Below the pieces are notes generated by a model. That model was not told the DNA's origin, searched no databases, and saw only the letters and a list, made by a program, of their open reading frames with translations. A program made the position numbers and the translations under genes. DNA of 64,000 nucleotides from Lingula anatina (lineage: Eukaryota > Animalia > Brachiopoda): contig CM120649.1 in NCBI GenBank assembly GCA_051362555.1, positions 12,028,001 through 12,092,000 of the forward strand. Direction: 5' to 3'. This document shows positions 1 to 64,000 of the stretch, piece after piece (position 1 is the stretch's first letter; each line of letters starts with the position of its first letter).

Positions 1-357
1 GTAGAAGATGAAATGCATTTTTTACTTTGATGCCCCTTGTACGATGAATTCAGATTGAAATATTTTAGAACTGAATGGACATCCCGCTTTCCAAATAAAT
101 ATTTGTTTACAACTATAATGTCTGACGAGAACGAAGAGAGTATTTTTGTCACTGGCTAGTTTTTATTGAATGCCTTTACTCTAAGAAGTGAAATTGTAGA
201 TAACAATGTTAACCTTCCAGATATGTAAATGAAATACTTGTATATGTATGGTGTATTCATAATTTATTTCTGTATGTAAAGCCTTGATTGTATATGTCTT
301 CTGTGTCTATACAGATTGTAATGTATTAAACTAAAAAGAATAAATCATCATCATCAT
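1..357 (+). mobile_element. 3' end of a decayed non-LTR retrotransposon (CR1/L2-group-like LINE)
   Basis: Frame 1 reads VEDEMHFLL*CPLYDEFRLKYF, the ExxxHxLxxCxxY end of the post-RT Cys/His domain, with an in-frame stop. It is followed by an AT-rich 3'UTR ending AATAAA-(TCA)n at ~338-357. Confidence 0.7.
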
Positions 358-960
358 TGAACTTGAATACGAAGTAATACACCAGCAATCTGTGACCTTG
401 AGATTGACCTTTGACCTACTTTTTATGATGAACTGCTTTTTGCATGTTTTCTGGCCTTTAAATCTGCAAAATTGGCAAAGAAATGCCCATGGTTGCTATT
501 GAACTTGAATAGAAATTCATATACTATGATATTGAAATTGACCTTTAACCTACTTTTTCACCATGAACTGAGCTTTGCATATTTTCTTGCCTCTCACATC
601 TTCAAAACTAGCAGAGATGTGCCCGTTGTTGCCCCTAGGTTTTCTCTTTTGTCAGCATATATGCACTACTGACAACACATTTCAAGGAAAACCAATAGGC
701 CTTTTGTCTAGAGAATCACAGGAGTGATCAAGGGTAGGAAAATGCAAGTCAATTCGAAAATCTGCTTGATTGTACCATTTTTAGTTATATTTTTTTGCAT
801 ATTTTGAGAAATCTTGTTGATTGCATTTTATAGAGCTTGTCAAGCACAAGACTGGTGATGGTGTCCCTTTTTGGAGGGGGGGGGGGTCCATACGAATGCG
901 CTTACTCCAGCTGGTGGTACAATATCCGGAGGCGGCATCGCCTCTGTGATCCTTTAGTTT
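357..960 (+). mobile_element. Partial Helentron/HINE-like non-autonomous element (family A), 3' part
   Basis: Same gtgaccttga...tgacctttgacc tandem units and same 3' end (ccagctggtggtac followed by the hairpin ggaggcggcatcgcctct and a T-run) as 11272-12650. Confidence 0.6.
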
Positions 961-1207
961 ATTTTATTATTATCTTTTAGTTTTGGAGCACCATGAACCC
1001 CCAGCCATATTGGCAAGATTTAATGCATTGCTCAATATCAACAGAGCTGCAGTATTAGAGTGCCCAGAGCTGAGAATCCCATGGCTTCTTGGTTCATATA
1101 AAAAGAGTTTTCCAGGTAATGTGGATAAAGTTTACCTCTGCAGTGTTTTATTTACAATTTGGAACTAGAGAGTCAGATGACTCACTGACACTACAGAATA
1201 CGAGTCA

Positions 1208-1940
1208 TTTTTATGTACAGACACAGATGTGTCTGTACAAATTGCCATCACGTGCGTCTGTCATCGCCGTCCATGTCGCTGTCGCAGTTGCCGTCGCCCT
1301 GCACTTTCAGCATTAACACCATAAGTGGAAGACAGTTTTACTTTTTGGTTTTATATTTACAGAGCTGATGAATATTCATAAAATGCAGTTCAAGTTCGGA
1401 AATCAGCATGATCGGGCCATTATTGTGGAAGTTATGCTGTTTTTTCACTTTTCAGCATATATGCAACACTGTTAACACATTTCAAGGAAAACTGATAGGC
1501 CTGTTGTCATGAAACTCAGGAGTAATCAATCTTACTAAAACGCAGATCAAGTTGGAAAATCAGCATGATCGGGCCATTATTGTAGAAGTTATGCTGTTTT
1601 TTCACTTTTCAGCATATATGCAACACTGTTAACACATTTCAAGGAAAACTGATAGGCCTGTTGTCATGAAACTCAGGAGTAATCAATCTTACTAAAACGC
1701 AGATCAAGTTGGAAAATCAGCATGATCGGGCCACCATTTTAGTAGTTATGCTGTTTTTTCTTTTTTCAGCATATATGCAACACTGTTAACACATTTCAAG
1801 GAAAACAGATAGGCCTGTTGTCATGAAACTCACAAGAGTTATCAATCTTACTAAAACGCAGATCAAGTTCGAAAATCAGCATAATAGGGCCATTATTTTA
1901 TAAGTTATGCTGTTTTTTTACATTTCCTCAGATTCAATTA
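1208..1940 (+). repeat. HINE-like element (family B) with ~122-bp internal tandem array
   Basis: Starts tttt-atgtacagacacagatgtgtctgtac (hairpin), then a gtcgcc-like microsatellite, then about 4-5 tandem units containing aaatcagcatgatcgggcc. Copies at 18737-19700 and 25519-25790. Confidence 0.65.
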
Positions 1941-2751
1941 TTAGGCATGTTAACAGTCTCATTATTTAACTAATAAGATACGTAAAAGTGTTTGTTTGAC
2001 ATTGCCTGCATCTTTACAACATTGTTAGATGATTATGTAAAAGTGATGGTAAACTTGTTATCATGTATTGTGTAATAGAGTTTCAAAAATGGAAATAACT
2101 CATATCATTGCAGTTTGTCAGATTCAATCATTCACCATGTTCAGAAACTCAGAATGGAGGAATTTGGACATTAAACACTGTTCTGTTGATATTTTTCCCA
2201 TCTCATCAATTTTCTTAGTTGATCATATAAAAATGGCAGTAAACAGTTAATTTTGTTATATGTTTAAAAATTGTTAAAAATGAAAAAAAAAACACATTTC
2301 AGAACAGTGCTGTCTTGTTTACATTTTGGCATTTTCAAGGTGTGACTTTGAAGTTCCATGGGCCTGAAAACCTTTGCTAGTCACATTTCTGAATATCCAA
2401 GATACTTATATTTTATTATTAAAAATTGATGGTTATTATGCTGTTAAACATTATGTAATATTGCATCAAAATTTGAAGAAACCCCTATTTTGGGCACTGC
2501 TCCCATGATGACTATTTAGTATAACCATGCCACTTACTGTTCTCAAACTTGCAGAAAAGAAACATGGGACTAAAATACAGCTTCAGTAGGCAGTGCAGTC
2601 TGTTTGGTAATTCTTTCTGGCAGTTAAACATTTTTTTTTTTTTTTTTGTGAAAATTAAATTTTTCACATATTGGCATTTTCAAGGTGTGACTTTGAAGTT
2701 CCATGGTCTTGAAGACCTTTGCTAGTCACATTTTCTAAATATCTGTGATAG

Positions 2752-3497
2752 CAGTGTATGAAATTCAAGGAAATTACTAGCCAGACCGCCGGGCAGGTAA
2801 CTCTGAAAAGTTACCAGCCCGGCCATGTAGTTACCTGTCCTAGTTATGATAACCCCTAGAGTTAAGAGAGGTATGCTGAGGGGGTCTAGAATGCATTCTT
2901 GGGAGAGTAATTTGGAAATGAAAGGGCAATATCATGCCTTATGCATGGAAATTTAGAAATTGATTGGAATTTCTACTGAATGGTACCTTGTCAGTGTTGG
3001 ATTTAGAGGGGGGTCAGGGGGGTCCTGACGCCCCCCTTTTAATTTCTGTAAAAAAACCTCACCTCTTGAAATAAGACTTTCACTAGTTGAATCATAGTTC
3101 TAAACCATACCAAATGGCACCATTCACCATCTAAAATACCAAAAATTTTCAGGGCCCTCTAGTGGGCGGGGGTAGTCAATTCAGTTTATGTTCACCTTGC
3201 AGGCTGTCTCATTTCTTCTTCAATAATTTATTCATAACTTTTATTCCGATTTCGTGATATCATTTGATCATAATTTTTGCTTTTCTGTATAGCAACAAGT
3301 ATGACCAAATATATTTATTGTTGTCAAATAAATCGATCTCTGTGCTGACAATAAAGAAGAAAGAATTCAGCACGTAGGGTCCCTTTGAATATCGCTTTTA
3401 AGCTTTAAAAAGCGGTCGGGAACGGTCCTGCACGCTAATGGCCCATAGACAGTCCTGCAGGGCCCCGTATCTCGAAAGCATTGCTTATTGAGAATAG

Positions 3498-3543
<46 letters not shown>

Positions 3544-6500
3544 GGTAAAGTGCCATGAATTTCGAACGGCTCTTGAATTTCGAACGATCTTAAAATCGGC
3601 AGTCTGGAGTTTTTTCTGGACCATGAATTTCGGCCAGTAAGCAATTTTGCGCGATCTTGATTTCGTGAATTTCGTACACCTTAAAATCGGCCACCGGGCT
3701 ATTCACGCGCTTATAAAGATCTAACAGTCGGCAATGTTGCCCTAGCGTACCTTTACCTGAGTACTACGTGTGCGGCCCAAGGTGCAAGATTACGATCGGT
3801 ACAGTTAGTTTAGGACGCTAAACCACATCGTCATATCCATTCATTCAGATAACAGGAGAATCTATTAAGAGTTGTACTGTCGGGCTGTTGTTTCTTTACC
3901 GCAGTATCCGGTGTGAGATAGCGATCGGTAGTTTTGCTGAGGCGCACAATAGCATTGTTAACAGTAGAGACTTCAGTAACAGAACAAAAGAGCAATATTA
4001 AGAGCTGCAATAAAGATTACCATTATTGCTTTCTTGTCTCGCTCAGATCGTTCACGATCTCCCGCCGACGATCTTCCGCTAATGAAGTCACTTGAAATGT
4101 ACAAATGAAATGAAAAATATTTTTAAAAATTATAAATTCCAATGGGGAGGGATGGAGGGTTAAAAACAATCGAGAACGATCTCCGGCTGACGATCTTCCG
4201 CAAACGAAAGCCACTGAACGAGTATGAGCTTTCTCGTTTCACTCGGATTGCGACGCTGACGATACGAAAATTGCGTTCTCGTCTCGCCATTTGGCTTACG
4301 AAGTCTCTTTAATAAATATGAAAATCGCCTCCTGGTCTCTCTCGGATTGCGAACGATCTCTCGCTGAAAGTTTGAAATTTTCCTTTTTGTCAATCAGCTT
4401 TGTCAGTTGCCGTGCGTATGAATGTCTGGAAGGTGTCCCCTTTCACAAATTGGCCTGTAGTTTGCTTAGTGTTTTGTACCGCATGAAGGTCACTCTTGTC
4501 ACTGCTGCATACGGCGTGGAATGTGTATCTTAAAGTTCATAGAAACATTTTATTGTGTTTTGTAAGCTTTAGGAAGTAGTTTCGTCGTGACTGGATATCA
4601 GCGTACACTACAAAGTAGTACCATTCATCTGTGACGCATCATAAAAGCTAGGTATGTCAAATTACTCTAAGAAAATGTCTTACAACGTCCACGGCTGTCC
4701 CGACAAGCCAAGACGTCATTAAAAAAAAGTCGCAAGCCGTCTAGCCGTCTTTGAAAATATACATGTAGGCCGTCCGGTGTCGTGATGTCAGCGGCCGTCC
4801 AAATGACGGCTGGACGGTTCGCTGGGAAAACCCTTGCTCATAAGGGTATATTTATTTAACTAGGGGCTTACTGTACTGACATCACCCAGCTTACATGCGG
4901 GTGCATGCCTCCCAAAATTATATTAAAGGATAAAATTGTAATATATCTAAGTTTAATTGTTTGTAAATTTTGTAAAAATTGCCCATGCCACCCAGTTAGT
5001 TTGGAGGGTTAAGCTGGATCAAGTCCGTGTCAAATTCTTTGAAACTTTGCAGGAAAAATCAATCTTCCTTTGTTTCTCTGGCTCCTTGTTTAGCCCGATG
5101 ATCAGATTTATCTAGTGCCCCCAGGTCTGCTGGAGCAGCTCTTTGAAAATAACACACAGGTAGATTTTTATCTGAGATAAATATCGCGTTCGATACACTC
5201 AAGACAAAAGCTACCTGTGAGCTGAAGGGCACTTTACCCTCTAATTAAGAGGTAAAGCAAGTTCCAGCTAGATGGACGATTAAGATTGGACTTCAGATGG
5301 TAAGGGGTATTGTTTACCTCAGTTCTATGAAAGCAAACGAGAAGGGTGTCAGACGATGGTGCATATATAAATTATACAGAGAATTTGTACATTCAGGTGA
5401 CGTTAACTTATAATCGAAGGGGATTTTCGATAATATTCCTTGAAAAGTACACTAGATTTATAGAGAATAATATCATGGTTTGCCAAAAAATTATATACGC
5501 ACAGTGTATCCGTGCGTATGCCTGGTTACGCCCCTGTCGCAAACCAGCAAACCATATCCTGCTGACTACATGAAAATTGCCTTCTAGCATGGACAAAAAG
5601 TCCAAGCTTCTATGCTTGCTCGGATCGCTGACGATCTCTTGCTGACGAATATAGTAACGAAGTCCCTTGAACTAGTGTGGAAATTGGCTTATTGTCGCGC
5701 TCAGATCGCTCACTATCTCCCATTGACGATCTTCCAGTCCCTTGAACGAATATAAAAACTGCCTTTTCGGTTTACTCTAGATTACCTATCTCTCGCGTTT
5801 GTTTGAAGATGTTTCATTGACAAAACGTACACGCTTTTCAAATGCGTACGTTGACGCAACTATGCGCCAGGAAATCAGTTGCTGCTGCTGGTTAAGATTG
5901 GGTTGTCTGAGCGGAAAAAAAAAACGGCCCTGCATCCCCCCCCCCCCCCAAAACCTAGTATATTTGATCGCAGACAACAATCAGCGGTCATCTTGGTCGC
6001 AGCTAGCGCACGACGGAGAGAGACCGTAATACACAATTCGGCTGCCGCATGTACCGATCTGCGGTCGTAGTGGCCTCCCCGCACGGAGGAGAGGCCGTAG
6101 TGCCGAGGCCGGCTTCTGCAGGGAAGGCTACGTATGCGTCGGAGACACCGACCCGCGAACGGCGAGATGAGGACGCATTCGCGCGTAAAGCTCCGCCCGA
6201 CTTTAACGGTAAAGGCAACGAACCTGGTCGCGGAAGACACTTATCGCAGATGAAGGCTACCTGCACGTGCGCCATAGACACTGATCGGCTGTCGTCTCGG
6301 TTTCAGTGCACGGAAAGGAGCAACGGTAACACTAAGCTTCCTTAGTAAAGGTTATCTGGCCGTGGCAGACGCTAATCGTCGACCATCTCTCCCTCCGTTC
6401 TGAGCGCCAGGATCGTTTTTGAAAAACGACACTAGTTTCTGGCTGCCAGAATCGCTTTTGAAAAACGACACTACTGATAACGATGCTGTTTTGCGGCCCT

Positions 6501-7679
6501 AGACAACAGTACCGCTCTATCTATGGGCCATACACAGTGATCGGGTGAAAGTACGTGTATACCTTTGGTCGCAATTACCAGCACTCACACATCATACATT
6601 ATGGTAAATCTAAATAGATCGTCGGGAGAAGATAACAGAAGGCCTAGCGACGAACAGACAACTTCCGGTCAAAATTGACAGAATTCCATGAAATTCGAAC
6701 TTTCAGAAGTTCTGAGCACCTCCATTTCATGAATTTCGGCCAGAACGATCTTTTCCCAAATTTAATTATTTTCTACTGTTCGAAATTCATGGCACATTAC
6801 CGTATATATATATATCACATAGAGGCTACAATATATTATATGGGGCGAGTATGGGCGAGTTATTGGATCGAGATGTTGCCGCTCGACTAATTGCAAATCG
6901 AAGTCACCTTTCCATGGGTCCCAATTTGTTCTCTTTCGTTTGGTTCTGTCGTAATCTTTGTTATTTTTATTTCTTTCCTCAATTGTTTTTCTTTTGTGAA
7001 CTTCTCTATCGGACTTGATAGAATCTTTTCATTTTTGACAGCCCAAGATGAAAGCACGTGGGAAAAGAACTACATCTGACGCACGGCGTAAACTCGTACG
7101 TTCACTCCTAATTTTGGGATTCAAATTTTTTGTAAAATTCTCCTTTAATTTTCCTCCATTGCCTTTATTACAGGTTGATTATAAGCGCTTCATGTACCTA
7201 TAAGTCTATTTAATCAATATCATAACTTTTTATACTTTCACATTTTTATTACTCTCAACCTACAAATTGCTACTCGCGGTATCTCCTCTACACAAAACAA
7301 TGACGTAAGGTTATCTGCTGTCTGCTGTGCACTGAAGCTGGTTTAGAACAATGTGCCTCGTTTCAAATTGTCTTTCAACTTCATATCACACATATGGAAC
7401 TTCGAAAACGAGGCCACTGAGAGGGAGACTGTTGGTTACATTTCGATACGAGCGTTCGCTTGCAAGCTATGGTTAGTTCTTTGCTTCTATGAAAGTGGGT
7501 GAAAACAGTGAGTTTATTTGATATTTTGCTGAAATCTCTTGTGAACATAGACAAAATAAAAGGTGAAAATAAGCTGTAAAAATAGCCAGACCGTCGGGCG
7601 GGTAATTTGCAAATCTTACCCGCCCGACCTGAAAGTTACCAGCCTCGGGCTGGCGGGCAGGTGGCCATTTCATACACTG
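2752..7679. mobile_element. Non-autonomous TIR DNA transposon (hAT/P-like), 4.9 kb
   Basis: TIRs cagtgtatgaaat (2752) and atttcatacactg (ends 7679); direct repeat gtgatag on both sides. The host repeat is uninterrupted in the paralogous copy near 20150-20170. Confidence 0.8.
3543..6802. mobile_element. Non-autonomous Tc1/mariner(pogo)-type element nested in the 2752-7679 element
   Basis: About 25-bp TIR cggtaaagtgccatgaatttcgaac / gttcgaaattcatggcacattaccg, (TA)n on both flanks, subterminal gaatttcg repeats, no transposase ORF. Confidence 0.8.
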
Positions 7680-8334
7680 GTGATAGTAATATTTTATTAT
7701 TAAAAATTGATGGTCATTATGCTGTTAAACATTATGTTATGTTGCATCAAAATCTGAAGAAATCCCTATTTTGGGCACTGCTCCCATGATGACCATTTAA
7801 GGAAAACCATGTCACTTACTGTTCTCAAACTTACAGGAAAGAAACATGGGGCTTAGATAAAGCTTCAGTGGGCAATGCAGTCTGTTTGGTAATTTTTTCT
7901 GGCAGTTAAACTGTTTTTTTTTTTTGTGAAAATTTAATTTTTCACATATTGGCATTTTCAAGGTGTGACTTAAGAACCTTCACCGGCTTGAAGACCCATG
8001 CTAATCACATTTTCTGAAAATCCATGATACGGATTTTTTATTATTAAAAATTGATGGTCATTATGCTGTTAACCATTATGTAATATTGCATTAAAATAGA
8101 AGAAAACACAATTTTCGGTGCTGCTGCCATGATGACCATTATGAGAAAACCATGTTACTTATGATTGTCTAACTTTCAAAAAAGAAACACAGGACTAAAA
8201 TGCAGCCCAAGTTGGAAAAACAGTCTAATTGGCTTCTTTTTCTGGAAGTTATACATTTTAGTGAAATATTCATTTTCATCATGTTGGCATATTCATTGTG
8301 GAACTCGAAGCTCCCATGGACATGAAGCCAAATG

Positions 8335-9250
8335 CAGTGATCATTTTACCTCTGCGTCCCACGTCCCTGACGCACATTTTTTACCTTAGATGCAGAGTTT
8401 TATAGCATATGCGTCCTCATGGACACAAAGATTTTAAATTGTGTGAGATTCGTAAATAACCTGTCCATATGCATCGCTGATCCGTATAAAATGCTAGTCA
8501 TTTAAGTACGTTAATCATGTTCGTTTTCCCGTTGTTGTATTGAATGTTACAATAGCTTCCGTTAGACTTGATGTTAAATGCCAGCTGATTGGCTGTTTAC
8601 GCATCAAATAGCCAATAATATCAATCGTTAGTAATGGCAAAACTGTTCGTCTGCTTTGCACACTCCACTCTACACTTGACCTATTTTTGACTAAAATAGA
8701 TTTTCCGCAGCTTGTTCGTCTGCTCAGCGACCATCCGACCATGCCTCCAAAAAAGCAATTATTAATAGACAGTAGCCAACAGACAATATAGAGTATATTT
8801 AAGGTGAGACAGAGTTAGATAAAACTTTTGAGATAGTAATCGCTGTGACTGCCGTTGAGGCTGAGAGTGAGAGTGATGCGGAGGAATGTTTGACGGAGGC
8901 AAAAACGGAGTCAAAAAGGAAAATCCGTTCCTTCAAACAACACTGGACAAAGCTCTATGCTTGGTTAAGGTATAAAAAATGAGGATGGGACTGATTTCAT
9001 GTATTGTGATGCATGTACATCGGCAAATAAACGTAATGGGATGGTGAAAGATCCGCGGATAGGCCTATATATATGAACTGAAGTAAACTCGTCACTGTCA
9101 TATCGCTTAAATAAAGAAACTTGAAAAAAATAAATGTAACAAATTGTTAGTTTTGTGGTAACCTTTATTGTTCAAAATGACAGGGACCCATTGTTCAATA
9201 TCATGTGCGTCCTGTTGGACTCATAATATTTAAAGGTAAAATGATCACTG
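8335..9250 (+). mobile_element. hAT-type deletion derivative with a remnant of the transposase N-terminal TTF-type zinc finger
   Basis: 17-bp TIR cagtgatcattttacct / aggtaaaatgatcactg. 8911-9040 translates, with a frameshift, to SKRKIRSFKQHWTKLYAWLRY..EDGTDFMYCDAC. Confidence 0.75.
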
Positions 9251-11271
9251 CAATTGGTAATCAAATTTTCTACATGTCCATGCTATTGTCAATAATCAAA
9301 AATAGTCAATAATCAAAAATTGGTGATAATTATTCAGTAATGTAAAATTACAAACATTATAAAAAGAAAACTGCATTACTTATGATTTTTCGGATTGGCA
9401 TGCAGTTCAAATAAGAAAGCCAGCTCAATTGGGTTATCATTTATTATTGAATTTAAGCAGTTTTGTGTGAAATTTTCATTTTTCTCATTCTGGCATTTTC
9501 AAAGTGTGAACTTGAACTCCCATGGGCCTGAAGCCTTACGCTTGTTACACATTTTACTTACATTGGTATTACCTGTTGAGCATAATTAAAATTTGATGTT
9601 GAATTTGCAGTTAAGCATAATGTATTTTTGCATCAGAATTGACAGTAGCCTATTTTGTGCATTGTTATTTCCTGTTTTTTGTCTGTACATTTGACAGCTT
9701 TGCTGCCTTGTTTTTTCTAACAAAAACCGTTTAAACAAAGGATTATTAACATGATTAAACCTAAAGGTAGATATATGAACAAAAATCATCAAGATAAATG
9801 ATAAATTAAAATTGATATGGATAAACTTTGTGTAAAAAAAAAATTGTCAAAAATTATATGGACATAAATGGAATATAGGAGGGAATAAGATTGTCAAACA
9901 CAAAAAAGTAGATAAATGAAGACAAGGAGTTTCAATAAATAATTGCTATGGCAATTACAAATTATATTCCAACCTGGAAAAATTATGTTTTGACTATTAA
10001 ACATAAAAACACAATACAATATCTAGACAAATTTATACACGTAGTGTAACATATTTTAACCATTTAGAGTAATCTCTGTCACCAGTTTGTGGACTAAACT
10101 GTTTTTTAGGTCAAACCATTTTCATTTGGGTCTTAAAACACAATAAAATATTTAAATTGAATTTAAAAACCGTTTTTTGCCTATAGCAGCATTGTACCAG
10201 TAGTGTACTATCGGTGGCAAGTTGATATACTTTTTGGCTACACAACAACGATCGGAAATCAATCGGCAATCCTCGGCTCATTCCGCAAGCTCCATACTAA
10301 CCTCGGATGTGATAGGCGGAGAAATATGCATCAAATCCATGCATTTTGTCCGCCGGAAATGCCTTCTCACTCAATCAATTATTCTGCTCATAAAGATGTC
10401 TGTCAATACCCATGATTTTTATGATGCTTTACAGTTTGCCAAACAATGCACTGAGTTTGACTTTGATTTAAAGGATAAACAGATACAGACGTTGAAAGGA
10501 TTGTGGTCTAAATTAGCACGAGGTTGAAAGTAGTTCCTTCCCAACAAATCAACAATCAATATGGATGCCTCCGTATTACATCCGAGGTCATTGTCGAGTG
10601 CGGAGACATCCGAGTAGTTCCGAGTGATCGGAAATAGGCCTACTAGTAGGTTTTTTATCGGCAAGATTACAACACTTTGGAAAGTAATTAGTTGTGGCTG
10701 TCATACATTAGGGTCAAATGACACACTAAATTATATTTTTTTGCGTCAATTTTAGGATTCATGCGTATTTTACGCATGACGCGGAGGTAAATAAAACACT
10801 GCCTCTGGTGCTTAAGTACATTTTCACATTGGTGTGTATACATAGCTCACAAATTAAAAAAAAAAAAGTGACTTTCACCTACCCAGCTTGTATGATGCGT
10901 CTCAAACCCCCCTGCCTACAGGCCTGAAATTAAAACGATTCTTTTGAGTGGAAGCAACAAAATCAAAAGGCAGGCTATACTGTAGTTCTGTACATGTTCT
11001 ATGCACTAAAGCACCACAGATGCTATATAGAAATTAAATATATGTGTTATAAAAAATTTTATTTTAAACTTTGATAATTTTTGCCCATTGAAAATATTGA
11101 GAAAGTACTCTCATGACTTTTATCAAAATGTAAATCAGTGATTCCCAAACTGAAGTGAAAGGTTTTGAGACTTTTATGTTTACAACACTTGAACAGTAAA
11201 AATGTTCAATCCCATCATTAAAATTTGGGTATGTAAAATTGGTATTTAAGGAAAGGCAACTGAAAGTGATT

Positions 11272-12650
11272 ATTAGTACCACCAGCGTGTACGCTGGCGG
11301 TACTCATGGTTTTAGTCCCGACCCATCTCGTGCGGTTCCGTTGGCTCCGCTGGCTTCGTTGGCTCCACAGGGTATCGTGGGATATAAATCACCATTACCG
11401 CTTTTCCTCCTAGACCACAAGGACCTGTGTCAACATCTCTTGGATTTAGGTGACATAATCTCAACTTGAACACCCTGGGTTCTTTTGTCTCAGTCGGTGT
11501 ATTGGCCTGGGATTGACGCTCATTGAAATGCACCCTTGTCAAAATTTTAAAAAATTCAATGCTAAATATCTCCCAAACGGAAGGAATTATGGGAAAAATT
11601 ACTATAGAAGACTGACAGAAAGTCACACGTGGAATTTCCAAATATGCCCTTAGATTTTACCTTTGACCCTTATTTCAAGGTCAAACGGGCCAAAATTTTC
11701 TACAAATGGGAATTTTCTGCAAGAAGATATTTATTTGTACCAACTTTCAGAAACTACAAAATTAGCAGAGATATGCCCATATTTACTATTGAACTTGAAT
11801 AGGAAGTCATATACTGGTAATCTGTGACCTTGAAATTGACCTTTGACCTACTTTTCATGATGAACTGCACTTTGCAAGTTTTCTGATCTTTAAATCTCCA
11901 AAACAGGCAAAGATATGCCCATAGTTATTATTGAACTTAAATAGGAAGTCATATACTGGCAATCTAACTATGACCCTGAAATTGACCTTTGACCTTATTT
12001 TCACCATGAACTGAACTTTGCAAATTTTCTTTCCCTTATATCTCAAAAACTGGCAGAGATACGCCCAAAGTTACTGTTGAAGCTAAATAGGAAGTAATAC
12101 ACTGGCTATTAAACTGTGACCTGGAAATTAACCTTTGACCTACTTTTTATGATGAACAGCACTTTGCATGTTTTCTGGCCTTTATATCTCCAAAATTGGC
12201 AAAGAAATGCCCATAGGAAGTCATACACTGTGACATTGAAATTTCCCTTTGACTTACTTTTTCACCATGAAGTGAACTTTGCATATTTTCTTGCCCCTCA
12301 TATCTTCAAAACTAGCAGAGATATGCCCTGTGTTGCCCTAAAGTTTTCTCTTTTGTCAGCATATATGCAACACTGAGAATACACTTCAGGAAAAACCAAT
12401 AGACCTATTGTCCAGAAAGTCAGGGGAGTTATCAATGTTAGGAAAATACGGGTCAATTCGAAAATTTGATTGTACCATTTTAATTATATTTTTTTGCATA
12501 TTTTGAGAACTCTTGTTGATTGCATTTTATGGAGCTTGTCAAGCACAAGACTGATGGTGGTGTCCCTTTTTTGGAGGGGTCTCCATACGAATGTGCTTAT
12601 TCCAGCTGGTGGTACAATGTCCGGAAACGGTATTGCCTCTCTGATCCTGA
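11272..12650 (+). mobile_element. Helentron/HINE-like non-autonomous element (family A), near-complete
   Basis: 5' inverted repeat gtaccaccagcgtgtacgctggcggtac; internal ~120-bp tandem units at 11760-12330; 3' subterminal inverted copy cagctggtggtac followed by a short imperfect hairpin. Confidence 0.65.
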
Positions 12651-12970
12651 CATTTTATTTTTTTCTTTCATGTGTGCGATTACAAACTTGTAGTACCTAC
12701 CTACACATGGCAAGGGAAAAATGATGTGAAAAATCTGCTTGTAAGCATTTTGGGAGGTGAAGAGTACATTTCCATGGACAGCACTTCCCCATTTTTGCAT
12801 CACATAGGTAAGTACCCTACACAACTCTTGGTAGACTTAACACTTAAAGTCATAATAACTGTTCATTTTGACCAAAAAAAATTTCCTGGGGTAAACTGCA
12901 ATTTTCCCATACTAACCAATGGTTAATGGCTGTTCCTGCATTCAAAGCTAGCCAAGGGTTTTTCCCTTAA

Positions 12971-14554
12971 GGTAGATCCGTCGTTACATGTTCCAATGTA
13001 CAAATTTTTTTTTTTTTTTTTGTTTGTTTGTTTGAAGAGACACCCAAGTACATTAAAAATTTGCAAAAAAATTGGGGGTCACAGACCAAATAAGAGAACT
13101 ACGCCCAAATATGTTACACCCTGCATATCGCGCTAGTCCCCATTCAAATCAATGGGAAAATGGGTGTTTTTTCACTAAAAGCATTATTTTTCATGATTTT
13201 CTAATGTTCTAATTTAAAAGAAATTTTTTTTTTTATGTAAAGAGGCATCTAAGTACATTTAAATTTTGCAAAAAAAAATTAGGGGTCACTGACCAAATAA
13301 GAGAACTACGCCAAGTTGAAGTGCATTGCACCCTGCGTGATGCACTAGTCCCCATTCAAATCAATGGGAAAATTGGTGTTTTTTCACTAAAAAGCTTTTT
13401 TTTTATGATTTTCTAACGTTCGAATTTTTATTTTTGGTTTGTGTGGAGAGACATCCAAGTACATTTAAAACTTTCATTATTTTAACAGTTGAAGTGAGTA
13501 TACCAGTACTAGCTACATGTATTTTCAGATTTGTCATACTGATGCGAAGGTGTAAGCCATTAACTTCAAAACAGATTTATTGAAGAGTGAAGTATGTCAT
13601 GCATGTGAAAATAGTTTATTGTCGTTGTTATTTATTTATGTAGTGAATATAATATGAATGTGACTTTTTGGCTCCCCCCCCCCCTAAAAAAATGGAAATT
13701 AGCACACAGAAAAATCTCATTAATTTGTATGTACCAGCACCACTCAAAAAGTCAAAAATCCACCAATAGTTTGAAAAATCTCAACAACACAGCCCTTCAA
13801 GAAATCGAGGGAAAGACATGTTTTTTTCCCGGTTTTGCCTGTCATGCCTATCGTAAACACTGTGTTGTCAAGTAAAATGAAGCGTCTGATACAAAGTATC
13901 AAACGCGGCATTCACATGCTTGCTTGCAATGCCTTCAGTGTTTGTTTACACTGACAAGTTGAGGTCAGAAATGCACATTTTTTTCCTGAATAATGTTACC
14001 CAGTTTAAATTTTGATCAGTAAATTTTCTTCAATCTCTATGGTCATTTTCTGAACATTTGTATAAGCTACGAAATAGTTCTCATCAGAAAATCACCCAGC
14101 AGCTTTCCAAGTACAAGTGTGTGACGTCACAATGCACTTCCAGTTTTCGTCGAGCTTTCTACATCAAAATATACGCAACCGCTTTCATTGTAATTTACAA
14201 TACTTATTCTTTACATAATATAGAACCTACGTGCATAATTTGTGAGCTTTAGCTGTCATTCTTTTTCTACAGTGCCCATTCAAAAAGAGCTGTTTTCCGT
14301 CGATTTCTTGAAGGGCAAGTCTATGAATGTTCTACAGTTGTCGTATGGAATCATAGTCGACTCACGGTCGGTGAATGTTGTCGAAAACCTATATGGATTG
14401 TACCGAGTTAAAGACAAGTTGATAATGTTTGTTTATCTTGTAGATAATTGTTTTATTTCCTTAATTTGATAAAACAGACTGAAATGTCTTTAGAGACGAT
14501 TGACGATGCGCTGATATTGCGCAAATCGTCAAATTACGTAATGACCGATCTACC
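12971..14554. mobile_element. Non-autonomous Kolobok-like element (TTAA target)
   Basis: TTAA|ggtagatccgtcgttac ... gtaatgaccgatctacc|TTAA; contains an internal ~205-bp direct duplication at about 13040-13470. Confidence 0.75.
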
Positions 14555-14917
14555 TTAAAAGTATGGGTTTTTGTAATAATCTCTTAAGTTTATAATATAG
14601 TAATACCAAATTAGTAAAGAGACAAATACTTTGCCCCCCTCCCCCCCCAAAAAAAAAAAAAAATAATAATAATAATAAAGCATTGAGTGAGAGATGGCCT
14701 ATCCTCAGTCCTCTACAAATTTTTGGTTTGATTTTGCTGTTAAGCATTATGTAATATTCTATCAAAATTGACAAAATAACCAATTTGTATGTGATTTTCT
14801 GCTGTTTGTCTCTACAGGTATGTGTCTGTGTATGTTTATGTTTACTGTGTCTCTGTTGTTGCTTTCACTGTTGCCTTCCCCATTCAAAACATCAATCCCT
14901 ATAACTGTAAATGGTAT

Positions 14918-15258
14918 TTGTACCACCACTAGTCATAGGCGCTGGCTGTACACATGGTTTTAGTCCCGTCCGGTCCATTCCGCCGGCTCCACTGCCAAGT
15001 CACCGTTACCGCTTCTCCTCCTAGACTGCAAGGGCCTGCGTACCCATCTCTTGGATTTAGGTCACGTAAAATTTCAGGATTGATACGCCCATAGTTACTA
15101 TTGAACTTGAAATAGGAAGTCATATACTGACAGTGTAAGTGTGACCGTGAAATTGGCCTTTGACATACTTTTCACCATGGAATGAATTTTGCAACTTTTT
15201 GGTCCCTTGTATCTCCAAAACTGGCAAAGATATGGCCATAGTTACTATTGAAATTGAA
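14918..15258 (+). mobile_element. 5' fragment of a family A HINE-like element, truncated at the ISL2EU-like element
   Basis: gtaccaccac...catggttttagtccc start matches 11277-11330; similarity stops abruptly near 15258. Confidence 0.55.
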
Positions 15259-15431
15259 TTCTAGAAGTCGGCGTGAGGTCACAAGATGGCGGCCGCCTTA
15301 ACAACCATTTGTTTGGGGGATGAAAATCACGTGACCTCCAGAGTTCTCCATTGCTTATAATGGCCGGTCGGTAAAATTTGCTCGTCAAAAATAGCATGAT
15401 TTGCAGTATTTCAACAACTTTTTACTCCACT

Positions 15432-17068
15432 ATGGCGTATCAGTACGAAGAGGGACTACCCCCAGAATCACTGAAAAGATACAGAGAGAAGCTGAACCTC
15501 AGCAATTTTTAAGATTTGCCCATACAAGTTTCCAGCAGACTCGTGGGTTAACGATCCAAAGGAATGACCAGACCTGATGTATGGGGATCTTTATTCCTAC
15601 TTGATCAAGTCACCACGTAAGTTATGTTGGTTTTTTTAACAAATAATATAAGTTGGTGCTATGTAAAGTGATAGGAGACTGGTTATTTCATATTTTTGAA
15701 TCCATTTGCCCATTTGTACCACCCAGTTGCATCCACTTCTTTGTCTCCTTTGTTCACTGTGGCTCAGTTGTTCAGCCATGCTCTGTACTTCAAGCACAAG
15801 TGTTAGTCTTCTCAGTTATAATGAAACCACCTAACTACCCCCAATAAGCATATTGTGGAATGATAGCAGACTGTTTAATCCATAAGTTAAAAGTAAATTT
15901 ATCCATTTATACCCAGGATTTACTGTCTTTTAACTATTAAATTACTGCCTTTTTTCTGGTGAATTACTTGGAATTTTTTTATTACAACTTTACCAGATCT
16001 TTGTCTTAGATCAAGGTACATATTAAGGTATTATGGCAAATGAGATATACTTGGATTTCATTACCTGTGATTTGTAAAATACATCAGAGGATGATACTTT
16101 TAAAGATGTTTAATGTTTAAAGAAAAGACATGTAGATTGATTTAGTAACATTTACTAAATTGTGGTTTTTTGTACTGTTTTCACCAAGCCTAATTGTCTT
16201 TTTTTTCCACTCACTTTGCAGGTTAGGGGAGACCTGCTCTCATGTTGGGGCTTTGTTGTTTAAAGTGGAAGCAGCAGTGAGATTAGAAGTGACAACTGCA
16301 ACATGCACAGACCGTCCCTGTGCGTGGAATGATTTTTATGTTGATTCTGTGGAAGCTGATAAGGTTTCAAACAAACAGTTTTATTCAAACAAACGCAAGG
16401 ACAGGGTGAGGAAAAGGCAGAAAACCATTCCACAGGCAACCCCCCAGGCCAAGGCAGCATTTCTTCAGTCCCTGGCATCTTTGGAGACCCCATGCATAGG
16501 ACTTAGTTTATTTAGACAACATAACGCAAGATTTGTTGGACTGGGCCCTACACCAGTGCCAAAGAAACTCCCCCAGTCGTTGAGAGACTTGTACACTATT
16601 GGCAATGAACATTTGAATGTCCCTGCCTTGAAGGAGGCATGAGAGCAAGCTAAGGTGAAAGTGGGCTCACTGACCAACACAGAGGCCAGGTATGTGGAGG
16701 AGGTTACAAAGACTCAGTCCTCATCAGCAGCGTGGCACATGGTCCGTGTAGGGAGAATTTCTGCATCAGTGGCTGGTGATGTGTTGAAGACAGACCAGAG
16801 TAGTCCAGCTCCATCTCTGATTAACAAGGTCACTTCAGCTGGGAAAGTAATCAACAGTGCTCCTATTAGATGGGGACGAGAACATGAAAAGGACGCCCTC
16901 ACCCAATATCAACAATTGTACACTGATCAGAACCACAATGATGTCAGCATCAACAGCTCTGGCCTCAGATTGGACACTCAGCAGCCGTGGCTTGGGGCGT
17001 CACCAGATGCCATTGTAAAATGCACTTGTTGTGGTGAAGGCACTGTAGAAGGCACTTACAATAATTAA
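15432..17068 (+). pseudogene. Decayed transposon ORF: SWIM zinc finger plus YqaJ/lambda-exonuclease domain (ISL2EU/KolobokP-type accessory protein)
   Basis: First exon MAYQYEEGLPPESLKRYREKL..W.NDPK..PDLMYGDLYSYLIKSP with a GT donor near 15617. Then LGETCSHVGALLFKVEAAVR..CTDRPCAWN and TKTQSSSAAWHMVRVGRISAS..WGREHE..SGL..PWLGASPDAIVKCTCCGEGTVE. Stops and a frameshift are present. Confidence 0.8.
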
Positions 17069-17269
17069 GGTCAATTTGAAAATTTTCCCCGAATATGGTG
17101 CGAATTTTAAAAATTCTTCGTTCAGGCTCATTATTCTTCATTCCTGCTGATTCCGAGTAAGTGTGACGGAGGTATTAACACTGGTGGAATAGTTGTACAA
17201 ATACCCTCTCTGTCTTGAGGCTGTACCATCATATCCAAATTTGCATGTAGCACATCAATTACTTTCCAA

Positions 17270-17630
17270 AAATGGTCAATTATTGTTGATTTGGGCAAAC
17301 CAATCAAAAGAAGTGTTGTGCCTTAATCTCACCAGTGTCAAAAAAGTTCTTCTTGTAAGGGCAGCGAAGACTTGGTATTACGATTTGGAAAGATGGTGAG
17401 TAAGAAGAGGAACAGTTGTGAAAAATGAGACCAAGTAATACCAGTCATCATTATATACATTTCGTCGTTATCTTCAACTGAGGAAGATGACAAAGGGCTA
17501 GAAAGAACATTTTTTTCCGCTCTCTCTAAGGCTTCGTCCCTTTCTAATCTCAAAGCTGCCATCAACTTAATAAACATCTCTCCCTCTCTGAGAGGTTTAG
17601 AGGCTGGAGGATTGGAGTTGTGCCCACTAG
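17270..17630 (-). pseudogene. Remnant of an ISL2EU/Harbinger-type transposase (HTH region), convergent with the YqaJ ORF
   Basis: DEMYIMMTGITWSHFSQLFLFL..SLPLQEELF, then after a 1-nt frameshift LTLVRLRHNTSFDWFA, resembling the LxLxxQLLLTLxxLR HTH motif. The DDE core is absent. Confidence 0.6.
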
Positions 17631-18736
17631 AATGAAAATGAGGACAGCTTAATTGTCAAAATGAAAACAAAGCATAACCAAACCATAAGAAGCATTAAAT
17701 TCAATTAGGCTAAAAAATATTCAGGAAATAAGAATACGACGATAGGAAGTTAAATTACCAGTTTTGGCAATTCATTTCATGTTCCATTTGTACCTACTAA
17801 TATGTTGAATTAATATGTGTCAAATAAATACACAGAAACAACTGCAATTACCATTAAACATCATCATACCTAATTAAAAGATCACTGCTGCTATGGATAT
17901 ATCTAGCTTTACATGTACAGACATATTTATGAAACATTGCTTGATAAATGCTAAACTTGTGTATGGATTACTCACCACCTTCAGTTTTATATTACTATAA
18001 TATAAAACTATAATTAATTTTTAAGCGACGAAATTTTCAAGACTTTACCGTAACTAAGAGAATTACCAAAAGACATTTGTTAATATTACCTGAAAAATGA
18101 TGTTTAAATGGATTTTCTGCTAGCTTTCTATGCTGTATATACATGGGCCAGGAAAGTAGGTCACATAAGTGGGTTAAATTTCTGACCAAAAATTTAAAGA
18201 AAGGAGCAGTCTAAAGCTCTTTTATGGCTGATCGAGTGATTTATTCAGTTTATCCCTTGGCATGTTGACTTTAATTCAGTTGTATAAGAAACTAGTAGAA
18301 GTGGTTTATATGTGTTACTGGGAATTCACACTCCACTGATGCTGGATTCATATGCACCTTTAAAAATGGCTTCCTGTGAGAATCTGCATGATCTGATTAA
18401 TTTAAAATATATATTATTTAACTGTCTTGTTTATGTAGAATCATAAAAAAATATGAATTTGTCAGCATTTAAAAGTTTCATTTCATTGCAGATTTTGAAA
18501 TACAGTTCGACAGCCAGAACAGACCAATCCCAGTGGAGGAATTTAACTCAAGCCATACACACAGAAAGTACAGTAATGATTTTACTTCTAATTTCCAAAT
18601 GCTTTACTATTTCTAATATTTTACTCTTTGAAGATATCTTTCTTAGACAAAAGACTGTTCTCTCTCTGTTCTCCACTCACTTTTCAATATGTTTGAATCA
18701 ACACAATGAAGCAAAACTCACACTTTTCACTTTCAT

Positions 18737-21620
18737 TTTATTATGTACAGACACAGATGTGTCTGTACATATTGCCATCACCTGCGTCTGTCGTCGCCAT
18801 CACCGATGCCGATGCCGGCGCCGTGCACTTTCCTTGTAAACACGATAAGTGGAAGGCAGTTTTACTTTTTGGCTTAATATTTACAGAGCTGATGAATATT
18901 CATAAAATGCAGGTCAAGTTCGAAAACCAGCATGATCGGGCCATTATTGTAGAAGTTATGCTGTTTTTTCACTTTTCAGCATACATGCAACACTGTAAAC
19001 ACATTTTAAGGAAAACCGCTAGGCTTTTTGTCATGAAACTCACAGGAGTAATCGATCTTACTATAACGCAGGTCAAGTTCGAAAATCGGCAGGATCGGGC
19101 CACTATTTTAGTAGTTATGCTTTTTTATGTACAGACACAGATGTGTCTGTACATATTGCCATCACCTGCGTCTGTCGTCGCCAATGCCGTCGCCAGCGCC
19201 GTGCACTTTCCTTGTAAACACGATAAGTGGAAGGCAGTTTCACTTTTTGGCTTTATATTAACAGAGCTGATGAATATTTATAAAACGCAGGTCAAGTTCG
19301 AAAATCAGCATGATCGGGCCATTATTGTTGAAGTTAAGCTGTTTTTTCACTTTTCAGCATATATGCAACCTTGTAAACACATTTTTAGGAAAACCGTTAG
19401 GCCTGTTGTCATGAAACTCACAGGAGTAATCAATCTTACTAAAACGCAGGTCAAGTTCGAAAATCAGCATGATCGGGCCACTATTTTAGTATTTATGCGG
19501 TTTTTTCATTGTTCAGCATATATGCAACACTGTAAACACAATATAAGAAAAACAGAAAGCCCAATTGTCATTAAACTCACAGGAATGGTCAGTCTTACTA
19601 AAACGCAGGTTGAGTTCGAAAATCAGCATAATCGGGACATTATTTTAGAAGTTATGCGGTTTTTTCACATTTCCTCAGATTTCCTCAGATTTAATTCTTA
19701 GGCATGTTAATAGCCTTATTATTTAAGTAATAAGATACGTAAAAGTGTTTGTTTGACATTTCCTGCATCTTTACAACATTGTTAGTTGATTATGTAAAAA
19801 TGATGGTAAACTTGTTATCATGTATTGTGTAATCAAGTGTCAAAAACGGAAATAAACTCATATCATTGCAGTGTGTCAGATTCAATCATCCACTATGTTC
19901 AGAATCTCAGAATGGAGGAAATTGGACATTTAAAACTGTTCTATTGATACTTTTCTCATCTCATCAATTTTCTTAGTTGGTCATAAAAAAATGGCAGTAA
20001 AATGTTTATTTTGTTTTATGTTTAAAAGGTGTTAAAAATGGAAATAAACCCATTTCAGAAAAGTGCTGTCTTGTTTACATTTTGGCATTTTCAAGATGTG
20101 ACTTTGAAGTTCCATGGGCCTGAAGACCTTTGCTAGTCACATTTTCTGAATATCTGTGATACTAATATTTTATAATTAAAAATTAATGATCATTATGCTG
20201 TTAAACATTATGTAATATTGCATCAAAATTTGAAGAAACCCCTATTTTGGGCACTGCTCCCATGATGACCATTTAAGGAAAATCACGTCACTTACTGTTC
20301 TCAAACTTACAGGAAAGAAACATGGGACTAAAATACAGCTTCAGTAGGCAATGCAGTCCGTTTGGTAACTTTTTCTGGCAGTTAAACAGTTTTTTTTTGT
20401 GAAAATTTAATTTTTCACATGTTGGCATTTTTAAGGTGTGACTTTGAAGTTCCATGATCATGAAGACCTTTGCTTGTCATGTTTTCTGAATGTCCATGTT
20501 ACAAATATTTTATTAATAACATTTGATGGTCATTATGCTGTTAAACATTATGTAATGTTGCATCAAAATTAGAAAAAAACCCTATTTTGGGCACTGCTCC
20601 TATGATGACCATTTAAGGGAAATCATGTCACTTACTGTTCTCAAACTTACAGGAAAGAAACATGGGTCTAACATACAGCTTCAGTAGGCAGTGCAGTCTG
20701 TTTGGTAAATTTTTCTGGCAATTTAACAGTTTTTTTGTGAAAATTTAATTTCTCACTTCTTGGTATTTTCAAGGTGCGACTTAGAACCTCCATGGGCTTG
20801 AAGACCCATGCTAGTCTCATTTTCTGAAAATCCATGACACATATATTTAATTATTAAAAATTGATGTATTATGCTGTTAAGCATTATGTAATGTTGCATC
20901 AAAATAGAAGAAAACACAATTTTTGGTGCTTCTGCCATGATGACCATTATGGGAAAACAGTGCTACTTATGATTGTCAAACTTTTAAAAAAGAAACACAG
21001 GACTAAAATGCAGCCCGAGTTGGAAAAGCAGTCTAATTGGCTTCTTTTTCTGGAAGTTATACATTTTTAGAGTGAAATATTCATTATCTTTTTGGCATAT
21101 TCATTGTGGGACTCGGAGCTCCCATGGACATGAAGCCGGATGGTAATCAAATTTTCTACATGTTCATGCTATTTATAGTCAATAATCAAAAATTAGTGAT
21201 AATTATTCTATAATTTATTATGTAATGTTACATCAAAATTGACAATAATCTTTTTGCACTGCTACTGCAAACATTATGAAAAGAAAACTGTGTTATTTAT
21301 TATTATATTTAACTTATGAGTATGATTTTTAGGATTGGCATGCAGTTCAAATTAGAAAGCCAGGTCAATTGGGTTATCATTTATTATTGAATTTTATGCA
21401 ATTTTGTGTGAAATTTCATTTTTCTCATTCTGGCACTTTCTAAGTATAAACTTGAACTCTGATGGGCCTGAAGCCTTATGCTTTTACTTTCGTTGGTGTT
21501 ACCTGTTGTGCAAAATTAAAATTTGATGTTGACTGTGCAGTTAAACATAATGTATTATTGCATCAGAATTGGTAGTCTCCTATTTTGTGCATTATTGTTT
21601 TGTGTTTTTCTTAAGTTGTG
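18737..21620 (+). repeat. Family B HINE-like composite repeat with 123-bp tandem array and duplicated head
   Basis: Hairpin head at about 18743 and 19127, 123-bp units, and downstream sequence colinear with 1940-2750 + 7680-8334 + 9251-9670. Confidence 0.7.
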
Positions 21621-21934
21621 ACTTATGGGCCTGAAAGACCTTTGAGAGGGTCAGTCTGTAAATTTCCCTTGGGTATCACTTAGCTAATTTCAGTCTTATA
21701 AAGTAATTTGCCTAATTATTCGGCCATTAAATGAGATTACATAAAGCACACTTGTTGATATTTCCCTGTAAACTCCCATAGGTTAAGCTCTCTGCTAGAT
21801 TAATAATAAGGAAGCAGTGATAATTATGCAGGTGAATTTTGTTTAAAATTGCAAATAAGTTTTTAATATATATATATATATATATATCAAACTCAAAGAT
21901 TAAAAGTTTGAATAGCAGCTTCATTGGAATTATA

Positions 21935-22120
21935 TTTACCTCTGCCAAGGAGGTTATATTTTCACCCCTGTTTGTCATCAACATAACTCAAAAAGTTATG
22001 GACCGATTTTGCTGAAATTTTCAGGAACTGTCAGAAGTGGGCCAAAGAGGACAATAATCAATAATAATCAACAATTGCTACCTTGGCAGAGGTCTGCACT
22101 CTTTGAGCGCTTTTCTAGTT
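21935..22120 (+). mobile_element. Short Helentron-associated element (HINE/DINE-like)
   Basis: Subterminal inverted repeat acctctgccaagg (21938) / ccttggcagaggt (22081), then the hairpin gcactctttgagcgc and ttttctagtttt. Confidence 0.75.
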
Positions 22121-24538
22121 TTGTTATGTTTTCCTTTATAATTTTTTCTCAAACACTTGCATTTGTGACTTTTAACTCTCATCCGCCTGAGGCTCTGACA
22201 TTTCTGTATTTCCACATAAGCAGTTGTATTGTTTTTTATGTCTTTAAACATTATGTTACTTATGTAATATTATTTTATGCACTGTCATCATTTTTCAAAT
22301 ATTGAGACTTTCATCATCTGAATTTAAACTCATGGTCCTGAAACTGTAATCTTATTGAAAGGGTAGATTGAGACCATCTTCTGGGTCTTCCTGAAGACAG
22401 TCAGGTTATTAAGTTTATATTGCCTGGTATCTATTTTTTCTTCTGTTGGAAGACCATCAAAATGGAGGATGGATCAAAATAGATACTTTGGAATACTGTC
22501 AGAAAATATCTCTGGGTCCGCTCATGTTATTGACCATTTTACCTGTTGTGCATGATTAAAATTCAGTGTTGACTGACAGTGCTATTATAAGCATTATTTA
22601 TTATTGCACCAAAATTGACAAAACCTATTTTGCATCTTTATTTTCTGTTTTTTGTCTGTACATTTGACAGCTTTGCTGCCTTGTTTTTCGTTTTTCAGCA
22701 TATATGCAACACTGTAAACACAATATTAGAAAAACAGATAGGCCAATTGTCATTAAACTCACAGGAGTGGTCATTCCTGCCAAAACGCAGGTTGAGTTAA
22801 AAAATTATGATGAAAAAATTTTATTTTTCACATATTGGCATTTTCAAGGTGTGATTTAGAACCTCCACGGGCTTGAAGACCCATGCTAGTTACATTTTCT
22901 GAAAATCCGTGATACGAATATTTTATTATAAAAAAATGACGGTCATTATGCTGTTAAGCTTTATGTAATATTGCATCAAAATAGAAGAAACCACAATTTT
23001 GGGTGCTGCTGCCATGATGACCATTATGAGAAAACCATGTTACTTATGATTGTCAAACTTTCAAAAAAAAAAACACAGGACTAGAATGCAGCCTGAGTTG
23101 GAAAAGCAGTCTAATTGGCTTCTTTTTTTTTCTGGAAGTTATTCATTTTAGGGAAATATTCATTTTTATCGTGTTGGCATATTCACTGTGGGACTCAGAG
23201 CTCCCATGGACATGAAGCCGAATGGTTATCAAATTTTCTGTATCCATGCTATTTATAGTCAATAATTAAAAATTGGTGATAATTATTCTGCAATTTATTA
23301 TGTATTTTTACATCAAAATTGACAAAAATCTTTTTGCACTGCTACTACAAACATTATGAAAAGAAAACTGTGTTACTTATTATTATTTTTAACTTACAAG
23401 TATTATTTTTAGGATTGGCATGCAGCTCAGATTAGAAAGCCAGCTCAATTGGGTTATCATTTATTATTGAATTTATGCAATTTTTTGTAAAATTTTCATT
23501 TTTCTCATTCTGGCATTTTCAAAGTGTGAACTTGAACTCCCATGGGTCTGAAGCCTTATGCTTGTTACACATTTTACTTACATTGGTATTACCTGTTGAG
23601 CATAATTAAAATTTGATGTTGAATTTGCAGTTAAGCATAATGTATTTTTGCATCAGAATTGACAGTAGCCTATTTTTTGCATTGTTATTTTCTGCTTTTT
23701 GTCTGTACATTTGACAGCTTTGCTGCCTTGTTTATTTATTTATTTTATTTTATTTTATCAATAGGATTGCTATCAGTATGCCAGTAAAGGTCTATTATGA
23801 GAGGTATGTCTCACATTCCAGAGACAGTCAAAAAATGAGGCAACTGGAGATATTGGGGTACAAAGTAGTAATGGTAAGCTGAGTGAATGTCAGTTAAGTT
23901 ATTATACAACCAGTATAGTACACATGGTTTTAGTCCCAACCTGTCTCATCCTCCACATCTGCCGCAGTGTCACCATTACCAATTTTACTCCTAGACTACA
24001 AGAGCCTGTTTACCAATCTCTTGGATTTAGGTCACATAACTTGATCCATGACTTTTGCAGTGCACTGGTCTAAGTGTGGCACTTGGCGCAATACACCCTT
24101 GTCCAAAATTTATATAATTAAATGCTAAATATCTCCTAAACCAAAGGAATCATGGGGAAAATTATTATAGATGTTTGACTGAATTTCATGTGGGGATTTC
24201 AAATCTGCCCTTGGATTTGACCTTTAATCTACTTTTCACCATGAACTGCACTTTGCAAATTAAGGGATATACCCAAAGTTAGAACTGATGTGAATAGGAA
24301 GTCTTATATTGGTAATCTTACTGTGACCTTGAATTTGACCATTGACCTATTTTTCATCATAAACTGCACTTTGCAAAATTTCAAGCTCTCGTATATTTAC
24401 TATTGCTGCAACCGTGTACTTGACCTTTTTCTTTTCCCCACGATTGTGTTGTAAATTGTAATTTTCTACAAAAAAGTTAGAGCTCTTGTTTATTGTATTT
24501 TGTAGAGCTTGTCAAGCACAACTTTTTTTATACGCACT

Positions 24539-24687
24539 CAGGGCCGTAGCCTCCGGGGGGGCAGGGGGGGCAGCTGCCCCCCCTGGAATTTGGAATTTTA
24601 CACACCATACCCACCCCCCTCGGTAGCTTCGCCCCCTCGTGTCCGCTTACTGCCCCCCCCTGGCATTTTGCTCAGGCTACGGCCCTG
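24539..24687. mobile_element. MITE
   Basis: TIR cagggccgtagcct / aggctacggccctg; gcact duplicated on both sides. Confidence 0.75.
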
Positions 24688-25518
24688 GCACTTATGGTAC
24701 AATATGGATTGTAAGTTCTTGTTAATGACTGCTCCCATGGCTGGTGCTTCAAACAGTGGAATAATTTGTATTTTACTTGAATCCCATTGAGTAGTACACC
24801 TCTTTGAGGTGGATAACAAGTGCAATTAATCTAAATTTTAAGCTTCGTCTTCGTATCAATTCCTAGAATAATCAATGCCAGTTAGTCACTCTGAGCAAAA
24901 AATAAGAGGAATTTTTTAGGAATAATTGAAAAACAAAGAAATGGAATGGACACCTGACCTCTGTATTTCAGTATAAGAATGTTTTGTGGTACCTTTTTCT
25001 GTTACTTTTAGATAACCTCATAATCGCTTTTTCATTACAGTTGTACCCTAGAATTTGGGAGACTTATAACCTATGTCAGCAAAAAGAGTTTCTACGCCAA
25101 GCAATTTCGGACATGGGCCACAACATTGAAGGTGAAGGTCATTGAAAAGACTTGAATGAGGAGAATTATCTTCAGGAATAAGTGTAGTCGGGTGTCATTA
25201 TGGCATTGTTCTCAAAACTGTAGCACTGAACTTCATGGCTAATTTCAGTCATCACACAGAGAAGGTTGAAGCACAGAAAAAGCTCTCTCTAAGATAAAAG
25301 AACTCATTGGCATCCTGCTCTCTTTAGACAATCTGACAGAGTGATGTTATTTTGGTTTTTAGATCTCCATCATCTGCTTTCTTTCCTTTGCCAGTGGTGT
25401 CACTGTCACTTTCCTGAATTTTATGCTGGTAAACATCACAAAAGAAAAACAATAATTGTGGACAATGAAAACTACCTGCTACTGAATGGTTTTGCTTATG
25501 ATGCAACACGTATGATGT

Positions 25519-26640
25519 TTTTATGTACAGACACAGATGTGTCTGTACATATTGCCATCACCTGCGTCTGTCGTCGCCGATGCCGATGCCGATGCCGTGC
25601 ACTTTCCTTGTAAACACGATAAGTGGAGGGCAGTTTTACTTTTTGGCTTTATATTTACAGAGCTGGTGAATATTCATAAAATGCAGGTCAAGTTCGAAAA
25701 TCAGCACGATCGGGCCATTATTGTAGAAGTTATGCTGTTTTTTCACTTTTCAGCATGTTTTTCACATTTCCTCAGATTCAATTCTTAGGCATGTTAACAG
25801 TCTCATTATTTAATTAATAAGACACATAAAAGTATTTGTTTGACATTTCCTGCATCTTTACAACATTGTTAGTTGATTTTGTAGAAATGATGGTAAACTT
25901 GTTATCGTGTATTGTGTAATAAAGTGTCAAAAATGGAAAAAAACTCATATCAGTCAGATTCAATCATTCACTATGTTCAGAATGTCAGAATGGAGGAAAT
26001 TGGACATTTGCCACAGTTCTATTGATATTTGTCCCATCTCATCAATTTTCTTAGTTGGCAGTAAACTGTTTATTTCATTTAAAAATGGAAATAAACCCAT
26101 TTCAGAACAGTGCTGTCTAGTTTTTATTTTGGCATATTCAAGGTGTCACTTTGAAGTTCCATGGGCATGAAGACCTTTGCTAGTCACATTTTCTGAAAAT
26201 CCATGATACCTTTATTTTATTATTAATGATTGTCATTATGCTGTTAACCATTATGTAATATTGCATCAGAATAGAAGAACACACAATTTTGGGTGCTGCT
26301 GCCATGAAAACCATTATGGGAAAACCATGTTTCTTATGATTGCCAAACTTTCAAAAAAGAAATACAGGACTAAAATGCAGCCTGAGTTGGAAAAGCAGTC
26401 TAATTGACTTCTTTTTCTGGAAGTTATACATTTTCAGAGTGTGAACTTGAACTCCTATGGGGCTGAAGCCTTATGCTTGTTACACATTTTACTTACATTG
26501 GAATTACCTGTTGAGCATAATTAAAATTTGATGTTGAATTTGCAGTTTAACATAATATACTTTTGCGTCAGAATTGACAGTACCCTATTTTGTTTTTTCC
26601 TGCTTTTTGTCTGTACATTTGACAGCTTTGCTGCCTTGTT
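25519..26640 (+). repeat. Internally deleted family B composite repeat
   Basis: Hairpin head, (gccgat)n and about one tandem unit, then shortened sequence colinear with 19680-21620. Confidence 0.65.
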
Positions 26641-28098
26641 TACTGTTTATGAGTGGCATGGTAAAAATAGACATTCTATGTACATGTAACATGTATGTAG
26701 GCAGCATACTTAGTCTCTCAAATTAAAATGTATATATATGGCATCTCACTTGTCAGTGTAAAAAGCTTTAAGACATTACATGAACAGGAAGGGAAGAGCA
26801 AGCACAATGCTGGGAGGGACCACTTCCTGTGTCCCAGTTGAGGGTGTAGGTGTCTACACAGTGGGGTTTCCCTTTTGCTGCTTGAGTTACGCATAGGTAC
26901 GATTCTCACAGGCGTGTACGTCTGCCATTTTCCAATTTTTATCAAAATTGAAAACTTTATATGTAGCTCTTTTTAATAATTAATGTTGTTATTTTAAAGT
27001 GATGTGGTTAAGTCGATCACCTAACCCAAGTGAGGCTTATAATACTGTATATAAGATATGTTTATGAATAAACCATCTAACAATTATACATTTGGTCTTT
27101 CTTTGGGTGTATGCTTTTTTATATGTAGCTGGTGGTGTTAAGACCAAACACTTGCAGTGTCTATATGTTTTCTGATCTGTTTGTCTGTCCTTGTTGTTGC
27201 TGTCATTGTTCAACACATAACCTTTGCCCTATAACAACCAATGTAACATTAGTCCCATAACTTTTCACCATGATTTTGTTATAAATTGAAATTTTCAATA
27301 AACTCTTGTTTAGTGCATTTTGTAGAGCATGTCAAGCACAACACTGGAGGGGAGATGGTGCCCCTTTTTTATCAATACGAATGCGCTTATTCCAGCTGGT
27401 GGTGCAATACTCAAAGGTGGTATAGCCTCTGATCCTCTTGTTAGTGTCACGTAAGAGAACATCAGAAATATATATAAATATGGCTTCTTTGCTTTTTCTC
27501 ATGCACAACACAAGTAAAACATTTTATTTATGAAAAAGAATTGGAAACTCTGTTCTTTCAGGATATCTCGATTTATGTTGGAAATGACCTGCTGAGTTTT
27601 AGTAGCTATATTTCATTTGCCAAGATATTTGGACACTTACATGTTTCCAAAGACCTGCTTGTTCTGTTGTCTAAAACTAAAGTGTGTAAAATAGGCAAAA
27701 TAATGTAAAGCACTTGCTTCATACTACAAATCCTTGTGTAATATTTGCAGTGGTGGAAAGTAACATATTTACAGACAATATGCAATATGACAGACATCTT
27801 GAAATCATTTAAATAGAATCCGTTCAACACTGACATCACACTATCACGCATTAATCTACACAATGCTAGTTCAATTTGGTAACTGCATAATAGGTCAAAC
27901 TAGTAAGCATTTGGGCCATGCTCCACTATCAATACCCTGCCTTTGCTCACTAAAAATTTTTAACACCGTAGGGAACGATTCCAACAAATGTATATTTTAT
28001 TGATATATTTAAAGACCACTTCCATTCGTTTCTCTATTAATCTTGACACCTGCAAGCTGTGGGGAGTAAATGTTACTTTTAATGCCCCACGTGCTGTG

Positions 28099-30507
28099 TT
28101 AAACCACGTGATCCTCCTCCTCCTTATCCTTGATCTCTTTTATCCAATCATGGATCTCCTGGATTACTTCTGGTGTCAGTCTGCGTGCGCTGTTCAGAGT
28201 GCCACCTGGAATTAGGATAACGACATGATATGTCAACAGAAGTTTAATTTCAAGGGTACGATTTAACAATATATTTAACTTTAAAACGTTAAGTTGATAC
28301 AAAAGAAATACAGAATGGTTGTCTGATGCACAATAGCAGACGAAAAAAGACAACTGAAACTTGTTCGAATATGTTCCGTTGTACCAGTAGATATACTAGC
28401 ACACAAATTCAATACATAAACCATTCAAAGAAAATGCTATTTACAAACCACTAAAGTATTAAGTTTTGGCCTCAGTTTATAGTTTTTCAAGATGAATTAA
28501 AAGTCAGGTCCTCGTCAACTGTCAGGTTCACCCTTTTGGTATCTTTTTTTACACAGAGTTTCGATACTCGTCTGAGTAATTGGATTCTTTGTCGCTGAGT
28601 TTTCTGGCTGCTGTTTGAATGGATCTTTCTCATTGGTTAGATCAGCCTAACGCGAGTTCGCTAGCATCCCGAATAACGAGAGCATCACTGTCCTGTTGAA
28701 GCTAATAATGTTCCAAACATTGGTGACAATGTGTTATCTTGGCAAAATCGCTGCTCCTAAAATCTTAAAGAAACAATACAAATACACACATAGCAATGAA
28801 GATATACAGTTTATTTACCTGGAATCACCCCCTTTCCGTGAATCCCGACCATCATCCAGTTAAAGTTGTCCCAGGTCCACACGGGAGAGCCGCTCTGCCC
28901 GGCTGCTGTGTCGGCTTCGTAATACAGGCGTGAACGGGAGGCGTACTTCAGTGGGCTGCCTGCGATCCACATAGTGCCTTGACAGAGAAACAAAAGTTAC
29001 AAATGCCCCCTACCGTGCAGTCTTTTAAGATAGAAATATTAAAATAGAAGTATAGGCCTATATATTCTACGTGGGCCTAAATTGTAAATTTATGATTGAA
29101 AGGGATAAAACTGGTCGGGATTGACACTGCCGACTGATATTCGTGACATTTTCATTTTCAGAATTGATTTTGTCTAAAACTGGCCTCTGTCTCTCTGATG
29201 TGTGTGATTCTAAAAACCCAGTTATTATTCCATTACCATTCGGTTTGTCTCCCGGGTATCCGCATATTTCTGCCAATCTCCCTTTCAACGCAGACGATGC
29301 CAAAAGATTATACCCAAAACCAAACGGCTTAGTAGAGATGCTGAATTCTTTTTTAGGAATCAAGATGAGGCCATAATCGTAGGTTGCAGCTTTTCGTTTC
29401 TTGTACAGGTCTGGTACCCGAAGATGAGTTGAATACACGCGGAAATGCCCGAAAGGTGCCGAAGATCCGTCACGTGCTGGATAGACGTCCACGTGATCGA
29501 TGTAACCCCGACGTGAGTGGTGGTAAATATTGTGGGCGCAAGTGAGGATTACACCGGGGGTGTTCCCTACATTGGAAAATGCACCAGTTCCCATGTAGAC
29601 CTCCCCATTTTGAGCGGTCATCTCCAGGTAGCATACCCAACTAAATAGAGAAAAATATGAAACCATGTCTTATCATTCGCATCAAAGCATGGCACAATTA
29701 AACGTGTCGTATATGTAGGTTTAGATCATGCTATACCATACCATTTACAAAGTAAAGCAACCAGGATTGAGATCTATATAACCGGAAGCTTGAAACTGAT
29801 TCTCCGTTTTGTTTCAAAAAGTCAGCCCACCAGGACCCACTTTCGTTCACGTAAAGTGAAGTGTTCTTACAGTATTTTTTTACATCAACATCCAAAACGT
29901 CATCAAATGAAAAGATCTGTATTAAACATTTTATAGCAAATGTAAACAACAAATACATAGAGACTGCCTCAGCTTGTACACTAAGAAATCCTAAAATTGT
30001 GGGAATTTCATCAAGGATAGCAACCCATGGTATCATCACGTGTGTGCTGTATGACGTCACTCACCAGTAAGGTGGAGACTTGCAGGGGGAAACTTGGAGT
30101 CGGTCGTCTGCCAATACAATGGTCTCTGGGATAATACGAGCATCTACGCCCCAGCGTTGAATGAGTGGTGACCCGTACTGAGCTTGCCTCAACAGATCGG
30201 CCGGAACTTCGTCATCAGTGACGTCATCTTCAACAATCGGCGTGAATTTACATGTCGTATACTGAGACTGCTTGGATTGCCACGAATCTGGGACGTCAGT
30301 TGGAGTAGATGAGAACGGCACATTCCTGTGTAACATTTGGAAGCCAACGGGATCGTGCAAGAACACGTCACTCCCGTTGGCGTGGTCTTGGTGGTGCCCA
30401 CGAGCGTGATGATGCCACAGAGGCCATTGACCCGACGATGGACGGGAGTGTCGCAAATGTCGGAAATGGGTTTCGTGTTGTCGTAATTGGGACTTCTCCG
30501 TCGTCAT
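28099..30507 (-). CDS. V8/glutamyl-endopeptidase-like (trypsin-fold) serine protease, 4 coding exons, 370 aa predicted
   Basis: Exons 30507-30065, 29640-29237, 28977-28819 and 28205-28099 have GT-AG junctions with consistent phases (1113 nt). Motifs: ETIVLADDRLQV, GTGAF, ILTCAHN (His), YDYGL (Asp), GYPGDK, DTAAGQSGSPV (Ser), VGIH, NSARRLT..IHDW. Confidence 0.88.
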
Positions 30508-31445
30508 GTTCGACCTATGGAAAAACAAATTGCAATTAAGTCGTTACTGTTATCAACCCTTCATTTATTATTTAGTTGGTTTTTAATTACTAAAATATCC
30601 CCAAGAAGTTTCATGACAGTCGAATAACCTCACAGCACGGACAGTAGGCCTACCTGTATGGAACTTTGCTATGTAGGCCTACTTGTATATCATATTCAGT
30701 TTAAATCCCGTGTCATAGGGCCTACATGTAGGGCCTACATTAAAAAAAACAGGCTAGGTGGCAACCACTGTAAATTAAGAAATGCGTAATGAAGTGATCA
30801 ATCCACGCTATACATATTTCAACCCCACTGCAAGTAAATACCAGTGAAATGAAGCCAATCGTGTAACATTGACAAACATACAAAACGCACGAATTCTTGA
30901 AAGTTGGGAAATTTTCTTTTTTGGAATTCAAAGGAGGTTTGGTATCCCATAATAATATTCGTGCTCACAAATCTGAGGGTCGAGTTCCCTTTTTGAGCAG
31001 ACGACAACATAGTCTTTCAATGATGCTTACATAGGCCTACCTGTACACGGAGTAGGCCCTACTACTTTCACTCTTGTTTGAACAAAACATTTTATTCGAC
31101 AAAGTTGCCAATGACTTTGAAAAGGCCTTAATGATACCCACACTAAAAAGGTAAGTGCCGTAACAAGCGTAATGGGATCTGTGGTGATATGGACGTTTTA
31201 AAGACAGTTTTCTCTCTCAATAGAACCCGTTACCAGCCAATATTTCGTCTGTTTGCAGTCAGACTTCATCAGGGAATGAGATTGTGATAGAAACCAGAGG
31301 GGATGATAGGTTGTCACATCTATCACAACCCCATTCCCTGATGAAGTCTTACTGCAAGCAGACGAAATATTAGCTGGTAAGACCAGACAAATATAAAGAG
31401 CTATAGACAAAAGAATCTTCACAAGTGATGATTGGATTTTCAATG

Positions 31446-31597
31446 CCCTCTACCAGGGCGAGTGATAGATTTTTTACAGATATTCACAGATATGTCTCTA
31501 GCTAGCTGGTCATTTAGGGCTCAACTCAGAGTGAATCTAGCTAGAGACATATCTGTGAATATCTGTAAACATCTATCACTCGCCCTGGTAGAGGGTA
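31446..31597. mobile_element. Palindromic MITE
   Basis: About 58-bp arms ccctctaccagggcgagtgatagat...gtctctagctag and their reverse complement, around a ~30-bp spacer. Confidence 0.75.
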
Positions 31598-32094
31598 GAT
31601 TTTCAAAGTGAGTAAAACGTATCCCAGCTGGACAGTTGTGACTGCATTTGTGACAGTGACCTATATGTTTCATTTTGGTGCTAGACGATGAATTATTTTT
31701 TATTTTTCCAGGAGAGTAAAACTTTGATACAAACTTCTTCACGTGGGACCTTGAAATAATCAAGCATGGTTTGCAATCTGTGCACTACATATTTTTAAGA
31801 GCATGCCCAGGACCTCAGCTGCACCTCTATTTTGGGCTTGGGTGTGTTGCGTACGTGACAGGTTAATCGTCTGCGTCACAATAAATCGTTATATATGCAC
31901 ACGCTTAGGCATTTACCTGTCCTGTCCTAGAATACGGCTCTTGTGACCTTCGGCACTATTTACCACGCAACTAGGCATGTCGAACGTGTCATCTACTAGC
32001 CCATCGAATTCGTCTGATCTTTGTCACGGCGACGATTTGAGCGAAAAGGTAAGGTAAGGAAATGAAAGCATTAGGTCTCCTTTTTGCATATACT

Positions 32095-32096
<2 letters not shown>

Positions 32097-32186
<90 letters not shown>
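32097..32186. repeat. (TA)n microsatellite
   Basis: Direct read; similar tracts at 3499-3542 and 33023-33093. Confidence 0.95.
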
Positions 32187-32189
<3 letters not shown>

Positions 32190-33020
32190 ACGTATATATA
32201 TATACTTGAAGTTGATGCCAAATTATTTATATGGTGTCGTATTCCAAATCCAGAGGTGTAAACAAAAGTGGGCCACGTGTTGAATGTTTGTGATTGGGAC
32301 ATTATAAGCATGGCCACAGTTACGTGGCAAGTGGCGTAAAATGTCCATTTAACAGGAAAACCAATGAACTGTATGTATGTATGCGCTGCAGGGCTAGATA
32401 AATGTTTAAGCACACTAAGCACGCACATGCTGTGTATAAGGTTCTTCGCGGTACAACATACAAGATACAGAAGGCTATTACATAACAGACGGATTGCAAA
32501 GACTGGGGATATTAAATCTTGGGTCACAGGTTGACACAGTCTTTTTCTTAGGGGAAATAAAAGAAGAAAAATAAAATGATAGAAAAAGATAATTTTATTA
32601 CTATATGTAGAGCACAGGGAATTTTATTACTATATGTAGAGCACAGGGATAGAAAACTTGGTTATGTCTTTTTTTCAGTTGTGAAATTTTATTTGTTTTA
32701 AAAGATGAAAGAAAAAGTTGAAAGGGGGTAGTTGCAAACCTCAAGTGAGACACGTCGGTCTCTTAAGTGGACCGCACAATGCATAAACAAATTAATCAGT
32801 CGGTCAGCCATAAAAGAGCTTTAAAATTGCACTTTCTATAAATTTGTGGTCGTAAGTATGACCTACTTATTCGCCCCTCCATCGTAAAAGTCCACCAAAC
32901 TGACGTAGTCACGTGCAGGGTATAGCTGGTGCGTGCGGAGTTATTCAAATGAGTTACCGAAAACTACTAAGGGTTATGCAGTTGTATTTAGCACTGAAAG
33001 AATGCAGAAAACACCCTTTC

Positions 33021-33102
<82 letters not shown>

Positions 33103-33956
33103 TTTGGGGGGGGGGGGGCATGAAACGATGCCACGTATTCCTTTAAGATATGCTATTTAAAACTTTATGATGGCATTTGGTCTGGTTTTATGACAGAAAT
33201 TTGACTTTAAATGCATTAATTTCTGTTAATGCAAAATTTCTATAATATAAAGAAAACAGTACATAAAGTGTAATCTGGAGTGAAATTTTCCTAAACTTCG
33301 TTTCTTTTAAAGCTTTGACTATCCATGACGTCAATCAGGACAGTCGATTGGGCCGCATGCGCATCCTAAAAGAGCTAATCACTCCAAAGTTGTCTTAGGT
33401 CCGAAAGGAGCAAAAATATAGTTCACCGTCCTGCACATGGTGTTTGAAAGGCAGCTTTGCAGGCACGTCTTATTAGCCATGGCCGGCTTCGAATCTACAA
33501 TATTTTTTTAATATTCTTAAAAGAAATAGGGCACACGTCTCTCAGGGTATCGTCTTACTGGCGTCATCGGAGCAGGGCACATCTGTTTTCCTAATTAATA
33601 ATGGGAGCCCCTTCACTCTTTATAATTACAAATCAGACGGTTTAGTCACGTCTGTTGGATCATTGTCGGTAGAATATATATATATATATATATATACCTT
33701 CTGCGCGCGCATTTTAAGGTGTTCACCAGGCGGTATGGTAAAACCAGTAATAAAAGGTTTGATTCCCGGTAATGTTTTAGCTGGAGTCAACTGTTACATA
33801 CATCGTAGCAATTGCAGCTTAGTAATGAAGCACTTGTCATGGTCAAGAGCGAAAATCCAAGCGTACGATGTCAATAATGAAGCAAAATAACAGATCGCAA
33901 GAAAACTTACCTTTACGCCCTGGCACTCGGCAAACAGAACGGCCTCTGAAGCGAAG

Positions 33957-34014
33957 TTATTTATAAACTTGACTACTCAGGAAAACAGATGTGCCCTGTA
34001 AATTACAGGTAATA
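33957..34014 (+). promoter_or_regulatory. Putative TATA box, short first exon and splice donor of the FolB/FolX-FolK gene
   Basis: tttataaa at about 33960 and CAG|GTAATA at 34008/34009; both are conserved in the duplicate (tttataaa ~40044, CAG|GTAAGA 40087/40088). A matching acceptor ttgttcattgcAG ends at 35092. Confidence 0.45.
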
Positions 34015-34785
34015 CGTCACGTGGTCGGGGGTTAACAAAATTACTCGGAAGAGCAGGCGATAACGGTAAATTTCGATAATTCATGGCAACCGGCATCGTT
34101 TTGTTCCGCGAGATCATGCTCAGCGCTTGCTCTGCAGGTGAGCAGTTGTGGCATCGGTTGCACGTGTGAAAAATATATTTTGAAATGTTTTGAGACCTCC
34201 CGATTCGTTAGAAATAAGCCGATAGCAGCACTCCAAGGTAGAACATACGAAACCTGATCTTACTGAAGACGGGTCAGAAACCTGTGTGCTATAAACTATC
34301 TGTGTGCGCCACCTTGATGCCGTTTGATTCTATTTCACTGCAGTTAGCAAATCGCTCCTACTTAACTCCAGTTTGATACTGGGAAGAATAGGCATCACAT
34401 CATATTTTGAGCCCCATTCCATCTGCGTTGTAATTCTGCCATTCACAATATCTGTTACTTGTACATGTACACTAAGATCTAATAAACGGTATATTAGATT
34501 TTAGTTGTACATCACGTACGTACCCAGCGTATATAGCTTAGACCCGAAAGATATTTAAAACTGAGCCGTGCTTTATTCAAACATACATAAAGTACATATA
34601 CATTAATTAACGGCAACAGTATATCCCTATTTGCTTTTAAGTCGCCATGACAAAAGCCCTTATAAATAACTTTTAATTTAAATGACAAGGTTTGTATAAA
34701 AATGCATATTCTGTAAAACTTAAGGACCAGTTCGGAATGAATTTTGTCGACCTAGCTATTGCGCACCAACACCACGCGGGAACAA

Positions 34786-34959
34786 GGGGGCGTCTCGATA
34801 GTCCGAAGGTTCATTGGTCCGAAGGTTCATTGGTCCGAAAAGTGGTAACATTTTCATCGATTTTTTAATCAAGGGTTCATTGGTCCGAAGGTTCTATAGT
34901 GAACATTCGGACCAATGAACTTTCGGACTATTGAACCTTCGGACTATCGCTACGGCCCC
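34786..34959. mobile_element. Young MITE (copy 1)
   Basis: Built from 15-bp ggttcattggtccga repeats in inverted arrangement; flanking direct repeat of 8-10 bp (gggaacaa); almost identical to 52715-52888. Confidence 0.85.
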
Positions 34960-35111
34960 GGGAACAAGATGAGACTTTTCAGTCTGTTAACTGGTTGCAT
35001 TCACCAAGAGATCCCGTGGAGAAGGTGTGCATAAGCTAGGTCGACAGATTTAAATAAGAAAGGCCCTTTAGCTTGTTACTTGTTCATTGCAGCTCCATTT
35101 CCGATTTAGAT

Positions 35112-36020
35112 ATGGCTACTATGGACAACCTGGATCTGATTGAAATCAAGAATCTCCGCCCGCGAGTACAGATCGGTATAAGTCCTCACGAGCTGGGCAA
35201 AAAACAGGAAGTAGTCATTAACCTGACCCTCGGCGTGGACATTCGGCGTGCCGCCGAGACAGACGACATCAACGACACGCTCAATTACAAAAATGTCACC
35301 AAAATGGTCCTCGAATACGCAGAATCAACCGATATCAATCTGGTAGAAAAACTTGCCGAAGATATCGCCAAAATTTGCATAGTTTGCTTCCGGGCACCGT
35401 GGGTACAAGTTGCCGCTGAGAAACCCCACGCCCTCAGGTTCACCGACTCTGTCGGGGTGAAAATTAGAAGGACATCGAAGGATTACCCACATCCCATTGT
35501 ATTTGTGTCACTTGGATCGAACATTAATCCGCTGCAAAACCTGAAAGCGGCCGTGGAGATCCTGAAAAGACGCACCACGCTTCTGAAGACGTCGAAAGTC
35601 TTCCTTACACCGCCTCAACTGGACACGAACCAGCCGCCGTTCCATAACATGGCTCTAAAACTTATACCGTGTGGAGATCCGGACACATTTAGGGGACTTC
35701 TAAAAGAAATTGAAGAAAATCTCTTACGAGTGCGTGACCCCTTGAATAAAAATGGGCCCCGTACCATTGATTTAGATATTGCACTTTGGGGTGACGTCAT
35801 TTTTGATAATGTTGACGTCACTAGTTTAGAGGGTAAGAGCGCACACCGGATTCCGGATCCCGATATTTTGAAGTTCGCCCACACGGTTGTCCCTCTTGCC
35901 GATGTATCCCCGGATTCGATTCATCCGGTTGTGAAGAAAACATTGCAAGAAATTGCTGTAGATGTTACCGGGCAGAGAAACTATTTGGATATATTTGAAA
36001 TTGTAGATTGCACGTTTTAA
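35112..36020 (+). CDS. folBK: Bifunctional dihydroneopterin aldolase/epimerase (FolB/FolX) - 6-hydroxymethyl-7,8-dihydropterin pyrophosphokinase (FolK/HPPK) fusion, 302 aa
   Basis: N-domain: IEIKNLR..IGISPHE..KQEVVINL..DDINDTLNY..LVEKLA..EKPHALRFTDSVGV (T-fold Glu/Tyr/Glu/Lys retained). C-domain: VFVSLGSNI, FHNMA, LKEIE..RVR, KNGPRTIDLDI, IPDP..VVPLADV. The ORF is uninterrupted. Confidence 0.93.
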   Translation: MATMDNLDLIEIKNLRPRVQIGISPHELGKKQEVVINLTLGVDIRRAAETDDINDTLNYKNVTKMVLEYAESTDINLVEKLAEDIAKICIVCFRAPWVQVAAEKPHALRFTDSVGVKIRRTSKDYPHPIVFVSLGSNINPLQNLKAAVEILKRRTTLLKTSKVFLTPPQLDTNQPPFHNMALKLIPCGDPDTFRGLLKEIEENLLRVRDPLNKNGPRTIDLDIALWGDVIFDNVDVTSLEGKSAHRIPDPDILKFAHTVVPLADVSPDSIHPVVKKTLQEIAVDVTGQRNYLDIFEIVDCTF

Positions 36021-36253
36021 AGACTATTCGAAGGGTGAACTGCTGGAAGATATTTTCTCGACCAAAAATGTTCGGAAACATGAAATTGTTTTCCAATAAT
36101 TAAAAAAAAACTATATAAATCTTTGGTGTTTATGAAAAAAAACGAACCAATAACAGGGGCGGATCCAGGATTATTTGAAGGGGGGGGGTCTGGAACGACA
36201 GACCTCGGGTGCAAACCGACCATCGCCCCCTAGACGTGGGGTTCGGGGGGTCA

Positions 36254-36375
36254 GACTATGACGCCGTTTTGGGCATAGACGAAGTGTAAGGGGGAGGGGA
36301 CTATCTCCCTTCCTTCAACGGGCAGTATATGGCAGCCTCGCACGTCACTGATTATCTGTAAGCAGTAGGGAAAGA
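36254..36375 (+). pseudogene. Degenerate 5' fragment of the NAT16-like gene
   Basis: gactatgacgccgttttgggcatagacgaagtgtaagggggaggggactatctccc... aligns by eye to about 43387-43534, with a TAC>TAA stop. Confidence 0.85.
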
Positions 36376-36744
36376 GAGTGGGTATCTGGCTTCATTGTTT
36401 CATGGATTTACATAACAGCTATGGATTTTTCAAAATATGGCACGAAATACATGTCGTGGACTATTTTGTGTATGCGTGTATGTTTTTTTTTAACAACCGG
36501 ATCTGTGGAGATATGGACGCTTTAACGACTGTTATCACGCTCATTAGGCCCCATTATTGCTAGAGGCCTTGTGATATACCCATTAACCCTGTTAAAGAGA
36601 TAATTTGTGGAAATTCGCTGTTGCGTGGCAGGTAAACCGTCAACTAAATGTTATCACCATATATCGCAACGTATGCCCACGCTCCCGTATTTACCTGTCC
36701 TGTCCTCGAATGCGGCCCTGTGACCAACCGCACTATTTAACACC

Positions 36745-36962
36745 CCATTTCCATAGATTTTTAGATCGATCTATCCCTGTGGGGAGTCTCACTAGATTAC
36801 TGTCAGCTTGGCCGGCTTAAGCGTCTGTCCCGCCTACTAAAAGCTGTAAGGTGGTAATTGACTTTGATGTCCGCTCGGCTGACTGCAATTTAGCCTGAAC
36901 CCCCAGGGAGTTAGGTCGATCTAAAACTTAATCCTTAGATCGATCTAAATCTCTGGGAAAGC
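36745..36962. mobile_element. MITE-like insertion
   Basis: Inverted ends ttccatagatttttagatcgatcta / tagatcgatctaaatctctgggaa; absent from the paralogous segment near 31960. Confidence 0.55.
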
Positions 36963-38416
36963 ACCCTAAGACTTGCCATGTGTTTTCATCCGTAGATCGA
37001 TCTAACAGGATCGGTCCATCTCCACGGGGTCCCTCGCCATAATAATCTCAGCCCGAGCAGCTTAGACGTCTGGGATGCTCACTAAAGTTGCTAAAGGAAT
37101 ATTAGTGACTTTCGTGAGCATCCCACTAAAGTAACGTTGCTGAAGGAAATTTAATTACTCCCTATGGGCCTCGTTCGATTCAAAGTTAGTACGATAGTCT
37201 GGGAATGGTCTCCAACACGCAACCGGACATGCCGAACATGAATAGTCATCTACTTGTAGTGCTACTTATAATCGGTGGATCCATTCCGAGCTACTACTCG
37301 TACGTCTTTGTTTCGAGTATCACAGAGCACTTGAAGCTTATTCCTGGACTACAGCAAGCAAATCGTCTCTGAGCAGCATCAGTAGATGTAAGTATTCAGA
37401 ATTCCCTTGTGTGTCAACATTGTTTGGAGAGTAATTCCCACATTTTAACGACATTGTTTTGTAACTTCTTGGCTTATTTTTTTTCTCAGGAGTATTTATG
37501 AGTCGATGTGGTATATAATTGGCATATAATAAATTGTTATTTTATATCAAGGCGAAACTTTTGATTCAGGCAGTTATATTATACCAAGATAATTAAAAAA
37601 ACTATAATATTGGGTTTAACGTTGAAACGGAGATCACAGCGTTTTGGCCTTATTAAAAGGTCTTCTTCAGGTGAGCTGGTTTTAAGTTGTCACCGGTGTC
37701 GTATGGTGACGTTCAGCGCGGGTTGTCTCACCGCGTCCGGTGTAACAGGAATGGAAGTCCGGGCTCCCATATGATATAAGTACAGGTGAGGGCTAGTTGG
37801 CGTATTGGGGTTACTATATGGCACGAGTGTCACTTGTACAAAGTAATGGGAAGCGGACTACGGTTCCTAGACTTGTAACACCTGTCCCACAGATGTGGTA
37901 GTTAGTGTATCAGGCCACCTTGCTTGTCGGACTTGCTGAGGTTGGACTGTTCAATCCGCTCATGATTGGCCATTTATGGATAAAAGTTAAAGACGGTCGA
38001 GAAAAGACCGTACACAAGAAGCCATGAAACGAAATAACCTCTTTTGACCAAAATTCAATTCGATTTTGTATTAAATGTATTCATTAATACTACATGCATA
38101 CTGTGCGATAAAAACTAAAAAGAGCCGATTGCAAGAGAAAGAAAACTTTAAAATAGAATCTCACTTCTTAACAACGGCGATTTGAGCGAAAAAGAAAGAA
38201 GGAAATGAGAAGTTTTATTTCACTGGTACGTTTTGCTATTGTCGGCATTAGGTCCCTTTTTTGGTTAACTTAAGTGTATTTGATGCCAAGTTATTTATAT
38301 GATGCCGTCGAAGTTAAACGTTGGAAATGGGGAACTGTTCATGCCCACAGTCATGTGACAAGCGGCAAAAATATCCATTAAATAAGGAAAACCAATGACG
38401 CGTGTGTATGCTTTGC

Positions 38417-38564
38417 AGGGCTGGGCCCGTAAGTCGAAAGCATTGCGCATTGCGACCGAGCGCAAGCGTCTCGATTCCATAACTCGCCCGTACTCGCTCC
38501 ATATAATACACTGTAGTCTCTATGTGATATCGCTGTTCGCGATGCTTCGAGTTACGGGGCCCTG
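38417..38564. mobile_element. MITE-like insertion
   Basis: Inverted ends gggcccgtaagtcgaaagcat / atgcttcgagttacggggccc; absent from the paralogous segment near 32390. Confidence 0.6.
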
Positions 38565-39096
38565 GTAATTAATGAATAAACATGTTTAAGCACACTAAGC
38601 ACGCACATGTTGTATAGAAGGCTCTTCGTGGTCTCTACATAATTGATGTGATATTTATGTCCGAGAGACGAAATAACGAGAGCCATACATGCCGTTTCGG
38701 TCCAGCATCTGTGAACCTTAATCACGTTTTATTCTCTACCAGAGATTTTTTACGTCAGGTGTCACAAAATGAAATATATTATTGTAATATATTTCAAAAG
38801 ACATCTTACACAATTTTGCACCATTTAAAATACCGATGGGAGAGACTAGGGCCTAGAAACACCTGAATATATAATGGTGACAATAGAAAATACGACAGTC
38901 CCACAGGCATTGGCTAACATCTTAGGCTACGCTCACAACCAAAGATCATACGCGGGCTAACAGATCTGCAGATCAAATATGTCTGACCCACTTGAAAGCT
39001 TGCTACGTTATCCCCGCAGGGAATCTTTTCAGTGTTTATTAGGGAAATAAACGGCAAGGTTTTAAGTCTGTCGCTTATTGATATGCGGAAGAGTTA

Positions 39097-39267
39097 GGCT
39101 GCATTCACAACAGCGGAGAACTAGCCCGAGGATCAAATATGGCCGACCCACTTGAATGCTTGTTGCGTAATCCTCACAGTGTCTGTTAGGGGATAAGACG
39201 GAAAGCTTTTAAGTGGGTCGCCATAATTGATCGGCGGTCTAGTTAGTCCGCTGTTATGAATGCGGCC
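39097..39267. mobile_element. PIF/Harbinger-like MITE
   Basis: TIR ggctgcattcacaacagcgga / tccgctgttatgaatgcggcc; a decayed partial copy lies just upstream (38945-39080). Confidence 0.6.
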
Positions 39268-39533
39268 TTCTGAAGTCAACATGCCAATCGTTAACCAAAT
39301 TTATCACTTGTTCAGTCACAGAGCTTTAAAACTGCATTTTGCGGTTGAAGATAACCTTTCTGCGCACGCGTTGTAAGGTGTTCAAAAGGCGGTATGGTAA
39401 AACCGGTAATATAAGGTTTTATGGTTTAACCGTCACATCCATTGCGAGTGCAGTTTAATAAGTAATTAATTAATAAATCTTGTCACGGCCAGGAACGAAA
39501 ATTCAAGCGTACGATGTGAATAATAAGTAGTAA

Positions 39534-39962
39534 ATAACGCACTGTCCACGAGTCCGATATCACGATAGCATGCCGAGCGCCAACAAGGCATGCTATCGTG
39601 TATATCGGGCGAGGGGGTAACAGTGCATTATTTGTCATACATGCAAAGGGAAATCGTGCGTGCTCCCCACCCAAACCCCCTAACTTTGAATAGAACACGC
39701 TGATATCACCGCGCATGGGGTGATATCTAAGAATGGACTTTCCCCGCATTTACTGCCTAATTGCGGTCACCGTCCAATCATTTTCATTTGCGTGAATGGT
39801 TTGTGGTTGCGTGTGTATTGACAGGGACATGGGTCAGTGGTTTTTTGTGAGTAGTTGGCTGATTTCCTGCCCATCTTTTGCACGTGGCAGTCACTCCGTC
39901 TCATTCATTGTATCGGTTCCTGCAATCCTCTTGTTTTGATATCACACCCGTGGTATGTATAG
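39534..39962. mobile_element. Hairpin-ended insertion (Crypton-like non-autonomous element)
   Basis: About 95-nt imperfect stem-loop at 39534-39630; absent at the paralogous site near 33880. Confidence 0.5.
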
Positions 39963-40713
39963 CAAAATAACAGATCGGGGAAAAAACCTACTTTACGCTC
40001 TGGCACTCGGCAAACAGAACGGCCTCTGAAGCGAAGTTATTAATTTATAAATTTCTCAGGAAAACAGATTTGCCCTGTAAATTGCAGGTAAGACGTCACG
40101 TGGTCGGGGGTTGACAAGAAAAGGCGTCACATCATCTTTTTTAGCCTGATCCCATTTGCGTTGTAACTCTACGATTCACAATATCGGTTACTTGCACATC
40201 ATGTATCCAGCGTATAGCTTAGACCCGAAAGAACTGAGCCGTGATTTATTCAAACATACATAAAGTACATATACATTTTTAGTATTAATTCCAGCGGCAA
40301 TGATCTATCCCTGTTTGCTTTTAAGTCGCCATGACAAAAACCCATAAAAATGATTTTTTTATTTAAATGACCAGAATTGTATAATAAACGCATATGTAGT
40401 CTGTAAAACTTAAGGACCCATTTAGAATGAATTTTGTCGACGTAGCTATTGCGCACCAACACCACGCAGGCACTCTCACTAAATGCAATCAGATTAACAG
40501 ACCAACACGCCCCCTGGCGTTTAGTAGAATATAGAAAAGCTGGCGTTTATGTGAGTACATTGGAAACAAAAGGAGACGTTTTAGTCTGTTAACTGATTGC
40601 ATTCAACAAGAGATCCCGTGGAGAAGGCGTGCAAAAGCTAGGTAGACGGATTTAAATGAGAAAGATCCTTTAGCTTGTTACTTATTCATTGCAGTTCCAT
40701 TTCCGATTTAGAT

Positions 40714-41432
40714 ATGGCTACTATGGACAACCTGGATCTGATTGAAATCAAGAATCTCCGCCCGAGAATGCAGATCGGCATAAGTCCTCACGAGCTGGGC
40801 AAGAAACAGGAAGTGGTCATTAACTTGACCCTCGGCGTTGACATTCGGCGTGCCGCCGAGACAGACGACATCAAAGACACGCTTAATTACAAAAGTGTCA
40901 CCAAAAAGATCCTTGAATACGCAGAATCAACCGATATCTACCTGGTTGAAAAACTTGCCGAAGATATTGCCAAAATTTGCATAGTTTGCTTCCGGGTACC
41001 GTGGGTACAAGTGGCCGTTGAGAAACCCCACGCCCTCAGGTTCTGCGACTCTGTCGGGGTGAAAATTAGAAGAACTTCAAAGGATTACCCACAATCCAGC
41101 GGCCATGGAGATCCTGAAAAAACGCACCACGCTTCTGAAGACGTCAAAAGTCTTCCTAGGCCTCACACTGCCTCAACTGGACACGAACCAGCCACCGTAT
41201 CATAATATGGCTGTAAAACTGATACCGTACGGAGATCCGGACACATGTAAGAGACTTCTGAAAGAAATTGGAGGAAATCCCTACGAGTGCGTGACCCCTT
41301 GAAAAAAAATGTGCCCCATACCATCCATTTAGATATTGCACTTTGGGGTGACGTCGTTTTTGATACTAGTGACGCCACTAAATTAGAGGCTAATAGGACA
41401 CACCGGATTCCGGATCCTGATATTTTGAAGTT
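40714..41432 (+). pseudogene. Duplicate folBK: intact FolB/FolX domain ORF (40714-41205) and a disrupted FolK domain
   Basis: Colinear with 35112-35876. A net 50-bp deletion after ..SKDYP removes FVSLGSNI and shifts the frame; there are further indels and a truncation after IPDPDILKF. Confidence 0.88.
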
Positions 41433-41727
41433 CCATCAATACTTGGTAAAAACATTTCCCTTAATGTTAGCACGTACGGTTATTTTTTAACTCTTCGAAA
41501 TAAGTATGTTTCTGAACTTTTTTGGACGAGTGTGTATACTCGATGTCTCATTCCCATCCAGTCCATTATCAGCATAACATAGTGATGCTTTACGACGCTG
41601 AAATTGCTACGGCTGTGAATTGGAACTCGAAAACATTTTATGTAGCCATTCGAAAGTCTTCAAAAGCAAGCCTAAATGGTATTTTTTAATTAAATATAAC
41701 CACATTGATCACACACACGTGCGTGCG

Positions 41728-41776
<49 letters not shown>

Positions 41777-43358
41777 CTTTTAGTCAGTTCCAGTGGCTAT
41801 TACATCTTTAATACCAACATTGCATGGTCACATGCACACATCGTAGCCTATAAGGAACAGTGTTACAGCACTGTTGTGGACACATACACACATTGCAGCC
41901 TATCAGGAACTGTTTTTTCCTAAGATAATGTTCATGCATTCGCGCCTACTAATAAACTAACCTGTGATAAATGGTGCATTTAGCCGCAAATAGACACGGT
42001 GACAATTTATTTTTGGGGGGGTGGGGGGGTGGGAGGGAGGGGGGATATCTAACTATCTATCTTGAACCTACACGTAACCATGGATGCTGCTTTGTAGGTA
42101 CTGAAGAACCTTTATGGTGGAAAACGTTCAATACAAAAATGTATACATTATGACTTTTCCTAATTTCATCAATATTGTAGGAGTAGAACAGAATATATTT
42201 TACAATAATGCCAGCACCAGTCTCAGTATGATATGATACTGTTTGCTAAATTAAACAAATAAATAATGGGCTATAATTGTCTTTGCTTGTATTCTTGTTT
42301 CATAAATCTATCCAAATTTAAGCCTTTTTTTTTCAATAATAAGCAAATAATGGTCAAGTAAATTACAGAAATTCTCATTGAAAATACGAATTATCACCCT
42401 TGCTGATGTATGAAGCGGAGAAGAAAGTGAATTTTGTTTTCGATCTCTCCAAAATAACGCAGTACAAAAAATTCTGTCATCCACAGGGGCCCCTACAAAT
42501 CTCTGGCTGAGCCAGAAATGGTCTCTCTCTCGATTTCTCGTTTTTTTTTTTCAACAATTTTTAGAGAGTTTGCTGTAATCCAATAGAAAGCAAACCGACA
42601 AATGATCTGCTTACATGTATTATAGGCCTTCAAGAGCTGCCCCAAAGCATTTTTCTCAGCCTTCTGCCTTGGTTATATTATTTAGCTTTGGTTGTATTAG
42701 TTGTGTCCAATTTTGGCGAACTTTGTAGTTAATTCACCAGATTGTGGTAGCCGAGATCTACATTTTCATTTTGATGTTTAAATATATATTGCGTTGTCAG
42801 TCTTATCACTTCTGAATGATGATATAACATGAAACGGGGGCGGGGGAGTCATGTGACCGTCTGACCAGCTCGCCTCACTTACCTTACGTGGCCAACATGG
42901 AGACAGTGAGCTATTTGGAAATGGCGGTACCTACAAAAATGATCTAATTGACATTGAACATCGGTTGATTCGTGTCTCTCCCGGCTCTCGACGATAATTT
43001 TGATGACTTTTGAGCTACCCCCCCCCCTCCCCCGTCCCAACTATTATGTCAATCTCTATACAAAGCTGAGAAAAGCTTATCTTCTCGCAAGGCAATATAT
43101 AGGCCGTAGTATTTAGTGTGCAACGAGTATGCGACACAAGCACGGGGAAAACATTGGACGCTTCAGTCCAACCGCTTATCTAGGTACGATTGTATAACTT
43201 GTGTAAATGTTAAAGTCGTAACAGCCGGCAAAACTGATAATTTGTTTAGACTTCTATAACTGGAATTTGACACAAGAGACGACACAGGCAAACTTTCCGT
43301 TTAAACACTATAGTTTGCATGCAGTCTTTTCAAAACAAATTACATTTGGTAAATACAT

Positions 43359-44765
43359 ATGTCCCTAGTTATGAACGAATTAATACTACGCCAAGCCACG
43401 CCAGCGGACTATGACGCCGTTCTGGGCATAGACGAAGTGTACGGGGGTGGGGACTATCTCCCGTCCTTCTACGGGCAGTATATGGCAGCCTCGCACGTCA
43501 CTGGTTATCTGGCAGAACAGGCAGTAGGGAAAGAAGACAGGGATCCGGTACAAGAGGCTGGAGATCAGCTGGCTGAACAGGCAGAAAGAGAAATGGGCGT
43601 GGGCGTTAATCTGGTACAGCGGGCGGGAGATCAGCCAACAAACCCGCCTGTTCGGCGACTGGCGGAAAAGGCAGGTGAGATGAAAATTGCGGAGAAGGCA
43701 GAAGACCCAGGAGTGAAACTAAGAGAGAAGGTAGAGGGAAAACAAGAAATGGCATCGACGAAAAAGAATTACAATGGCAAGAACAACGTCGTTGCCTTCT
43801 GCCTTGCGCACCTTACCGATGATGAGACTACGTTTATTTTGCGGGCAGCGCGCGTGGCACCGTCCCGTCAAGGGCAGGGAATCTTGAGGAAGCTAAAAGG
43901 TTTTGCGATGAAGAAAGAAAGGGTGGCCCACCCAAACCTCGAAAAAACGAGACTGACAATAGGTTATCCCATTGGTGCAGTGGAGAAAATCCCGAACGGG
44001 TTCAAAGAACTTTTGAGAAGGGAAATATATTGTTTTTGTTTCAAACCGGCCCGTATTGAAGGGAAAATGCAAATGAACAGGGGTAACCAGACCATGTTGC
44101 TCAAAAATATAGACGGGGATGTACTTAAGGAGTTGCTGGGTACGCCAATGCTCAGCTGTGATTTGTTTCCGAAAGGGGTGGCCATCATAAATTGGATTCC
44201 TTACTCTATCTCTGCCAATAACGCCCTTCTCATCGAAACTGAAAGTGCAATTTATGTTTCATACGGCGACAAAAATGCTTCAGAAACTGCAAGAACCGAT
44301 GAAATTCCATCTGAGGACACTGATACGGTAAGAAATGGTCCTGATGAAAGTGCCTCAACAAACCCAGGGACCATGGCCAGCAATGTAGTATTCGCTGAAT
44401 CATCCAACACTATTGCTTTGAAACACTTCAAGGAAAATGCCAAAAGATGTCCACAAGTCCCCATGTGTCTAAGTGCCGTGACATCTTTCACGTGCCCGCT
44501 GGGACTTCGTGTTGGTGTGGACATATACTATTCGCAAGGAGTTGACACTGCCGCCATCTTGGGACACGTTGTAAGCCACGTCTCTGTTACAGCGTCCAAG
44601 GCAGCCAGATGTGGGATTGATTTTGTGCATTTTGAGGTCTTTGTAGAGGAGTCCCATTTAGGGGAAGCCATCAAAGTTGCACTGCTAGAGATGGGATTGA
44701 CACCAAGTATTGCTGTACGAAATGCAAGTGAGCAGAACCTTGTGCTTTTGGAGGCAAGCTTGTAA
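43359..44765 (+). CDS. GNAT N-acetyltransferase, NAT16/histidine N-acetyltransferase-like, single coding exon, 468 aa
   Basis: LRQATPADYDAVLGIDEVYGGGDYLPSFY N-terminus, VVAF..L.DD.TT..LRAARVAPSRQGQGI (acetyl-CoA motif A), LFP.G..IINWIPY. Confidence 0.8.
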   Translation: MSLVMNELILRQATPADYDAVLGIDEVYGGGDYLPSFYGQYMAASHVTGYLAEQAVGKEDRDPVQEAGDQLAEQAEREMGVGVNLVQRAGDQPTNPPVRRLAEKAGEMKIAEKAEDPGVKLREKVEGKQEMASTKKNYNGKNNVVAFCLAHLTDDETTFILRAARVAPSRQGQGILRKLKGFAMKKERVAHPNLEKTRLTIGYPIGAVEKIPNGFKELLRREIYCFCFKPARIEGKMQMNRGNQTMLLKNIDGDVLKELLGTPMLSCDLFPKGVAIINWIPYSISANNALLIETESAIYVSYGDKNASETARTDEIPSEDTDTVRNGPDESASTNPGTMASNVVFAESSNTIALKHFKENAKRCPQVPMCLSAVTSFTCPLGLRVGVDIYYSQGVDTAAILGHVVSHVSVTASKAARCGIDFVHFEVFVEESHLGEAIKVALLEMGLTPSIAVRNASEQNLVLLEASL

Positions 44766-45889
44766 TAAAAATGCAAAGAACTTACCATAATGCTGTAATT
44801 AATATATTGTAATTCCATAGGATACAGATACTCCCGATGAAAAACAACCCAGACGCCTAAGACGACATTTCTCTTGTCAAGTGCAAATTTAAATTTTGGA
44901 AGACAATGGACACTTCTTTGGTTGGTATTTTCTGATTTAAAATGTAGATTTGATAAACCATTGATCTTGTAACAATGTCAGCGGGATAGAAGATAGACGA
45001 CCTCTTTTGCCGAACACATCCCACCTTGTCTTCACAAAAAACAATAATAAAATAAAATAATTAAGAAAAAGAAAAAAAGGATATTTTATGAGAGGGCAAA
45101 AGGTAACAGCCCGTGTGCGGCGAAATTTCCATAAGAGTGAGTGACCGCATAACGTGCGCCAGGTCTATTAAGTACACGACTATTTTTCATTGCAGCAGTT
45201 CAACAAATAGTCAGCATATCAGGCGGCTCCGCATTAGGCCAGCAGAGGGCAAAATATTACTGTTAAACATGTTTTACTGATAGGGTAAAAACTTGTAACA
45301 ACTTGTGTAAGCAGCTGGACATGCTGTTGTGCTTTACTATTAAAAATACAAATCGAATGATTTTTTAAAAGTTTTTTTAATATATGATTATCTACAGTTT
45401 AGCACATGTGAAATGGTTTCAAATTTAGCCATGCAAGCACAGAAATTGTATACTGATGTCCACATTTTGAATATTCAACCACATATAATAAAAAGAGCAA
45501 GAAATGATCCCAATTTCTTTTAATTAAAATTCTTATGACGTTCCTTAGAAGTGCCCCTGTCTGTAAAGTTATTTACAGTACTGATTTCCTTTTCATGGCA
45601 ACAACTTTACAGTTTAAAAAAAATTAATACTTAAAGGGATAATAGAGATTGACTTTTGCATAACCAATCCAAAATATTCCTTATTTCAATGCAATAATCC
45701 AATATATACAATACACTATAGAAATATACAGAAACATAAACAAGGAATTTCCACATTTTTTTTTAACAACGCTGTTGCTGTTTTGTTTTAATGAGCTGTT
45801 CCATCCGTCTTAAATTCAATTGCAGTACCGCCATATTCAAATGCTCAGAAGTTTGTTCCATAATTTATTTGGAATTGTGGCATACACCA

Positions 45890-46172
45890 AATGTCCAGAT
45901 ATCAACATGCCTATATCCAATGAGCAATTCTACTGCTCACAAAAATAGTCCAGATTTCCCATGAGCAAATATACTGTCTTAGCAAATGTCCAGATTTCCC
46001 ATGAGCAAATCTGTTGCTCTTACAAATATGCTGATTTCCAATGAGCAAATATACTGCTCAGAGAAACTGCCCAGATTTTCTGTGAGCAAGTCTGTTGCTC
46101 ACAGAAATTGCCCAGTGACATTATCTGCTGCTCACAAGAATTGTCCAGATTTCCCGTGAGCAAATCTACTGT
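45890..46172 (-). repeat. ~40-bp tandem repeat spanning the GPALPP1 stop codon and proximal 3'UTR
   Basis: About 6-7 diverged units of gtccagatttcccatgagcaaatctactgctcacaa (+ strand). Confidence 0.8.
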
Positions 46173-47377
46173 TAAGTTGCTGTGACTTTTTGATCAGTTG
46201 CTTTCTCTTGGCATCATCAAATCTATTGACCTGCAGATCATCTTCCCTGCTGAACTCTCTTCTTTCCTTGGGTTTATCTTCTTCTTCCTTCTGAAAAATA
46301 TAATTAATTAGTGATGTCCTACTGTTTGCTGTATGCTCCTCTAAGAAGAGTTAACTGAAAAACCTTTGGCAAAAATATGGACACAGTCATTTGATCATTA
46401 TTATAGCACCTTTGTTTAATTTCCCATGAACTAATGCTTGGCCAAGACTAATTAAGACTGGTAATAAAATCAGGTGGGTCAACTTTGAAGGATTTCTCAC
46501 TCACAGCAAGGTGAGGCATGAAATGAAAGTTGTTCCTGAGATTAAAGTTTCCTGTACACTTTGTACATATCAGCAATTTAAACCAAAATCAGTGACATTT
46601 TAGCTGATGATATCAAGCACCTATTAGTAAATTAAATAAGAGACTATGTTTGTTAAAACTTGAATTGTGCACATGACTTATAAAGTGGTCAACTTGTAAA
46701 ACCTAGCACACAAAGCACATTAGGTTACCACCATGTATTTTAGTGCCATTCGCAAATGGTTTATGAAGAATTTATAACTGCCATAGAAAATCACCTTCTT
46801 CTTCTTTAACTTCTTTGAATGCATGTCCATCAGTGACTCTTTTCTTTGTGTTTCCTGTAAAAGGTGAAAACATATATTGATTAATTATAACTGCACATTG
46901 ATATTTTTAATATTTTAAAAATTGTATTTTAATGTATTAAAAGATGACTAGGCCATATCTTTACCTTGACATATATGTCTACTGCTTGACTGGAAGAAAT
47001 ATCTTATCAAATTTCACATAAAGTGGGTCTATTTCCCAGGCTATGTATACATGATAAATGACACACTGAACTTGCTCTAAGATCAGTCTGTGTAAAAACC
47101 CCTTAAGCCTACTGAATCTTCCACAAACCAGTCAAAGGACCAATTCCCAACAAAACTATTGTTCTACCTAGATGGATCCAACTATGCAGGGACTCCCCTT
47201 GAATGCAATTAGATTACCAGATTAACACGCCTCTTCTTGTTTCTGACATATCTGTATAATTACCAGCTTTTCTGCATTCTACTCAACACAAGGAGGGTTG
47301 ATTGCATTGAATGAGAGTCCCTGCAGTGTTGGATCCATCTAAGTAGAACAATGGTTTCAGGAATGAGATTTGTTTGT

Positions 47378-47408
<31 letters not shown>

Positions 47409-48078
47409 GGGGTCCCCAAAAAATTGACAATGTTGTGCAATTATCCCAGAAAAGTTTCTAAAAAAAAAAAAAAAATTTAAAAAATGAAATTAAACAGGCA
47501 ATGTAATATTTATCATAAAAGGAGGTCTCAAAGATTTCAACCTTTTCCACATACTGACGCACTCACATTGTACTCCTGTAGCTGTGCAGTTATCTTCCTG
47601 TCTCTTTCAGAAATAAAGACCTCTTCATGTTGGCGCTTACTGCCACGCCCCTCCTGCATTTCCTGCATAACAATAAATAAAAAGATAAGTTAATAAATAT
47701 ATATAAACTGGGGTGGGGCTAGCAATTTTTCCGTTAAGCCAAATTGCTACTTTTTCATCGCTTTTTTGTCCAAATTGTTCAAATTTGACTAAAATAAGTC
47801 AAATCAACCCCACTTTGTTTAGCCAATTTCAGTCAGTTTTAGCATTTGGCTAAATTGGCAAGTGATAGCGCTACCCCAGATAAATAAATACAAACTGACT
47901 TGTCAAAGTTCAGAATTCAAACAGAATTCCATGTGCTGCATATATGCTTGAAACATTGAACGTTTTATGGAGACTTATCAATTTTTTTTTTTGTTCATTA
48001 AATCAGATCAGAATAATGAATAAAAAAAATCAAAAAAATTATCAGATAAATAAATGAACATGTGTGTGGGTGGGTACA

Positions 48079-48141
<63 letters not shown>

Positions 48142-49667
48142 GCTGGCTGACATATAAACAACAACTTCACCTTTGCCTTTCTCTCTCTATCAGCTGGAGT
48201 ATCAGTCCATGCAGACCTGTCTCCCTTCTCTGGCAAAGGCTGAGACCTGAACTTCCTTGGTCCAAGGCCGAGATTGACCCCCATGTCAGGGGGCAGTTCA
48301 GTCATCCAGGACTCCCTCTCAGTGACCACTGGGGTCTCTATCTCATCCTGGAATTTATCATTTATATATAATAACAAACACTCACGTCAGCACCAACATT
48401 AGAGTTGTGATGAATGTGTCAGTTGTGACATGTAAAGAGTAGCAGAGGGGGTCACAATCAGTTGTCAGTTGTTTTACAAAATGTAAATAGAATAGAATCG
48501 AATAGAATATCTAAAATGAGAATGTTCAAAATACCTTACATAAAAAAGAGACAAGTGCGTGAAAACACAAATATCAAAGCATAGAAACTCACATATTTCA
48601 AAGACTGCATTTCTAGATAACAAAGCCTAATTTTCACATAAAGCCAATTACAAGTAAGATAATCAATTATATTTTCTAAATGTTTTAAACTTCTTCAGAT
48701 GTCAGTTAATTCAACTGAGCAGAAATCTTTTCACCTCCAATTGAATAAGATCAGAAAATAACAAATCATAACAAAAGGCTGCCAACTGTACCTAATTAAA
48801 CACATAATTTATTCCCAACTAATATAATTTTTTTAATGTATACATACTGTAACAAACAGCATAAAATGTCCCCTAATTGAATATCTTCAACAAATCTTGT
48901 GGAACAAGCTGAGATTACATTTTTAACAAGAACCTCTGTGTAAAAATTTCCAGTCCCCACTGTTTGAATTATGTGGAGTCTTCTGCCCAGATTATAAAAT
49001 AATGAAATAAAAATATCATGATAAAATAATGTTACCTCTCCCAGGAGTTTTTTCTTCATCTTCTCTGCTCTCCTCTCAACCTCTGCAGCAACTGACTCCT
49101 CATGCGTGGGACCTGATGGCGGCATGGGGCCTAAATAATGATGATGAATAAATAAGACTGGGTTCCCATACCTAGAACAATCTAATAGGATTGATCCATC
49201 CCCGAGGGGTTTCTTGCTTAACTGCTTTCAGCTTAAGCAGCTTAGACATCTGGCATGCCTACTGAAGCTGCTAAACGATAAAATATTACCCCCTGGCAGC
49301 TTCAGTATGTGTGACAGACATTTAAGCTGCTTAAGTTGATTGCAATTTAGTGAGAATCCCATTACAGATACTTTACGTGCCGACAACTGGCCGATCATTG
49401 AGCATTCATTCTGATACAAAATCAATGCTCGTGCCTCCTAAATAAGACCACAGCGATGCCAAATTTCATGGTCGCAGAAAGGACGCAGAAAGGACGCCGT
49501 CCAGTGTAAAGGGGATATTAAGCAGTAATTTTCCTTTAATCAACAGATAATATTGGAATGATTAAATGGTAAATTACGTACATTTTGCATAGCCAAATAA
49601 GAATGGGTTTTAGCATCTGACTGTCTAAAGCCTACAACATTTAATCAAACCCTGCATTACCAATGAC

Positions 49668-49703
<36 letters not shown>

Positions 49704-50249
49704 TCTGTCTGCATCATCTTCTGTATCCTGACTAAACCCTGGAGGTAGAGATGGCCCAACAATCCCAGGTCGCCTATTAAAGCCAGGGGGCAAGGCTGGA
49801 CCTATGGAAAATCCTCTGTCCTCACTGCCAGAGCTAGACTTAAAACCCGGAGGCAAGGCTGGACCTATGGCAGATCCTCTGTCCTCACTGCTAGAGCTAG
49901 GCTTAAAGCCAGGAGGCAAGGCTGGACCTATGGCAGATCCTCTGTCCTCACTGCTAGAGCTAGACTTAAAGCCAGGTGGTAGAGCAGGTCCAATATCTGA
50001 CACCCTCTCCTCTGTGTCAGATTTAAACCCAGGGGGTAACACTGGTCCAATACTATCCATTGAAGCCCTATCTTCAGTATTTCCAGTTTTAAACCCTGGT
50101 GGCAGCATAGGCCCAATAACTGAAGATTTAAATGAAGATCCATTTATGGCTCCTTCCTTTGCCTTCATGCCCTCAGAGTCACCAGAATCTCTCCCAGAAC
50201 TCTCCTTGGTGAACCCTGGTGGGAGGGGAGGCCCATATTCATCTGACAT
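46132..50249 (-). CDS. GPALPP1: GPALPP motifs-containing protein 1, 6 coding exons, 391 aa predicted
   Basis: Exons 50249-49661, 49130-49036, 48347-48171, 47662-47567, 46854-46795 and 46290-46132, all GT-AG and in phase. Repeated GPALPPGF, RESWMTELPP, DRSAWTDTPADRERK, SLMDMH, RREFSREDDL..LNSRFAHG..QFL*. Confidence 0.93.
47159..47351. mobile_element. Intronic MITE / inverted repeat
   Basis: ttgttctacctagatggatccaac..tgcagggactc and its reverse complement gagtccctgca..gttggatccatctaagtagaacaa. Confidence 0.7.
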
Positions 50250-51543
50250 GGTACAGAGTTAACCTGGGCAGCAGTAGATGAGGTCGTTGTCACCTTTTAT
50301 GCCATTTTCTACTGGAATACAAAGAAAGGTAACAATAAAATTACAAATTTACATGTGTAACGTGTGGCAAAGAATTAGGGGTGTTCATGTTTGATTTGGT
50401 TGACTACAGTGCTTGCACATTGAACCTGCATGAAAACGCAGCACAATCTTAATGTTTTGTGTGTTTCTATGTCTTAACAAGAATCTGCAAACATATTCAA
50501 ATACAGTGAGAACTGTGGGTCATTTCAGGGGGTGAACACAGTTGGGGGGGGGGGGGCAGTAAGTAAACTGAAAACTAATTTATCTGAATAGCAAAGACAC
50601 TTAGGAAATTCAACAGGTATTTATTAATTAATTAATTAATTTTTTTAACTTTATTTATTGAGGGTAAAAACAAGGTAAATATATAAATTTCATCTTACCC
50701 AAAGCCCTCATGGGGTTAGTAAAAGTACAAAAATAAAACATTTATAATAAATTGATTAATTAAAAAATTTAAATATTGTACTGAATTTAAAAAGCAAATC
50801 ATGAAAAAAAGACATGGATAAAATTGAAAAAAAAGTGTGTAAACATCTACTTCCTCAGTTTTTGTTCTTCCATGATGTGCAGGTACAGCTGCAAGTACCT
50901 AGTTAGCGAGCATGAAGTTTCATGCATCAGCAATTCTATTCATGTTCTTTGATGTTTACTATTTGTGTTAACGCATGAAAATGTGTGTTATTTGACGAGT
51001 TGAGACAGGTAAGTAAAGGCGAGATGACAGAGGTAAGTAAAAGATTCGAGATCCCCCGCATCCAAGAGTTTATTGCTAACCCTGACATTTTTGTCACAGT
51101 AAAGTACATGTACACACTGTCACACTGCTCAGTACACTTAAAATCGTTTAAACCAAATAACTCCATACCTTGACTTTAGTCGTCCCAAATGTGTCCATGA
51201 AATAGAGTACTGCTCAGCTTACTTAATTATGTCCTGATTCGGCGAGGCTTTCGATGCACACTGAAATCCGTGTATTTTGGTATTTTATTCTAGCGCAAGC
51301 TAGAAAAGTGAAACTTTGCGCCGTCGATTGTATTTTTAAAGTCCAAGACAGGACCAAATCAAGACAAGAATAGAAAACACGATCAAGAAAAGCAGTCGAG
51401 TATGTCAAAATAAAAATTAGAAAAAAAATGATTAGATCTTGATCGTGAGAACAATAATATCTAACAAATAATGGAATGTATTAGAAAATGAAAATAGGAT
51501 GTACGCTATGCATTCTACAACATTTTTCATTGACCTCAAATTA

Positions 51544-52527
51544 GGCCACACTTTTTTATTTTTATGGATGACATCCTCTGGGTACCCCAAAATCGGTGCG
51601 AGAGGGCGAAAAAAAAAAAAAACAGTCCAAAAAAAAAAAAAAAAAACTGCTTAAGTAAAGGAATGCTGTCAGTACACAGCTGGAAACACAAATTTAACCA
51701 CAGAAACACGTATCAAACTAACAATATGTCTTTATCCATGCTCTCAAAATATTAAAGCATTGTGAATACTTCGTAGAAATGTAAAAAAAAGTCATGAATT
51801 GATATACTTCATATTACCAAATCTATTTAAGGTTATTTCATGCATTCATTTGGTATAGCAATCAATAAAACAAATATCAATCAAACAGTGCGTCTTTATT
51901 TGTATTCTCAGAATATTAAAACATTTTGAACACTTCACAGAAATGTTTAAAAAATGATGCAAAGATATGCTAAATACTACCAAATCTATTAAAGGTCATT
52001 TCAGACGATGCCATTTTGTCAACTTCAACTCACACGAAGCAGCTAAACTGTCAGGTGGCCTGTCCGACCTTCAGCCCACCAAATACCTCGACGCCCTTGT
52101 TGACCCTTTTTTCGCTACAGAAAACCTGGTATTAATGTGCTGCTTTATACAGAATGTCACAGAAATGTTTCGGCCGCCTCCAGCCTTTCGCACAATTGTA
52201 AAAAGGTGATATCTCCATGCCCAATATCAATGGCATACCAATCCAAAACGATGGCGCCCGTTCTCTTGATGACTTTTATTGTTGTGTTATTTGAAAGTAA
52301 TCCTAGAGATGAATTTGACAGCAAAGTAGCCGCATTTCCAAGTGGCGAAAATACGCATGCGCAGAAAGCTCATTTCCTTGCAAATTCAATAACAACGTTT
52401 GCGACAACCGACTTCGTTGGGGGCTGGGGGGGGGGGGGCTTTTTTTTTTTTTTTTTTTTTTTTTTGAGAACGGGCGAAAATCCGTGCGCGCGCAGGATGT
52501 CATCCATAAAATTAAAAAAGTGTGGCC
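51544..52527. mobile_element. Non-autonomous TIR element (Zator or PIF/Harbinger-like)
   Basis: TTA|ggccacacttttttatttttatggatgacatcct ... aggatgtcatccataaaattaaaaaagtgtggcc|TTA. Confidence 0.8.
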
Positions 52528-52594
52528 TTACCTATAAAAACGTAGACCCCCTCGGCATTGTTAAGCCTCTCCCCAACACTTGTCTACTCTGGCC

Positions 52595-52980
52595 TTAAAG
52601 AGATAACAACTGTTCTTAAAAAAAACTATAGGCCTACTGCTAACAATTAATTCCTTTTTTTTCTAAAAAGTTTGGTTTTTTTAACCGCAGTTTTGGTGGG
52701 AGAATAGAATCTATGGGGGCGTCTCGATAGTCCGAAGGTTCATTGGTCCGAAGGTTCATTGGTCCGAAAAGTGGTAACATTTTCATCGATTTTTTAATCA
52801 AGGGTTCATTGGTCCGAAGGTTCTATAGTGAACATTCGGACCAATGAACCTTCGGACTATTGAACCTTCGGACTATCGCTACGGCCCTCGAATCTATTAT
52901 ATTTCCATGAGTTGTTAACTTGGTAACATTGTGTTTATTTTGAAATATGGATCTCTTACGAAAAGTTGTTATCCCTTTAA
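52595..52980. mobile_element. Kolobok-like MITE (TTAA ends) carrying the nested young MITE
   Basis: ttaaagagataacaact ... agttgttatcccttta a inverted ends. Confidence 0.55.
52715..52888. mobile_element. Young MITE (copy 2)
   Basis: Near-identical to 34786-34959; flanked by the direct repeat gaatctat. Confidence 0.85.
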
Positions 52981-55900
52981 GCTCACTACGCTCCTTTCTA
53001 AACTACAACAAAAGCATTTTTTTATGTAATTTAAGTTTTTATAATTAATACTAAACAAACATCATAAAAAAGGGAGCTCCAAAACTACATGTATATGAAT
53101 TTTATTTGTATGCTTAACTCTCTCTCTCTCTCTCTCTCTGTATATATATATATACAGGAGTTTTCTGTACATTTAAATTTTCGGAAATTTTATTAGCAAC
53201 AAAATGTTTAGACTAGCAATTATAATTAAAAAAACCATTTATTAAAACATACAATTCTGAGGTGATGAAATTTTTCTGACTAGACATTTAAATCGAGATT
53301 TGTTTATGGGGCACATTTTATATGGCTGGGAAGCTCGTTCCACAAGACTACATCCAGTACTTGAGCATTCAAAAGATGTTTTTTCCATTAGACTATTTAA
53401 AGGTGATGGGTAAAGGATATTTTTTTACTACATAGTTTGAATTCCTAATTGATTCCTTGCCACCTACGATGAATATAGTGCCCAATTACACACTAGGCCT
53501 ATTGATAAAGAAAGTGGAACCAGGATATTTCGATCCAAGGTAGGCCTATCGTCCGAGATCTGAAGTCAGTTTCATTCAGAATAACTCTACCACAGTCGTT
53601 TTTAAAATAACCATTGTAAATCCGCTGTTTTTGTTTATGAGGTACGACACCTCAGACACTCCGTGTTCAATGTCCCTACCTGCGTGGGATGCGTGAATTA
53701 CACGGAGATGTACGTACATGTAGGCCTATGGATTTCCCATTTTTGCACTGATCGTTTCCTAAATAATTTCCGATCATTTCAACCTGATATATTTTCACTC
53801 CAGGAAGTAATCGAGTTGAAAATTATTCGTTCCGCCCCCTAGAAATTATTTGATATCATGTATGCCTTTATTGAAATGATATTGCTTATAATCAGCATAT
53901 TTAACGGGGAATCACAAGTAATCGACTTTAGATCAAAGTCACTTAATCACACTAAAAATATCACGAATGGATATTGGTTTTTCGCAGATTAGTTGTTGAT
54001 TTGATTGTTTGGGGAAGACATGTACGTGAGCTGTGCTAAAAATAATCTCTCGGACGTCATATCGATTGTATTCATTCATAAAACGTGTGGGTGGGCTGTG
54101 ACGCTCGTCAGTGGCTTGTCGTGGTAAGTATACACACCTCCCCTCTAGTGGTATTTTAATTTACATAATATTTTTGAAAGTTTCATAGTTGGCGCAAATA
54201 TAACAAAAGCTAAAAGGGTCTTCATATACATCCCTACTAAATAAAAAATACCAGAATATGTAGAATAGTCACGAATAGTCTACCAGCTTGCTTTGAAGCT
54301 TTATTTATTCGGGTCATTGCAATCCCATAATCCCCTACAAGGTCAGGGTATTTAATATTCAATATGGCGGTATGAGGGACGCTCGTACCAAATGGTTTGT
54401 TTTTTTCTTATGAAACTAGCGTAAAATCGGGAAAACCGAAGGGAATATTCAACGAAAAGTGAGCTTAGTTTAAACATAAACTGACAAGGTAAGGATATGT
54501 TTCTTAGACCATTTAGCTGGAAGCTCTAATGAAATTAAGCATATGTCCGGGCAGCAGATTTTTTTCTGTCGGGACAAATGCTGTTCTGATATATCTCGTA
54601 TGTTGATAATGATTAATAAGCACCCGTCCGCTAGACTAGTCAACTGACAGCCAGTTGTCTGCTTTCTAGAGAGATGTAGTATATATACTCTACGAATTAT
54701 CTCTAAAATCTATATCTTGCAACATTCAGTTATCTTTGTTTTGGTCCAACTTGAAATGACATTCGCAATCAGTGCATAAATGAAAGTGGGTATTTGGACC
54801 AGATGTTCGATGGTTTGCCTGTGTGAAGTCTAGGATAATGAGATGAAAAGGTAAGAATAAAAACTAAAGAGGGCATAGAGCTTATTTCAGATTTTCTAGA
54901 ATAGATGGACCAGCAGACTTATAAAATAGGTGCTTTTTACAGCCCTTCATCATTCATTCATTCGTATTTATTTTGAACATGTTATGATCGGTTTGGAATT
55001 CTCAAAGTACATGTGTAAGTTTTTCAGGATAGATAGACAAAGTCTGCTACAATTCTTTGGTCACGCTAATTGACATTACGTCGTACAGTATTGGAAGTGG
55101 GAAAAATGGATATCCACCTGTGCATTTATAATATACTATATCATAGTATATATTAGCTACCTCATAATCATCTATAGCACTGATAAATGAGGCAAACAGC
55201 CCATTATTGATGACATGTACATTTTCTATGAACTGCATAACTAACCATGTTAAATATATGAATTGCATTAGAAAATGAACATTACTTTGGGCAGATCAAG
55301 CAACATGTAGTAACATGCAGTCAACTTTCAACTTCCCCATGAACCACAAACTGAGTCATACTTAGTGTAGGTCTATGCATGGGAAGAAGAGGTTTTTCGG
55401 TAGCACCAATAAATCAAATGTACTTGGGGATAGATTGACTCTAAGTGCTTGCCATATATGAAAAAGCAAATCTTCAAAGCAACTAAAATGCTTCACATGC
55501 ACAGAAGCAGACTTCCAGGCACCCTCAAATGCATGCCTTTAAAGTGGCTCTGTAAACTTGAGTAAAATTATTTGAAGAACACTGTAAGTGAATGTCATCA
55601 TTGGTTAGCTTCTGGAAAATTACTAATAAATACAATGTTGAGTCAAGTGAGAAGCAAAATAAACAATTGCTCAGCAAAGATGAACAAAAAGAAATAACAT
55701 GGTTTCACTTGTCTGACCAGAAATTCAGACATGTCTGACCAGAAACTAAATTATTTCGAGAGATATGAAAGAATATAAAACATTCTTTCCATTTTTTTTT
55801 TCTTAAGGAAAATGCTGTTCAGTGTGAAAATTTGAGGTAGGATACCTCAAAATAGTTAGAAAGAGGGTTTTAACATGGGGATTTTTCTAGAGTCAATTAA

Positions 55901-56945
55901 AACAAACTGTTATGCTTATAATGCGTATAAAGAGTTACGTTATTGCACCTTAAGTTGTTGACCACTTTTTAAAAGAATTCAGTGCTACTTGATTTGTATG
56001 CATTCATGAAAAAAGAACTTGACTTTTGGCCAAGGTTAGTATAAGTTGAACATCTTGGTGACTATTGATTGTGGAAGATGAAACTACTCTTGTATGTGTG
56101 CACTTGTTTACTTACTGAAGGTGCCATATTGTTGTGAAGCCAGTCCATTAAGTGAATTTTAGTTGGCTTCACTCTGTGATAGCATCAGCTATAACTGTCC
56201 TGGGCCATATGGGAAGAAATTGATTTGAATCAGAAGGTTGTAAATCGTCTTAACTAGATTAATTTTGTGAGTTTGCTCCTCCTCCCTACCCCAACGGCAA
56301 CCCTCAATGGAAGGGTTTTTTTGTGACTGTAAGAAATTTCATATGGGATAATAAGAGATTTCAAGACAATTGCTTGTCACATCAGCTTGAACTTAATGGT
56401 GCATAGTAATATCAGGTACTTTTTATCTGCTAAATCATCACTACAGCATATTTTGGCTATGATGTAATTGAAAGCAAGTATGGTTTCATAAAAAATTCTG
56501 GTGTTATATTATTTTCAGAAAGCAAGATTGCATGAAGTAAATACTGTTTTTGTCAGCTTTTAGTGTTGTACATTTTTGAGCAGAATTTTTTCTCAGATGT
56601 TGTATTAAAAGAAATCGGCCAGAACATGACTTTTAAGTATTTCCCCATTTGTGAAACCAGACTAGTTCTGAAGAACCAATCATATGAAAGTACTGGAGTA
56701 ATGTAATTTACAGTTTTAAAATTTTGAAGAATTTTATTGAAAATTGAAATATAAATTGTGGAAATTGATTGATTGTGTGGATACATTTTTTTAATTTCCA
56801 GTTTTCTACATTTGGGTCTCCTCTTTCTAGTCAGCTGGAACAAGAATGCGTGAAGACAATCAAAGAAAGGACACCTAACGCAATATCACATTGTCACTGA
56901 TTTGTCACACTAACACACTGTCACATCAAACACAAGTCAATTGGA

Positions 56946-57951
56946 ATGAGGATGAGTGAAAAAACAAGTGACCAATCTCAGATCAAAGGGGGGAGTTCCC
57001 CTAGTCATGGAAGCAGTGAACAGTTGGCCAAGGACCCCCAGGTTAATGGCCATGAAAGCGCAAAGGAAGATGGTGATAAGGATTTAAAGGGAAATGTTAA
57101 AGAAACACCACAAGGCAATGTCCACGATGGGCAAGGAGACTGGCAAGACAAAATGAATGAAGCAGAGAGTGGCAGTGGCCAGAAAGTGCCACGGGGAAAT
57201 GGAGCGGGGGACTCACACAGCAATGGAGATCCAGCTGGATTGGATGGAGCAGACAGCAAAGTCAGCAGTGCCTGCCTGGATCACGGGGAATCCCCAACCA
57301 AAACCAAGGCGGTAAAAGAGAATGTAGTCTCCCATGGCAAGGCTAGTGCTACCAAAGGGCTTTCAAATGGAAATTCTGGGAAGACTGGAAAGTCTTCCAG
57401 TGAGAAAAGTCTCCCACTGGAGGTGTCGACTCCAGTTGAGCCAGGCTTCTCCCTGGAGACCTCGCCTCGGAGCCACCGTAACCGTCACCGTGAAGGTAGA
57501 GGGGAGGGGACCCAAAAGGTTCACTCGCCCAGAGGGTACCCACCACACCCACCTCATGCCCAAGGGCCACAGCACACCCATCCTCCAGCCCAGGGGCCAC
57601 AAGCACCACCACACCAGACACCACCTCATCACCACCAATCTGACCCTTCAGCATCTCCCCGTGGGGGTCACTCACCCAGTGGCCACTCCCCTCGGTCAAC
57701 TTCTCGTGGAGGGAGTCCACAGAGGGAAAATGGTGCCACCGGTACAATGTCCACTGGTGCTCCCGTACCTCCCTCCAGCAGCGCCGCCATGGCTGGTGGT
57801 ACGGGAACTGTGCCTGCGGGTACCAGCCTCAGCAGTGGCAGTGGCCAGCAGGGACTGACACTGGGTCCGGGACAGCACGTGGTACATGTGCATGTCAATC
57901 CTGGGGAGACGTTCTCTGTGCGTGTTGGGGACCAAATTCAGCACATCCAAG
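56946..57951 (+). CDS. FNDC3: First coding exon of a fibronectin type-III domain-containing protein 3 (FNDC3A/B-like); the gene continues beyond the window
   Basis: Long G/S/P/H-rich ORF ending QHVVHVHVNPGETFSVRVGDQIQHIQG, resembling the conserved N-terminal FNDC3 motif (VQVNPGExFTI..QCIxG), directly followed by G|GTAAGT. An acceptor ctctttctAG ends at 56830. Confidence 0.8.
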
Positions 57952-60553
57952 GTAAGTGGAATGAGGTTAATTTAGATGTTGGGAATGTGTACACCCCTGA
58001 AAGTTAAGGATGATATGTCCTTAATTTGGTCATAAATGCATGTACATAGTTCATCTTGGGGGTTAACATACCATTTATGTTTGAAGGGGTATGTCCTAGG
58101 TATTAAGGTTGACTGTGCCTGCAATACTAAAGATATTTGTCACTATCAGGGGTGAATTTGCCCAGAATGATAGTTTCTGATTGTCAAATCCGTCTTCCCA
58201 GACTTAAATCTTTGTCACTTTGTAATTTGTGGCTAAAAGAAGTTGGTGTAACACAAGGAAACTGTATGTATTTTGGTTTTCCTTTTTGCTTAGTCATTTG
58301 GGATTTTTTTTATAACTCTAGACAAAAGTGATATGTTCACAAATTATTACATTTTGTTTTGGCTTATTCAATTAAGTTTCTAAAAATAAGAAAGAGGCTT
58401 AATAGCTGATGCCCAGTTGAATCTATCTCTGCTTCTGTGTCAGTTATTTTAAGTCCTTGCTCATTTTTTTTAAGGAAAGCATAATCCATGTTCAGTACAT
58501 TTCATTTTCTTATATTTATTTCTATTAAACTTAGTAAAATTTGCATTATTAGGTTTTATATCCATATAATTTGTATCACTTATTTCATGTTAGTTCAAAA
58601 CCTTGCATTACTATGAGTCTGTAGTATAACATATTGATTTTCATTTAACATTTCATATCTTTATTTTGCAATATATCTTTATGTTTTCAGACTATGAGTA
58701 ATGTTTTTGTATGCCTTCGTCTCAAACTGCCTTATTTTTATGGAAATTGAAACAAGGTCTTGTTTTTGTGAAGATATTTATAATTAATCTTAGATTCTAC
58801 CTGCAGGTGTAAATTGTTCCAGATCAGTCATAGATTAAAAAATGTTTCATGATTCAATTCTTCACAAAAGGAGCACCTGTCATATCATTTTTAGAAAATG
58901 TTTATCATAAAAGAAATACAGAACTTACAGACTGCTATCTTCAAATTCATTTTTTCTTTTTTTTTTTTTCAGTGTTAAATTATGGTTTAACTCATGCAAA
59001 AAAAAAAAAAAAAAAGAAATGCTTGGCTTCAAATGAACTTGTTTATGTATTGATACATTTTCGCAGAGTGGATGTTTTTATTTTAGCTTGAAAACTAATG
59101 ACCGTAATTCCTATCCAGTGCTTATATCAGCTCATGTTGCAGCTAGATTTCTTGGCTGGCTACAGGTTATCGTGACATAGGATTTAAGAAAACACTTTTT
59201 TCAATCCAGTTGATAAAGACAATATAAAATATGGTTGAAGTATTCATTACCAACTTGAAGAACATGTGGAGTGAGATTGACCACCTGTTGGAGTTCTATT
59301 CTTCCAATGTTAATTTATACTTTTCTCACTTTAACTGTTTTTTTTTTTCATCTGCAAATGATGATTTTAACAAATTTCCAATATTTCAGACTGTATATAT
59401 GAAAAAAACAAACCAAATTTCAGCTTTGATAAAAAAAATTAGCAGTTATGTTTTTAATTGCATTTCCTGGACTGCCATTTTGATTTAGCTTTCAAATTTT
59501 GCTTTTTGAACTGAAGCAAGACACTGATAAGAACCTGTCTCTTTAAATTTGTTATGTCAACAAACAGAATGATTGAAAAGGAATGTATTTATTTATTCAA
59601 CTTTGTCCCTTAAAGTTCTCTTTGTGATGTTCTGGGAAGACTTGGCCTAGTTAAAGCAATGTGAGTTCTTATTGAAATTTTACTGGGATTGCTGTCATCT
59701 TTTTTTTCTGCTATAGGTATATAATTTACTTTGTGGCTAGTCAAAGATATATTGTCTAAAACAACAACAACAAAAAAAAAAATGCAAGTCATAACCAGGA
59801 TGTTATTAATTCGTTCCACTCCCATTTGAATAACAACAGGATGATATTTTTAAAAGATTTGTTTGATAGAAGTTTTCTGAGAATGGTGTCATTTGCAACT
59901 ATCTTTTTTTCTTGAGTTTCAGTTTATACAGGTGATAGTTATGATTACTACTAGTGTCATAGTGTCTTGAAACAGTGTCTGTGCTATTTATGTGTGTATT
60001 GGCATGAATCAAATGCTGTCACGTCTTTAGACAGCAATGTGCAGATTCACACACTTGATGAATTGCTTTAAATTGCTCAGAGGCAGGTGTACCTAAAATC
60101 GTGACCATTTTGGCAAAGCTCATTGAAAAGAGAACAATGATGAGAATAAATGAAACTGAAACTAATTATTGTTCCTAAGATTAAGGTTTTTTTTTTATTT
60201 ATGATTAGTGATTTGGATTTGAGTCCATTTTTTCATGAGTACATAAATATCTAATTCTTTAATTAAAAGCCAAAAGAGATGTGTTGAATGCATTCTAGTT
60301 AATTAGAGCACACATCTGTGTTTGTGTGTCATTATGCCTGCATGATATGGGTGGGTGGAAATTATGTATTGTCCTGTCAACAGGTATACTTCACTGGCAG
60401 AGCTTGAGAATATTATTAAGGAGAGAGACAAGAGGTGGGGGTGGAGAAATCTGTCACTTGGCCTGGAGAAACCAAGAAGGTGTGTACATGGAGAGTGGGG
60501 GCTGCGATTATTTTTGAATGAGCATCATTGTGTATGTCAGGAATTCTGTTTGC

Positions 60554-60864
60554 TTAAAGCAATAATAACTCTTTGTTTCGGCCAAAAAATGAATTTTCCT
60601 GGAGTAAACAACAATTTTCCCATACTTACCAATGGTTAATGAATCCATTTTTACATTCAAAGTCAGTCCCTGGTTTTTTTCTAAAAAGTTTGAAAAAGTA
60701 TAGACATCAGTGGAGGTCAAGTGGTCTAAAGACAAGTTCAGATATCAGAATAAAAGCTATAACTGCTGTTTTTTGTGGTAAAACAGAATATATTATATTT
60801 CTATGAGTTATTCACAAGGTTTTTATTGTGAAATATAGATTACGAAGAGTTATTATCCCTTTAA
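60554..60864. mobile_element. Kolobok-like MITE in the FNDC3 intron
   Basis: ttaaagcaataataactctt / aagagttattatccctttaa; the interior resembles 12845-12970. Confidence 0.6.
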
Positions 60865-63800
60865 ATAAGACCCAAAAATGACAGGTCCTCGATTTTTCAA
60901 TAGGAGAAAAGTGACTTTTTGTGAAAGCCAAATACATGATTTTTTTCAGCAAATCAAGCAATATATGTACTCATTTCATCCAAGTTGGAATTGATCGTCA
61001 GTGTTGGTCAAGTAATACTCGGCTACCATCAGCTTAGAATGGGTAGGAGTATATATGTGTGTGCTTATGTGCATATAGGTGCAAGTTGCACAACACACAT
61101 TGAGTAATAAAAGGTCTAGATGAAAAGCATCATTATCTCCTGATTGGCATTTTCACTTCCACAATAACTGATGGCAGTTCCGATTTGTTTGTCACTCACG
61201 CCTACATGTCATGCTGCCTATGTAGAAATACTGATTGATGCATTCTGTGTGCCAGCATGTTTGGGTGTGTGTAAAATGTTCCTCAGATGTATGTTATTAT
61301 CTGCCCTTCTGAATAAAGTATGAGATACACTGCATATTATAATGATACAGTATATATACAGTTGTAAAGATGCAAATGCATATATGGTGATGGCGATTTT
61401 TATTAACAAATTGGATTAGTTCATTACAAATATTGACCTGGTACAAGATAGTGTGTAAATGATGTGTCTGTATTCAGCTAAGTTTTGAAAAAAAAATGTC
61501 TCACACACTGGCATGTTAAACATGAAGCTCTTGCCAAGTCAATCAGTTTGATAGATTGCAAATTGGATTCTTAGACCAACCCTCTTATCAAGTTATGCAA
61601 ACAGTTAACTTGCACATTTTCATTTCAAATTTTGCAGGATTGAAAACTAGCTTGTTTTAAGAATAGCATTTCAGTATATTTTCAGGGATTACTGTTTACA
61701 AGCTGTTTGCTGGAATACATAATAAGCATACAGGAATCAGAATTAAAGGAAATGATAAAAACCTCACATTTATCTATGATTTATAGTGGTACATTTGGGT
61801 GCTTGTTATTTCCATTTTAATTGTGTCATTTATACAGATTTGAGTTAAGTGGTAGCTTGATTGGTATAACTGTATCACAAGGGTCATAGTTGTCAGTAGT
61901 TTTATGCATATTGTCAACTATAGGATGTGGCTGTGATTGAGATGTGATCATTTTTTATATTCATCATCTTAACAGTGTCCTTAAAGTGAAAATGCACATA
62001 CTTTTTACTTTTTTTTACATGTCAAAGTGTAAGTGATCTATTTTTTTTCAGCACAGAAACCCTATGGACAGCTCATTAAAGTTGTTGTGGAACAGTACGG
62101 GCCTTTCATTTACTTCTCCAACCAAAGAAAATATGCACTGATATGTAACAATACCCTCTGTAGCTCACTGGTGTGGAAAATGTAGTTTTCCTGTGGTGTA
62201 ACCTTTTTCAGTGTCCCGTAACAACCTGTGAGGAGGAGAATGTCTGGGCGGTTTCCCTTTTTTTTCTTCATGCAAGGATATGATTGGTGCTCTAAAATTG
62301 TGTAATGATTTTCACTGGTGTCAGTTACCTAACACAGCTACTAGATTTTTCTTCAAGTTGATGCAATCAGGACTTGCCAATGTCCCAGAGAGGTTGCATT
62401 TTTTGGCAGTTCTTTTCCTCAAGGGCAGATTGTCTGGGTAGTTTCCATCCATGTGAATTTATCAAGTGCGGCAAATTGTGTAATGACTTTCACTGATGTT
62501 TTTGTTTGTTTTTCCAATAGACTCCTTTCTGTATTTCTACTTCATAATGTGTTCTTAAGATTAATTTTGTGAAAGACTTTTCAGTATTATGTTTAGCATT
62601 ACTTTTAATGCCTTTTTTTTTAAATTTTGCATTGTTTGTATATGAATATAGTAGATTCATTGCATTGAAATTAGGAAGGGGTGTATCTGGCATATTTTTA
62701 AGTGAATTCAAAGGTATGGAATGCTTCCGTCTTTGTGTTTCATTGTTGTCTTGCTTTTGATAGTATTGCATCTTCATTGCATGCCAGGGTGGGAACAAAT
62801 CAACTTCTGGTGTTGCACTGCTCTCATTTGCAGCTATGAAGTAGAAAATAGGGTACTGAAATGAACTGTGTGTAAACTTTTGTTAACAGTCTTGCTGCTC
62901 AGCAATAAGTGGAAACTACACCCTCTCAGAATGTTTAGGGATGTAAAATATTAGAGCTGGCTAAAAGAAGAATTATTGATTTGAAAAAGTTTGTTCATTG
63001 ACAGGAAAGGTTTTATCAGTAGTTTCTATTTTGAGCATATCATTGCTTCATTTCTAGATAATCTTATTATTTAGTCCAAGTTGAGTTATTTGTAATCATG
63101 AAATCAATGACATGCCTTACTGAAGGAGGTAAACAGATGAAAAGACATTTGATAAGTTGGTATTTATGATTTTTACATTTTAAGGTATCCTGTAAAATGT
63201 AATTATTTGTAAGGTTGGAGATATTGTAGCAACTTTTAAGAAATGTTTGGAAGTCCTGTATATCATGGGCTTACTAAAAACAGGTTATAAAGGCAAAGTA
63301 ATAAGTACTAGTTGTTGACTTCGCCTTACAGTTACTTAAACCTTATAAATATGTGGTAATAGGGGTATTTAATATAAACCCTGTTTGAATTTAAAGTTAC
63401 TGTTATTCTCACATCAAATTTGTCACGTTTTAATGATATAATGTCACCTGATCACCAAACAGATAGGGGAGGATAAAATATTGTTGAATTGACTTAAAAG
63501 ATTTTTGTGATCAAATTTTCAGCTCCGACATTTTTTCAACATGTTCATGTTGAGACATCATAATATTACAGTAAGTGGATGATCTAGAAATATTTTAGTT
63601 AAGGGGGAGGGGAGAAAAATCAAATTTATTTTATCTTATTATTATCATTTTACTTTCTATTTAATTAATTAATTAATTTATTTATTTATTTATTTGTATA
63701 TTTAATTATTTTTGTGGCAGACCGTGTTGGAGTTGAAATGTATGTAAATGCACAGGTCATGACCTGGTCATGGGGCTTTCTTATCCCTCTGTTCATTGCA

Positions 63801-64000
63801 GTGCATTCATTCACTATTTTACATTAACCTAGTGTCCTATTGAAAGACAGTGAGAGGAGACTTGTTGACATCTATGTCAGACAGGTAGTTATAACAAGAA
63901 TGTCATAGTAGTAACTGTGTCTCTCATGTTCTGTCTGGAATGAAATACTTTCTCCACCTACCTGTGTTTATATAGATACATATCAATGAGTATTTTTTTT

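Follow-up and report, generated by a model that had tools for sequence, protein, structure and literature searches.

A Lingula anatina host gene that fuses a FolX-like domain to a variant HPPK domain and is likely independent of folP

The 64-kb window of the Lingula anatina genome analysed here (the whole stretch of DNA presented above) contains a host gene at positions 35112–36020 whose product joins a FolX-like domain to a variant of the HPPK domain. Judging from its residues, its trees, and the gene contexts of its relatives, we lean modestly towards the view that this gene has a likely bacterial, Chloroflexota-related ancestry and likely serves a folP-independent branch leading to a free tetrahydropterin, e.g. 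tetrahydromonapterin, and not to folate. A bacterial-type folB-folK gene in an animal is not in itself a discovery, because an amphioxus case is already on record. What matters is the reinterpretation of the pathway, as the folate label currently attached to the fusion is probably wrong.

Gene structure, host context, and tandem paralogue

The open reading frame at 35112–36020 (+) runs without interruption over 302 aa and encodes a FolB-family and an HPPK domain, as the sequence-only reading had stated. Immediately upstream of the ATG lies a sequence resembling a splice acceptor, from which splicing in the 5' UTR is predicted. The Pfam profiles FolB (PF02152; aa 10–119, E = 2e-29) and HPPK (PF01288; aa 131–267, E = 2e-21) both match above their curated cut-offs. 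Using profiles, residues, and a PDB match, the FolX-like T-fold domain was delimited to aa 1–125 (35112–35486, +), and the variant HPPK (FolK2-type) domain was delimited to aa 126–302 (35487–36020, +) using profiles, residues, and the structural model. This AlphaFold2 model of the 302-aa fusion, built from a 68-sequence input, has a pLDDT of 93 and supersedes an earlier model (10 sequences, pLDDT 65); it matches HPPK structures with a Z score of 23.9 (rmsd 1.7) and DHNA structures with a Z score of 19.7 (rmsd 1.1).

Self-comparison of the window revealed a 173-bp MITE-like element (34787–34959; 34778–34968 with its 9-bp target-site duplication) that ends 152 bp upstream of the ATG of the fusion and has a second copy at 52715–52887, with 99.4% identity between the two; comparison of the two gene copies showed no matching element upstream of the paralogue described below. 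The spliced GPALPP1-like gene that had been noted about 10 kb away is also present (46150–50249, minus strand): it was identified by profile and splice signals, with DUF3752 exons at 46150–46299 and 48045–48386, and serves as a context marker. The earlier argument from context against contamination therefore stands, and the fusion is genuine host DNA. The description of the surroundings as a set of transposons is borne out in part: a YqaJ-type ORF fragment, the MITE, and many interspersed repeats are present, but Pfam matched no transposase among the 83 stop-to-stop frames scanned (82 of the 121 listed frames and one GPALPP1 exon). DHPS and pteridine reductase genes were likewise not found in the 64-kb window.

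Several other features were observed in the window. Two adjoining ORF pieces at 16160–17068 are probably a decayed mobile element; a YqaJ-like exonuclease domain is encoded by the second piece. ORF pieces at 29067–30528 (−) resemble trypsin-like serine protease exons by eye and have no Pfam match. A tandem repeat of ~157 bp, found at 18706–19701 and 1205–1926 with more copies in the window, generates a spurious 331-aa frame, and a large low-complexity exon at 56946–58007 (+), again with no Pfam match, belongs to a further host gene.

The diverged local paralogue reported earlier was recovered, sharing 85% DNA identity with the fusion over 923 bp (40562–41433). This tandem paralogue (40714–41433, +) retains an intact FolX-like half, and its HPPK half is frameshifted, having lost segments of 35, 15, and 1 bp and gained one of 6 bp. 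Its ORF runs from the ATG at 40714 to 41205, i.e. 163 aa, and its FolX score exceeds that of the intact copy (108.9 versus 100.7 bits); a database protein of 163 aa (P0222) is 93% identical to the N-domain of the fusion. The two copies differ by a dS of ~0.19, with dN/dS values of 0.18 in the N-domain and 0.70 in the HPPK half (Fisher p = 0.02–0.04). The low N-domain value fits continued selection on the N-domain of the paralogue, and 40714–41205 may thus represent a working single-domain FolX-like gene that arose by fission. The duplicated block consists of the fusion and a histidine N-acetyltransferase-like neighbour, in tandem. In the first copy, the fusion was kept and the neighbour was reduced to a remnant, which was detected by window self-comparison and marks the block (36254–36375, +). 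In the second copy, the neighbour was kept as an intact, intronless ORF of 468 aa (43359–44765, +; weak Hisat_C match, below the cut-off) and the HPPK half was broken. A plasmid search with the 43359–44765 gene gave no match.

Domain identity and ancestry

The N-domain belongs to the PF02152 T-fold family by profile score, fold, and its Glu/Tyr/Glu/Lys active-site residues (E27, Y59, E79, and K104, corresponding to E21/Y53/E73/K98 of E. coli FolB). Its top-scoring NCBIfam family is FolX (PRK11245), at 100.7 bits against an equivalog cut-off of 152 bits, and its score for folB (TIGR00525), 74.1 bits, lies barely above the cut-off of 72.15 bits. The closest PDB match by sequence is E. coli FolX (1b9l). 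FolX-type residues (R16, R18, H106, L108, R109, D112, and S113) occupy 7 of the 7 discriminating positions checked (R14, R16, H104, L106, R107, D110, and S111 in E. coli FolX), the check being confined to positions at which the two E. coli proteins, FolX and FolB, have different residues and the query has that of FolX. In the N-domain tree, the fusion family has E. coli FolX as its sister (96/76) and lies apart from gammaproteobacterial FolB, firmicute FolB, and the fungal domains. The identities to E. coli FolX (37%) and FolB (31%) are similar. Taken as sequence evidence, these features suggest that the N-domain leans to FolX, a triphosphate epimerase. FolX and FolB are described as paralogues differing in function (PMC5041015), and because FolX also cleaves pterins, albeit slowly (PMC1971073), there is still room for a combination of aldolase and kinase chemistry.

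The C-terminal domain scores over the folK cut-off (TIGR01498) and belongs to the HPPK fold (PF01288, TIGR01498) by profile, fold, and the equivalents of E. coli D95/D97, E77, and R82/R84/R92. Residues N137, Q174, N179, E201, R206, R208, R217, D220, and D222 are the equivalents of E. coli N10, Q50, N55, E77, R82, R84, R92, D95, and D97, respectively, and thus both aspartates that bind Mg are kept, as are three arginines and the greater part of the pterin pocket. N214, D249, P250, F255, and H257 are found at the positions of W89, H115, Y116, R121, and F123, respectively; the replacements at W89, H115, R121, and F123 are common to the whole fusion family in the alignment, and the canonical FolK motif formed by these four residues is absent. 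The sequence-only reading had regarded the DHNA-family and HPPK motifs as complete, which holds for the DHNA-family catalytic residues and for the metal and arginine residues of HPPK but fails at these five canonical positions. In canonical HPPK, H115, Y116, and W89 are ligands of the gamma-phosphate. A simulation model has R121 in contact with this phosphate as well (PMC5879566), F123 stacks on the pterin, and W89 touches it (PMC3261883).

Related variants were seen in other proteins. Two Lingula paralogues (P0033 and P0122) have a degenerate N-domain lacking the E27/Y59/K104 equivalents and an HPPK domain with His at position 115 but also at position 92; a division of labour among copies is possible, as judged from their residues. 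Gammaproteobacterial FolK proteins encoded beside folB in Aeromonas (L170) and Halomonas (L175) also lack H115 and R121 and group in the tree with FolK of the Vibrio monapterin cluster. Bacterial variant HPPK domains are also found fused to diaminopimelate decarboxylase (P0165 and P0166) or to a Nudix hydrolase (P0114 and P0284).

The top named homologues of the fusion are Branchiostoma proteins (43–52% identity), Chloroflexota fusions (~50%), and Lingula proteins (47%). In the tree, the branch next to the fusion protein is the Lingula pair (100/97), and the Branchiostoma/Lingula folB-folK orthologues form a supported clade (99/94 and 97/88) that is absent from the N-domain-only tree. Bilaterian copies, coral and protist triple fusions, and Aggregatilineales/Phototrophicales-type fusions together form a 100/100 clade with a three-way split, which sits inside the bacterial variant sequences and apart from FOL1. 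In the N-domain tree, Chloroflexota rows are nested among the animal rows, a placement that would by itself allow either direction between these two groups and that was treated as low signal.

A transfer specific to this animal is contradicted by the single clade of Lingula and amphioxus orthologues and by the relatives in corals and unicellular eukaryotes; the distribution suggests that the acquisition from bacteria was likely ancient and was followed by patchy loss. One transfer into the cnidarian–bilaterian ancestor, which early trees supported (animals 94–98), was abandoned once the trees included triple fusions from outside animals, because the corals then group with these triple fusions (98/98). 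With them included, the AU test comes near to rejecting animal monophyly (p = 0.06), and the grouping of every eukaryote-type row into one clade is neither demonstrated nor rejected (p = 0.42). A single acquisition before animals, after which bilaterians lost the reductase, and separate transfers appear equally plausible, each falling a little short of probable, and some other origin is improbable. A literature search found nothing on horizontal transfer of folate genes in Lingula or brachiopods.

Uncoupling from folP and the proposed role

Bacterial loci encoding the fusion were retrieved by an alignment query, a single-protein scan of bacterial genomes having given none. At 80 genome loci, mostly from Chloroflexota, the neighbours include folE at 71, a folM-like gene at 15, and folP at none; at 80 metagenome loci, the corresponding numbers are 34, 39 (including coral-type exons), and 0. 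No folP was identified in the 18 Chloroflexota genomes carrying the fusion, which are assemblies of unreported completeness, whereas controls gave a match in 13 of 14. The sole Pterin_bind matches in the 18 genomes are ORFs of ~1,060–1,260 aa, and none of the 18 has an HPPK other than the fusion. The 20 genomes searched also include two planctomycetes, each of which contains folP and two HPPKs. FolC was found over the cut-off in 19 of the 20 genomes. Pteridine reductase was over the cut-off in none of the 20, and in the closest Chloroflexota folM is not adjacent to the fusion, both of which count against a monapterin product, although the genome-wide reductase search carried little information. 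Phenylalanine hydroxylase, considered as the enzyme that would use the cofactor in the donor group, was not found (0 of 20 genomes), which together with the presence of FolC also speaks against such a product.

A broader survey covered 81 genomes of the class Anaerolineae, for which completeness values are not reported. In this set, folP was found in 32 genomes, all of which contain a high-scoring (canonical) HPPK, and two genomes have a high-scoring HPPK with no folP match. Low-scoring HPPKs were found in 19 genomes, i.e. nine that also have a high-scoring HPPK and folP and 10 that have a low-scoring HPPK only, and none of these 10 has folP. Sequences were retrieved for 32 of the 35 high-scoring HPPK places and for 18 of the 19 low-scoring ones; all 32 of the former and none of the 18 latter have H115. 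The neighbours at the 18 low-scoring places include folE (15), folM-like genes (10), FolX/B (17), and folP (0), counts that are not strictly comparable with those of the high-scoring places because of their flanks (~1.5 versus 2.5 kb, shorter at 30 high-scoring places). Since genomes with folP always keep a canonical-scoring FolK, the variant seems not to replace FolK. These data indicate that the fusion/variant-HPPK family is uncoupled from folP in bacteria. Chloroflexota are among the phyla that often lack FolK or FolP (PMC13408713; for further background, see PMC6335563).

The recurring partner of the variant pair is a pteridine reductase. A protein of the coral Oculina patagonica and two further proteins consist of FolB-family, HPPK, and SDR domains, and the Oculina SDR scores over the pteridine-reductase cut-off (339 versus 288 bits) and bears TGX3RXG, a motif known from PTR1/FolM (PMC1971073). 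Coral-type copies occur in 11 of the 80 metagenome loci, mostly at 65–83% identity and in exon-like pieces, with GT-AG junctions at 8 of 9 gaps in the six loci checked. A wider search recovered the same three-domain protein from Sphaeroforma arctica, an MMETSP transcript, and other records; in the non-animal triple fusions, Lys stands in for the Arg of this motif and the equivalent of Y53 is missing, which again counts against monapterin. Bacterial HPPK-SDR fusions also exist. In Vibrio fortis, folK, folX, folE, and folM form one cluster, and the encoded FolK, which lacks H115 and R121, occupies its own branch of the tree (same-clade support, 46/41). Literature searches found nothing joining coral, pteridine reductase, dihydroneopterin, and horizontal transfer and nothing on a folX-folK-folE-folM operon of Vibrio.

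Animals have GTP cyclohydrolase I for tetrahydrobiopterin. In the route that we slightly favour, this host enzyme, whose gene is not in the 64-kb window, would provide dihydroneopterin triphosphate, which the oligomeric N-domain would epimerise at 2' to dihydromonapterin triphosphate in the manner of E. coli FolX, as its residues and tree position suggest. The variant HPPK would then alter in some way how the pterin side chain is phosphorylated, and the product would be reduced by a pteridine reductase, which corals and protists carry as a fused domain and for which this animal presumably has a separate enzyme or a substitute. Each enzymatic step of this route is one that we infer. FolX and FolM define the tetrahydromonapterin route in E. 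coli and Pseudomonas (PMC3405516), and a 2026 review marks one step of that route with the label 'unidentified phosphatase' (PMC13259868), for which we consider the variant HPPK a concrete candidate. A bolder and distinctly speculative extension is that the variant HPPK is this missing dephosphorylating enzyme and that corals, some protists, amphioxus, and Lingula-like animals share a second tetrahydropterin pathway obtained from Chloroflexota-like bacteria, perhaps before animals arose. This extension is suggested because gene context puts the variant HPPK in the phosphatase slot. The pterin triphosphate itself would be bound where the ligands of the ATP gamma-phosphate are lost, and folE, FolX, variant HPPK, and FolM would therefore make up a complete pathway. 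Against it, the Nudix-fused variant HPPKs point to another possible source of dephosphorylation, and the closest bacteria have no clear reductase.

Two alternatives concern where the gene comes from. Bacterial contamination or a chimeric assembly join could account for the intronless coding region and its high CpG ratio (1.15 versus 0.06 in a GPALPP1 exon), but its probability is negligible given the host MITE and target-site duplication upstream, flanking repeats that recur in other parts of the window, a tandem paralogue that has already diverged at synonymous sites, closest relatives that are animal genes, coral-type relatives with GT-AG introns, and a window without bacterial neighbour genes such as folE. 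It is also very unlikely that the gene is a vertical remnant of eukaryotic FOL1 (folB-folB-folK-folP), truncated and never transferred. Although the opisthokont ancestor already had FOL1, a gene that readily undergoes fission (PMC4224340), FOL1-type proteins are only 25–30% identical to the fusion and show H115/R121/F123 in 10 of the 10 representatives covering the motif, whereas the fusion shares the derived D/F/H motif with bacteria and forms the 100/100 clade with Chloroflexota apart from FOL1. The bacterial ancestry proposed earlier is thus upheld: AU tests reject a grouping with FOL1 at p = 0.006, 0.042, and 0.048, the latter two marginally, and a fourth test, with one long-branch FOL1 row, does not reject it (p = 0.16). 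For the separate domains, whose trees had been called for, the strongest rejection (p = 0.006) comes from the HPPK domain, and the N-domain adjoins E. coli FolX.

Two further alternatives accept the transfer and concern the chemistry. Partial folate synthesis, in which the fusion performs two consecutive steps of the folate branch or a symbiont FolP completes the pathway, fits the domain order and family names, and for amphioxus it has been proposed that the pathway is incomplete or that an alternative gene takes the place of folP (PMC4224340). We nevertheless consider it unlikely, although the sequence-only reading had raised it, because the family is uncoupled from folP in bacteria too (0 of 160 loci and 0 of 18 genomes), the pyrophosphorylated intermediate would presumably be a poor product for export, and the third fused domain in corals is a reductase and not DHPS. 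A stronger competitor, though still well short of probable, is canonical chemistry with another sink, i.e. an aldolase, whose substrate might be the triphosphate itself, and a true pyrophosphokinase that feed an unrecognised non-FolP enzyme or a non-folate pterin conjugate. It draws on the four retained aldolase/epimerase catalytic residues and the retained metal, arginine, and pocket residues of HPPK (D95/D97, E77, R82/R84/R92, N10, N55, and Q50 equivalents), on superposition of the model on HPPK ternary complexes at 1.5–1.7 Å, on the fusion as sole HPPK in 18 of 18 Chloroflexota genomes, most with FolC, and on the Nudix domains fused to some variant HPPKs (P0284 and P0114), which could supply dephosphorylation. 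It is opposed by the retention of a canonical-scoring FolK in 32 of 32 folP genomes, even in the nine that have the variant too, by the replacement of H115, R121, W89, and F123 throughout the family, and by pteridine reductase as the recurring partner. Pterin pigment or cofactor metabolism, another option listed earlier, is the one favoured by the evidence.

If the fusion indeed serves a folP-independent tetrahydropterin branch, animals would keep what looks like half a folate pathway because the family never needed folP. Genes of this class that are named folK or FOL1-like likely make no folate, which affects genome-based calls of folate prototrophy, and on the same reading corals, amphioxus, and brachiopods are expected to contain tetrahydropterins other than tetrahydrobiopterin.

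Comparison with known systems

The fusion had been described as having the SulD-type architecture. It shares domain order with Streptococcus pneumoniae SulD (PDB 2cg8), its best full-length structural match, but the identity is ~23%, compared with ~50% for Chloroflexota fusions, and a SulD-type Fusobacterium fusion keeps H115/R121/F123 and falls outside the fusion family; the fusion is therefore not of the SulD type. SulD serves folate synthesis together with DHPS. Fungal FOL1 (folB-folB-folK-folP), after which database entries are called 'folic acid synthesis protein FOL1-like', forms a separate 100/100 clade with a canonical HPPK motif and DHPS, which the fusion lacks. Duplicated 'FolK2' genes, i.e. 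second folK genes, some of them clustered with folM, have been described (PMC1971073); the excerpted text of that source gives neither a motif definition nor a function, whereas the variant described here is defined by loss of H115 and uncoupling from folP.

The nearest precedent is Branchiostoma floridae folB-folK, which Maguire et al. (2014) reported on a native contig, without folP, as a probable prokaryote-derived transfer; the gene was reported as transcribed in B. belcheri, and questionable folB-folK copies were noted in Nematostella and Trichoplax (PMC4224340). Such a gene in an animal is thus not new, as both the transfer and the 'no folP' inference were published for amphioxus (PMC4224340). 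The Lingula copies are also already annotated, and a bacterial-type folB-folK in an animal is a known phenomenon. The amphioxus gene belongs to the same orthologous clade, is ~50% identical, and has the same two domains, prokaryote-like character, and absence of folP. It was treated as a folate-pathway fragment near Planctomyces, and the FolX-like domain, the variant HPPK, the Chloroflexota sister group, and the reductase-fused relatives do not figure in the excerpted account (PMC4224340). A B. belcheri entry (P0175, 811 aa) that joins an oxidoreductase-like N-terminus to the fusion is probably a merged gene model.

The FolX-FolM route of E. coli and Pseudomonas, as excerpted, differs in having no HPPK-fold domain, whereas the Lingula protein has one fused to an N-domain that scores below the FolX cut-off, and no reductase was found at the Lingula locus; the two share FolX-type residues, linkage to folE and folM-like genes, and independence from folP (PMC3405516, PMC13259868).
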